In this document: positions 1-64,000 of the stretch, one piece after another
Layout: each line of letters opens with the position of its first letter
How positions within the stretch are numbered: position 1 is the stretch's first letter
Source: Octopus vulgaris
Lineage: Eukaryota
Length of the DNA: 64,000 nt
Direction: 5' to 3'
Assembly: GCA_951406725.2 (NCBI GenBank)
Contig: OX597818.1
Span: 107,384,001-107,448,000, forward strand
Position numbers and translations under genes: made by a program
Notes under the pieces: model-generated
The model's database searches: none
What the model was told of the DNA's origin: nothing
Seen by the model: only the letters and a program-made list of their open reading frames with translations

Positions 1-160
1 CATTTAACGTCCGTGTTCCATACTAGCATGGATGGGATGGTACCACAAAGTCGGCCAGGCCAAAGCCTGCACCAGACTTCTGTGACTGTTTGGCAGGATT
101 TTTACAACTGGATGCCCTTCCTGACACCAACCACTCAGTAGAGTGGACTTAGTGCTTAGG
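1..160 (-). mobile_element. RTE-type LINE 3' tail fragment
   Basis: TTTAACGTCCGTGTTCCATACTAGCATGG...CTGGATGCCCTTCCTGACACCAACCACTC, the same tail that follows RTE-coding sequence at 20140-20750, 48060-48586 and 56320-57063. Confidence 0.75.
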
Positions 161-284
161 ATGGAGATGGTGGCAAAATGCGAGACATACTCACAAGGAA
201 CAAGGATCAGAGTATAAATGAGATGGTTGAGTAAAGGAAGAGTGCAAATAAGTGGCAAAAGACCTGAGTATATATAGATTTGGT

Positions 285-669
285 GGGGCTATTGGATAGC
301 AATGATACAGAGGAACAGAGGTGTGAGTACAGGATTGGGGAGTGAGAGCTAGGCATAGTGAATGGAGGAGGAAATGTGTAAAAGAGAAGAGATGTAAATT
401 GGTTTGTTGGGGTAGAGTGAGAGGAAAAGTTTTCTTGTTAGTCCTGGGTGGATTAGCAGATGGCAATAACAAAATGAGACAAGGTATGTGGGTACAACAC
501 ACAGGTTGGGGGCAAGCAGAGAGCAATGATACAGTGGCACTGGGCCAGGGCCAAGAGGACAAGATTGGAGAGTGGGGGGGTAATCATAGTACATGAAGTA
601 GAAATGTGAGGGAGAGAAGGGATGTAAATTGGTTTGTTGGGGTGGGGTGAGAGGAAAGTTTTCTTGTTA
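285..669. repeat. Diverged direct duplication, about 230 bp period
   Basis: AGCAATGATACAG...GATGTAAATTGGTTTGTTGGGGT...GAGAGGAAA(A)GTTTTCTTGTTA occurs at about 285-440 and 509-669. Confidence 0.75.
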
Positions 670-711
670 CGTATAACATGTTACCCTGACAACAAAATAA
701 GAAATTAACTA

Positions 712-905
712 AATAGGAATGGCTCTGTAGTAAGAAGTTTGCTTCTCAACTACATTATTCTGGGTTCACTTTCATTGCCTGGCACCTTGAGCAAGTGTCT
801 TCTGTTATACCTTTAGGCTGCCCCTTGTGGGCAATATGAAGCCTTGTGAGAGGAATTGGCAAAGAAACACTGAAAACAAATATATATATATGTATATATA
901 TGTAC

Positions 906-940
<35 letters not shown>

Positions 941-1697
941 AATGTTTGTAGCCACTTCAACATTGCTGTTCCATTTGAATAGACTTTACTGCAATTTTTT
1001 AACCCCGAGAGGTCATTTCCTCTAGCTGGTAAATGATGCACAGCTGCATCCGATATATTGTGAGCAAGGAACCAACCCCTACCACCTTCTAGCGACAGGA
1101 CCAACACACCAGCCTGGTTTCAGGATATTTCTGCCTCTCTTCAGTACTGGACACTTTGTCTGCTAGAAATGGCAGTTGCTCACCTCTGCTCACAACATAT
1201 ATATAAATTCAAGCAACACACAGTCACTGATCTTGCAACAAGCAAAAACAAGCAGGTGTGCATTGTTAACCAGCCAGAAGAGATGTCCTTTTGGGGTTAA
1301 AAAATCATAGTAAAGTCCGTCTGAGCAGAACAGCCATGTTGAAGTGGCTAGAAACATTACTTGTTAGTACAACTACTGGTATCATCTCTTGGAGAGATTT
1401 TAGAACTAGCCTTTTAGCTTATATATGTGTGTGTGTGTGTGGGGGGGTTGTGTGTGTGTATGTGTGCGTGTGTATTTATATATGTGTTTGTATATACATT
1501 TATATATGTTTGTGCGTTTGTCTCCCACCATTACTTGTGTATATGTTCCTGTAACTTAGCAATTTGGCAAAAGAGACTGATAGAATGAGTACCATGGTTA
1601 AAAATAAAGTCAGTACTGGGGTTGATACATTAGACTAGAATTCTTGAAGCCAGTGCTCCAGCATGGTCACGGTCTAACTGAAAAAGGTAAAAGATAA
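712..1697 (+). mobile_element. CORE-type tRNA-derived SINE (family A), interrupted by a fold-back insertion
   Basis: 5' half 712-880 (GGCACCTTGAGCAAGTGTCTTCT core) and 3' half about 1510-1697 (GGCAAAAGAGACTGATAGAAT...GTGCTCCAGCATGGTCAC) match the intact copy at 18383-18797. Confidence 0.75.
937..1362. mobile_element. Fold-back / MITE-like element with about 110 bp terminal inverted repeats
   Basis: 937-1047 (AAGTAATGTTTGTAGCCACTTCAACATTGCTGTTC...) is the diverged reverse complement of 1252-1362; an inner inverted repeat spans about 1053-1200. Confidence 0.8.
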
Positions 1698-2023
1698 AAC
1701 AAGATAAAGACTGGTTGGGTGAATAGTTTGAGCAAGTCTGGTGGGGGGGAGGTCTTGAGAAAGCAAAGATTCTATAAATGTCACCAATTGTTGTACAGTG
1801 TTTAGATGAACGTCAACAGAAGTTCTTGTTATTTTCATGCTCAAGTCCTGGGGTTGTAGTAGAAGCAGGAGACTGGGAACTGCTTCCTTGCAGAGAAATG
1901 GTTTTGCTCTGTTTATTTTGTATATTATTACGATACCTTGCATTACCATCCAAACACGATGGCATCGCATTGTCTTTGACATAAATTGCAATCTCTTTTG
2001 CTCAGTATAAGACTATGTATTTA

Positions 2024-2402
2024 ATCTTAATATCTTTTACTTGTTTCAGTCATTTGACTGTGGTCATGCTGGAGCACTGCTTTGAAGAATTCTTTGCCAG
2101 TTGACCCCAGAGCTTAATTTTTTTTACAGCCTGGTACTTATTCTGTAAGTCTCTTTTGCTGAACCACTATTTACGAGAATGCAAACAAACCAGCACTGGT
2201 TGTCAAGCAGTTGTGAGGAACAAACAAAGACATACACATACACAGATATATAACTATATATACGATGGGCTTCTTTCAGTTTCTGTCTACCTAATTTACT
2301 GACCATAGTAGAAGACGCTTGCTCAAGGTACCACACAGTGGAACTGAACCCAGAGGCATGTGGTAAGGAAGCAAACTTCTTACCACACAGCCACGTCTGC
2401 AT
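2024..2402 (-). mobile_element. CORE-type SINE family A, near full length
   Basis: Reverse complement of the 18383-18797 copy, from tail (TCTTTTACTTGTTTCAGTCATTTGACTG) to head (CTTACCACACAGCCAC). Confidence 0.85.
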
Positions 2403-2934
2403 TTAGTCTTAAGTAATAATTTCCATTTGAGAGTGACATTTAAATTTTCCATTCAGATTCCTACATATATAATCTAGTTGTTGTAGCTTAGTTTAAAAGG
2501 GTTTAGAGTTGAATAAACACACTCACTCACACACATGTATGTATATGTGTAAGTATGTATATATATGTGTGTGTGTGTGTGTGTACTTATGTATGCATAC
2601 ACAAATATATGTACTGGTATGAATGTGTGTATGTACACAAAGGTGCTGGCATAGATGACATTGTACACAGAGATCTTATTACAAACTAAGCTTCATAAAT
2701 GTTTGGCATATTTTAACGGTCCCTTTGACAGCTTATAGATGTAATTTTCAGATTAAATGTGTTCTTCCGGGTTTTGTGGATTACATTTTCTCATGACTAA
2801 ACCCAAGGCAGTTGGTTACGCAGACAAGTGCTGCACTGATTCTTAGTAGAAATCGAAAGTTAGTCAGAAAGGACAACCTTTACTTGTCAGAAACCTTTAC
2901 TATTCTGTGGATGTCATCTACAGGGTAACTGATA

Positions 2935-3405
2935 TCAAAATCAAAATCAAATATCAAATCACAATCCAATGGATTGTGGCCGATGCCAGTGCTGCCTGAC
3001 TGGCTCTCGTGCTGGTGGCATGCAATAAGCACCATTCATGCGTGGGTCATTGCTAGTGCCGCTTGATTGGCTCCCCATGATGGTGGCACATAAAAAGCAC
3101 CATCCTAATGTGGTTGATGCCAGCCCCCATCACCCCAACTGGCTTCTGTGCCAGTAGCACATAAAAAGCACCATCCAAACATGGCCAATGCCAGTACCGC
3201 CTGACTGGCTTCCATACTGGTGGCACGTAAAATGCACCCACTACACTCTCAGAGTGGTTGGCATTAGGAAAGGCATCCAGCTGTAGAAACATTACCAGAT
3301 CAGATTGGAGCCTGGTGAGGTCTGATGACTTGCTAGTCCCCAGTCAAACTATCCAACCCATGCCAGTTAGGAAAACGGACGTTAAACGATGATGATGATA
3401 ATGAT
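2935..3405 (+). mobile_element. RTE LINE 3' UTR with four internal repeat units and (GAT)n tail
   Basis: Repeated GGTGGCAC(G/A)TAAAA(A)GCACC units, GGCATTAGGAAAGGCATCCAGCTGTAGAAAC, ends CGTTAAACGATGATGATG. Confidence 0.85.
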
Positions 3406-3439
3406 GAGCTTAATTTCTTTCCCATATTTCAGGTTATTA

Positions 3440-4005
3440 GGTTCATTCAGTCAGCCTTGCATTTTATTAAAGTTTTGACAAGGCCATTCCATCACTATCT
3501 TCTTGAATTATGGTGTTGCCCTTCATATCTCTGTAGCTTGCATTATCCTTTCTTTGATTTGCATTATATAGTGTTCTCATCAAGACATCAAGTCTCTTGG
3601 GTAAGTAATATGGTGTGGTGCCATTTTGGGAAGGCTACGGGCATTTGTGTATGATGTGGGGGACATCATCAATGTTAATTCATAATGGATAACATTGATT
3701 TGCTACACTATATCATTATCTTCATATTTGTTGTCTAAACGACAGTTGATTCACTTAGTTACAATTGACATTTCTATCTTTGCTATTTCTGTTATTGGTG
3801 TTGCGGATTTGCTTTGGTTCAAAAATGGAAGAATTTGTGCAAAACTCAGTTGTGGCAGCGTAAGACAATTTGATGGTATTTTTCATGGTGGTAAAAAATT
3901 CTTTAGTATCAATGCTTGGGGGATAAAGGTTTTCTAATTCAGTGGAAGAAGAGTGCCGTAATAAGTTAACGTCAGTGTACAGGATGAAACATGTGGCTAT
4001 CTGCA
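3440..4005 (-). mobile_element. Decayed RLE-clade non-LTR retrotransposon fragment (zinc-knuckle region)
   Basis: Minus-strand pieces DDVPHII..CP..PKM and YYLPKRLDVLMRTLYNA resemble the E-x-x-x-HII-x-x-CP...Y..RHD motif of RLE elements; frameshifted. Confidence 0.45.
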
Positions 4006-4186
4006 AAGAATCACATTATAAACTGCTATATGTTCACTCAATATAATGCTGTTATACAGACACACACACACACACACAAATCTTTTATCTTTTACCTGTT
4101 TCAGTCACTAGACTGTGGTCTTGCTGGGGCACCACATGTATAATATTTATATATTTTGTATAATATATATATATATATATATAACA

Positions 4187-4570
4187 GCTGTGTGAGGAAG
4201 TGCTACTCCCTAACAGTAGAAGGAACCTGTGGAAGAGGTAGACCTAGGAAGACATGGGTTAAGGTGGTGTAGCATGATCTTCAAACATTGGGCCTCACAC
4301 TGGTAATGTCGGGAAGACTGGGACCTTTGGAAATATGTTGTGATTGAGAAGACTCAGCAACTAAAATGAGATTGCAGCCAAACATGTCTGGTCCTGTTAA
4401 GAATACCCCTGATGTATCAGGCGATATAATATACTTGAGAAGACCTGTTAAGTCAAGTAAAACCAATATCGTAGCTGGGGTCAGTGCCCCCTGACTGGCT
4501 TCCATGCCAGTGGCATGTAAAAACCACCAATAGAACATGGCCAATGCCAGTACCCCCTGACTGGTTCCCT
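4187..4570 (+). mobile_element. RTE LINE ORF C-terminus and partial 3' UTR
   Basis: Translates CVRKCYSLTVEGTCGRGRPRKTWVKVV*HDLQTLGLT, containing the RTE GxRxRGRPxxxW signature. Confidence 0.85.
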
Positions 4571-5145
4571 CAAACTCACATCCCTCAAAGGCTCTAGTTG
4601 AATGCTTTACCATTAAGCTAAGCTGCTTGCTGAAAAATTAATCTTCAGATTTAGATGCACAGCAGCATATGTAAACAAGTTTTTTATCTTGTTGTTTTTA
4701 GAAGCATCGAATGTGTATTGTACTGTGTAGACATGAAAGTAATATTTTGAAAGCAGCCATGAAGACAGCAGAAAGATTAGGTATTATTACCCTTATAAGA
4801 GAGAAAAAAGTTGTCAACAGACAGCCACCTGGTTGAATATTCTTGAATATTCACTATCTGAATATTTTTTTGAAATGTGAAATGGTAGTTTGAAAGAAAC
4901 ACTTACCCTTACATCCTTTTTTTAAAAACCTTTGTAAACAACATGTGTGAAAATAGCTGCTCACACTTTTCATTCTCTCTTGTGGTTCTCATGGTAATAT
5001 TATTATAAATGTCATAAACTCCATACAACTGAAGTCTTGAAATTCCATTGCTCTTTAAGCAATGTTCCAAAATTATTCTTTTAATTAATATTTTTACAGA
5101 CCGCTGAATGTGCTTGTGGGCATTCATTTTGCATGTGTTAATGCT

Positions 5146-5147
<2 letters not shown>

Positions 5148-5206
<59 letters not shown>

Positions 5207-5209
5207 GTA

Positions 5210-5247
<38 letters not shown>

Positions 5248-5250
5248 CAC

Positions 5251-5295
<45 letters not shown>
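5148..5295. repeat. (TA)n microsatellite
   Basis: Long, nearly pure TA run; source of the YIYI ORFs. Confidence 0.95.
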
Positions 5296-5296
<1 letters not shown>

Positions 5297-6317
5297 TTAT
5301 ATACATAGACACACACATAAACAGAATTATATATTCATGTATTCATATACACATATACTTACATACATATATTCACATATAGGCATGCTCACACATGCAC
5401 ACATTAAAACAAGTCAATAAAACCCATAAATTAAACATTTTGAAAACCAACATTCTTTCCTGAACCCGAACAAAATTCTATGAGGTTTGTATTTGCATGA
5501 AGGATAGTTAAGCACAAGCATACAAAGAACATATGGATGGGCAATGCCTTCAAATCTTTGAATTCAAAAAATATTCAGACAGTGGATATTCAAAAGAAAA
5601 CCTGACATTGTTTACCAGCTGATGATCAGAAATGGGTAACTCTGTGTCATGAATATGGGAGCCTTCAACTGTAATGGATTAGAGAAGACTACATTTCTAT
5701 TGAGTCTCATAATTTATTGCTTCTGGTGAACTAGTGAATCAGCAGAGATTGATATATATATATATGTACATGATCATTTTACTCTTTTGTTTTTCTCTCT
5801 TTTTCTACTTCCTCTTCTCCCACTATTCTATCCTATTACTCTGTCACACTCTCTCCCTCACTCCTCCTCCCTTGCTCACGTGGCTCCCACGTGACTATTG
5901 GCCATCTTTCTTTCTTTCTCTCTGTTGTAGCTGGAACAAGGAAGGCATGTTCTTGTTTGTCTCCTGTCCTAGCTTGATTTACACATTCGCCGCCACAACC
6001 TTGTTTACGCTTAGCAGACCTTCTTGTTGGTTTTCACAGTCCTGTTTGTGTTACCAGTTTTGACCCTCTGCAAAATTCCAAATTTTATTTAATTTGTTTT
6101 GTGGGAGCAACTGTTTTATCAGAAGCGTATATTGTTGTTAAATGCTTGAAATACGAGACTAGAAAAACAGCCAACAACTGATGAAGGGTCGTTCTTTATC
6201 TTTTTGTCTTGTTTTCCATTGGTGTCTGTCGTTGTTCAAAAAATAGTTTATATTCCATGTACTCGTACTTCATACTTTTTGTTGTACTCATTTTGTGACA
6301 TCCCAAGCCCACATATG

Positions 6318-6364
<47 letters not shown>

Positions 6365-6989
6365 GTATACGTATAGATGTATGTACAAATACGTATGTAT
6401 ATATGCATATATATATATTATTTATTTTATATGTATATATATACACATACATACGCACACACATACATATATATATATATGTCTATATATATATATATAA
6501 ATACACATAGGTATTTTTACAAATATGCATATGTATAAGTATGTGTGTGTGTGAGTACATATATATATGAATATACACATACATATATAGATGGAATATG
6601 TATGTTAAAAAGAGGTGAAGTTTATTACGCACACATATACATACATCTGTGCATGTTTTTACATATACAAACACACACATACTTATAAACATTCAGCAGA
6701 AAATTGTGGTGAATCCTATTAGCATTAAATATTTATCTGCCAATTTATATCTATTTGAAACAATTTCGAGACTTAGTTTCCCAACATTTTTTCAACTCTA
6801 TCCTCCCCTTCCTCCTTCTCTCCCTTCTCTTCATTCTCTCCCATCCTCCCCCTCTTTTGTTACTTCTTAAAATGAAAGTAAGAAAGCCATTGCTACGTCA
6901 CTGATTACAGAGTATGTTCAACCGGGACAGCACAATAATAACCTGAACATGGACATTGAATAAGAGCAAAATTCAATGAAATCCTAATA

Positions 6990-7290
6990 TTGATCATGTA
7001 TGATGTCTTACTCCATTAACTGAAGCTTAACTGCAATTTATAACGTCTTGGCTCACTAACTTTAACTGTTCCCTCAATTTATAAGGTTTAAATCCTTAGC
7101 TTCGTCACATATCTCGATGAAGAAACTTTTGATTCTCAATATATAACGTTTGTATCATTAGTTTTAGTTCAACATTTAATAAATTCAGTTTTGACTCATT
7201 AACTTAAGCTTAGCTGTTAATAAATAATGTTATGACTGATAAATCAGAGCTTAACTCCCAATATATAAGGATTTTGATTCCTTCGCTATG
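6990..7290. repeat. Degenerate minisatellite, about 40 bp unit
   Basis: Recurring CAAT(T/A)TATAA(C/G)G and TTAAC..AAGCTTA motifs; two CAATTTATAA copies are 41 bp apart. Confidence 0.5.
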
Positions 7291-8644
7291 GCACAGCTTT
7301 AATATCCTTAAACACTAAAGATTCTTAGCTTGTCTTTACCTTAGATTGAACACTACAGCTAACTGAGACAATAAGGAGCTGAACTACCCAGTAATAAAAT
7401 ATCTGCTTTACACGGGTGTAAAGCAGGTATTTACACTGCTTTACACCGCTCTAATGTCTCTGTACAAGATGCTTACTACTCAAATAGTCCGGTCCATTTG
7501 GATGTGTGTGTGATATTCTGAGATGCAGATTTCTTATAGATATGGAGTTATCTCCTTTGCCAGACATTGTTAACAGGGCATGGGAGGAACTGGGTGAGGA
7601 TAGAAATGGTGGTCTCCAAGAAGATGAAGGGGAATAATTTCTGCTATGAGGTTCCCTGTGGTACAAAAAAGTTTGGACATTGATATGTAACAGTCATTGT
7701 GGTATCTCTTCATCTATGGAGGATATTACCTGGATAGCAGTCCAGTTGGTCATTAGTTATTGGCAGGAATCTGCTCCAACCAGCGCTAAGAAAGTATTCC
7801 AATATACAGGCAATATTCTAACCCAAATACTATAACTTATGAATGTTTTGTTTGGTTGTGGTTCTTTTATAAATATTGTTTGAAGAGAGATGACTTTTCT
7901 GAATAAATGGCATGAACTTTCTATCTTCTACAACCCAAGGGATTATGAGTCTCACACTGATATCGTAAAATTTAAAATTTGTTTTCAGTAAAGTTCAGGA
8001 TTTATTAGTTTCAGAGATAGACAATAAAAAACATTTTAACATGAGGAAATCTTCCTGTAAATGGCAAAAAAAAAACCCTTTCTGCTGAAGAATCCTTTTA
8101 TTGTGATCTTTGATTTTATTCTTTCCATTTTTACCAGCTTGTTATGCAGCTAATGATACCATGTAAAACTCCTGCAGAAATAATGCATTATAGCTTCTTG
8201 CTAATGCACCATGAAAAATTAAGTGATGTTGATTCTGCTTTGGAAACTCAGTAGACTGCTGGCATTTACATAACGACATAAACCTTCTAATGATGTAATC
8301 TCTTTTACTTGAAAGATAAGTTTTAAAAATTGATATCACTATCTTCTATAATAAGGAATAGAAATAAAAACAAAAACATTTCGTTTTTGTATTTGGTTTG
8401 CAAGACTCTTGAGGTGAATTTGATTGTTGAAAGAGATAGGAGGGCCAATGACCCTCCTGAGATATGACAAAATGTAAAAGGATCTTAGAGAAAAGAACAT
8501 TCTTAAATATTAAGTTTTCTAAAAGTACAGACACACCTATATATGCTTTCAATTTTATCCTTAGAAAATTGATGTCATATGTTGAGATATTAATGCGGGG
8601 TTGATAATTCTTTAACTTCGGCCTGGAAATGTTTTATATTCTTT

Positions 8645-8760
8645 TCTATTCTAGGTACAAGGTCTGAAATTCTTGGGGAGGGGGCCAGTCAATTACATCG
8701 ACTCCAGTACACAACTGGTACTTGATTTTTCGATCCTGAAAGGATGAAAGGTAAAGTCTT
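8645..8760 (-). mobile_element. SINE family B fragment
   Basis: ATTACATCGACTCCAGTACACAACTGGTACTTG...GAAAGGATGAAAGG, shared with 11537, 25884 and 43456. Confidence 0.7.
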
Positions 8761-9015
8761 GTATTGCTCAAAGATTGTGCATTTGCATCTATAAAATGGC
8801 TTGGGTACAGGTAGGGAACTAAATATATCATCCATTTATGTTTTATAATATAGTTAATAAATATATATTCTGAAAATAGTTTTATATATACTTTAAAGGA
8901 ATTTTTAAATAAATTTTGCATATGAAACAAATTCTGTTTAAATGGTTTTGGATTTTATATAGACATGAAGTTTAGATTTAATGGGAAAAGAATGCTTTGT
9001 GCATTACTTAATGTG

Positions 9016-9050
<35 letters not shown>

Positions 9051-9514
9051 GTATTACTTAATATACCATCGCAAAATAAATATATAAAGTTTATCACAAT
9101 TCATTTTAAAATTCAGTGGAATTATTTATCTATCTATCTATTCCATTTTAAAATTATTTTGCCTCATTAACAAGACCTTTTTTTTTTACATTGCAGTCTC
9201 CATTTGATTTTATAAACTTTCACCATATTATCTATGGAAAACTTTTCCTCTCAGATAACCATATCATCATCTTCATCATTTTCATCTTCGGTCATGAAAG
9301 AAACAATTGAAGCATCATTATCAATGTCTCACTCGCTTTGATATCCACCTCTTCCTCTTACTAATGGATTCTGACTATATACATTTTCCATATTGGAAAG
9401 AGAGCTGACATCTTTTTTTCTCACCATGTGAAATTCTCCAAGGTCATCACTTTGATCATCCTCACCACTGCACACAGCCTGAGGCTAGAGGCCAGAGGTT
9501 ATAGCAGCCAGGTA

Positions 9515-9870
9515 CATCCTCATCATCGCTTAACGTCCGTTTTCCGTGCTAGCATGGGTTGGACGGTTTGACCAGGGTCTGGGAAGCAAGGAGGCTGCAC
9601 CAGGCTCCAGTCTGATCTGGCAGTGTTTCTACAGCTAGATGCCCTTCCTAACACCAACCACTCCATGAGTGTAGTGGGTGCTTTTTACGTGCCACCGGCA
9701 CAGGTATAACAACTACAATTTCCACTTGATATTTATTTTGATATTGATGTACTTGACTCAATAGGTCTCCTCAAGCACAGCAGGTCACTCTACGATCCAA
9801 GGTAAGCACAGCAGGTCGTTCTGCAATCCAAGGAACTTTGGATGGGCTGACGCTATGCCAAACTGGTGCA
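9515..9870 (-). mobile_element. RTE LINE 3' UTR and tail
   Basis: CATCATCGCTTAACGTCCGTTTTCCGTGCTAGCATGGGTTGGACGG...GATGCCCTTCCTAACACCAACC. Confidence 0.85.
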
Positions 9871-10706
9871 GGAAGCTCTGTATTTTGCTATCTGATCCCA
9901 TGTGTTAGCAACTCCCTAAACAGCATCCTTCACATTCAACTCCTTTTGGAAACCTTCTACATCTGCACTTCTGTACACAGCAGCCAACATGCTGTTCAGG
10001 AAATTCTCTTCGTCTCCCATGATATTAGGGTCACATGACTGGAATTGAAGTAAAGTCCATTGCATAAAAAGGATTTTTGTGTAGAGACTCTGCTGAAGGA
10101 TAAGCAGAACAGCTGTATAGGAATAACAAAATCTTATACTTGGTGTGGGATGACGTCAGCAGCAGTTGTGGAAGGGTGCGTTACCACCGGAGGGATCTGC
10201 GTCGACAAAGAGAAGGTAGGTGACTTACTTCAAATCTCCCGCATACACCACACTTGGCATTTAAGCTTATTTTTTTTTTTGTAGTGGGAATGAGTCACTG
10301 GGACAAGAGATTTGTTATCCTCATCAGAAAAAAACACCATCTTTTGTAATCCAAGTTGCTAAAGTAATAGTCCACCCTGCTAATGAACCACATCCAATTG
10401 TTATTGATTCAGCAGATCCTTGAGCAATGGTATTCCAGTCATGAGGATTCCTTAAAGGATTTTTGTTTTAGTCTAACACCAATTTCTTTCATTGGTCCAA
10501 AACCGAGCTGGAGCACTGTCTTCATGGCTTTCAGTTTATCATATCAACTCTAGAAGTTATTTCAATCTCATACTTATTTTATTGATCCTTATTTATTGGT
10601 CAGCAAAGTCGCTCCTTTGATGTAAAGGTGCACACATTTCATCTTACACTGAGAGATGCTTTACAGATGCACACACACGTGTGTGTGTGTATGTGTGTGT
10701 GTGCAT

Positions 10707-10740
<34 letters not shown>

Positions 10741-11536
10741 CAAGGATTTACCACAGCTTCAATCTATCAATTCCACTATCAAACATTGGTCAATTCAAGA
10801 CTACAGCCAAAGATACTCATCCAAAGTGTTGTGTTGCAGAGTCACACCTAGATCCACCTGTTTCCAAAGCAAACTCGATAACCACAAGACAATCTCTGTA
10901 CATTTTGTTTTACTCTTCACACTCAAAGACATGCTCTGGCATCCAAACCAAATTCTATTGTTTCCTTTCTGTCATTTCTACCATTACTAAAACGGTGTTT
11001 GCTCTTTGAAGTTGGTTGATCCTGTGCCTTATCCCCTCAGCAACTCCTAACCCTACTCATTGCTTCATCTCCCTTGACACCTGTCCCACTCCCCTTATCC
11101 TACACCAATCCCTGGCCAGAATACCTGCCCTCTGGAATTTTCTTCTTGTTCATGTCTTACAGCATCGATCTCACCGTTTTCACAAGACCTACAAATGTTA
11201 TGGTGACTAGTCTTCCTCCAAACTTAGTAAACGAACCAAAAATGTTTTGATGGAAAATGAAAAATATTTTTATAATCAGTCAAAAAATCTCAATTATAGA
11301 AGAAATTTCTAAATAAGGAACACTAGACAGAAACCTAAATTTTTTGAGATACATAGTTAATTCGTCAGAGGTCTGAGAATTATTAAGTTACCTTGAGTTA
11401 TGAATTTTTATCTTCTTAAAAAGTTTAAATAAACACGTAATACGATCCAAGGGGAGATAATTATATAAAAAGCCAAACATAGCAAACAGCGTGTTGCTGT
11501 TTAAATAATTGAAAAGGATGGATGACTCATCAATAT

Positions 11537-12148
11537 TGGTTTCATATTTTGGTGCAAGCCCAGCAATTGCAGGGGAGGGGGTAAGCCAATGACATTGACC
11601 CCTTCCCTCAGTAATGGACTGGTTCTTATTTTATCACCCCTGAAAGGATGAAAGGCATAGTTAACCTCAGTGGAATTTGAACTCAGAAAGTAAAAACGGA
11701 CAAAATGCTTAGTGGTTAACATGGGTTCACAACCTGAGAGCAACAGCATCCAAAATGGTCTCAAAGCCATCTAATGAGATCGCCATTCAGAAGGCTGTAA
11801 TATCATTTGATAAAGGAACACGGTACAATGAATTCATATAACAAGGCTGTAACTTTAAATACCTTTACTCAAGGTCTCAAACATATACAATTGAACAATA
11901 AAGGAAAGAGTCTGATGAATGGAGACCATGTTCATCTTCTGTGTACTACCTCATGTCTGCTTGCTGGTGTGTGTTGTAAGGGAGCCAACTAGATCGTGTC
12001 TTTGCTCTCCAATGTCTAGATGACAAAAGAGGAAGTCACAAGACCTTGTGTCAGAATCTCACCACCTCTTGAGCCATCCAGCATGAGCTTGTTTAAACCC
12101 AGTGGCATTTTGTCTGGCATGCTAATGTTTCTGCTAGCTCACTGCCTT
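11537..12148 (-). mobile_element. tRNA-derived SINE family B, split by a about 390 bp insertion
   Basis: 11537-11710 (GAAAGGATGAAAGGC...GGAATTTGAACTCAG, B-box on the minus strand) resumes at about 12105 (GCATTTTGTCTGGCATGCTAATGTTTCTGCTAGCTC); the two parts are contiguous in the 43456-43687 copy. Confidence 0.75.
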
Positions 12149-12467
12149 ATGACTTGTTAATATTACCAAGGAGGAGAAGACATCCACAAAGAAGACAAGC
12201 AATGAGTTTTGGGTTGATTCATTATAAACAAGGACTCGATCAAGTTTTGGAGGGGACGTTTAACAACTGAATGGGCACCAATATAAAATATTGGAATTTA
12301 ATTTACCGAATGATTAAAGAAAAGCAAAGCAACGAATTGAAAGCAGTTTTATAATGCAGTTAGTCCAGAGCCAAACTTTCTTCACCATCAGAGACTTATA
12401 TGAATTTAGTATGCTTTCGATTATGTACTAAACTTTACAGAAATAGATTTTTTAAAAATGGTATTAA

Positions 12468-12514
<47 letters not shown>

Positions 12515-12727
12515 GGTGGTGATGGTGGTGGTGGTGGTGGTGATGATGGTGATGATGATGCTGATGATGATGGTGATGATGATGATGGTGATGATGATGG
12601 TGATGATGGTGATGATGATGCTGATGATGATGGTGGTGGTGGTGGTGATGGTGGTGATGCTGATGATGGTGGTGGTGGTGGCAATGAAGATAACAATAAT
12701 GATGGTGATTACAATGATGATGATGAC
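12468..12727. repeat. Compound (GAT/GGT)n trinucleotide repeat
   Basis: Direct reading; open in several frames and on both strands, so the poly-D/G ORFs are artefacts. Confidence 0.95.
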
Positions 12728-13295
12728 AGTGAAGAATTTATTTTGAATCTGGAAATTATTTTTTTCTCCATTTCACTGAAAACCCATTCTTATAACACCT
12801 TTTTTTCCTTTAATCCCTATGGTTCTTCATTAGTAGCAAGAAAGGTGTAACACAGAATCACTCTACCTCACAAACGTCCCACCACCACCACCACCACCAC
12901 CACACACACCGTTTATACACACCATAACAAGCTCTAACTTGATGACCTCCATGCCTCCTCTCTTGCTTCCAAGCATCACTTTTTGCGTCGTTCCATACGG
13001 CAGGCATTTTTTTCCCCTTTTCTTTTTACCAAATGCCTCCTTTTAAAGCATGATATTACATAATAATAGCAGATAACACTAAGAGATACCATTTAAAAAT
13101 GAAACATAAAAGAAAAACCAATTGTCCAGTTACTCACAGAATTTCTTCTAAAAGCTTCACACTTTGTGAAAACAAATGGTTGGAGCCATTCCATTCCATT
13201 CCATTCCACTGCCCCACCCCTCAAAAAAAAAAAAGAAAAGAAGAGAAAAGAAAAAAAAGAAATCTGGAAAAAAGAAAGGTGAAGCAGTTTGTACA

Positions 13296-13606
13296 TGATG
13301 ATGATGAGGAGGAGGAGGAGGAGCAGGAGGAGGAGAAGGAGGAGGAGGGAGAGGAGGGGAGGGGAGGTGATGATGATGATGATGACGATGACAGTGGCAG
13401 CAACAATGAGGAAAACAATTGCAATGATGGTGTTTGTGGTGGCATTACTGATAATAACAATAGCAATGATGATGATGATGACGATGACGATGATGATGAT
13501 GATGATGATGATGGTGGTGATGGTGATGATGATGATGGTGCAAATGAAAATGTGACTATGATAAAAATGATGATGAGAATGATGATGGCGATGATGCTTA
13601 TGATGA
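13296..13606. repeat. Compound (GAT/GAG)n low-complexity tract
   Basis: Direct reading. Confidence 0.9.
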
Positions 13607-13750
13607 ACTGCACATTGTTATCAGCAGACTAATGGGATGTGTTTGCAATTTTAAGCTCAAATGACTACCTTAATGAAATTATGGAAAGAATGGTGTCTGC
13701 AGACAGCTTCCATAAACGCACACAAACGCAACCAGCGCACAGCCACAGAG

Positions 13751-13785
<35 letters not shown>

Positions 13786-13942
13786 AGCACACAATCAATG
13801 CATACCTACACTTACATATCAACAGATACGGAGAGAAATATATTACTTTGATATTTTAAAAACTTCAGCAGTTTGATAAATGGAAGCAAGAGGTTGGCAA
13901 AGGTGCTGGTGGAGGAGGAGGAGGAGGAGGAGAGAAACATGC

Positions 13943-13945
<3 letters not shown>

Positions 13946-14000
<55 letters not shown>
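13946..14000. repeat. (GA)n microsatellite
   Basis: Direct reading. Confidence 0.95.
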
Positions 14001-14003
<3 letters not shown>

Positions 14004-14352
14004 ATAAAAGAGTATGTGAAAGAATTTCTAGGTTAATTGAACCAGATTTTATTCAGTGTTAAAATCCATAGATTTATCTTTTTTTTTTTTCAATGAAAGG
14101 TTAAGTGCTCTTGCTTATAGTATTTGATACCCGTGTTACACGAGTGCATACACAGACACACATATATGCACACACACTCACACATACGCATACACACACA
14201 CACGCATACACACACACACACATATGGGAGATGCTAATGCTTGCTTTTATTGACCCCAGAACTGTACATATCTCTAAAAGGATGGAAAGCAACGAGGGAA
14301 GGTTTGAACTCATGGCATAAAGAACTGAAGCAAAATTTTTTCAGCATTCTAA

Positions 14353-14570
14353 TCATCATCGTCATCGTCATCATAATTTAACATCTGTTTTCTTTACTGA
14401 AATGGGCTGGATGGTTTGACAGGAGCTGTACTAGGGTCCATTTGTTTGCTTTGTAAGGTTTTTACAGATGGATGCCCTTTCTAATGCCAGCCTCTTTACA
14501 AAGAGTATTGGGTGCTTTTTATGTGGCACCAGCACTGACAGAGTGACCAAATAACTTGCAAGACAAATAC
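14353..14570 (-). mobile_element. Diverged RTE-type 3' tail
   Basis: (CAT)n start, TTTTACAGATGGATGCCCTTTCTAATGCC, GGGTGCTTTTTATGTGGCACC. Confidence 0.7.
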
Positions 14571-14788
14571 CGCCTTACCAGGGAGGAGGAAGAAGTTGTG
14601 AAATGGGGGTTGATCTGTGTCAGTAGATGAGAGATTAGAAGTATAGAGGGACAGAGGTGGGTGTCTTGATGTAGAATAGATACATGAATACTCCAGTTGA
14701 AAAAACGAAAGAAGAGTGAGCTGGAGAGAAAAATTAGATCAACAGTGAGAGATTCTAATCAATTCTGTAAAATTGCCCATTTACACAT

Positions 14789-14825
<37 letters not shown>

Positions 14826-17800
14826 CATACGCAAACACGTGCATGCACAGATACACATACGATAGCAGCCAGCTCAAAAATGAGTATGACCACAGCATGT
14901 TAATGACTTGCTATTATGAAACCATTTCTCCAACATGTTTACACTCTGTTGTACATATGCAAAAACATTCCACATCCTTTGCATGTCCTCTGCAATATCA
15001 CCCCACATGACACTACCATGTTGCATAGTTGTTCATACACAAGCATCATACAATCTACCCATCACTCTGAGGGTGAGGCCCAGTTTAACAACACAGGTAA
15101 TAGCTCACTGAACTTTGCTTGGCTGGTTCTAATTCTAGCAACTACACTTTTAGAGCATCCTCTTGCACTGCTAATTTGGCAGCATAGGTAATGGAAAATA
15201 GCTACTACTTCTAAAGATCCCCCTAGTCTTTGGAGAAAATTTATTTCCTGTGTTCTGAGTGTTTATTGATCCTGCTCATCTACCGTACACAAAGACTTCT
15301 TTCTCTGTCAAAATAACTGTTTGGAAACACATTGATTGATGGTTTTTGGAATTTCTTCACTCTGAAGGAAGTGGATTACTTATAGCTTTTGCAGGTTCTT
15401 TGCGATCGGTGAGATTGATGTGGTTAATATTTCTCTTGAACAATACTGATGGAGTTTCAGGAAAAACCTGGGTGGGGAAGATGTTCTGGGGAAAAGTAGT
15501 GATGAAGTGTTTAGTGTGGGGCCAGTGAGGATGGACATAACATTGATGAAGAAAGGAGACAAGCGAGCTGAGCATAGATAGCATGTGAATAGCCAGCCCA
15601 AAGAGAGAGAGAGAGAGAGAAAGATTGTATGTACACTAGAGTCTAGATAAGATAGCGAGAAACTTTGTGTTAATCCTGCAGATAGCTTTTGGGTGGCAGG
15701 ATAGCAGGATGCAAAGAAACATTTGGATGAGACAATAATGTCCTCCAAAACGGAAATGACTTTCAAGACAGTTGTATATCAATCTGTTTGCTAAGTGAAA
15801 CATGAAACTTGACTTCAGAAAATTTAAGAAGTGAGTAACTCTTGAAATAAAACTTCATCATTAACGCACCATGATAGAACAAAAGTCTTTTTCACTACCA
15901 ACCTAACTCACTGTTTTCTTATTCTTTTAATACTTCCAATATAGTCTTTATGTCTCTTGCCTGTTATTATTAAATACCTCATTGAATGGTTTGAACACTT
16001 CTCCAATTTTTAATGGATTGTTGCCAAAAACTATTCTCTATGCTGAAATAATTTTTTACAACAACCAGTCAAATGTATGACTTTTCCAGAAAAAACATCC
16101 TGTACAATATTCCTTTGTAAATTGTAAAATACCTTAAAAAGCAAAGTTGTTCATAGATTATACGACTGAAGATTTCATCTTTGTATTGTGATCCTAGGGA
16201 GTTGATACAGGAATAGGGCTTTCTGTTGCCTTACATTAAACATTCGGAGGCCAGAGTCACAAGTGAACAAATTACTTTCCAGAAGTACAGAGAACTCATT
16301 TTTAGAATTTTATTCAATCAGCTTGGTGCGTTTTATCTTTGTATGAATGACATATCCCAAATCACAAGAACTACCCCTGTTAATGTAAACTTTACAGTAC
16401 GATCATGGAACTGCCTCAGTTTGATTGCAAGTTAAAGCTATGAGTTAGAGACAGGAAGTTGATCTGTGCGCCAGAGAATGTGTCGCACTTGCAGATGGGG
16501 TTTATGTCATCATCTACTACACCTTGCCAACTTGCACAATCAACATGGAAGACTTATTGTTCGACTTGACTCAGGATCAGTCGTATTCCTGGAAGAATTT
16601 AAGTCAGCTGCGGATAACTACCTGTAACCTTAGATATCCACAGAATTTCAGTAAGCCATCAAGTGCTCAAAACATTTCCAGTGAGCTTTCCTGTTCCTAA
16701 AAAGGAAGCCTTTCACAAAAATACCCACCAATGGTCAGGTCAATAAAAATAGGCATCAGCATTATACTACAGTTAGAACTCAGAATGTAATGATTCGAAA
16801 CTAACAACCATGTGATAACCCTGCCAGTTTTGTCAATTTGCAGCTCTAGGCTACTGCGTTGTGAACAAAAGGTATGGTCTTGGACATTGATCTGAATGGA
16901 TTATTTTATCAAATTGAATGATGGAAAGATATTACCAATCCAAACAGCATTTGTGTTCAATAATAATACTGTAGCTATGAAAAATAGAGTAACCATTTGT
17001 AGAAGATATTTATCCAAATCTTGACAAGCATCTTCAGACTTGCACAGTGCAGTGTACCATTGAAGACTGGAACTACATGACACACTCTGTTTAGGCCTTA
17101 ACACAGTAACTTCTAAATGTAGAAACTCAATTGTGTTTTTACATGTGATGTGATGGCTTTTAAGTGGTTATTGTGTTAACATTACAAGAAAGTGATATTT
17201 TGCTGATGTAAAAAGTAAACTGGTCTTTACACTTTCTGACACGTACCTTCACCTCACACAAAAACATTATCATAGAAACATGTAACTCTATATGTTGTAC
17301 GTCCATACTCATATCACTATACACAGACACACAAACAAACGCATGCATACACACATGCACATTTACCAATAGTTATGATGATTAATCAATAAAAGGTTAG
17401 TGAGTTCAACTCCAGTGGTGGCATGTCAAAAATAGCAAAAAGTTAATAACAATGTAACATGAAAAAAACCATATAAATATAAAATGAAGAGACAAAGAAA
17501 AGAAAGAAAAAAGATTCCGCATGTGAATGTATTCATATCAACAGACGTTTTCATCAAGTATAACATTCAGCTTAATAAATGGTAAAAATATGAAGAATAA
17601 TGATCTGAGAGTCCCAATAAATAGAAATATTGTCTTATCTGGAGAACACAGAATTCTTCTGGAGCTGTTGAAAACCAATGCGAAAATCATCCCCCCCCTA
17701 CACACACACATACTCCTATCCCTCTCCTATACACATATACACATACACACACACACACTTGTACATGTAGTCATTGGGATAATGGATAATGTCTGCTGGA

Positions 17801-17953
17801 TTCTTTGGAGGTTCCACTATTTGCTTTATACTCTCTAGGATTTATTAATCTCTGATTTTTGTTGCCAAGATGCCATTTTCAGTTGGCATTGTGCTAGGAT
17901 TCTTCAGAGGAGATTTTGGCGTGTGTGCATGTGCGTGTGTATATGTGTATGTG

Positions 17954-18028
<75 letters not shown>

Positions 18029-18114
18029 TTCTGTACGGATTGATGTCTATTTGGAGAAAAATCATATATTTATTGGTATGAATATGTCAGTTTGTGTACA
18101 CACACAGTAGCATG

Positions 18115-18163
<49 letters not shown>

Positions 18164-18184
18164 TAATGTTTGTTTTTGTGCTCA

Positions 18185-19366
18185 GTTATAATAAAAACAA
18201 TTTTATTTTTAATCTGATGGCTTACTTTGTACTTTTATAGAGTACAAACTTATTCTTACACAAGAATACTGTTGATAGTAACTTTGAAGTTTTGGCCAGT
18301 TAAGCCATCATTGCAATGTCTTAACTGAGCCCCAACTTCGAAGTCACTGTCAATAAAACTCTTTTTTAAGAATAATATATCTATAGGCACAGTAGTAGCT
18401 GTGTGGTAAGTATAACAGCTTGCTTACCAACCACATGGTCCCGGGTTCAGTCCCACTGCGTGGCACCTTGGGCAAGTGTCTTCTACTATTGCCTTGGGCT
18501 GACCAAAGCCTTATGAGTGGATTTGGTAGATAGAAACTGGAAGAAGCCTACCATATATATTTATATATATGTATGTGTGTGTATATGTTTGTGTGTCTGT
18601 GTTTGTCCCCCCAACATCGCTTGACAACTGATGCTGGTGTGTTTATGTTCCCATAACTTAGCAGTTCAGAAAAAGAGACTGATAGAATAAGTACCAGGCT
18701 TACTCAGAATAAGTCCTGGGGTCTATTTGCTTGACTGAAAGCAGTGCTCCAGCATGGCCACACTCAAATGACTGAAACAAATAAAAGAGTAAAAGAGTAT
18801 ATATATCTTATTATGTGTGTGTTTGTAGGTGTGTGAATATGTATGCGTGTATGTGTGAATATGTGAGTGTATGTGCATATGTGTGAATATGTGAGTGTAT
18901 GTGTGTATGTGTGAATATGTGAGTGTATGTATATATGAGAGCATATGTGTATTCTGCATAAATTTGAACAAAAATTGTGTATGAGAAGTGTATTTTGGAA
19001 AGGCTGTGTATGTATTTTCAGATATTTTGTATATTTTTATGTGTATTTATCTTTGAGAGGATTCCGTCCGTAATCAGAGAATACTTTCCATTGTATGAGA
19101 TCAAAATATTCACACATACACTTTCACACATCTACAAACACACACATAATAAGGTATATATATACATATCCTTTTTAAACAAGGATATTGTTGACAGTGA
19201 CTTCAAAGTTTGAGCCAGTCAAGCTATCATCAGACAGTCTGCTGATGGCTTAGCTCACCAAAACTTCAAAGTCACTATCAATAATATTCTTGTTTGGGAA
19301 TAAGTTTGTACTCTACAAAAGTTTAGAGTAAGCCATCAGATTAATGTAAAATTGTTTTTTTATAAC
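18185..19366. mobile_element. Large fold-back element, probably Penelope-derived, with head-to-head degenerate hammerhead motifs
   Basis: 18185-18370 is the diverged reverse complement of about 19170-19366; the inverted match continues at 18800-18845 versus 19110-19165 once the inserted SINE is removed. Confidence 0.75.
18383..18797 (+). mobile_element. CORE-type tRNA-derived SINE family A, full length
   Basis: A-box-like TAGCTGTGTGG, B-box-like GGTTCAGTCCC, CORE-like GGCACCTTGGGCAAGTGTCTT, internal (TA/TG)n, tail AAAAGAGT repeats. Confidence 0.9.
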
Positions 19367-19379
19367 ATTTTATTGCATG

Positions 19380-19511
<132 letters not shown>

Positions 19512-20139
19512 AATTAGAGAATCGCTTTTGGCCCCAGATCAGTCCAAATTAGGCAGACCAACGACCACACACTATAAGTGTCCCTTCTTTGGCTTTTTTT
19601 GTATATATACAACAATGATAATCAGTATATCTTTCCATTTATAAAACGGTGATGGTGATTTAAAGGAATTTGGCTGCTATTTCTTGTAGGTGAAGCAACC
19701 ACTTCTTGACTCAATATCATTGTAAATTTTTAGATTGTTTTTATTAACAGAGGTCAGGGTTAGAATATACTTTGCTATTGGATACATGTGTGCATGTCTG
19801 TGATGAAGAAATATTCATGATTGTGGATGTGTGATCAGAGAAAATAATGGCATGTGTTACCTAGGCATATTTCAGTGTGAGTGTCTGTGTGTGTGTGCGT
19901 GTGTGTATATGTGTGTGCATGCATGCATGCATGCATGCTTGTGTGTTAGATGTGTGAGAATATTAAAGCTGTCTTGTCAATGTCTGTTGGCATCAGATTA
20001 CTCTTTTCTAAGACAGGTTGACAATTAACATGAGGGGGAAGCATCTAAGTAATTTGACCCCAGTATATAATAAGATAAGTACAAACATGTAGAAATATTA
20101 AGGAGCAAAATTTGCATGCATCACTGAATGAATGGACGA

Positions 20140-20750
20140 ATCATCATCACCATCATCATGATCATGATCATGATCATCATCATTTATTGTCCATTTTCCA
20201 TGCTGGCATGGGTTGGACAGTTTGACTGGGGTCTGGGAAGCCAAGAGGCTGCACCATGCTCCAGTCTTATCTAGCAGTGGTTCTACATCTGGATGCCCTT
20301 GCTAATACCAACCATTCCGGGAGTGTAATGGGGGCTTTTTGTGTGCCACTGGCACAGGGACCAGAGAGGGCTGGCAACAACCACAATTGGTTGGTGCTTT
20401 TTATGTGCCACTGGCACGGAAGCCAGTCAAGGTGGCACTGGCATCGACCATGTTTGGATGGTGCTTTTTACATGTCACTGGCACAGGGATCAACTTCAAT
20501 TTCCATTTGATTTTGATTTTGACTCAATAGGTCTCCTCAAGCACGACATGTCCCCCTACAATTCAAGGTACTTTTGAGTGAACTGGTTATGCGACACTGG
20601 TGTAGGTTACACCTGTGAACTCACTTTATTTGCTGGGTCTTCTCAGTCATAGCATATCTCCTGAGGTCTCGGTCTTTCGTCATTGTCTCTGTGAGGTCCA
20701 ACTTTCGAAGGCCATACTTCACCACCTCATTCCATGTCTTCCTGTGCCTA
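20140..20750 (-). mobile_element. RTE LINE 3' end (ORF terminus, UTR and tail)
   Basis: Minus strand reads RKTWNEVVKYGLRKLDLTETMTKDRDLRRYAMTEKT, then the UTR repeat units and (GAT)n tail. Confidence 0.88.
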
Positions 20751-21219
20751 TATGTACACCTAGGTAGACCAGGGCAATTGATTTCCAAATTATAACTTCT
20801 TGTTGAAAGCCAAATGAAATGCTTATAGTAGGGTAAAAACCATCAAACTCTCAGTTGGTTGTATGCAATCCATTCATTTGTTTGTGCATCTCTAGACTTA
20901 TATGGCAGTAATAGAATGGAAACCTGAAGGAAATACAACAAAAACAACAGAAACTAAACAAAAAGAGAAAAAGAGAGGAAAATGAATTAATAAAATTTCA
21001 TTGAAAAATCTTATCTGATTTAAGTTTCAGCCGAGGCACAATAACTGTGCTTTTAACTCCACATTAGACAAACGGTTCTCATAAAAGTAATTATTTCTTC
21101 TGTAAATATTTCAAAATGTGGTTTTCATTCAAGAATTATCGCTACTCAGCAAATATGAATCAATGCTTCTGTGTGTGTGCATGTGTATGTGAGCAGAACA
21201 TTTACTTTTGAATATAGGT

Positions 21220-21250
<31 letters not shown>

Positions 21251-21361
21251 CACACATAAACACACAAACACACACAGACACATGCAAATATATGCATATA
21301 TATATATGTATGTATATATTTATACAGACATACACACAAATGTAAGTGCATACATGCATAC

Positions 21362-21434
21362 AAACATACAACCATACCTACCTACCTACCTACCTACATA
21401 CATACATACATACATACATACATACATACATACA

Positions 21435-21470
<36 letters not shown>

Positions 21471-21560
21471 TACATATATACATATATATATCAGAAAACA
21501 TACAACCATACCTACCTACCTACCTACATACATACATACATACATACATACATACATACA

Positions 21561-21596
<36 letters not shown>

Positions 21597-21625
21597 TACA
21601 TATATACATATATATATCAGAAAAT
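21362..21625. repeat. Duplicated compound (TACC)n(TACA)n(TA)n microsatellite
   Basis: A block from AAACATACAACCATACCTACC to TATATATATCAGAAAA occurs twice in tandem. Confidence 0.9.
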
Positions 21626-21883
21626 ATATTAGATGTGTTATGTATTTATTTCAAAATATTACTGGATTTTATTTTCAAGTGTCCCTGCATTTTAATTGTA
21701 CTTGTGTGTGTGTGTGTGTATGTGTGCGTGACTGAATTATTGCTCTAAACATGAGCTTTTTTAATCATTTTTATTAAATATAAAACCATTTTGCTTAATC
21801 ATTTTGCTCTCTCTATTTAAATACACACAGAGACACATAGAAACACAAGCACACACACTCACACACATACGCACACACACACG

Positions 21884-22130
21884 TATCATCATCATCATCA
21901 TCATCATCATCAACAGCAGCATTAGCAGCAGCAGTATATCGCTAACTGTTCACTTTCCAAGCTGGCGTGAGATGGAGAGTTCCACAGGATCCATCAATGC
22001 TGTTTGGTTCCAGTATCTCACTGTTTTTAACAGGTAAGTGCCCTTCCTTATGTCAGCCACTTTACAGAAGGTACCAAATGCTTTTCTTATGCATAAGCAC
22101 CAGTGAGGCCACTTTCTGTCTTGCAACATT
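21884..22130 (-). mobile_element. Highly diverged RTE-type tail
   Basis: (CAT)n then TGCCCTTCCTTATGTCAGCCACTTTACAG. Confidence 0.55.
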
Positions 22131-22198
22131 GCAAACGTCCTCACAACAGGAGAAGAAGTGATTTGAGTGAGTTGTTCAGAAGTTAAAGTTCAGAAGTC

Positions 22199-22408
22199 AA
22201 AGAACAGTCAACAGAATTTTATGGGGCAGGGATACATGCTCTCATTCGAAGGTGGAACATTGCTATTCAGAGAAACTGTGACTATGTTGAGAAGTAAGGA
22301 TATGATCCACAGAGGACCAGCTTCATTTTGATGTATGATACATGTTCCTGTATTGGTGATTATACCTGTCCTAAACAAAATGGCATTACTTTTTGACTCA
22401 CTCTCGTA
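22199..22408 (+). mobile_element. Mariner transposon 3' end (transposase C-terminus, right TIR, TA)
   Basis: KEQSTEFYGAGIHALIRRWNIAIQRNCDYVEK* (22199-22297) fits the mariner FYxxGIxxLxxRWxxxxxxxGDYVE terminus; ends TTACTTTTTGACTCACTCTCG-TA. Confidence 0.85.
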
Positions 22409-23039
22409 TAACAGGAGAAATAGGTTTACTGTGATGAGAGGGTGTTTGTGGGAGAACTTACAGAGACGGTGTTGTTGGAGTGGGGTGGGGGGGGATAAAA
22501 GGGAAAGGGAAGGATTAGCATGAAAGTTTAAAGAGAGTAAGATGTGGTGGGCGGAATAAGGAGGAGAGTAGGATGTGTTGAGGGCAATGCATGTTTTATA
22601 GGTGAAGGGCAAATGAAATGCTGACAGGAAGAAAAATTGAGATGACTGTAATGAAAAGATCGAGAGAAGCTTAGGTTAACATAACCAATAATGTGAATGG
22701 AAGAGAATGTTGTGACAAAATAATGAGGAAGACTGATTAAAGCTTGCAGGAGTGAGAAAAAGGAGAGTAGGGGGAGAGAAATAGTTAAATAGGTGAGAAG
22801 ATAGTCAAAGGTGAATAAATATGTGGAGGTCAATGGTAAAAAGGAGAAATGGGAAACTGTAGGAAGAGGCTTGGGGTAGAGGGAGTTATGGCTGGCTATA
22901 CAGAAAGGCAGCTGATAGATATAATAATGTGTTCTTTGAAAAGTTTATGTATCATTCTACAAGGGGAACTATATCCATAGAATTTTTCAGTTTTGAACAT
23001 CCCAATTCATTCAAATAAGCAGTATTTCAAGGATATGAT

Positions 23040-24450
23040 TAAGAAATCAGAACATCTTATTTATAGAACGAAGTGACATTCTCTTATATCTTTGAGTTTG
23101 GATATAGATTATACTGGAACAGTTTCAAAGCAGTACAAAAACTAAATCAGTAACAGACACGTAACAAACTTTTATCTCTTCTCAACGATTTCAATGATTG
23201 CCTTCACAAATGCGACTGCACACGCCACACTGTATGTCACACTGTCAGTATACATACCCCTGTATAAGGTTTAGGACAGTTCACTTGCTATCCCACAGGG
23301 GTGTCAGGATTTCACCACAACACATTCTGATCTTTTTCTCATGAGAATATTGCTGGACAATCTTGATTGCATGAATGGATTTGAATCTACAACAAATCCT
23401 CCATCAATTAAGGATTTAGAACCTTTTGAAAGGGACCTTTTTTGAAATGATAAGTAAAATAAGATAACAGAAACTGAACAATAGTTTCCAAGGTCTCTCA
23501 AAAAAGTTTCTGTGGAATTCTGATGAAATAACACAACTGATACTAATAAGAAGGTGGAACAAACTTTACACTACAGGGTGAATCGAGAAGCAAATTATTG
23601 TTGCCTACCTAAATGTTCAGCTGAGAATGAAATAGCTTCTTCTATGCAAACTTTTAAGGACCAGAAAGTTTAGTCTTTAGTGCAACTTTAAATGTAGGCT
23701 CATAAAAACCAGACTAAAAACAAAACAGGTATAATTAGTAAAAATATTTTAGATTCATTTTCACTTTGGAGTGGAAATGTTATAGATTTTCACATACTAG
23801 ACAAAAATTGTTTGTTATAAATTGAACATATTACCAAAAAACAGAACTATGGATTTATTCTGTTGATATTGTGAACTTTTACTGAGTGGTAATAAGGTTT
23901 CTACTTTTAAAAGACCTGGATTTTGCTTGGACACATCAGTGACTTGGACGCTGGTATCATCCTGCATGCCAAATAATCATTATTGCTTTATCTGTATCGG
24001 CTTTATCTGTATCAAGAAAAAATGGTGACGCATTTTCGATGTGCCTATGGATGCGTGTGAGAGCAGAATTATATATTCTTGCAGAGACATATATTCCAGA
24101 TTGTCTATATTCAGAATTTCCATCTTCTGAGATGACAGTTTCATTGTTACCAACAACTTGAGTGAAAATGAGCATGGCTAGACTTGGGAAGGCCGTTACT
24201 GCACATGGCACTTAAAGATTATTATAGACACGAACCGTAATTGTGTCCACTTCTTAGATATTCACTTTAGATCTACATTCCAAGAGTTTTAGGGTTTACT
24301 GCCAGCCTAATGAAAAGCACTTTTAAAAATGCATCTTTGCCCATCAATGATGCCTTAAGGAATGGCGGATTCTCTGACCAAATCTATTGTGTTTTCAGTG
24401 AAAATAATGCAACACGATCTCACAGAACTAAGGTCAGTTGGCAGATATAT
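23040..24450 (-). mobile_element. Possible decayed hAT/CGGBP1-like transposase
   Basis: Protein-like minus-strand fragments RIYNSALTRIHRHIENASPFFLDTDK..TD and EEAISFSAEHL loosely recall hAT DETTD and RW..W..A..Y motifs; many stops. Confidence 0.25.
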
Positions 24451-24899
24451 AGTTATATACATATTGTGGGATTCAGAACAATTTCCATCCACCAAAATTC
24501 ACTTGCAAGGCATTATTTGACACGAAATTATATTGGAGGCATTTGCTCCAAGATAACACAAAGTGTGAGTGATGGCAAAACCCAAACGGTTGTGAGGTAA
24601 ATTTCTCAACGACATGTGTGAAGACACACACATACATAGATATGGCCAAATACCTACACATATATGTATGAGTGCTTCTTGTTCTGCATAAACATATTTA
24701 CACAGCTAGAACAAATACAAGAGAAAAAAATAAAGAGAACAATACGAAGCATAATGAGGGAATATTCCAAACCTATTCAACTCCTTTTACGAATATTAAT
24801 ATGCAGAAACAGGGGAACACACACATATTGGCATTTACAAAGAAACTCAGAGACGCAAGAATTTTAATTCAATCACACACACACACACACACACATACA

Positions 24900-24977
24900 T
24901 ATGTATGTATATATATATATATATATACATACATATGTATATATATATATATATATCTATATATGCATATATATATA

Positions 24978-25035
<58 letters not shown>

Positions 25036-25085
25036 GTATATATCTATATATATGCATGTATATATATATGTGTGCGTGTGTGTAT
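24900..25085. repeat. (TA)n-rich microsatellite
   Basis: Direct reading. Confidence 0.95.
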
Positions 25086-25883
25086 GTTTGTTTGTATGTA
25101 CAAATAGCATTCTACATATTATATCTCCAAGCAGGCAAATTCTACCCAAATTTAGTTAATTCTGCTTCATGATTTGGGTAGAATTTGGACAAAGAACTTC
25201 TGCTGTTTTTCTATTCTATTCTAAGTTAAAATTTGTTTAATTCACCTGCTTGTTACGGTTGACATTATCATAGTTTGATTTTATGTTTGTCATAAATATA
25301 AAATAAAAGAAATCATTATAATTTGTATTGACATCAGGCACTGGAGTGGCAGAAAATGGCAGTGTGATAAACATAACACCTTTTTTTTTTATTGTTTATA
25401 ACATGCAATGTACACAATAATGTTGTTGGTTCTAGGTTTCCATCAGGCCAATGATTGGTTCATTTAATTTCTAGTGGTGAGAATAACAAAGGAATGTTGG
25501 TGTAATTCTGGAATAAAAAGTACCAGAGGCTGTTTTCGCTCAGTGCAAGGATTTATCAGCAACTTGTCCCAGATGTGTACATCTCTTACCAACACACTGT
25601 CAACACTCATATATGAGAAACTTCAACATAGTTTCCTTCTGCCATATTTTACTCGTATGACAATGGTCAACCAAAAAGTATCCTAAAAATACTCGCTGAA
25701 AGCTCAATGGAATCGAATTGAGAAACACGGAATAGCAAAACGAACTCCTGTATTCCATTTACACTGCAGTCAATTTGTGCCTTTCATTGTTTTGTAGTCA
25801 GTCAAAATAATCTCTCCACTCTGAGAGAGATTCTTGGGTGCTACTTCTTTTTCCTCTGATTCACCAACATGAAATCATATCGG

Positions 25884-25997
25884 TTTCCATTTTTTGGCAC
25901 AAAGGCCAACAATTTTTTTTTTTTGGCAGGGTGGGATAAGTTGATTACATTAACCACAGTGCATTACTGGTACTTGTTTCATCAACCCTGAAAGGTT
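25884..25997 (-). mobile_element. SINE family B 3' fragment
   Basis: GGTTTCC..TTTTGGCACAAAGGCCAAC...ACTGGTACTTG..CCCTGAAAGG. Confidence 0.65.
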
Positions 25998-26070
25998 CAA
26001 ACATTTTGACAAACAAGATCGATATTTTCAATCTTGATTGCAAGGAAAAAGGAACACAGGTATAATAATG

Positions 26071-26104
<34 letters not shown>

Positions 26105-26123
26105 TAATAATAATAATAATAAT

Positions 26124-26502
26124 AGTAAATATAAAGACCTGCTAATAGAGATTGAAAAAATGTGGCATCTCAAGGCGACTACAGTACCAGTGATTGTAGG
26201 ATCTCTAGGAATGATAAAAAAAAGGTACTGAAACCTATTTGAAAATGATTCCAGGCTTACCATCCCTACAGGAAGTGCAAAATATCGTATTAACTGGAAC
26301 GGCTCATGTACTGAGGAGAGCATTATCGCTGTGAAAACAACATCCATCCATGAATTTATTTATTTATTAATTTTAAATACATATTTTATCTGTGAATTTG
26401 TGTGTGTAATCTGGGAATGCATACAATGCCCTTCTCTGCCCTAGGTGTATGGAAAACACTCGGTGAGAAACGGAAGAAAATTTGAAGAAAGAAGGAAAAA
26501 AC
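26124..26502 (+). mobile_element. 5'-truncated Dong/R4-like RLE non-LTR retrotransposon inside (TAA)n
   Basis: SKYKDLLIEIEKMWHLKATTVPVIVGSLGMIKK, frameshift in an A-run, then GTETYLKMIPGLPSLQEVQNIVLTGTAHVLRRALSL*; typical RLE endonuclease C-terminus; (TAA)n on both sides (26061-26123, 26502-26570). Confidence 0.85.
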
Positions 26503-26516
26503 ATAATAATAATAAT

Positions 26517-26565
<49 letters not shown>

Positions 26566-26899
26566 GTAATAACGTTTTTAGACATGTAACTTAAGGCAGA
26601 AATTAGCATTAATCTAATAGCTTTTGTAACCGGAATACTTTGCTAACATTAATTGAAGCCACCCCACCAAAGAAGGATACAACAACGACCTTCAAACTTG
26701 TCTTTGAATATTCCAGAAAATAGTGCAGCAAAACAAATAGAAAGTTTCATCTGAAGACTAAGATGGAGAATCTACCACCACAAACACCACAAACACTACA
26801 AACATGATGAATATCCATGGATTGAAGGCAGTTGAATGTCCACTCTTTAATCCATTACAACAATCTTTAGAAGATGAACCATTCGAAATGATCAAGGAA

Positions 26900-27620
26900 A
26901 TGAGATCAAACAAATGAATGAACACAGTGTGGAGAGAGAGCTGAAGCAGAAAATCGACAACAAAAAAGAAGCTCAAATTTGTTTGGAAAATTGAACAAGA
27001 CAAGCATTATCTACCAGATGATTCAAGCTTCTTACAACTGTTTCCCTCCTAGCACAACCTCTAACACATACAAAAACAAAAGCAAAATGTATGTCTTTAA
27101 ATTACTTAAACGCCACAGCCAAAAATATAACCACAAACTTAAAAATTTAAGACAGCAGCTAACTTATCACCCAAATGCCAATATAACAATACTGCGGCTC
27201 ATAAACCTAACTTCCATAACAATTCTACTGTCAAACTAATAAACAGCCAGACTTGGGCATCATTAAAAAATCATCGGTCCGTTTATGTCCAAAATAGAAG
27301 TACACTCGATATTACCAACCGTTCCTTCAGTATAAAAAGAAATGTCATAACCTGAATTTGGCCTTGATTGTTACACTTTTACTTCCACACATCACTGAAC
27401 CCCAAACAGTAATAAAATTCCTATCTCAAACCAAAATAAACTTCCTCACTCCTTCCTCTTCAATTGCTATCTGCACCCACCCTAATTACATTTGGGGGCA
27501 TCTCCAGAACTCCTAAAAAAACAACTTGGCAGTTGTCTATATAAAAGCAAAAACGAATGAAATCAAGCACAGTCTGATGAAGGCAAGCAAGCCAAAATTC
27601 AAAGACACTGTCAAACTTTT
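26900..27620 (+). mobile_element. Probable decayed Penelope-like element ending in a degenerate hammerhead
   Basis: A/C-rich ORF remnant (KLKNLRQQ...RLINLTSITIL) and terminal ACAGT-CTGATGA-AGGC..GCC-AAAA..ACTGT at 27569-27611. Confidence 0.4.
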
Positions 27621-27647
27621 CTTTGAAATATATATATATATATATAT

Positions 27648-27930
27648 CATCATCATCATCATCATCATCGTTTAACGTCCGCTTTCCATGCTAGCATGGG
27701 TTGGACGATTTGACTGAGGTCTGGTTCGCCAGACTCCAATCTGATCTAGCAGAGTTTCTACAGCTGGATGCCCTTCCTAACGCCAACCACTCCAAGAGTG
27801 TAGTGGGTGCTTTTACGTGCCACCAGCACGAGAGTCAGTTAGGTGGTACTGGCATCGGCCATGCTCAAATGGTGCTTTTTATGTACCACCTGCACAGGAG
27901 CCAGTCCAGCGGCACTGGCAACGACCTCGT
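27648..27930 (-). mobile_element. RTE LINE 3' UTR and tail
   Basis: (CAT)nCGTTTAACGTCCGCTTTCCATGCTAGCATGGG... with UTR repeat units. Confidence 0.88.
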
Positions 27931-28034
27931 TCAAATAATATATATTGTTAATGTATTATATATCTGAAAAAGAAGCAAATTCTAAAGCATAGAGCAGTAA
28001 TGTATTTATAGGTAGTAAAGTCTACTTCTGGTGA

Positions 28035-28098
28035 TAGAGTGACCAATGGTTTCGCACCCATAAAGGGCTTAGCCCCATGGACATCTCGTCAGACTCTA
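28035..28098 (-). ncRNA. Type I hammerhead ribozyme motif
   Basis: Minus strand: TAGAGT-CTGACGA-[stem II]-GAAA-CC-ATT-GG-TC-ACTCTA; 6 bp stem I, full core, GUC cleavage triplet. Confidence 0.75.
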
Positions 28099-29646
28099 AA
28101 GCTGAAGACAAACGTAACTTTTCATCTCTGCCTCCCAGAGGCATATGACTGGACATAGACTTAATTACATAGAAATAAAAAGATATGTATAACGTTATAT
28201 TATATTATATTGTATTGTATACACTTTGTTGCTAAAATTTGCAAACCCCAAATTGTCATAGTGTCTATTTATATCACAATCAACTGGAAATCGCATTAGG
28301 TATGTGGTTCAGTTCTTGTTTCATTGCATGAACCTTCACCCCTTTAAGGATAAGAGTGGGACTGGAATTTAAACAAAAACGGTTTTAATCATAGCAATAT
28401 TACCGATTTAAGCTAGAGAAGGATCTAGATAGATTGTTGTGATGAAGTGCACAATACAACAGCTCATGCCATTCATTTTGAACTGTTGTTGTTGAGTCAG
28501 TAAAACGTATAAAACAGTTATATCTGAAAGAACATAATATTTGTGCCACTACTTAAAAAAAAAGCAAACACATTCTGCTACTTGCACAATCGGCAGCCAA
28601 ATGCTTCGAAGTATTAATATTTGGAAGTAGTTTCAGAAGAGATAGCAATCATATTTCATTGAACCCTATTTTTATTTTAGAACAAGAACTAAAAGAGATG
28701 TTGATTAGATAAGAGAAATTTAGGAAGGAAAAAAGTAGAAAGAGCGGATAAGATAAACTGTAGTAGTGGTGGTTGAAGGAGAGAGAAGTGGAGGCTGAGG
28801 CGGTGGTAGTGGTGATGGGAGTGGAGAAAGATAAATCGGAGAAGGAGAGATATTGAATAACAACAAAGCTGACCTGCAGGAATTGCAGATAAGAGGCACT
28901 AAAATTGTAGTTTTTCTGCGAATTTGGAAATAGTAAGAGTTATATATATACATATATATATATGTACAAGCACACATTCAAATGCATGCGCATATCTTTG
29001 TGTGCACATGTATGTATATATATATATATATGTATATATGTATATGTATGTATATATATATATGTATGTATATATGTATATTTGTATGAATATTTACATA
29101 TTTGTATGTATATATATATGTTAAATATATATATATATATGTATGTATATATGTGTGTGTGTGTATGTATATATATACATACATAGAATATGTACATGTA
29201 TATATTTATAAATATATGCATACACACATACAAGCATGCATACATTAACATTATATATTTATAAAACATCAACACCGACAACAACGTTAGTGATAATAAT
29301 AATATTTTTCTTTATGAGCCACAGGGTCTGAAAGAGATACAAAAAATACGAAACTTTCACTAAAAGCTACAAGGAAAGAGAGGATAATGTGGAGCGTTGA
29401 AAATACCTTTACAAATTAAGAAGAGAGGTAATAAGAGATGTTACACAATACACAGAAAGATGCATTAAGAATACTAAAGGTATGCATACACACACACACA
29501 CACATATGTGTTCATTTTTCTCTCCAAACACTCACACACACACACACACGCATGCATGCACCCATGCACGCGTGCATACATACATACATACATACATACA
29601 TACATACATACATACAAACACAAATTCATACACATATATTTACATG

Positions 29647-29786
29647 TAGCGGTTCGGCAAAAGAGACCGATAGAATAAGTACTGGGCTTACAAAGAATAA
29701 GTCCCGGGGTTGATTTGCTCGACTAAAGGCGGTGCTCCAGCATGGCCGCAGTCAATTGACTGAAACAAGTAAAAGAGTAAAAGAGT
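29647..29786 (+). mobile_element. SINE family A 3' portion, low divergence
   Basis: TAGCGGTTCGGCAAAAGAGACCGATAGAATAAGTAC...GACTGAAACAAGTAAAAGAGTAAAAGAGT; CpGs retained. Confidence 0.85.
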
Positions 29787-31602
29787 ACATAATAATTAAA
29801 ACATGATATGATTTAAAGAACAAAACATGAAAGATTTTTGTGGGGGGTTGAACTGGGCCCTCTTCTCAAATTGTCTTTAAATGCAATGAAATGCACCACC
29901 AAGTAGTTTGTGAGACATTTGGCCTTGAAAAGTTACAGGATTGTTTTTGTTTTAAATTCGGGCAAAATGTCTTGATTTTAATTTTACTTGAAATCTATCT
30001 GTTCCCTATTGTTTATATCCCTGAACTCAATTGCTTAGGTCGGTGGCACCCAAGAGGAATAACTTTGTCTATCAACTGTTAATTTGATTTCTGAAGAATG
30101 GTGAATCATTGTTCATTTTATTCTTTTCGTTTTCTCCATTATTTTCCCTGGGAGGGATTCATTGTTGAGTAGGAGACATTATTCCACCTATTTCGTTGTT
30201 TCATGTTTAGTCTTCTCTGAGATTCAATTCCTATTTTTTTCTCTTTTCACTAAGCATTTTTGAATTTCATCTTCACCTATTATTATTTCCTCTTCATCAC
30301 ACAACTGAAGTGTGGTATTACAGGTTGGTGTTGTTAGGAGGGAGGCATTTGCTCATCTGTTTGAGATTCATGGCCAAACAGCATTTGCCATCCCCAGAGA
30401 TTTTGATTAGTGGTGCTCTAGACTTTGCTCTTTGTTATTTTTCCTTTATGTTTTTGTTTACTCTTCTTAGTTTTACCGAGCACTCAATCTTACGATGTAT
30501 TTTACTCAAATACAGCACTTAGGCTTTCTTCCCTGTATCACTAATCTTATGGCCTTTTCTTGGCCCTCTCTGCCTTGCACAGTTTCGATAATGCTCTGTT
30601 GTCTTCAGGTGTCTTTAGAATTTGCAAGTGCTTTTCAGTGCCCCTGATCACTGTTCACCTTTCATTACATTGCCTTAATTATTCTCCCTTACCAAAGCAC
30701 AAAAGTCAGTCACTGTTAGCCATGGGTCTAAGTCATTTCTAATGCCTTTTATAAGAACTCTTGTATTTCTTTGACCCAGATACTGGAACACAAATATATA
30801 GTCAGAGGTATAGTCTGACAATTTTTAACCACTGCTTTTGCTGTCTTCAAATTTAAACATACAGAAGAAAATGTTTACTTCTTTCAATTGCGATAATATC
30901 CCCCAGTATGTTATGAAGAACTTGCGTTGTTTTTAAGTTTATCTCTACAGATTTTCAGGGCTAGTTCCAAATTCTACAGAACTAGGACTTATAAAGTATT
31001 GACTTATAAAACTCTAATAAATCTGGAAGAATATATTATGGTTGCAAAACGAAATACTGAACCCCTAGCAGCAGTTAACTTTTATTTTATGACATGGGGG
31101 GAAATTGAATCTATTTTTATCTTTTCTTGAACAGATATACTTAACCTTCTTCTTTGGCCTCTCATAGATCATCCCATTTGACGAAGCAGTGCTGTTGGGT
31201 TTTACAAAATCCTCTCATCTATTTTGTTTCTTGCATATGTGATCGACCAAAATATTCCATCTGCTCATTTTGTATTGAGAGAAAGCTTCTACCTTCATGC
31301 AGCTGCTACATGAATGGGCCATAGCTTTTGGAATTGTCTAAGAGTTGCTATTGCAATTGTGGTTGGTATTATGGCTGTTGCTTTCTAATTTACATTTTTG
31401 TGACATCTTATTTTACGAATTGTTCACTAAAGTACTTTTTTCTCTTCATCTTCTTGTACATTTAATTGTGAGCTTTGATTTTGTATTGTATTTTAGCGAT
31501 TGAAGTATTTTGCTGTTGGGTATATTTATGGGTGATTGCCATTTTGGATGAGGAAAATAATTTGAGTAAAGAAAAATTTAAAAAGTTTGTGACACAATCC
31601 TC

Positions 31603-31640
<38 letters not shown>

Positions 31641-31899
31641 TGGTTGTCAACCCTCAGGTGTCAAGAATAGGCTTTCCTAAGGGAATTCTAGGTTGTTTTT
31701 TAACAAATACTCCAAAGAAAATTTCATCTGGTAATACTTGAATAAAACATGTTTTGAAGAGAGATTCAAAAATGTCTTTATACGAGAATCAAAGATAACA
31801 ACAACAGCAATAACAACAGCAGCAACAACAACAATAATAAACAACATAAGATAAAGTTCATGCTATCAACCAGTATGAGAACGAGCAGTGACTACAATC

Positions 31900-32270
31900 A
31901 ATCAGCATTATCATCAAAGATAGCACCATTAATTTTGTCATCATGTCCACTATCGTTGTTGTCATCATCATGAACAGAATCCTGGCCAAGACTATTACCT
32001 TATCAGCATCATTATTTCCACATCTAATGCCATCTTTATCATCGCCAACAGCAATGCAACCAGCATATTATAACCGTCACTGCCATCCTCACAACCACCA
32101 ACATCTTTAATGTCATTATGGATACCAAATGCCACTCCCACCATACCACTGCCACTACTTCCACCACCACCACCATCATTATCTTTAATATCACTGTGAG
32201 CATCGCTACCACCACCAACGTATAATCATTCCCATAACCATTACTGTCAGCAATGACTACAAAAATGAAA
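31900..32270. repeat. Degenerate (CAT/CAC)n low-complexity tract
   Basis: Direct reading. Confidence 0.7.
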
Positions 32271-32597
32271 CCATTTGAATCAACAACAATGCTTCTATGC
32301 AGTTATACAGTCTACTAGAAATAGCAACCAAATTTTCTTCAAATCCCATTCTACCTTCTTTAAATAGAAATAACACCGACAATGCTGAGCGTAGAGTTTG
32401 CAGAGATTGATAACAATGGTTCTCCACTGTTGTTTTCTTTGTGACTCCCTCTTTGAAGTTCTTGTGGTGGCCACGGTGAAGACAGAATAATTAAAGGAAT
32501 TAGGAACAGGATAATTGCCATTGTGCAACAGAGTCTTTTTTAGAACTCTACATCTCAGCACAGTGCTTTATATTAATCAGTTAATTGACTCTATGGC

Positions 32598-32892
32598 CAA
32601 TGGTGGACTGGGTCTAAAAATATTGGTTGCCAGGAGACAAAGAGGGCCCACCAGCAACTACAATGCTATCATTTATTTATTTATATTTTTGCTAAAAGTA
32701 TTCTTTTCAACTGTCTACAAACACAACCAGGCTGAAATAATTAATGCATTCTTCCAGGAGTGAATAAAATATTCTCAAACTTGAGGGGATGGGTCCCTTA
32801 GATACTAACATGTGGCCCCATATATGGATTCTAATGGTGCAAGAGCCCACTTGCCATCAGGCAAGCTGGCAACATGGCTAAGTCCACCACTG
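32598..32892. mobile_element. hAT-like MITE
   Basis: Termini CAATGGTGGACT and AGTCCACCACTG are inverted repeats; 8 bp flanks TCTATGGC and GTTATGGC match 6 of 8. Confidence 0.65.
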
Positions 32893-33252
32893 GTTATGGC
32901 AATGTTTGTGCACACTGGTTTCTATGGAAAGAGGTGTTGTAGATATTCCTGAGTAGTTAAGGATTATTGAAAAGGAAGCATCAGAGACTGTAGTGGGTAA
33001 GTCTTACTTTAGTAACAAATGGTAACATGTATGTTTGAGTGGCCTAGAATGGTGTCATTGCTTTTTTGTTCTTTGTAGCTTGATGTGAAGAGATTGGGTA
33101 GGGCTCCAGGTGGCACCGTTTATTGTCTACAAGGGATTCCATACATTGTTTTTGAGGAAATGTGAGATCTTTAAATGTGTTTAGTATGTTTGTGTATTGC
33201 AACATGTTTTCCTGCTGTCTTCCATGTTTCCTCTGAACATGATAGGCATGTT

Positions 33253-33965
33253 TATTATCATCAACATCATCATCAGCACCATCATCATCATCACCAACAC
33301 CACCACCACCACCATTACCAACTCCATCGTCATCATCACCATCACTACCAACAACAACTCTATGGCCACCACCACTACCAGCTCCATCATCTTCATCATC
33401 ATCATCATCATCATTGCTGCCTTCACCACCACCACCATCAACTTCATCATCATCATTGCCACCATACCACCACCACCACCACCACCTCCATCATCATCAT
33501 TGCTGCTACCACCACCAACACCACCACTACACCACCACCACCACACCACCAACTCCATCATCATCACCATCAGCATTGCTGCTATCACCACCTCCATCAC
33601 CACCTCCGTCATCATCATCATCATCAGCATCAGCGTCATCACCACCACCACCACCACCACCGCCAACTCCATCGTCATCATCACCATCACCACCAACAAC
33701 AACTCTATGGCCACCACCACCACCATCACCAACTCCATCATCTTCATCATCATCATTGCTGCCTTCACCACTTCCATCACCACCTCCATCATCATCATCA
33801 TCAGCATCATCGTCATCATCACCAACACCACCACGACCACTGCCAATTCCATCGTCATCATCATTGCTGCCTTCACCACCTCATCACCACCACCAACTTC
33901 ATTATCATCATCATCATTGCCACCATACTACCTCTTTCACCACCTCCATCATCATCATCATCATT
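33253..33965. repeat. (CAT/CAC)n trinucleotide tract with higher-order internal duplications
   Basis: Block CCAACTCCATCGTCATCATCACC...AACTCTATGGCCACC...TTGCTGCCTTCACCAC recurs at about 33317 and 33663, partially at 33843. Confidence 0.9.
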
Positions 33966-36945
33966 ATAATCAATTTTGTGCATAGGCAATATATGTGCCA
34001 TTGAGTGTGAATGATTGGTTTGGCTGGTGTTTCTTGGTAAGAAAGATGGTGACTCTGGCAGGTGACACTGTTTCAAGTTACGTTTCTAAGTGATTTATGT
34101 CAGATGAAATAGTTGTGAATATTTGGTAACAGAGAGAAAGGTGCTAAAACACTTTAATAGTAATTTTCATCAGAATGGTACCAAAAAAAAAAAAATTAAA
34201 AAATTAGCTCACGTAATCAAGATCAAAAGCTTCTGGCTGTAGTCATTAACTTCTGCATTTTTTTCTCAATTTATCAACCTGACTGCATTTGGAAAAAAAA
34301 AGTCTATCTTTTACAATTTTATTGGTGCTATTATCCATAATTTTAAAACTATAAAAACGTGTGTTCCACCAGTAGGACTTTTATATTTGTGCAAAATATG
34401 TGAGAATATTTTGCATAAATTTAAAAAATGAGATTTTATTGATGCCTGTTCTAAAAGTCCACAACCATGATTTTTATTAATATAACTTCATGATTAGGTG
34501 CTTTTAGTTAAAACCATTACACACTGTAAAAGCTCTGTTCGTAAATTATCAAGATATTTAATATACTTTCATACAGTTTACTTTAATTAGTTTGCGTCCA
34601 TTAAGTCATAGAAATATATGTAAATGACTTCCAGATGTCTGGCAAATTTGGGCAAATATTTTACATCTCATAGACTCTAAGTTGGATAATGGTTGTCTTG
34701 GCAAATTAGGAAAGCAGATTCTGCTTAAATAATTAAGTTATTTGCAAGACAATAACACTAGAACTTTCCTGTTGATGGAAAATATATTAACATATTTAAG
34801 AGAGCGCATCAAAAAAGCTAACTTGGAAACAATTATATGGCAAGGAAAAAGCTAATATTAGTCAATGACTAATATCAGTTTTATTCTTTCAGCAAGTACA
34901 AGAGATAACTTTGAACATGTTTTTGTCTTATCAAACCTCATCAGTTGAAGTTGTGATTTACTAAGTGAATATATAATAAGTACATTTGTAGGTATATAAA
35001 AATAGAAGTCTTTGTAGATTCTACATAAATACCAATAAAGTTTATGATCAATAGAAAACCATGATTATCATTGATTGAGTAAAAGATAAAGAAGGAAAGT
35101 GTTCTGGAGAATTCAATCCTGGGAAGAAATGAATGGTTAACGATTTTCCTACACGATCTGATAAGTAATTTAATGATGGAAATGAAGGGAAGAGGAACAC
35201 AAAATTATTATGATTCTCTGAGGTGGTGACTGCTCTGAATGATATGGAATAAATTAAAGAGTGTTGGAGTGTGAATGTGTACCTATCTAGTGGGTGTCTT
35301 TATGTCAATGCTATGTAGAATGTTGTTTATAAGGGTGGGTGTACTATCTTAGATATGTGAGAAAAATGCAAGTGAAGGCTGGAGGCAGATATTTTACAAG
35401 TGGAGACACTCAGACTGGGTGGTTTCATTTTTTGTATTCTTATGATACTAATTTACATGAGAAGCAGGAATCAGGATGAATGATTATTTTACAACTGATT
35501 TAGAATAATTAGAATGATAATTACAAAGAATACTCTATAAATTGCTGAATGAAGAATACATTGAGAACCACTGTTGGATAAATTCACAAAATGCTGTTTA
35601 GAAAGAATGTTGAATTTTCATACTGAGTCATCAGAACTGCGGTGATAGTAGAGGAACGGAATTCACTTAACATTCGATGGCCAAATCAATCAAAAATAGG
35701 TATTAAAGGAATAATTTTTCATTCTAAGCAGCAGGGTGGCATAATTGACATGTGCTCCATTAGTTTGACATGTTGAGCTCAAGAACAAAAACAGTCATAC
35801 TCAGCATGGTTTTAAAACTACCTCGGTGATCAAAGGACACAAGTCCAGTCTTACTACATTTACTACTGGTAGTTTTATGATATATCTTATAATGATGAAA
35901 TTTCTCGATTAGATTAACAGTAGATCAACTATGATCTTTCATGCAAAAAGGGAAATGAAAGAAAAGATGACATGTATAAATCTCCTGGATTAGGCGAGTT
36001 TAACATAGGAATCAAAAGTCCATCAGTTTAACTGGCTCAGAAATTGTATCAGTTTTATGAAATGGTAATTATTTCTGTAAAACTCTGGATTTTAACAGAT
36101 AAGCAAAGCATATGAGACATTAAACAAAAGAAATAAATGGTTGAAATGCTGCAGCAACCAATTAATTTTAGGTTTGAGTAATGAGAATAAAGTTCCAAAA
36201 CCAGTGTAAAATGGAGATCCTTTGTGTATGTGGAGTTTATTCAGTCCCAGTTGCCTGTATGGTGGGACAATAAAAGATGCAATCCAACAAAGAACTAAAC
36301 TTATCTAAAGGAATGTAAAAGTATTACGATAGCAGAAAATCACTGAGAAGAAAAGAAGCAATAATTTAAAAAGAACATTTTTTCTGGCACCATGTCTGTG
36401 ACAAAGGATTACCTAAGCCTCATAAGATCCCAATACTTCACACATATTCAAAAGTCAATGCATAAATAATGTAGTCTTTGTATATAAATGTTTTATTTAT
36501 GCAAGTTGTTAGGCAATAAATTCATTTTCAATCTCTAGTATTATCATATGTAAGCGCTTTACCTTCGAAATCCCTCAACTAAATCACACATCAATCAAAT
36601 TAATGTAAAAATGAGAAAAGAAAGAAAAATATTTGAAATAATGTAAATCAATATCTATAGAAACGAAAAGAATTTTGATAGAAATAAAGAAAATGCATTA
36701 AAGAAATAAAGAAATACATTAAAGTCTTCAGTACTTAAGATAAAGATGGGAAGCTGCAACGAGTTTTCCTCTTGGTTCTTTTTTTTTTTTTTGGTTTTTT
36801 ACATTTTCAATTTCCTTTTATTGTGTGGAACACAATCTGTCATTAATAAGAAAAAACTCAATCCTCAAAAATTCTTTGTATGCATAAGATGCATATACAT
36901 ACATACTTATTCATACCTAAATATATATGTATATATGTGTGTGTG

Positions 36946-36981
<36 letters not shown>

Positions 36982-37692
36982 TACACATACACATACTGAG
37001 AGTGAAAGCAAGAGAGATCAAATAGATTGTTGACCACAATACGACCTTTTAGATTAGTGCAAATAGACTCTTATTTATTAATTGGAATTAAAGATATAGA
37101 TCTCTGATCTTACAATCACCACCATCTTCAGAATATCTTGCAGGTGTCTTCCTCATTGTTTTCAATTCGATTAGACTAGCAAATTGAAATACCAAATGAC
37201 TTAATTGTCAGAGATGTCAATAATGCCATCTCTCATTGGTCTACAGTCAGTCTCCAATGTACTTACCAAATCTCTAACTCGTCATGCTGCAATTTGGCAT
37301 CGACACTCCACAAGCATCAGAAATTTCTCCAGTTTAGCAATTATATTATCGTTATTATTATAACAAAGGCATTATTATTGCCAAATTGACAGCAGTCAAG
37401 TAAGTGAGGAATTATTTTCAAATTCGAAGGCAATCACACATTAGTCAAACTAGTTTGCTATTTAATTCTAAATATTCTAGTATTGAGAACAATGTATGTG
37501 TTGATTCAATACATATATATTTATACACACACACATATATAGATATACAGATATACATCCAAATATATAAACATATATACATATATATCTATATATATAT
37601 TAGAAAAAATGAGGTATTTCTTCTAATATATAATACCTGTACATCATCTCCGAACCTTCTGATATATATATATATGTATGTATGTATATATG

Positions 37693-37804
<112 letters not shown>

Positions 37805-37806
37805 GA

Positions 37807-38133
37807 TCATCATCATCATCATCATCATCATTTAGCGTCCGCTTTCCATGCTAGCATGGGTTGGACGGTTCAACTGGGGTCTGGGAAGCCAGAAGGCTGC
37901 ATCAGGCCCAGTCTGATCTGGCAGTGTTTCTAAGGCTGGATGCCCTTCCTAACGCCAACCACTCCATGAGTGTAGTGGGTGCTTTTTACGTGCCACCCAC
38001 ACAGGTGCCAGACGGGGCTGGCAAACGGCCACGGACGGATGGTGCTTTTTACGTGCCACCGGCACAGGGGCCAGGCGAGGCTAGCAATGGCCACGATTGG
38101 ATGGTGCTTTTTACGTGTCACCGGCACGGGGGC
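37807..38133 (-). mobile_element. RTE LINE 3' UTR and tail, young
   Basis: Closely matches the reverse complement of about 49330-49647; CpG-rich. Confidence 0.9.
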
Positions 38134-38134
38134 T

Positions 38135-38310
38135 AGTGTATAAACAAAGACGAAGACAAGTGTATAAACAACAAACAGGTGTATTAGTTTAGTGCTCGGG
38201 AAGGTGAGAAAATATTTTATGTTTCAAGCCTATGCTCTTCAACAGAGAGGAACATGAGGAAATAAACAGAGAGCAAATAAAAAAACTTTTGGAGCTAGCA
38301 GTCAATCATG
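38135..38310 (-). mobile_element. Short repeat family H1 with variant hammerhead-like core
   Basis: Reverse complement of 55605-55792 and 60346-60535; minus strand CTGTTGAAGAGCATAGGCTTGAAAC. Confidence 0.65.
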
Positions 38311-38497
38311 GTGGCTGGATGGGCAGAGGTAATTAAATAGAAGAGCTGAGAAGAAATATAGACATACATATATATATATATATATATATTTATTATATAA
38401 ATTAATTTTACTCTGCTATGTATTGAGTACCTTACTTACTGTGGTTAACCCCGAATCAACCCGGGACCTACATATATATATATATATATATATATAC

Positions 38498-38695
38498 AGT
38501 TAATCCAAACAAGAAAGCACAAAAAAACACAACAACGCGAGGACGTGGAACAAATATAGTATTATTGGATGCTCAGGAAAGAAGGAGGGTTTAACGTTTC
38601 GAGCGGAGCTCTTCGTTGGAAACATAGGAGAAGGAAAGATCCAGAGAAGGGAAGACAGAGGAAAAAAAATCGCCACCGGTACGCACGAGGTCACA
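38498..38695 (-). mobile_element. Short repeat family H2 in (TA)n, with minimal hammerhead-like motif
   Basis: Second copy at 50836-51030; minus strand GTTT-CCAACGA-A-GAGC-TCC-GCTC-GAAA-CG-TT-AAAC at 38589-38623. Confidence 0.7.
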
Positions 38696-38898
38696 TTATA
38701 TATATAAATGAAAAATGCATTGTAAATAAACTATGGCAAAAAACCAAAACTTTTAACTGATGAAGAATTAGAGACCCTCTGTGTCTTAAACGTATATGTT
38801 TATATTTGTCATCATTTACTTACAACACATTTTTTTCATTTATGTAGTAATGATATGCAGCACACAACCAATGGTTATAAACAGTAATTTTATGTATG

Positions 38899-38939
<41 letters not shown>

Positions 38940-38951
38940 CTGTTTGTGGCA

Positions 38952-39185
38952 TATGAGGTGCATTCAAAGAGTGTCTGATTTATTTTCCCCTCCGAAACTA
39001 ATGCCACATGGGCAAAATCCTTTAGGTGGAAGGTGACACCACCCCCTCCTACACATGTGAGAAAATTTTTATGTCGGTAGATTGCATAATTTCTCAGCTG
39101 TTACCCTTAGCATACAACTGTGTAGCACACACTTGCTGGATTTTCATTTTCAAGCAAGATGACAAAACAAATTGAGCAAAGACCA
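38952..39185 (+). mobile_element. Mariner transposon 5' end fragment
   Basis: TA-TGAGGTGCATTCAAAGAGT resembles a mariner TIR; followed by ATG...ATTGAGCAAAGA (IEQR), typical of mariner transposase starts. Confidence 0.5.
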
Positions 39186-39318
39186 TAATACAATATATCC
39201 TTCGTAATGTATTTTTACATTCCAATTTTATATAAACATACATATTTATATACATATATACATACGGTCGAACAATGATGATGATGATGCCTTGGCACTT
39301 TACTGCCATCTCTCTATC

Positions 39319-39355
<37 letters not shown>

Positions 39356-39544
39356 GTCTGCTTGTCTCTGTCTGTCTATCTCTCCCTCTGTCTAGCTGGG
39401 TAACAATGACCCTCCTTAACAGCAAGACATCTGTCTCTGCTTCTCTGTCTCTCTGTCACACATTATCCTTCCATCATTTGAGAAAAAAATCACCTGCTCC
39501 AATTCCCCCCTCCCCTCTCCAAGAGTCTTTGTGTTGCAACTTAC

Positions 39545-39830
39545 TCGGTGAACCTGCCAGCGTTGGTGCCATGTAAAAGGCACCCAGTCCACACTGTAAA
39601 GTGGTTGGCATTTCAAAGGGCATCCAGCTGTAAAAACCTTGCCAGAACTGACCTCGTCTGTGTTGCTGCCACTCTGCATGGTTGTTCATGTTAGGAAGGG
39701 CCTCCAGCCATAAAAACCATGCCAAAACAGACACAGAAGTATGGTACAGTCTTGTACCTGGCCAGCTCCTGTCAAACCATCCAACGCATGCCAGCATGGA
39801 AAGCAGATGTTAAACAATGATGATAATGAT
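39545..39830 (+). mobile_element. RTE-type 3' tail with duplicated terminal module
   Basis: AAGGGCATCCAGCTGTAAAAACCTTGCC and AAGGGCCTCCAGCCATAAAAACCATGCC in tandem, then (GAT)n. Confidence 0.8.
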
Positions 39831-40586
39831 GAAGATATGTACATATATCGTCATCATCCTTAATAAAAATTCAGCAGGTGACAAACCTGAATACTTTGTG
39901 TAGTGAATGCCGCAGAAATCCACATAGGTCATAAATTCCCTTACTGCCTCCTGAACAATTTTTAAATCCAAAGTTCAAACACTGGATGAAGTCAATATAA
40001 ATTCAGTCCAGAGTCAGATTATAATGGGAAAAGGCACAAAAATAATGAAGATTTATTTGTAATTAATCACCTACATACATTTTAAATAGGATAGTATACT
40101 TCAAAATGATGGTGTGCAACACTTATGCACAGAATAATCAATTCAACAATTGATCTATCAAATTAAAATACTATCATGAGAGAGCGAGGGGAGGGAGGGA
40201 GGGAGAGAGAAAGACAGATGGAGAGAGGGGGAAAAGGAAGGAGGGAGAGAGAAAGGGAAAGAGAGGGAGGGAGAGAAAACATCACAGAGGATTTCAGCAC
40301 TGTCCTATTCTCATGAAGGCTATAACACTACTGCTCATATTTTAGAATATTTTTAAGGAAGAAAGTAGTAAATTTGTGTCAGCTCATCCCTTCATTTATA
40401 TTTGATTGTTTCAGCAGGTCAAAGGTTAAACTGGCTTCGGATTTATATTCATCAGTTTATCAGATCATGACATAATTGCTATTTAATACATATTTTATCC
40501 AAGCATGCCAGACAAACTGCAGCACTCAGTTCATGACACACCTATATTTTTGCTGTCCAGTTTATATACAAACAGATAGTAAGGTA

Positions 40587-40948
40587 TGGAGACGCAATAG
40601 CCCAGTGGTTAAGGTAGCGGACTCGTGGTCATAGAATCATGGTTTCGATTCCCAGACCGGGCGTTCTGAGTGTTTATTGAGTGAAACCTAAAGCTCCACG
40701 AGGCTCCAGCAGGGGGGGAGGGGCGAACCCTGCTGTACTCTTTCACCACAACTTTCTCTCACTCTTTCTGTTTCTATTGTACCTGTATTTCAAAGGGGGT
40801 CGGCCTTGTCACACTGAATCTCCCTGAGAACTACATTAAGGGTACACATGTCTGTGGAGTGCTCAGCCACTTGCTTGTTAGTTTCCCGATTGGGCTGTTC
40901 TGTTGAAGAGATCAACTGGAATCCTCATCCTCACAACCAATGGAGTGC
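40587..40948 (+). mobile_element. Full-length tRNA-derived SINE (family C) with target-site duplication
   Basis: A box TAGCCCAGTGG, B box GGTTTCGATTCCC; perfect 14 bp flanking repeat CAGATAGTAAGGTA at 40573-40586 and 40949-40962. Confidence 0.88.
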
Positions 40949-43299
40949 CAGATAGTAAGGTACGTTGAAATTAATTTATTCATTAGATAGTTTAATGGGG
41001 TCAAAATAAATTGTAATTTTATCGGTGATGCATCTTAATATATATACACAATGGCTAGCCAGAGACTGGCTGAAGTAATGAAAATTCTCAAAGAAAAATA
41101 TTAGGAAAAATGGTATTCATTATGGCAAATATTCCGTTTTACACAAGAATACTATATATCATATTCCAAATTAAGATGAGATAAATCAGATAAAGCAACT
41201 TTAATAGTAGAAAATATAAAATAAATTCTAAATAAAAGTGACTAAATTAAATCAGAGGCCACTTACTCTGATACTTGTCATTTAATTAGATAATCTTATA
41301 TATAATAAGAAAGTTAATCCTAAGAAACATAAAACAAGTTATTTTAAATTAAAAAATATAGAAATTAAAGATTAAAAATTTTATGTATACTATATAATTA
41401 AAAATTAAAAGATAATTTGAAATAAATTATCTTAAAAAATAATGAAATTATTTAAATATATTTTAAAATCTTAAAATTTAAAAAATTTTACTAATTTAAA
41501 AAATAATTAAAGATACATAAAAAGTGATACTTACAAAGTTAGAATAATTAAAATAATTGAAAGCGATTTGATTGTATATACTAAATTATACTAGCTACAC
41601 TAAATATAACAGATCAAGAAAAAGCAAACCCAACCCATTATATTATTATATTGCATTGATGCTTAATATTTTATTTATTGGGGAAGGTTTTGAAACTTCT
41701 TGTAAATAAATGTATACAGTATAACAATAATTCATCTATTTTGTTTAATTGGTTCCATTTGGAAGTAAGGATATGCTGTGTCTCTTAAAGGCACGAATTA
41801 CACTTTACTTTTATTCCATTGTATGGTAGAATGCTACCTATTAGACTTATCCTTAGATGGTTCTCTATCTCAAAGGTTCACATTCCATCTGCAATCAGCA
41901 TAAATTGTTGAGCTAGGAACATCTTCTATCATCATCATCATCTATATATGATATATTTGACATGCACACATTATCTCTATTTAAATAGGACATTTCTGAT
42001 TCATTCCATATTACTCAAGATGACTTATAATTGTCATTTTACTTCTTCTTATGATTATCAATAACAGTGATATGCCAATTTGTTCCTTTTGTACGTACCT
42101 GGCGAGTATGTCACACTTACTTCAAAGATGAAGTAAGTGGCGACGCAAGAGAGAAGAGAACAGAGAAGAAGTAAGAGAGAAAGAAAGATAGAGAGAAAGA
42201 GAGTGAGAGAGAAAGAGAAAGGCTAAGAGAGAAAGAGAGAGAGTGGGAGAGAGAGAGAGAGAGAGTGAGAGAGAAAGAGAGAAAGTGTATACTGTGTATA
42301 CTTACATTTTGTTTTTATCATTTTCATTATACATAAACTCTCACACTTTATGTCTGTCTTTGTATTATCCTCCTTCATCCTTTGCCCTTGTGGCAAATAA
42401 ATGAAATTATTATCATTATTGTTGCTGTTGTTGTTATTGCTGTTATTTATAGATAATGGATTTTTACTAAAAACTAAGGGTTTACAAACAGATCACAGAT
42501 AGTACAGAAGGATACAATATAATGTGGTGTGTTATAATAACAAAACCAAAGACACTGAAATTTCAGGCAACAAAAATTCCCTTAGAGCAGGCAAACTTCC
42601 AAGGGCCACTTATAGAAACCCCATAAAACTATGGTCACACTGAACACGAGGATAAAGGCTTTCTCTCTACTCTTCAGCCTTAATATACAGACATGTTGCT
42701 GCAGTCACTTTTAGTCAATCCATCCTTGCCACTCACAACCACCTTCTAATACATTTGCCAGAAAGTAGCACTTCCCTCTATTATATGAAGTGGGACTTCC
42801 ATTTAGCAATAGATTTTTCTCTGGTGCTTTACAACTTACCGTAACTAACAGTTTTCTGATATCAATAAAAACGTATCATCAAAATTAATCCTTCAAAGAT
42901 GTTTTGTGTAAACTGTCAGCTAGCCGTTGTAATTATATCAGATTTCTGAATCAGTTTCATGAGCATTCAGTCAAACGAAGACCAGACATCTGCTCACATA
43001 TCTTTGTATGTAATGGTCATAATACTTTCAGAATCTTTATAATTAAAGTTTCATTTATAAATATAGCCTACAGTGGTTACGGGATGTAATGCTAATAGAT
43101 GATATACAAATCTCTGAATAATTACTATTTGGGGAATTTGTGCAGATAAACATATTGTAGATGACATTCCGTTTCAAGCATTGGATAAATGTTACACTGA
43201 CAAAGATTAACATTTTACTAACTAGATTCTGCAAACCAGCAGCAGAGGAACAAGAAGAGAAGTTGTGTTAGTTAATTGCTTTTAATACTGTCACAAATT

Positions 43300-43445
43300 A
43301 AGGTGGCAAGCTTAGCAGCATTTTGTCCATCTTTACAATCTTTTGTGGTCAATAAATTAAGTACCAGTTCAGCAATGAAGTCAATGTAATCAACTTACCC
43401 CCCACCCCTGAACCTGCTGGCCTCGTGCCAAAATTGGAAACCACA
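43300..43445 (+). mobile_element. Internally deleted SINE family B
   Basis: AAGGTGGCAAGCT head, GGTCAATAAATTAAGTACCAG, GGCCTCGTGCCAAAATTGGAAACC tail. Confidence 0.6.
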
Positions 43446-43455
43446 CAAATTACCT

Positions 43456-43687
43456 ATTTCTTTACTACCCACAAGGGGCTAAATACAGAAGAGACAAACA
43501 AGGATAGTCAGACGTATTAAGTCAATTATATTGACCCCAGTGCATAACTGGTACTTAATTCATCGACCTCGAAAGGATGAAAGGCAAAGTCGACCTTGGC
43601 AGAATTTGAACTCAGATTGTAACGGCAGACGAAATACCGCTAAGCATTTCGCCCGGCATGCTAACGTTTCTGCCTGCTTGCTGCCTT
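43456..43687 (-). mobile_element. tRNA-derived SINE family B, full length
   Basis: Minus strand AGGCAGCAAGCAGGCAGAAACGTTAGC head, GAGTTCAAATTC B box, GCCTTTCATCCTTTCGAGGTCGAT central domain. Confidence 0.85.
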
Positions 43688-43999
43688 GCCCCACTACCAT
43701 TGAACTTGCTGACCTCATGCTAAAATTAGAAACCACACAAATTACCAGGATTCAAAGTATCAGAATCTAATTTTGAATTCAGTATATTATTAAATGTGTC
43801 CAGTCTAAAGAGAAGAAGATTCAATGTGAATTAAACTCAGAACAAAACATCAACAACATTTTATATGTAGCCGGGAGTTGTGGCCTTTATAGTCAAAGGA
43901 GGAAAGATAGCGCCAACTATTTTCACAGACCATCCCAGATGGGTGTGATTATTGTTATTTTTGTTCAAATTCACTAAATCAGCCAATATTTGCAGAAAA

Positions 44000-44104
44000 A
44001 TGTGGGACTGAACCCAGAACTATGTGTTTGGGAAGTAAGCTTCTTACCACACAGCCACTCCTGCACTTATATATATATATATATATATATCATGTATATG
44101 TATA

Positions 44105-44137
<33 letters not shown>

Positions 44138-44455
44138 GCATGTATGTTGAACAAATTGACTCAAGCCTAAATTTTCTACTTTTTTTTTTTAAGGTCTGTT
44201 ACTAACACGTTTGGCCCCTTTTTGTTGAACTGTTGATATATGGCTATAAGCAAATCAATACAAGTTGTCATGCTGTGGTGGGGTTAAACACACACACTTA
44301 CACACACACTCACAAACACGCACACACAATGGGCTTTCACACAGTTTCCATCTAGAAAATTCACCCAGAGGTCACTTGTCAGCTCTGAGTGATAGCAGAA
44401 AATTGAACCTAAAACCATATGGTCACAAAGTGAGCTTCTAAACCACACATCCACA
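44000..44455 (-). mobile_element. Two SINE family A fragments
   Basis: GTGGGACTGAACCCAGAAC...CTTACCACACAGCCACTCCTGC (44000-44068) and a diverged copy at 44150-44455. Confidence 0.7.
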
Positions 44456-45812
44456 GATATAAATACATACAAATATACATACATACACAAATGTGTGTGT
44501 GTGTGTGTGTGTGTTCAGAGGTGAATATATATCTATATCAAATAGAAATACAAACAGACCCACCTGTTTCCACCCACAGCTCCAGGATTGCTATACATAC
44601 ATATGTACATACATACAGATACACACATACACACACTCCTATCTATATATACATACAAATCCTCTCCAGTATCTATATACTGTGGAGGTAATGAAGATTA
44701 GCTAAATTAGTGCTTTGAATAAGCAGCAACAAAAACAACCACAACAACTGCTATTTTTTTTTCTAATATTGAAAAAATTTTTATAATATTAAATAATAAT
44801 TTCTAAATTTTTCCATTTTGTTTTTTAAATTTAATTTTTAATTGAAAGCTGGATTAAAGAGAAAAGTTAATAATGCATTAACCCCCCCACCACCACCACC
44901 ACTGATGACGACGACACGATGATGATGATAATGATGATGATGATGACTTTAGCAATAACTATCTCTACAACAACAAGAATAAGGAAAATTAAACAAATTG
45001 AAGTACAACAACAATTACAATAATAAAAATAACAAAGAAGGAAAAAATGTTTAGTGAAAATTGCAGAGTTGATGATAATGGTCAGTTCTACATGGAAAGA
45101 AAGGAAAAGATAAGAATGGGCAAACGAATAATGTAAACAAAAAGTTTTGCAAAGTAATTAAGTCATATATTAAAAAAAAAAGAAAAGTAAAAGCCAAAAG
45201 ACAGACATCATTATAGGGAAATATTCAACAATAACAAAGTTCTTTTGAAAGGTTATCATGGAATATGATGGAAGGTTGAGAGAAAATAATGGCTCCAAAA
45301 TATCAGATATGAAGAAAGTTAAGAAAAAAAATATGTAAGTGGTTTATGAATAATTTTCAAAGAAAGCTGAAGAACAAAAGTAAAATAATCGTAAGGCAAT
45401 ATGAAAGAGAAGGAAAGATATTCTGGAGTAAAAGCATGAGTCTGGCTGTTTTCTGTTTTTTGATATCTTCATGTTTCATTTTTGGTTTATTAATGAAAAA
45501 TGTTGGTTGGGAAATATTTACGTCATAGAAAGATTAAAAGTGAAGAATGCAATTGCGAGAAGAATGGAATTAATCACAATCTTTAAGGTCAGATATTAGA
45601 CTGAATCTTTTGCAAAAGAGTTTTCTTGATAAACCTTGTTGCATATCTTACAAATAATTAGCTTAGTAAACGTAGAAAGTTGTGGTTGATGTATGGCAAC
45701 GAGGGGGTTTCGTTAATGTTTATATGAATAACATTGCAATAAGTAATCAAAAATAATCTATTTTTTTTAAATCGAGCATCAATGATCAAACAACATAGAA
45801 CTAAGCTATGCT

Positions 45813-45998
<186 letters not shown>

Positions 45999-46191
45999 TG
46001 GTAGCAGCACGTTGTTGCATCCCTTGTTTGCTGGTGACTCCCTACTTCTCCTGCTGGATAACACCTCCGCAGCTCTCAGGTGACAGCCCTACAGCCTATG
46101 AGTCTGTTTGGGTGGTCATTGCTGGTGAGGATTTCTTCTGAGGTCAAAGCAGAAACCCTAACCCTCAACCTCTTTTAGTCAGCTTCTATAT

Positions 46192-46446
46192 TAATTAAAT
46201 GCACCCTTTTAAAGCCTAGCCAAGCTTATGGGCCTGGTTTTCCAGTTTCTATGGTATATGTGTTCCCCAGCTGGACGGGACGCCAGTCCATCTCAGCGTT
46301 ACTCATTTTTGCCAGCTGAGTGGACTGGAGCAATGTGAAATGAAGTGTTTTGCTCAAGAAAGCAACGCGTCACCCGGTCCAGGAATCGAAACCACAATCT
46401 TACAATCATGATGCTGACACCCTAACCACTAAGCCACGCACCTCCA
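46192..46446 (-). mobile_element. tRNA-derived SINE (family D) with CORE-like and V-like segments
   Basis: Minus strand A box TGGCTTAGTGG, B box GGTTTCGATTCC, TTCTTGAGCAAAACACTT, GATGGACTGGCGTCCCGTCCAG; imperfect flanking repeat AGCT..TATATTA. Confidence 0.8.
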
Positions 46447-46692
46447 CTAGCTATTATATTACACAGAAGAAATATTAAGTCTATTCTTTGACATGCCACA
46501 CCCCACACAAAACAAATTCTATATCATTTATATATATATACTGGTATCACACACACACACACACACACACACGTGCGAATATACCTTGTCTGCCGGACCA
46601 GTGTGGTAGCATTGTTTGAAAACTATAAAATGCAAGGAATTGCATTGTGACCAGTGATATATAACAATATTTGATAGTCCACTTGGGCAAGA

Positions 46693-46900
46693 CTGTGTTT
46701 GTCTTTCCCTCCCCCACCACTTGACAAACCAGTGTTGGTGTGTTTACGTCCCTGTAACTTGGTGGTTGAGCAGGAGAGACTAACAGGAAAGTGCCAGGCT
46801 TTAATAAAACATAAGAACTGGGGTTGATTTGTTCAACTATAATTCTGCAAGGGAGTGCTCTAGAATGGCCATAGTTTAATGACTGAAAGAAGTGAAGGAC
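46693..46900 (+). mobile_element. SINE family A 3' half
   Basis: GGTGTGTTTACGTCCCTGTAACTT...CTGGGGTTGATTTG...AATGACTGAAA. Confidence 0.7.
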
Positions 46901-46905
46901 AAAAG

Positions 46906-46970
<65 letters not shown>

Positions 46971-47404
46971 CATATACATATGTATGTATGTATGAATGTT
47001 ACACACACACACACACACACACACACAACTGTTAGCCATGGGCAAGCACTTATCTATCGACTGACAAGGGAGGCCGACCTCCCTACAGCAAGCAAGGAGT
47101 GTCAGATCATCGATGATTTTGGTTTGAGTTAATCCTCGCCAGTGACATTTCCTCCATTGCCTAGAGTCAAATGGAACTCGCCTTGTCAGTTTATAGCAAA
47201 CACCATAGGAATCATTTGCTGATTCAGTAAAATGGTAAAGTGAAAACTATGAATTATTAAGGTGGCATCCGCAGTTTAAAAACCAAAAGCTGTTATTTCT
47301 AGCAATGCTGATGCTGACTTGCACCCTTAGTCAATTTAGTGATATTTGTACTTGTACTTTTGGCTTTTAAATTGTGGATGGCCACACCAATAATTTATAT
47401 ATGC

Positions 47405-47445
<41 letters not shown>

Positions 47446-48024
47446 TAATTATTTGAGGGAATATTATTCCTAACTTACAGGGAAAAAATTTTATTTAGAA
47501 ATACTAAATCAAATTTCACAAAATATAATATATATAAAAAATTAGAAAAAAACACCTTTTATCAATTCAAAATGAACAATTAAATTACACCATCTAGAAA
47601 ATTACATATAATAGAAATATTAAATATAAAATAACAATAATATACCGATGATTAAGTAAATTGCAAAATAATAAATAAAACATATATTTGGTAGAATAGA
47701 ATTCGTGGCTATATTTATATATATATATATATATACACTCCTTCCTCTCTTTTGTCAAATCTTTCCATCCTACCCTCCACTTCTCCTGCACTATCTCTGA
47801 CACCTCTCTTTGCTGTTTGTTGGGATTGTATTGTGTGTATATGTGTGTGTATATCTGTGTATGTATGGGTGTGTTTGTGTGAATGTGATTTGTGATTGTC
47901 AGGGTGGAGTGTGTAGGTGTGTGTATGTATGTGTTTACATATGTGTATGTGTGTGTAAGTGTTGGTTATGGTTGCTAGAATCGTATTGCAAGTGTATATA
48001 TATATGTGTGTATATATATATGTA

Positions 48025-48055
<31 letters not shown>

Positions 48056-48059
48056 ATGT

Positions 48060-48586
48060 ATTGCATATGAATGAAGACATTTGCATCAAGAGGTGCCAAT
48101 CTCTATTTGTAGAGGGAACATGCTGAAGGGATGGACCCAGGAAGGCATGAGACAAAGTGGTGAGAAGGATCTGCTGATGCTGGGCATCACAGAGGGGATG
48201 ACAGGAGACCAAGACTCCTGGCAGTTTGCTGAGTTTGAGAAGACATACCAAGCTAAGTATAAGCATGGTTGTCCTTCCAATGCAGGCTTGTCCCCTGCAT
48301 CCCTCCCCAGCTGAGCATCCCTAATCTTGCAGGCTCATGAGTGCTGGTACCACATAAAAGGCATCTGTACTGGTGTGCCTTTAATGTGGCACATTCCATG
48401 CTGGTGCTGTGTAAAAGTGCCCAGTGCCACTCTGTAAAGTGGTTGGTGCAAGGAAGGGCATCCAGTCATAGAAACTATGCTAAGACACACAGGGAGCCTG
48501 GGTTGCTCTTCAGCTGGCCAGCTCTGGTTAAACTGTCCAACCCATGCCAGCATGAAAAGCAGACATTAAATGATGATGATGATGAT
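48060..48586 (+). mobile_element. RTE LINE 3' end
   Basis: LHMNEDICIKRCQSLFVEGTC*RG..., then UTR units, GGAAGGGCATCCAG and (GAT)n. Confidence 0.8.
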
Positions 48587-48934
48587 GGTGGTGGTATGAG
48601 ATGCTTAATATGGTTTCTATCAACCAAATTCACTTTCAAAATATTGGTTAACCTGACACAATTCTAACTGACAGTATCCCAAATTTAGCTGCATTTTGTC
48701 TGTTTTTATGTTCTTAGTTTGAATTCTTCCAAGGTCAGAATCCTGTTGGGGCTGATGAATTTAGTACCAATCAAGCATAGGGGTCAATGTAATAGACAAT
48801 CTCTCAGAGATGCACATATCGTCAGCCATGAAGGGACATGCTCAACTGGTTAAAGGTGAATCAACTGATAAGCAAATCTATGGTATGGAACAGAATATTT
48901 GCTGTAGCTCATCTTTTTTGAGCAGAATATTTGC

Positions 48935-48977
<43 letters not shown>

Positions 48978-49177
48978 GATGGTGGTGATGGTGGCAAAGT
49001 CAATTTTGCTTTTCATCCTTTTCTGGATTGATGAAACAAGCACCAGTTGAGAACCAAGGTCGATGTAATCGTCTAGTCTCCTCCCCCAAAGATGCTAGCC
49101 TTGTGCCAAAAATTATCATCATCATCATCATCATCATCATCATTATTATTATTAATTTTATTATTATTATTATTATT

Positions 49178-49646
49178 GTAAGTACCTTGAGAGAAAAGCT
49201 GGACCTAAGAAGCATCAGTTGTGGTGTGCAAGAGAGACGTTTGCGCTGGTATGGTCATGTGGCGAGAATGGATGCGATCAATGGAAATTGCAGATGTGTT
49301 ACCAGTGCCGGTGGCATGTAAGAGAACCTTCCGTTTCGCGACCGTTGCCAGCACCGCCCCGTTTCGTGTTCGTTGCCAGCCTCGCCTGGCCCTCGTGCCG
49401 GTGGCACATAAAAAACACCATCCGTTCGTGGCCGTTTGCCAGCTCTGGCTGGCACCAGTGCGGGTGGCACGTAAAAAGCACCCACTACACTCACGGAGTG
49501 GTTGGCGTTAGGAAGGGCATCCAGCCGTAGAAACACTGCCAGATTTGACTGGGCCTGATGAAGCCTTCTGGCTTCACAGACCCCAGCAGAACCGTCCAAC
49601 CCATGCTAGCATGGAAAACGGACGCTAAATGATGATGATGATGATG

Positions 49647-49647
<1 letters not shown>
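49178..49647 (+). mobile_element. RTE LINE fragment with internal deletion
   Basis: VSTLREKLDLRSISCGVQERRLRWYGHVARMD (RTE RRLRWxGHV motif) joined directly to a CpG-rich 3' UTR and (GAT)n tail. Confidence 0.9.
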
Positions 49648-49679
<32 letters not shown>

Positions 49680-49747
49680 GGTGGTGTTGGTGGTGGTGGT
49701 GGTGGTGGTGGCAGTGGTGTTGTATAGGTAGCAGTAGTATTTGTAGT

Positions 49748-49785
<38 letters not shown>

Positions 49786-50680
49786 TAGTAGTAGTAGCAG
49801 CAGCAGCAGCAAACATGATGGTGGTTAATCCTGTTTCAAGTGACACAGTAGTCTGTTACACTGTTGCACTATTTCTCTGTTACTCTGTGACCCACACACT
49901 ATATTGTTGTTGTTGTTGTTGTGGTTGTCAGTTCTTCCAACGACATTTGTTAACTTTATGCCTTAACAGCTCTGGAATAAGAGACCCTTTGCTTTAAAAA
50001 AAAACGAATGGTATGGGTTAACAAACAGGAATGGTATCCTTCTGTAAAACAATGCCTCAGTAACTCACCAAGCATAGAGAAGAAATGGATGCGTAAATTA
50101 ACAACTAATTCTTAAAAAGTATCCTCAAAGAAGAATAAAAAAAAACAAAGAACTAGTGTATTTGATCTTTCCTCTCTTCTATTCTGAATGTTGAGAGAGA
50201 AAATGTTGATTAAGCAGTGAAATCTCAGTGGAAAATCAAGAAGAAAATCGAAATTTTATAATTAACCAACACATTGAAATATAGCTTATATTTAAGAGCA
50301 GTTCTAAAAGAGAGCCATTCAATTGATTGGCAACACTCTGCTCACCAATAAGCTTCAAGTACACGCTCACAGTTATGTAATTTCCTCTCTTTGCCTCTAC
50401 TGTGACTACAATGTCCTCTGCTTCTCTAAACTAACAACCTGCACACTCACTCCCCCTCCCCCCCCACCACCCACCAAGTCATCCATTGCTTCTCCTCAAC
50501 GGTTACATTACAATATATCAACTTCCAGATTCTGTTCGAAATATTTGATTTATTCCGATCTTTTGAGAATTATGATTCTCTAAAATTCCTTCACTGTCCA
50601 CATATTTGCACAGATGAATGCCAACCATATCCATCCCACTTGGGAAAGTTAAGGGTTACAGCTTCTCCTGTTTTAGACTA

Positions 50681-51313
50681 GTTTACTTGATTCCCAACCA
50701 TATGATTCCAGGTTCAGTCCCACCACATGGCACTTTGGGCAAATGTCTTCTACTATAATCCCAGGCTAACCAAAGCCTTTTCAGTGGATTTGGTTGATGG
50801 AACTTCAAAGAAGCCCACTATATATATATATATATAGTTAATCCAAACATGAAAACACAACAACGCGAAGACGTGGAACAAATATAGTATTATTGGACTC
50901 TCAGGAAGGAAGGAAAGAAGGAGGGCTTAATGTTTCGAGTGGAGCTCTTCATCAGAAACATAAGAAAAGGAAAGATCCAAAGAAGGGAAGACGGAGGAAA
51001 AAAATCGCCAACGGTACGCACGCGGTCATATGTATATATATATATATATATATACATACACACATGTAGGTATGTATATACACACACATGCACATATATA
51101 CATGATGTCTGCTATTTTGTCTGCGTTTGTCTCACCAACCAGTGTTAGTCTGTTTATATCCCTGAAGATAAGTGATTCAGCAAAGAATCAATGGAACAAG
51201 TGGTTTAAAAAATAAGTGTTGGGGGCCGATTCATTTGATGAAAATTCCTTCAGGTGATGCCCCAGCAAGGCCACAGTCTAATGATTGAAACAATTAAAAG
51301 ATAAAAGATAAAA
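50681..51313 (+). mobile_element. SINE family A, interrupted by family H2 module
   Basis: Head and CORE 50681-50820; 3' half about 51115-51313. Confidence 0.8.
50836..51030 (-). mobile_element. Short repeat family H2 with minimal hammerhead core
   Basis: Minus strand GTTT-CTGATGA-A-GAG-CTCCA-CTC-GAAA-CA-TT-AAGC at 50925-50959; paralog of 38498-38695; flanked by (TA)n. Confidence 0.72.
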
Positions 51314-51419
51314 TGTTATTTGGCATCCAAATATTTTTCCAAATTCTAACCAGATTAAATCAAAGATAGAAATGTACAATAATACAAGATTTAGATAATT
51401 TTAAATATCTCTAAGAAAA

Positions 51420-52200
51420 TTGGAACATTTTGGGTAAATGATGCTTCCTACTATATTGACAATGATGATTCCTTGAGAATGGTCAGAACGTCACTGGATA
51501 CCATTGTGTCTCTCAGTTGAATTTCTATTTTGATGTCACCTGAAATGTATGTCTCTGTAGAAACTTAAATACTCTCCATTTAGGTATAGCCACATGCCTG
51601 GTTCGGGAACACCACCAGACTGTTGGGTGCCTGGAGTACATTCTGCAGCAAGTATTTGCACCAGATCTGAGAGTATGCCAACGAGTTTCCCTCTATCAAA
51701 CTCAAAGTCCTTTCAGAAGGTCATAAATGCTGCCGTTTCCCCTCTGAGTAAAATCTAAAAATGATAAACTTCAGTCTCTGCATCAATTTCAATAAAACGT
51801 AGCAGTTATTTTTTTCTGCATTCTTTATAATCTAATGGTAGAGCTACAGTTCAAGAAATGACTCTTTGAGCTGCCTTCCAGCATTTTTGATATAAAACAT
51901 CTCTCCATTCTTTGTCACAGACTAGGTATGTTGTCTTAGTCCTGTATACACTGCTTAAGCATTTGATAGCTTGCAGTTTTGATTAACCCTACAATTGCAT
52001 TGAAATCCTTGGTGTTATCATGGTTTTTAAGTACTTGAGGCTTGTTCATAATGATACTACCCACACCCTCTGTACAGTCGTAATTAACTTCAATGTTTTT
52101 CTTATTAAATTGGTAAACGTACTCGTGACTGTGCAAAGTGTTTACCATTAATACAGAGAAGTTTCTAGTTATGTTACTTACAACATTCTTATACCTCATA
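51420..52200 (-). mobile_element. Heavily decayed LINE reverse-transcriptase remnant
   Basis: Minus strand AAFMTF*KDFEFDRGKLVGIL resembles RT motif xFxDFxKAFDxVDRxxL. Confidence 0.35.
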
Positions 52201-53167
52201 TGATGTATTAGATATTTTTCTATTTAATTTCATTGACACCTATCAAATATATTTCCATTCTAATTCAATTCTCTCCTGAATTCTGTGAGGAATTTCTGGC
52301 ACTAGTGGTGTGTATACATATATGTCAATGTGAGTGCATGTCTGATTGTGTGTGTGTGTGTGTGTGTGTGCATAAAAGCTTGGGTGTGTTTGTATATCTA
52401 AATCTACATGGATGTAAATATTTGTCTGTGTGTGTGTGTGTACATATGTCAGTATGTCTGAGTGTGTGTTTGCCATTACACCCAGATGTTTTACTTTTCA
52501 TTCTGTAAATATGTTACGTAAAAAAACACTAAACGGATTTATAGATACACGCACACATGTATGCACACATGCAGGCACACACACACAGACACCCCTCAAA
52601 TACAAATGCACAGCTACATAAACTAATAAAGGATCCCTTTTTTGGTCTTTTGACCTGCTAAAGATAGCAGCTATATCTCTATCAAATCAAAACCCAACAA
52701 AGACAACACATCAGGTAACATAATTTAAGAAAGCCATAAAAAAATGGGGAAAAATCATGGCAGGAATGGTTTACTCGGTGAACACGAATATAGCTCTGTG
52801 TGTGTGTGCGTGGGTGGGACAGTCATGGATTTCCATCACTAACAGCACTGTGACCCCTCAACATTTTCCATTGACATGGATTAGACTGCTTCAGAGAGAA
52901 TTTGTTGAGTAGATGAAATTCGTTGATGCCGACCCATTCTTCTGTCTGAAGTCAGATACTTGACTCTGTGCTTCCATAAACTGGATACTGTGAGACATCT
53001 TGTTCATGAGACACATAAACAATGCCACCCCGATTCTCTGTTGGCTAAAGATACATAAATACAAACACTGATGTACACACACACATATGTATTTTACATA
53101 TATGTGGGGGGGGGGGAGGGGGTGTATGTGAGTGTGTATAATTTCGAACAAACAGTAAGTTGTCATT

Positions 53168-53226
53168 ATAGTACTCGGAGTTTCGAATATCGGAGTGAAG
53201 AGCTACGATACATTCTCATCGGCTAT
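53168..53226 (-). ncRNA. Hammerhead ribozyme motif, U4C variant
   Basis: Minus strand ATAG-CCGATGA-GAAT..ATCG...CGATATTC-GAAA-CT-CCG-AG-TA-CTAT. Confidence 0.55.
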
Positions 53227-53405
53227 TTATAGCAACAGACGCTATATAAAACCATTAAATATAAGGGAAGTTACTGTAATATATATATTTTATGTATAAA
53301 TATATATATATTGTGTTTGCGTGTGTGTATGTGTGCAGTATGTGAATGTGCATATGTACATATATATATATATATATATACTTTATTTAAAAGCAGCAAA
53401 AATTC

Positions 53406-53458
53406 AACAAAACCTGTTACTCGGAGTTTCACGTTCCTGTTCATCAGACAGTTTTGTT
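53406..53458 (-). ncRNA. Type I hammerhead ribozyme motif
   Basis: Minus strand AACAAAACTGT-CTGATGA-AC-AGGAAC-GT-GAAA-CT-CCG-AG-TA-ACAG(G)TTTTGTT; long stem I, short stem II. Confidence 0.7.
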
Positions 53459-53634
53459 AAAATCAAATAAAGTAAATAAAGTTTTTCGACCTTGTTTCAC
53501 ATTTATGTGTTTACTCTGGTATATATATATATATATATATATGTATAAATAATAAGGGTAAAAATTAATATCTATTTAAACCAGTGGCCATACATTCTGG
53601 CATTTGACAGTGGTTCATCATTATACAAGCTAAC

Positions 53635-53665
<31 letters not shown>

Positions 53666-54952
53666 CTTCTCTCCTCCTCTTTCTTCCTCTCACTCTCTCT
53701 CACCCCTTCTCTCTGCCCCTCTCTCTCTCTGCCCCTCTCTCTCTCTGCCCCTCTCTCTCTCTCCCTCACTTTCTTGCAGAAATTATAACACCAGAACAAA
53801 TATGCTTGATTAGCAAAAGAAACAAGGTGATACTTCATTGCAGATACCAGAAGAATTAGTTTTTGAAAGGAAAATGAACCAAAACACAACCAACACGAAC
53901 ATCTGATGAAACTGCAACAGAAAAGGAAGTGGAAACACAATAATGCTTGTCTGAATGGAACAACAAAGCAACAAAATAACTAAACATATTAACTCACAGG
54001 AAAAAATTGACTCTTGAGAGACATCAGATATAAAATGCAAACTCCAACAGGAGTAGATATTAAAACGTCTTTAGTGACAGATATTTAATATGTAAGATAT
54101 AATAAAAATAACAACTTATGAAGCAGAGAGTCTGACAACTTTTAACAATGAGTATTTGAAGGATGCAATCAACAACAACTGAACCAGCCAATCAAAAGGT
54201 AATAAACACATAAAGAAATCTATGAGTTAGCAACAGAGGAATGCAATTACAGAATCAGAAAGTGAAGACAGAATGACCACTAAATTAGCCAATGAAAAAT
54301 TATTGACAGATATACAATTTTAGGGGGAAAAAATTAGATAAATGGGTTGTATAAAACTATATAAAGTTAAACAAAAGTGGAATCGAACAATGGAAAATAG
54401 TGCAACCAACAGAAAACATAGAGGATTAAGAAAATTCCTTTATGAAAGACTATTTAGTGAGTAAAAAAATCTGAGATGGTTATTTGCATTTTTATTCTTA
54501 ATTACACCTAGGCAGGTTCAGACACAAAATGTGTTAGTCGTTTTAATATAAATCAAAGGAGAATAACTTCCCTCTTTTTAAGATAACCATGTGTTGAACA
54601 TACCTGATTCATTGGCACATAGGATTCTGTGACACCAGGGAACAAATCTGCAGATAATCATTCCATATCTCACTGCACATGCTGCAAGTAATGATTGTTT
54701 TATCAGTTGGCAGATATATAAGCACTGCTCAACAGATTTATACATTGAAAGTATACAAAAAAAAGCCAATGGCTTGGTTTAGATTTAAAAGACCCAGGTG
54801 TATTTCTGGCTCATGAGGCACATTTTGAAATACTAGTGCCACACACCCCATGTGCCTATGAGCCAAGTGTATTGAACACACAGCCATCATAAAAGAGAGG
54901 AGTTATTCTCCTATTACCCAGCAGTAACCAACATATTTTGTGTCTAAGATAT

Positions 54953-55045
<93 letters not shown>

Positions 55046-55055
55046 TTTATATATA

Positions 55056-55493
55056 GAGGGCATTATTATACATACATGCCACACGCTAAGAGGGACAAAA
55101 TTAGTCATTTCTACCAAAAATTTTACTAATCCCACCGAATGCAATTTTTCAAAGTAAGACATTTAAAATATAGACTTGTATCACCTGTGATTTCATACCT
55201 CTGTATTCATCAGCAAGCCTGGACGCATCATAAATAAACGACCCTACCTCGTCTAAGCCGAGCAGCTAACTGATCAACATCAACGAAGCACATGGGTGAG
55301 TTTACATATATTACATCCGGTAAATGGCAGACTTTTACGAATTGCATTTCGGGAAGGAAAAGTTTTTTCGGAATAAAAATTTAGCAATTAAGGACAACTT
55401 CTTAATAAGGAAAACTTAACAAGAAATTATCAGGTAGATAGCGTGAAAGACCTCATAAGAAAAAATTTCGAAAATAATTCTTTCTTATTGAAC
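55056..55493 (-). mobile_element. Young 438 bp hammerhead-bearing element inside (TA)n
   Basis: Flanked by 17 bp direct repeat ATATTAGTTTATATATA (55039-55055, 55494-55510); CpGs retained; contains the ribozyme at 55172-55220. Confidence 0.65.
55172..55220 (-). ncRNA. Canonical type I hammerhead ribozyme
   Basis: Minus strand AGGCTTG-CTGATGA-ATAC-AGAG-GTAT-GAAA-TCA-CAGG-TGA-TA-CAAGTCT; all three stems pair and the core is invariant. Confidence 0.85.
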
Positions 55494-55497
55494 ATAT

Positions 55498-55550
<53 letters not shown>

Positions 55551-55551
55551 C

Positions 55552-55599
<48 letters not shown>

Positions 55600-55604
55600 C
55601 ATTC

Positions 55605-55785
55605 ACAATGATAGATTGCTAGCCACTATACCTTTTTCTATTTTCTCTTCCTGTTTAGTTCTGTGTTCCTTTCTGTTGAAGAGCATAGGCTCGAAATGTA
55701 AAAGAATTTTTTTCCCGAGCATTAAACTAATACATCTGATTGTTATTTACACACCCATCTTTGTCTTTTGTTATTTTGTAAATTC

Positions 55786-55792
<7 letters not shown>
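55605..55792 (+). mobile_element. Short repeat family H1 with variant hammerhead-like core
   Basis: CTTT-CTGTTGA-A-GAGC-ATAG-GCTC-GAAA-TG-TA-AAAG at 55669-55704; between (TA)n runs. Confidence 0.7.
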
Positions 55793-55835
<43 letters not shown>

Positions 55836-55860
55836 CACACACACACATATATATATATAA

Positions 55861-56036
55861 AGCACCCATTACACTCTCTAAGTGGTTGACATTAGAAATG
55901 GCATCCAGCCATAGAAACCATGCCAAATCAGACTGGAGTCTGGTGCAGCCCCTCAGCTACCAGCCCTAGTCAAACTGTCCAACTCATGCCAGCATGGTCA
56001 AGGGGACACTAAATGATGATGATGATGATGATGATG
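55861..56036 (+). mobile_element. RTE-type 3' tail
   Basis: AGCACCCATTACACTC...GGCATCCAGCCATAGAAAC...(GAT)n. Confidence 0.8.
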
Positions 56037-56038
56037 AC

Positions 56039-56076
<38 letters not shown>

Positions 56077-56102
56077 TAAAATAAAAAGTAAATTCTGGTC
56101 AT

Positions 56103-56164
56103 AGAGTGACCAATAGTTTCGTATCCATTCCAGCCACAGCCTTGTGGACAGCTCATCAGACTCT
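56103..56164 (-). ncRNA. Type I hammerhead ribozyme motif, paralog of 28035-28098
   Basis: Minus strand AGAGT-CTGATGA-G..GTCCA...TGGATAC-GAAA-CT-ATT-GG-TC-ACTCT. Confidence 0.7.
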
Positions 56165-56319
56165 TTCTCTCTATATATACATCCGTAAAAACTATAGACA
56201 CTCTGGAAATCGATTCTGTCAAATGCCCCAGTGATTCATTAGAAGTAGTAGATAATTTCTGCTAATTAAGAGAGAGTGTGACAGCTAGAATAAGAATAGG
56301 ATGGAGGAAATTCCGAGAG

Positions 56320-57063
56320 CTGTTACCTCTGATGGTTACAAAAGGTTTCTCTCTTCAAATGAAAGCAAAGTTTATGATGCATGTATACAGACAACAGTTC
56401 TACATGTTAGTGAGATGTGGCCCCTGACTGATGAGGACATGTGAAGGTTAGAAAGAAATGAAGTTACTATGCTCTGCTGGATGGTCAATGCAAGTGTATA
56501 TGCTTGGCAGAGTGCTGGTGCATTGAGAGAGAAGTTTAGCATATGAGGAATTAGTTGTTTGCAAGAGAGAAAATTCTGCTGGTTTGGTTGTGTGATGTGG
56601 ATGGATGCCGACGGCTCCATAAAGAAGTGCTGATCTCTTAATATAGAGAGAACTTGTGGAAGTGCGAGACCCAGAAAGATATAGGAGGAAGAGCTGAAGA
56701 ATGACTTCAGGATGCTAAACCTTTCAAGTGAGAAGACAAAGGACTGAGATGCCTGGCACCTGGCTGTACTCAAGAAGACCTGAACTCCACTGCAGGTGAA
56801 GTGTTAAGACTGTTCCCACTGGTGGTGAGGATTGGCCTGCAAGACATCTGGGCCAATGCCATGTCAAAATCACTCATGGCAGTGACACGTAAAAGCACTC
56901 AATACACTGTAAAGTGGTTGGTGTTAGGAAGGGCACCAAGCAGTAGAAACCTTGCCAAATCAGACTGGAATCTGGTGCAGCCTTCCAGCTTGCTAGCTCT
57001 GGTCCAAACCATCCAAAACCACATCAGCATGGATAACAGATGTTAAATGATGATGATGATGAT
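56320..57063 (+). mobile_element. RTE LINE 3' end, decayed ORF plus UTR
   Basis: YDACIQTTVLHVSEMWPLTDEDM*RLERNEVTMLCWM...WFGCVMWMD...CGSARPRKI; RTE YGSExW and RGRP motifs; (GAT)n tail. Confidence 0.85.
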
Positions 57064-57104
57064 ATATACATATATACATGTACATATCAGAGCAGATGTA
57101 TCAG

Positions 57105-57500
57105 GTGATTCAGGTGTCTTTTTCTCAAGTATGTGGTTTTGGCTTCAGTCCCACTGTGCACAATGTTGGGTGCCCTCTATTATAACATCAGGTCAGCCAA
57201 AACCTTGAGAAAGAATTTGTTTGAGGGAAACTGAAAGTAGTCCATCGTGTGTGTGTGTGTTGAAATGTACCCTTTGTCCTGACATCACAGGATGGCTGTA
57301 AGCCAGAATAACCCTCATGAAAATAATGTCCTTCATTTCCAGTCTTCCATGATAAACATGTCTGGCCATGGGGAAATATTACCTTTGTAGGAAACAGGTA
57401 TGGGTTGGTGGCAGGAAAAGCATCCAGCCTTAAAATATCTGTCACAATGAATTCCATATGGCTCTTGTAAGCATGAGAAAGAGGTTCTTAAACGATGATG
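57105..57500 (+). mobile_element. SINE with family A head and RTE-type tail
   Basis: TTCAGTCCCACTG...GGAAACTGAAAG head, GGCAGGAAAAGCATCCAGCC, ends TTAAACGATGATG. Confidence 0.65.
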
Positions 57501-57603
57501 ATATATCATATATATATCATATATCATATATATAATTTTACAGTTTTACTTCAAATTTTTTTAAAAACTATTATTCAATATATTATACGATATTCATATT
57601 TTA

Positions 57604-57695
57604 CATCTCTGAAGAGCAGAAGTGTTGTCTATAAATGCTTATCAATATAGGATTTCATTATAGGGACAACTCTTCTGTGAAACGATCGTAAGATG
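57604..57695 (+). ncRNA. Type I hammerhead ribozyme with long stem II
   Basis: CATCT-CTGAAGA-GCAGAAGTGTTGTC...GACAACTCTTCTGT-GAAA-C-GATC-G-TA-AGATG; palindromic loop 3. Confidence 0.8.
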
Positions 57696-58507
57696 CTTTA
57701 AATAATTAATTCAAAACTTTTATACATCATATTTATATTTATATTTATACATATTTACATATATTTTTATATATATTTATATTTATTTATTTATATATGT
57801 TTTTAATACAATAAGTACTTTCACACGGGTATATCTTTATGATGAGTTTGGATATTAATTTCCTTATATTAATAATAATATATTATTAAAAAATATATGT
57901 ATATGTATCATATATATATAAACATATGCATATAGCCATATATTGTAAACTTTAGCTGAAATCCTGTGATAACTTCTCAAGAAGAATGACATAATCTATG
58001 TTTTTCTCTCTGATCTATCCAATATTAAGACACTGGATATATTTACTGATTAAAAAAATAATTTAGTGTAATTATTTAAAGTAGTATTACGTACAGCAGT
58101 TTGACATGAAGAATATATTAGTAGATAATAAAGAATATATATATACATATATTTTACGTTCTATATTTGTTTGTTTTTTTGTTTTTGGTATTGTTTCTCT
58201 CACATTTCCTGAAGCACAAATCCAACAATCTTCTCACTGACTTGAATGCAACAGTTGCAGATGAATCAACATTTATGAATCAAGCAAAGCTTGTCAGCAT
58301 GTTTCTGAAATCATTTATCCAAAGTATAATGAATTCCTATGATTCATTTATTTTACACATTAATATAACCCAGGCTCGGTAATTTTGTAGTTATACTTAA
58401 GACATTCGTGCAGGCTCAAATGTGGGAAGATCACTGCTGAAATATTTTCCTTGGTAGACAAATTATGTGCAAACACACTTCACTGGACTATGAATGATGT
58501 TACCAGA

Positions 58508-58552
58508 CTGTAGGACACGTGTTTCAGCATTGTTAGACTTCATCAGCTACAG
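58508..58552 (-). ncRNA. Minimal type I hammerhead ribozyme
   Basis: Minus strand CTGTAG-CTGATGA-AG..CT-GAAA-C-ACGT-G-TC-CTACAG; palindromic ACGU loop, GUC triplet. Confidence 0.75.
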
Positions 58553-58669
58553 GTATCAAATCCATAATTTGTAACCTACTAACAACTGCCATTCTTTAAA
58601 CAACAAAAACTTTAAAAATTACTATTTGTAAATCTCACAATGAGAGATATTCAGCAACAGTACTTTGGA

Positions 58670-58962
58670 GTAAAGATTATTTGCCAACATAGCATGGCAG
58701 TCCTAGTTTAGGACGTATGTAACAGTAATTTAGCCCCAGAAGACATCGTCTCCAGCTAGGCTGATGAAGGGAAATAACCCGGAAATCGCAATACACAGAT
58801 ATTCTTTTGAGCTGAGTTGGGGTGCTAGATATCTTTTTTTGAAAATATAAGGACACAGATTGTGTCACACAGCCAGATGGAAACGATGTCTCCTGGGGCT
58901 AAATTACAGCAAAATTCGTCCTAAACTAGGACTGCCATGTTATGTTGGCATATAATCTTTAC
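58670..58962. repeat. About 93 bp inverted repeat enclosing a hammerhead-like core
   Basis: 58670-58763 pairs with 58870-58962 (shared CATGGCAGTCCTAGTTTAGGACG and GTAATTTAGCCCCAG); CTGATGA-A-GGG..CCC-G-GAAA at 58761-58785. Confidence 0.85.
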
Positions 58963-60081
58963 AACAAAATGTAAATTTGCCCCTGTGTGCAAAGCTTTCT
59001 CAAACTAGAATCACCCCATATTTTGGCATAGAAAAGTTGATATAAAATATTTCGTAATAGATATCTAGACAGAAGCTGGGACTACAAGGGTAAGAGAGCA
59101 TTTCAAATTCTGTTGCATTTCTCCTTTTATTAGTGGAGTTAAGACAATTAAACGAGTTGCTGTGTTGAACACATTTATTTACAAAATAAATTACAAACAT
59201 GATAATGAAGCAGCCACTTCATACAAGGCCATACATATGACTGTATGACTGCAAAGTATATCATAATGGCAAAGAAGTCATTAAAGCAAATTAAAAGTCA
59301 ACAAACCACATTGAAAATTAATTAGAATTATGAAACTATCAATTGATAACAAAAGATAATTATGCGCAACTTAAAATCCAATAGAAAACCATCAAATTCA
59401 AATTCTTTATCATCATTTCATCTATCAAAAGGCCCAGTCCTTGTTTGATGTGTGGTGTGTATGCCTCAATGATCCTAAGAGCTGAGCCACTGAAGGGGAA
59501 TCTTCTTGTAGGACCCACTCCCCATGATGTATACAGGTCAGAGGATAGAGGCCAGATTAATGAGGACCACCTCTTCCCAGAAGTAAAAATATTTAAAACT
59601 ATTATTCAATAAATTCTATATTCCATAAGGATATGATTGAAGGGAAATTTCTGATAGGGTGGGTAAGCAAATGTGTTACATAAATGTTCTCTCATGGACT
59701 CAAATATATTCATGTGTATGTATTTATACTCATGTTTTGAATTCTGTTTAGGTTAGAAAATAATAGCTATTTATGCAAATAGGATAGGTCAAAGGAGGAG
59801 TAAAAATACTATAAAGTGTTGGTAATGCTAATCATGTTTATAGTACTAAGTAATAGTATTTATCATAATAATACATTACTTATCAATTTAATATAATTTT
59901 TCACTTACTACTAGTAGGCATTTCAGTCAATCCACCTATTATCCGAAATAGGTAGACCAGGGCCTACCACCAGGTATAATTGGTCAGTTAGTATTTAAAA
60001 ACAAAAAACTGACTACTAATAAACCGTTATTCTCCAGGGTAAAATAAACAAATGATATAAGGTACAAGGGGCACGGAACTG

Positions 60082-60345
60082 TTTAAGTCAATATAAATAT
60101 AAAAATAAAAAATATAAAGATATAAAGAAAATAAGATAAAATAAGACTAATAAAATAAAACAATAATAAAAGATTAGAAAATTTTCCAGTTTGACGTTTA
60201 GGAATTTTGATGGTTAAAGGGAGAAAACCATTTAAGTCAATAAAATAAAATAAATTTTGATGGTTAAAGGGCCTAAAACCATTTAAGTCAATAAAATAAA
60301 ATAACAATAAAAATTTACCAGTTGGACATTTAGAAGTATTGATGG
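60082..60345. repeat. Nested short tandem duplications
   Basis: TTTAAGTCAATA three times, TTTTGATGGTTAAAGGG twice, CCAGTT.GAC.TTTAG twice. Confidence 0.7.
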
Positions 60346-60535
60346 ATATCGCTAGCCACTAAACTTTTTTCTATTTTCTTTCCCTGTTTATTTCTGTGTT
60401 CCTTTCTGTCGAAGAGCATAGGCTCAAAATGTAAATGACTTTATCACTTCCCGAGCATTAAACTAATACATCTGTTTTTTGTTTACACACCCATCTTCGT
60501 CTTTTGTTGTTTGTTTTTGTTGTAAATTGTCGCTA
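60346..60535 (+). mobile_element. Short repeat family H1, third copy
   Basis: GCTAGCCACTA...CTTTCTGTCGAAGAGCATAGGCTCAAAATG...TTCCCGAGCATTAAACTAATACATCTG. Confidence 0.7.
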
Positions 60536-60892
60536 TATACACACAGACATAAATATATGTGGAAGTATCATCCATTGTCAACATTGTTATCCTCATCATG
60601 ACCCCACGGTAACCACAAACTAAAGACCTCAAATATAAGAAACTATAGAAATTGTGAAACTGAACAAAACCGGTTTTCATAGTTAGGCACCGTAGAGTTC
60701 TTGAATGATAAACAAATCTTCCCTAAAGAACACAGCTTTCCCAACTAAAGGAACTGAACTTGGTTTCTGCAATCTAGCACATCACTAACAATAATGACTT
60801 ATACACTATGCATGACTTCCAGATCTTTGAAATCTAAGCATTTGGGCCATAGACTGGACTTTAGGAATTAAGATGTCTTAGCAATGAACATA

Positions 60893-61324
60893 ATGTTTCT
60901 TTATTAGCCACACTAGGCTGCATACAGATGGGACAGATTACAAAGTAGAGCTTTTCTTTTTGGGGAGAAAAAAAAGTGGGGTAGGTTTTCGATCAAAAGG
61001 GATCGTAAAAGGGAAAGAAAAAAAGAAAAAAAAAACGATCAATAGGGATCATGTATCACAGAAATGCCATGATGTAAAGTGTAAAGGGGGAAGCAGATAA
61101 GGTTTATCCGTGGAAAGAAATGCCTACGGAAAAGACCACGGTAAACTCAGTCAATAATGTTACATGTTACCATATTTGTTTGCAAGTAGGTAACCCTCTG
61201 TTTTAAATTTTTCCGGGTTCATAGGGTTATGCTCAAGGTGGCTTCATCATTCATACGTGCCATTCTTGCTACATTCACCCATCTTTTTTTTAAACATTCG
61301 CTAGACAAAACCTGACTCTCACTT
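60893..61324 (-). mobile_element. Tx1/L1-like LINE 3' end
   Basis: Minus strand SESQVLSSECLKKRWVNVARMARMNDEATLSITL* followed by a T-rich UTR ending in AATAAA. Confidence 0.55.
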
Positions 61325-62539
61325 CCCTTTTCAAGGGATACTTGAAGTGCTGAGGACAGGATCTGAACTGTTGACCTTTTCACTCGTCGTCCTGGACTGT
61401 ATTGGTTCTGTCACAATAAACTCAGTGTGAAGCAACCACGTTCAGGTGTTTAGGTAATGACTGACATTTTAGTATATTTGTTGTTGACACAGGTTTTACT
61501 TCACCAATTATAAACCAATAATCTAGCAGCCATTTTTAAAATAAAAAGCAAAACTCATTAGAATTTGTCTCTTGGCTTATTTTGCTCTCAATTCTAGATT
61601 TGTCTAATCATTAAACTCCTCACTCACTTTCCACACATACACAAGGAACTAAAAATACAGTAAAAAAATCAACTCTCAGCTCTCTCAAATGGGAAATAAT
61701 GCTATTTATGCCTGAGGGAATCAAATGACTTGAAACTATAACAGAAATGTTACCCACCCACTTGGAGACGAACTCCTCTTTATTTTATTCATCACATTTG
61801 ATAAAACAAAGTTATGAAGTTCATGAGAATATTATGATTTGTTATCTATACAAAATTATAATATGAGATATCACACATCAAAGATAATAATCAAACTCAC
61901 ATTTAAATTTATATAATGAAACTTAAATTTGGTTTTCTTATCAGATTGAAAGCAATGGTTTAGAAAACTGAACTAAAGCTAGCATAAAGCAATTATGCTC
62001 TGAAGAAAATAACTCATGATTGACTGATACTTGCTATAAATAGTTGAATCAAGAAGGTAAAAATTATGAAGCTGACAAGTATGTAGATAGTTTGCTAGGT
62101 CAATGATATTAATGTTGACAACAAGAATATTGTGTTAGAAATTCTGCTGCAAAATATAACCATGTTGTTAAATGAAAAACACTCACAAGAAAAAATGTAA
62201 CGAAACAGTTGCTGGCTTATATGTCACTAGAATCTATAGAAAAGTAAGCCAAGTAATTTTTTTTTTTCAGCAACCAAAATGTGATTTTTTTGTTCTTTCT
62301 ATTACTGGTCAATACATTTGGGAGGATCTAATATATACAGAATCAAGAATCTATCTTTGTACTGTTATTCAACTTTGTTGCTCATATACATGCTAGGGGC
62401 CCTTCACAGTTGTTTTGCTTAGCTCATTCTCATTTCACCACATATGCACATACACACACACACACACTCACACACACACTCACACACACACACACACACA
62501 TGATGCTTTGGGTTATAAAGAAAGAAAAAAAATTAAAAT

Positions 62540-63900
62540 AAATTACTAGAAACTTGTTAAAGGTTTCTATTAACAGGAAGTCTCCTCCATATTACAGAAC
62601 TTTGCATTCCTGAATATGTTGCCATAACAGAGGATTCTGTAATGGAAGGTTTATTTTTCCTATTGATATCTGTGTTGGGAATTGATATATGCTCAGATGG
62701 GATTTTTACAACGAAACGTAAAGCAACTATTTTTGTGTAGGGAAATAACAATTTTTAAGCTTACACTGTACACTATGTTTACATAAAAAGATTAGAAGAG
62801 AAATACATAAAGGATTACATGAGAATGCAGTAATATTATTGTAGAGTACATACTCATCACAAAAGATGTTGACTACTGTGTGATGGGAATGGGGAGTAAT
62901 GGGAGTTTGTTGGAGGGAGAGAAGTACTATCTTCTGCTCCATACATTATCATCAGTCTTTGCTTAAGGAAACATTTATCCAAAGTTGTTGACATTTACGA
63001 TGCCTTGTCCCTGTCTATAGCTCAATATAGAAACTGATCTTGTAATATATTCTCTTGTTTTTATTTTATGTTCATGATGAGGATAGTTATCAGCAAAGAC
63101 TCGCAAGTAACAGCCTTTCAGCCATTTTTTTTATAGTCAACTAGAATGGTGTGACTGGAACTTTTATTTTCTCTCCTTACTCTGCAGTTCACTCTAACAC
63201 AATCAATTCCTCATTGAACAAACTTTCTCTTCAAGACTCTAACAACTCAACTCATCTTGTAAAAGTTCTTGAATTCTACATTGTTTGTGCCACAATATCT
63301 TCCTGAACAGACTCGCTGAAAGTATAAAACCTATAAATCATGGCCACAACTGGGCCATATGCTGCTTTCCCAAGTGCCATTCATAATTGTTTTTCATTTT
63401 ATCACATTCATTTTATACAATCTTTAATTGTAGGTTTATTCTTCCACAAATATTACTTTTTCTGGCTTGTTTCAAAGTTCTTCTCTGATAATGTCTTGAA
63501 GTTAACTCTCTCACTTTGTTCCATTGGCTGGCAAAAAGATGTGTTCCTGTGGTTATACTCTTACATTTTATTCTTTTACTTGTTTCAGTTAATGGACTGT
63601 GATCATGCAGGGGTAAACACTTTCATATTCTCAGAGAGACAACTTAAGTTTTCTGGATGGCTTGTTACTTTATTCAAAGGGGGAAATTTCACAGAAGAGA
63701 AATACCTCGCACTGGATCTTTCAACAGCAGGACGAAAGCACTTGTAAACCAGTCTTGGAAAGGTTTGTGGTTATTCAAGCCCCCTTATTTGAACACTAAA
63801 TCACAAGTAGAATATGATTATGGTAGCTTACTAAAGACATAGTTTTCAAGGGATACATGAGTAAGGGATTTAATTCCCCAGTATCATTTACATCACCATG
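62540..63900 (-). mobile_element. Ancient LINE (possibly CR1-like) reverse-transcriptase remnant
   Basis: Minus-strand EQKIVLLSL and NIFCDEYVLY in the spacing expected for QGxxLSP and xFADDxxLY; very decayed. Confidence 0.3.
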
Positions 63901-64000
63901 AAATGTTAGATTATATCTGGAAGCTTCGAAACCTGATGTTGATTTTGCCTCAGAAGAAATCTCAATGAGTCATACACCTCCAGATTAGCTCAGCTTTTGC

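What the first reader, a model, noticed from the sequence alone, without database searches (positions are those of the whole stretch)
55039..55510. Young 438 bp non-coding element with a textbook hammerhead and 17 bp flanking repeats
Seen: complete ribozyme (7 bp stem I, 4 bp stem II, 4 bp stem III, AUA triplet) in a CpG-retaining insert within a long TA tract, bounded by ATATTAGTTTATATATA. Inference: best candidate for an active monomeric ribozyme and a recently mobile retrozyme-like unit. The direct repeat could be a TSD or terminal redundancy from a circular template.
Basis: partly seen in the sequence, partly recalled or inferred. Interest (0 to 1): 0.7.

Follow-up and report, generated by a model that had tools for sequence, protein, structure and literature searches.

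The report
Lone octopus hammerhead retrozyme-like insert
A 438-base non-coding insert, lying in a TA microsatellite between two identical 17-base repeats, carries a complete hammerhead ribozyme motif and is likely a lone octopus copy of a retrozyme, a known kind of small jumping RNA that would borrow the enzymes of Penelope-like transposons.

Summary
A complete type I hammerhead motif lies on the minus strand (predicted cut 55179/55178; 0 of 150 shuffled windows give one). Exact 17-bp repeats bound a 438-bp insert in (TA)n. The host is likely an octopus. The minus strand is predicted to fold into a complete, nested, self-paired structure. No ORF, Pol III box pair, paralogue in the window or Rfam hit was found.

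'Textbook' and 'young' are overstated. Pair 10.1–11.1 is A–U, loop II lacks the usual terminal A, and CpG retention also marks diverged neighbouring families. Monomer activity is plausible but untested.

Best reading: a solo, PLE-mobilised retrozyme-like unit of 455 nt, whose reverse transcription likely ran 17 nt past its start on a circular or tandem template. A 17-bp target-site duplication is the main rival. With one ribozyme, this locus could not release a circle by itself. At least ten other hammerhead-type motifs lie in the same 64 kb. It is a new member of a known kind, and no octopus case turned up in my searches. No octopus genome could be searched, so family membership is unproven.

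The parts
54977..55042 (.). left (TA)n tract, preceded by (AC)12; likely target site, at the 3' end of the element's RNA
55039..55055 (-). 17-bp direct repeat, 3' copy (short TA run, non-TA core, short TA run)
   Evidence: exact match to 55494-55510
55049..55503 (-). proposed 455-nt unit if the repeat is element-borne (repeat-to-repeat period 455); inferred
55056..55493 (-). 438-bp non-coding interior, 34.7% GC, CpG o/e 0.99
55059..55080 (-). predicted 3'-terminal hairpin, ending 3 nt before the repeat
55082..55445 (-). predicted large nested domain closed by helix 55445-55439 / 55088-55082 (pair probabilities 0.87-0.98)
55107..55380 (-). predicted rod of 45 pairs (55380-55321 with 55165-55107) that joins sequence upstream and downstream of the ribozyme, plus a side arm 55318-55221
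   Evidence: mean pair probability 0.81
55172..55220 (-). type I hammerhead motif, 49 nt; core 55213-55207; predicted cleavage between 55179 and 55178
55453..55491 (-). predicted 5'-terminal hairpin of 15 pairs, starting 2 nt inside the repeat
55494..55510 (-). 17-bp direct repeat, 5' copy
55503..55599 (.). right (TA)n tract, shared with a second, unrelated hammerhead-type insert at 55600-55789

Best explanation
The insert carries a complete type I hammerhead motif in a strand predicted to be tightly self-paired, and is likely a solo copy of a 455-nt non-autonomous retrozyme-type element of an octopus that a Penelope-like reverse transcriptase/endonuclease would have copied into a (TA)n tract. 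Steps: (1, inferred from known retrozymes) a tandem source locus elsewhere is transcribed, and the hammerheads cut out unit-length RNA. (2, inferred) The 45-pair rod holds the sequence on the two sides of the cut together and a host ligase closes a circle. (3, inferred) A TA-preferring PLE endonuclease nicks the microsatellite, and the left flank's 3' end primes on the short AU run next to the unit junction. (4, inferred from the geometry) Reverse transcription goes once round and 17 nt further, ending at the unit's longest TA run (8 nt), which anneals to the right flank. The 17-bp repeat is then terminal redundancy, and the empty site was plain (TA)n. (5, follows from the sequence) This copy has one ribozyme, so it can at most cut a read-through transcript once and cannot release a circle by itself. 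Shown: motif, repeats, flanks, no coding hit. Predicted: the fold. Untested: cleavage, paralogues, circular RNA, the partner element.
For: The motif is far beyond chance. The fold is strand-specific: z -7.1, 0 of 100 shuffles as stable; z -6.7 on minus against -2.9 on plus; 122 pairs at p>0.8, 15 of them G-U. Both insert ends coincide with the ends of complete hairpins, and a helix joins the near-5' and near-3' ends, which is not what a random 5' truncation would give. Helix III is full-size, whereas metazoan PLE ribozymes are minimal (PMC4209133). Size, GC below 50% and self-pairing match animal retrozymes, and solo monomers are common in such families (PMC7229834; 10.64898/2026.07.22.740005). 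No ORF hit. For redundancy: the repeat includes the longest alternating TA run of the unit (8 nt against 4-6 for the others); 28 of 35 short interruptions in the window's TA tracts are simple C/G substitutions and only 4 of 35 are multi-base non-alternating ones like this core; the 10-nt core occurs 6 times against 0.6 expected, 3 of them in sense orientation behind the ribozyme motif of another family. The host is likely Octopus (6 of 6 hits), and O. vulgaris has 31 recently active PLE families (PMC13282606). TA targeting is reported for Neptune and Naiad PLEs (PMC8557442).
Against: No paralogue was seen: none in the window, and no eukaryote genome could be searched, so tandem copies and the internal junction are unobserved. 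The fold gives no support for closure across the junction: circular -123.0 against linear -128.1 kcal/mol, with only a TA-based hairpin there. The active hammerhead fold is not the predicted minimum in the monomer, the circle or an in-silico tandem. The shared 10-mer reduces to 3 independent occurrences, which is weak. The one PLE studied in vitro starts reverse transcription at sites not homologous to the cut DNA (PMC11167929), unlike step 3. PLE insertions and animal retrozymes can carry TSDs of variable length. None of 13 other inserts tested shows such end repeats. 2 of 18 control segments reach similar folding z-scores; they contain an inverted repeat or a microsatellite.
Confidence: 0.5

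Rival explanations
1. The element is of the same kind (a whole non-coding hammerhead retroelement), but the unit is 438 bp and the 17-bp repeat is an ordinary target-site duplication made by staggered nicks around a pre-existing interruption in the TA tract.
For: The repeats are exact and abut the target microsatellite on both outer sides. PLE TSD length is variable (PMC8557442), and animal retrozyme TSDs are longer than 4 bp when present (PMC7229834). The anole PLE endonuclease prefers an ATT motif (PMC11167929), and the repeat contains one. A TSD would be invisible in a pure TA tract, which explains why only 1 of 14 inserts shows one.
Against: It needs a rare kind of interruption at the target (4 of 35). 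The same core occurs inside another hammerhead-type family.
Confidence: 0.27
2. It is the 5'-truncated end (pseudo-LTR plus the first 120-140 nt after the ribozyme) of an autonomous Penelope-like element, flanked by a TSD, and was never an independent unit.
For: PLE ends carry type I hammerheads and most copies are truncated singles (PMC4209133). In the anole element the ORF starts at the ribozyme and reverse transcription starts 111-118 nt into it. Here the 3' end lies 123-140 nt behind the cut, and one sense frame is open for 41 codons to the end. The window is full of PLE-type minimal ribozymes.
Against: The 41-codon frame and a 50-codon upstream frame find no relative: none among near-length proteins, one spurious saposin-repeat hit among 1.84 billion representatives, and no Pfam hit in 7 element frames. 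The ribozyme lacks the minimal-PLE features. The 5' end coincides with the start of a complete hairpin. The repeat is 17 bp, not the 30-40 bp PLE tail.
Confidence: 0.18
3. It is a Pol III-transcribed SINE with a ribozyme (Schistosoma type) mobilised by a LINE, or a chance or assembly product.
For: Such SINE-like hammerhead elements exist (PMC6765202 passages). The genus is SINE-rich.
Against: No A box followed by a B box on either strand (recalled consensus), no tRNA gene, no poly(A) or simple-repeat tail of its own, and several T runs of 4 or more on the sense strand that would stop Pol III. Chance is excluded.
Confidence: 0.05

Closest known systems
Metazoan non-LTR retrozymes, especially the mussel Mytilus galloprovincialis element (PMC7229834; results and discussion read, supplement unreadable)
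   Same: Mollusc host; non-coding; GC below 50%; type I hammerhead; strongly self-paired; no LTR. The mussel ribozyme also lacks most loop-loop contact bases, still cleaves (about 0.1 per min), and some mussel circles are predicted to fold the ribozyme shut.
   Different: The unit is 438-455 nt against 350-390 (150-450 for animals in that paper). It is solo here, not tandem; it sits in (TA)n; helix III has 4 pairs; stem I opens into a predicted branched junction. Expression and circles are not shown.
Solo retrozyme monomers derived from PLE pseudo-LTRs (bioRxiv 10.64898/2026.07.22.740005; parts 1-3 of 5 read)
   Same: Dispersed single full-length units beside tandem sources; family sizes 51-972 bp; proposed dependence on PLEs.
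   Different: That survey covered 31 vertebrates and 4 invertebrates (three insects and a coral; no mollusc). Its 'active' class needs two or more tandem ribozymes, which this locus lacks. Only 1 of 9 tested elements cleaved.
Pseudo-LTRs of EN+ Penelope-like elements (Neptune, Poseidon, Hydra; PMC4209133, PMC8557442, PMC11167929)
   Same: Type I hammerhead a short way before the 3' end; partial-tandem end repeats; AT-rich or (TA)n targets.
   Different: No RT/GIY-YIG ORF; the ribozyme is not of the minimal type; the repeat is 17 bp, not a 30-40 bp tail.
Schistosoma SINE-like hammerhead repeats (PMC6765202 passages)
   Same: Short, non-coding, type I hammerhead.
   Different: No Pol III box pair and not tandem here.

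Membership tests
Type I hammerhead ribozyme | conserved core CUGANGA / GAAA / NUH around three helices, helix I open | tested here: met
   helices 7/4/4 pairs, triplet AUA; 0 of 150 shuffled windows
Type I hammerhead ribozyme | G10.1-C11.1 closing pair (typical of canonical motifs, not absolute) | tested here: not met
   A-U here; typical pair per PMC4209133
Type I hammerhead ribozyme | loop 1 / loop 2 tertiary contact (unpaired U1.7 with the A at L2.4) | tested here: inconclusive
   U1.7 is present but drawn paired at the end of stem I; L2.4 is G (PMC11875169 passages); other contacts cannot be modelled here
Type I hammerhead ribozyme | match to an Rfam hammerhead model | tested here: not met
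   none of the window's other hammerhead motifs reached a gathering score either
Type I hammerhead ribozyme | self-cleavage | not testable with these tools
   folding only: active fold +3.4 kcal/mol, within the range of redesigned controls
Metazoan non-LTR retrozyme | short non-coding unit (150-450 bp; 51-972 in the wider survey), GC below 50%, no long terminal repeats | tested here: met
   438/455 bp, 34.7% GC, end repeats only 17 bp, no ORF hit
Metazoan non-LTR retrozyme | type I hammerhead in a highly self-paired RNA | tested here: met
   (prediction)
Metazoan non-LTR retrozyme | tandem copies with two or more ribozymes at the locus ('active' definition) | tested here: not met
   single copy; so it is not filed as an active retrozyme locus, at most a solo monomer
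Metazoan non-LTR retrozyme | family with many genomic copies, some tandem | not testable with these tools
   no eukaryote genome collection; no match in window, GTDB, phages or plasmids
Metazoan non-LTR retrozyme | expressed as unit-length linear and circular RNA | not testable with these tools
   no transcript data available
Autonomous Penelope-like element (end fragment) | RT and GIY-YIG ORF adjoining the ribozyme-bearing repeat | tested here: not met
Autonomous Penelope-like element (end fragment) | minimal ribozyme: extra base before a G-C-closed helix II, short palindromic helix III | tested here: not met
   against PMC4209133
Autonomous Penelope-like element (end fragment) | insertion in AT-rich or (TA)n target | tested here: met
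   PMC8557442
Pol III SINE with hammerhead (Schistosoma type) | internal A box followed by B box, or tRNA-derived head | tested here: not met
   (box consensus recalled)

The most novel reading that the evidence does not exclude
This is a cephalopod retrozyme family, not found in my searches, whose insertion junction is a fossil of rolling-circle reverse transcription. A 455-nt circular RNA was primed by a nicked TA microsatellite at a short AU run beside its junction, copied once round plus 17 nt, and resolved at its own longest TA run. That would be a direct genomic footprint of the more-than-unit-length cDNA step that the retrozyme papers I read propose but do not show, and would point to a TA-targeting PLE as the mobiliser.
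Probability: 0.35. Interest if true: 0.55.

Novelty: new member of a known kind. Interest (0 to 1): 0.32.

Why it matters
In kind it is ordinary: hammerhead-bearing retrozymes and PLE ends are widespread in invertebrates, and this window alone holds about ten more such motifs. Its value is as a test case. The retrozyme papers read here infer, but do not show, that a circular RNA is reverse-transcribed into more than one unit and inserted by PLE enzymes. A solo copy with a short, non-TA end repeat in a TA target lets that step be checked from genomes alone (internal junction in paralogues, plain empty site). It would also add cephalopods to the hosts and offer a hammerhead with an A-U closing pair and a 4-pair helix III for kinetic comparison.

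Tried and rejected
PARALOGUE SEARCHES. Self-BLAST of the window gave a best off-target E of 0.09. An exact 27-mer scan of GTDB genomes gave 0, and blastn of phages and plasmids gave 0. These collections hold no eukaryote genomes, so the negatives say little.

PROTEIN SEARCHES. Looking for paralogues through spurious translations gave nothing for two frames among near-length proteins. The single phmmer hit was a 1250-aa saposin-repeat protein matched in 9 weak stretches and was rejected. Pfam on 137 frames (132 of the 593 unmasked frames of 38 aa or more, plus 5 further element frames) gave no RT, endonuclease or convincing exon; 3 hits fell below their cut-offs. Host-gene orientation is therefore unknown.

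RFAM. Only microsatellite artefacts.

IDEAS DROPPED. (a) A 21-codon frame at 55495-55433 resembles a recalled Penelope C-terminal motif, but it lies in a long hairpin, is closed by stops and has no Pfam hit. (b) 'All window ribozymes lie on one strand': family B has copies on both strands. (c) 'A designed off-switch': the competing fold is a 9-nt register shift, but the active fold is the minimum in only 10.9% of 2000 redesigned controls, and 24% have a gap of 3.4 kcal/mol or more, so it is not special. (d) 'Obligate dimer': favoured for two isolated 49-mers (-25.6 against -20.4 kcal/mol) but not in a full in-silico tandem (-260.4 double, -260.8 two singles, -267.6 minimum); left open. (e) CpG as an age clock. 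(f) The bacterial promoter/terminator scan was at chance level and is irrelevant to this host.

LITERATURE NOT SEEN. The paper on dimeric PLE hammerheads (PMC5785218) was not held.

Full report
OBSERVATION. On the minus strand, 55220-55172 reads as a type I hammerhead with 7, 4 and 4 pairs in helices I, II and III, an intact core and an AUA triplet, which puts the cut between 55179 and 55178. It is the only motif in the window that passes the strict descriptor, and 0 of 150 shuffled windows gave a hit even with a looser one. The 17-bp repeats at 55039-55055 and 55494-55510 are exact, cannot be extended, and their core occurs nowhere else in the window. They abut TA tracts on both outer sides. 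The 438-bp interior has CpG o/e 0.99 against 0.31 for the window.

HOST AND NEIGHBOURHOOD. A frame through an interspersed repeat hits only predicted Octopus vulgaris proteins (6 of 6, 66-83% identity), so the host is likely an octopus; the species was not determined. No exon or RT remnant appeared among 137 frames scanned against Pfam, which were only part of the 593 candidates. The window holds five more descriptor-level hammerheads (58546, 56159, 53447, 53222, 28092) and two short families with minimal or decayed cores (38497-38696 and 50837-51032; 55600-55789, 38140-38300 and 60348-60558). Of 11 motif positions, 9 lie within 200 nt of a TA run, against 28% of random positions (five positions were placed by eye). 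The element is thus one of many TA-targeting hammerhead inserts, but the only one with a full-size helix III, and the only one of 14 regions tested with visible end repeats.

THE RIBOZYME. It is complete but not textbook. The pair closing helix II is A-U, where G-C is typical (PMC4209133). U1.7 is present but drawn paired, and loop II ends in G rather than the A that makes the known contact (PMC11875169 passages). Rfam finds no hammerhead even at E=10. ViennaRNA prefers a register-shifted inactive fold by 3.4 kcal/mol in the isolated motif, the full unit and the circle. That is not strong evidence against activity: in 2000 redesigned controls the active fold was the minimum in only 10.9%, 24% had a gap at least this large, and the other five window motifs have gaps of 4.4-6.8. 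Two isolated copies co-fold into the double hammerhead as their minimum, but in a full in-silico tandem neither active form is the minimum. The mussel retrozyme ribozyme also lacks the loop contacts and cleaves slowly (PMC7229834), whereas only 1 of 9 frog elements cleaved. I put the chance that this copy cleaves as a monomer in vitro at roughly 0.5-0.6 (judgement).

THE UNIT. The minus strand folds far better than shuffles (z -7.1, 0 of 100) and than the plus strand (z -6.7 against -2.9). 2 of 18 control segments reach similar scores, and both hold an inverted repeat or microsatellite. The predicted structure is closed and nested: a 15-pair hairpin starting 2 nt inside the 5' repeat, a domain spanning 55445-55082, a 45-pair rod that joins the two sides of the ribozyme, and a last hairpin ending 3 nt before the 3' repeat. 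In a cut-to-cut monomer the rod would bring the two cleaved ends near each other (inference). No sense frame has a relative, and there is no Pol III box pair (recalled consensus). This argues for a whole non-coding element rather than a broken-off PLE end, though a conserved-structure test is impossible without paralogues.

THE REPEAT. If the 17-mer belongs to the element, the unit is 455 nt and the insertion is one unit plus 17 nt. On the sense strand the 17-mer is an 8-nt TA run, a short non-TA core and a 4-nt AT run, and the 8-nt run is the longest alternating run in the unit. Priming by the nicked left flank at the 4-nt run, one full round of reverse transcription and resolution at the 8-nt run would give exactly the observed ends (inference). 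In support, interruptions like this core are uncommon in the window's TA tracts (4 of 35), and the same 10-mer lies behind the ribozyme motif of another family (6 matches against 0.6 expected, 3 of them independent). Against, the fold gains nothing from closing the circle, the anole PLE initiates without target homology (PMC11167929), and TSDs of variable length are known for PLEs and animal retrozymes. I weigh redundancy at about 0.5 and a TSD around a whole element at about 0.27.

AGE. CpG retention does not date it. Two copies of a neighbouring family keep CpG o/e of about 1.2 while 9% apart, and an exact 17-mer only bounds divergence below about 16%. The intact core and helices fit a fairly recent insertion, and O. 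vulgaris has 336 recently active PLE insertions in 31 families (PMC13282606 passage).

MECHANISM AND COMPARISON. The published model for animal retrozymes is tandem transcription, hammerhead cleavage, ligation by a host enzyme, and reverse transcription of the circle into more than one unit by a probable PLE (PMC7229834; PMC7761336; PMC4209133). Solo monomers occur and are read as offspring that cannot move on. This locus fits that last description: it works like a retrozyme monomer, but it fails the tandem criterion for an active locus, and family membership awaits paralogues. It fails the ORF and minimal-ribozyme criteria for a PLE end and the Pol III criterion for a SINE.

NOVELTY. Ten literature searches (at most the top 20 listed each) showed no paper describing an octopus retrozyme. 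The O. vulgaris repeat paper has no occurrence of hammerhead, ribozyme or retrozyme in its main text, and the giant squid genome paper counts 235 hammerhead-1 matches. The library lacks most subscription papers. Supplements that could bear on this were not seen: that of PMC7229834 (unreadable), file 1 of PMC4209133, the PMC13282606 supplement (listed only) and its deposited library, and those of the bioRxiv preprint. The family may already sit, unrecognised, in an octopus repeat library.

WHAT WAS READ. 10.64898/2026.07.22.740005, parts 1-3 of 5; PMC7229834, parts 2-4 of 6 and passages; PMC11167929 and PMC4209133, parts 1-2 of 4 (plus supplement passages for the latter); passages only of PMC8557442, PMC6765202, PMC13282606, PMC11875169, PMC6962438, PMC5680766 and PMC7761336.

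VERDICT. A real, well-formed hammerhead-bearing insert, likely a solo retrozyme-type copy moved by PLE enzymes. New member of a known kind; interest 0.32, rising to about 0.55 if the end repeat proves to be the footprint of rolling-circle reverse transcription.

Noticed in passing
window 53381-53519 (-): 139-bp insert between two TA runs with a minimal PLE-type hammerhead (core at 53447) and a long extension of stem I.
   Followed up: partly
window 53150-53280 (-): Hammerhead variant with core CCGAUGA (53222), a long helix II and the same helix III sequence as the 53447 motif; CpG o/e 1.57.
   Followed up: partly
window 58546 (-): Hammerhead with a palindromic helix III, about 400 nt from the nearest TA run and close to a 100-bp inverted repeat (58664-58763 / 58870-58968) that looks like a MITE.
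   Followed up: partly
window 56159 (-) and 28092 (-): Two copies of one hammerhead family with a long helix II, 78% identical over 72 bp.
   Followed up: partly
window 38497-38696 and 50837-51032 (-): Family of about 200 bp, each copy between TA runs, with a minimal hammerhead (intact core in the second, decayed in the first) and CpG o/e of about 1.2.
   Followed up: partly
window 55600-55789 (+), 38140-38300 (-), 60348-60558 (+): Family of about 190 bp. All three copies have U in place of the core A6 (CUGUYGA), so it is either dead at the source or a core variant. All carry the same 10-mer as the finding's repeat about 25 nt behind the motif. One copy shares the finding's right TA tract, in the opposite orientation.
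   Followed up: partly
window 52619-52628 (+): The same 10-mer occurs just after a CA tract, at what may be the start of another repeat.
   Followed up: no
window 53800-54480 (+): A-rich stretch that reads like a decayed coding region; the two frames scanned gave no Pfam hit.
   Followed up: partly
window 3073-3407, 20158-20488, 27628-27924, 37788-38136, 49364-49654 and others: Abundant SINE-like family of about 300 bp. Its spurious translation matches predicted Octopus vulgaris proteins, which therefore look like repeat-derived gene models.
   Followed up: partly
window 937-1362: Inverted repeat (937-1047 / 1252-1362, 79% identical) giving a folding z-score as strong as the finding's.
   Followed up: no
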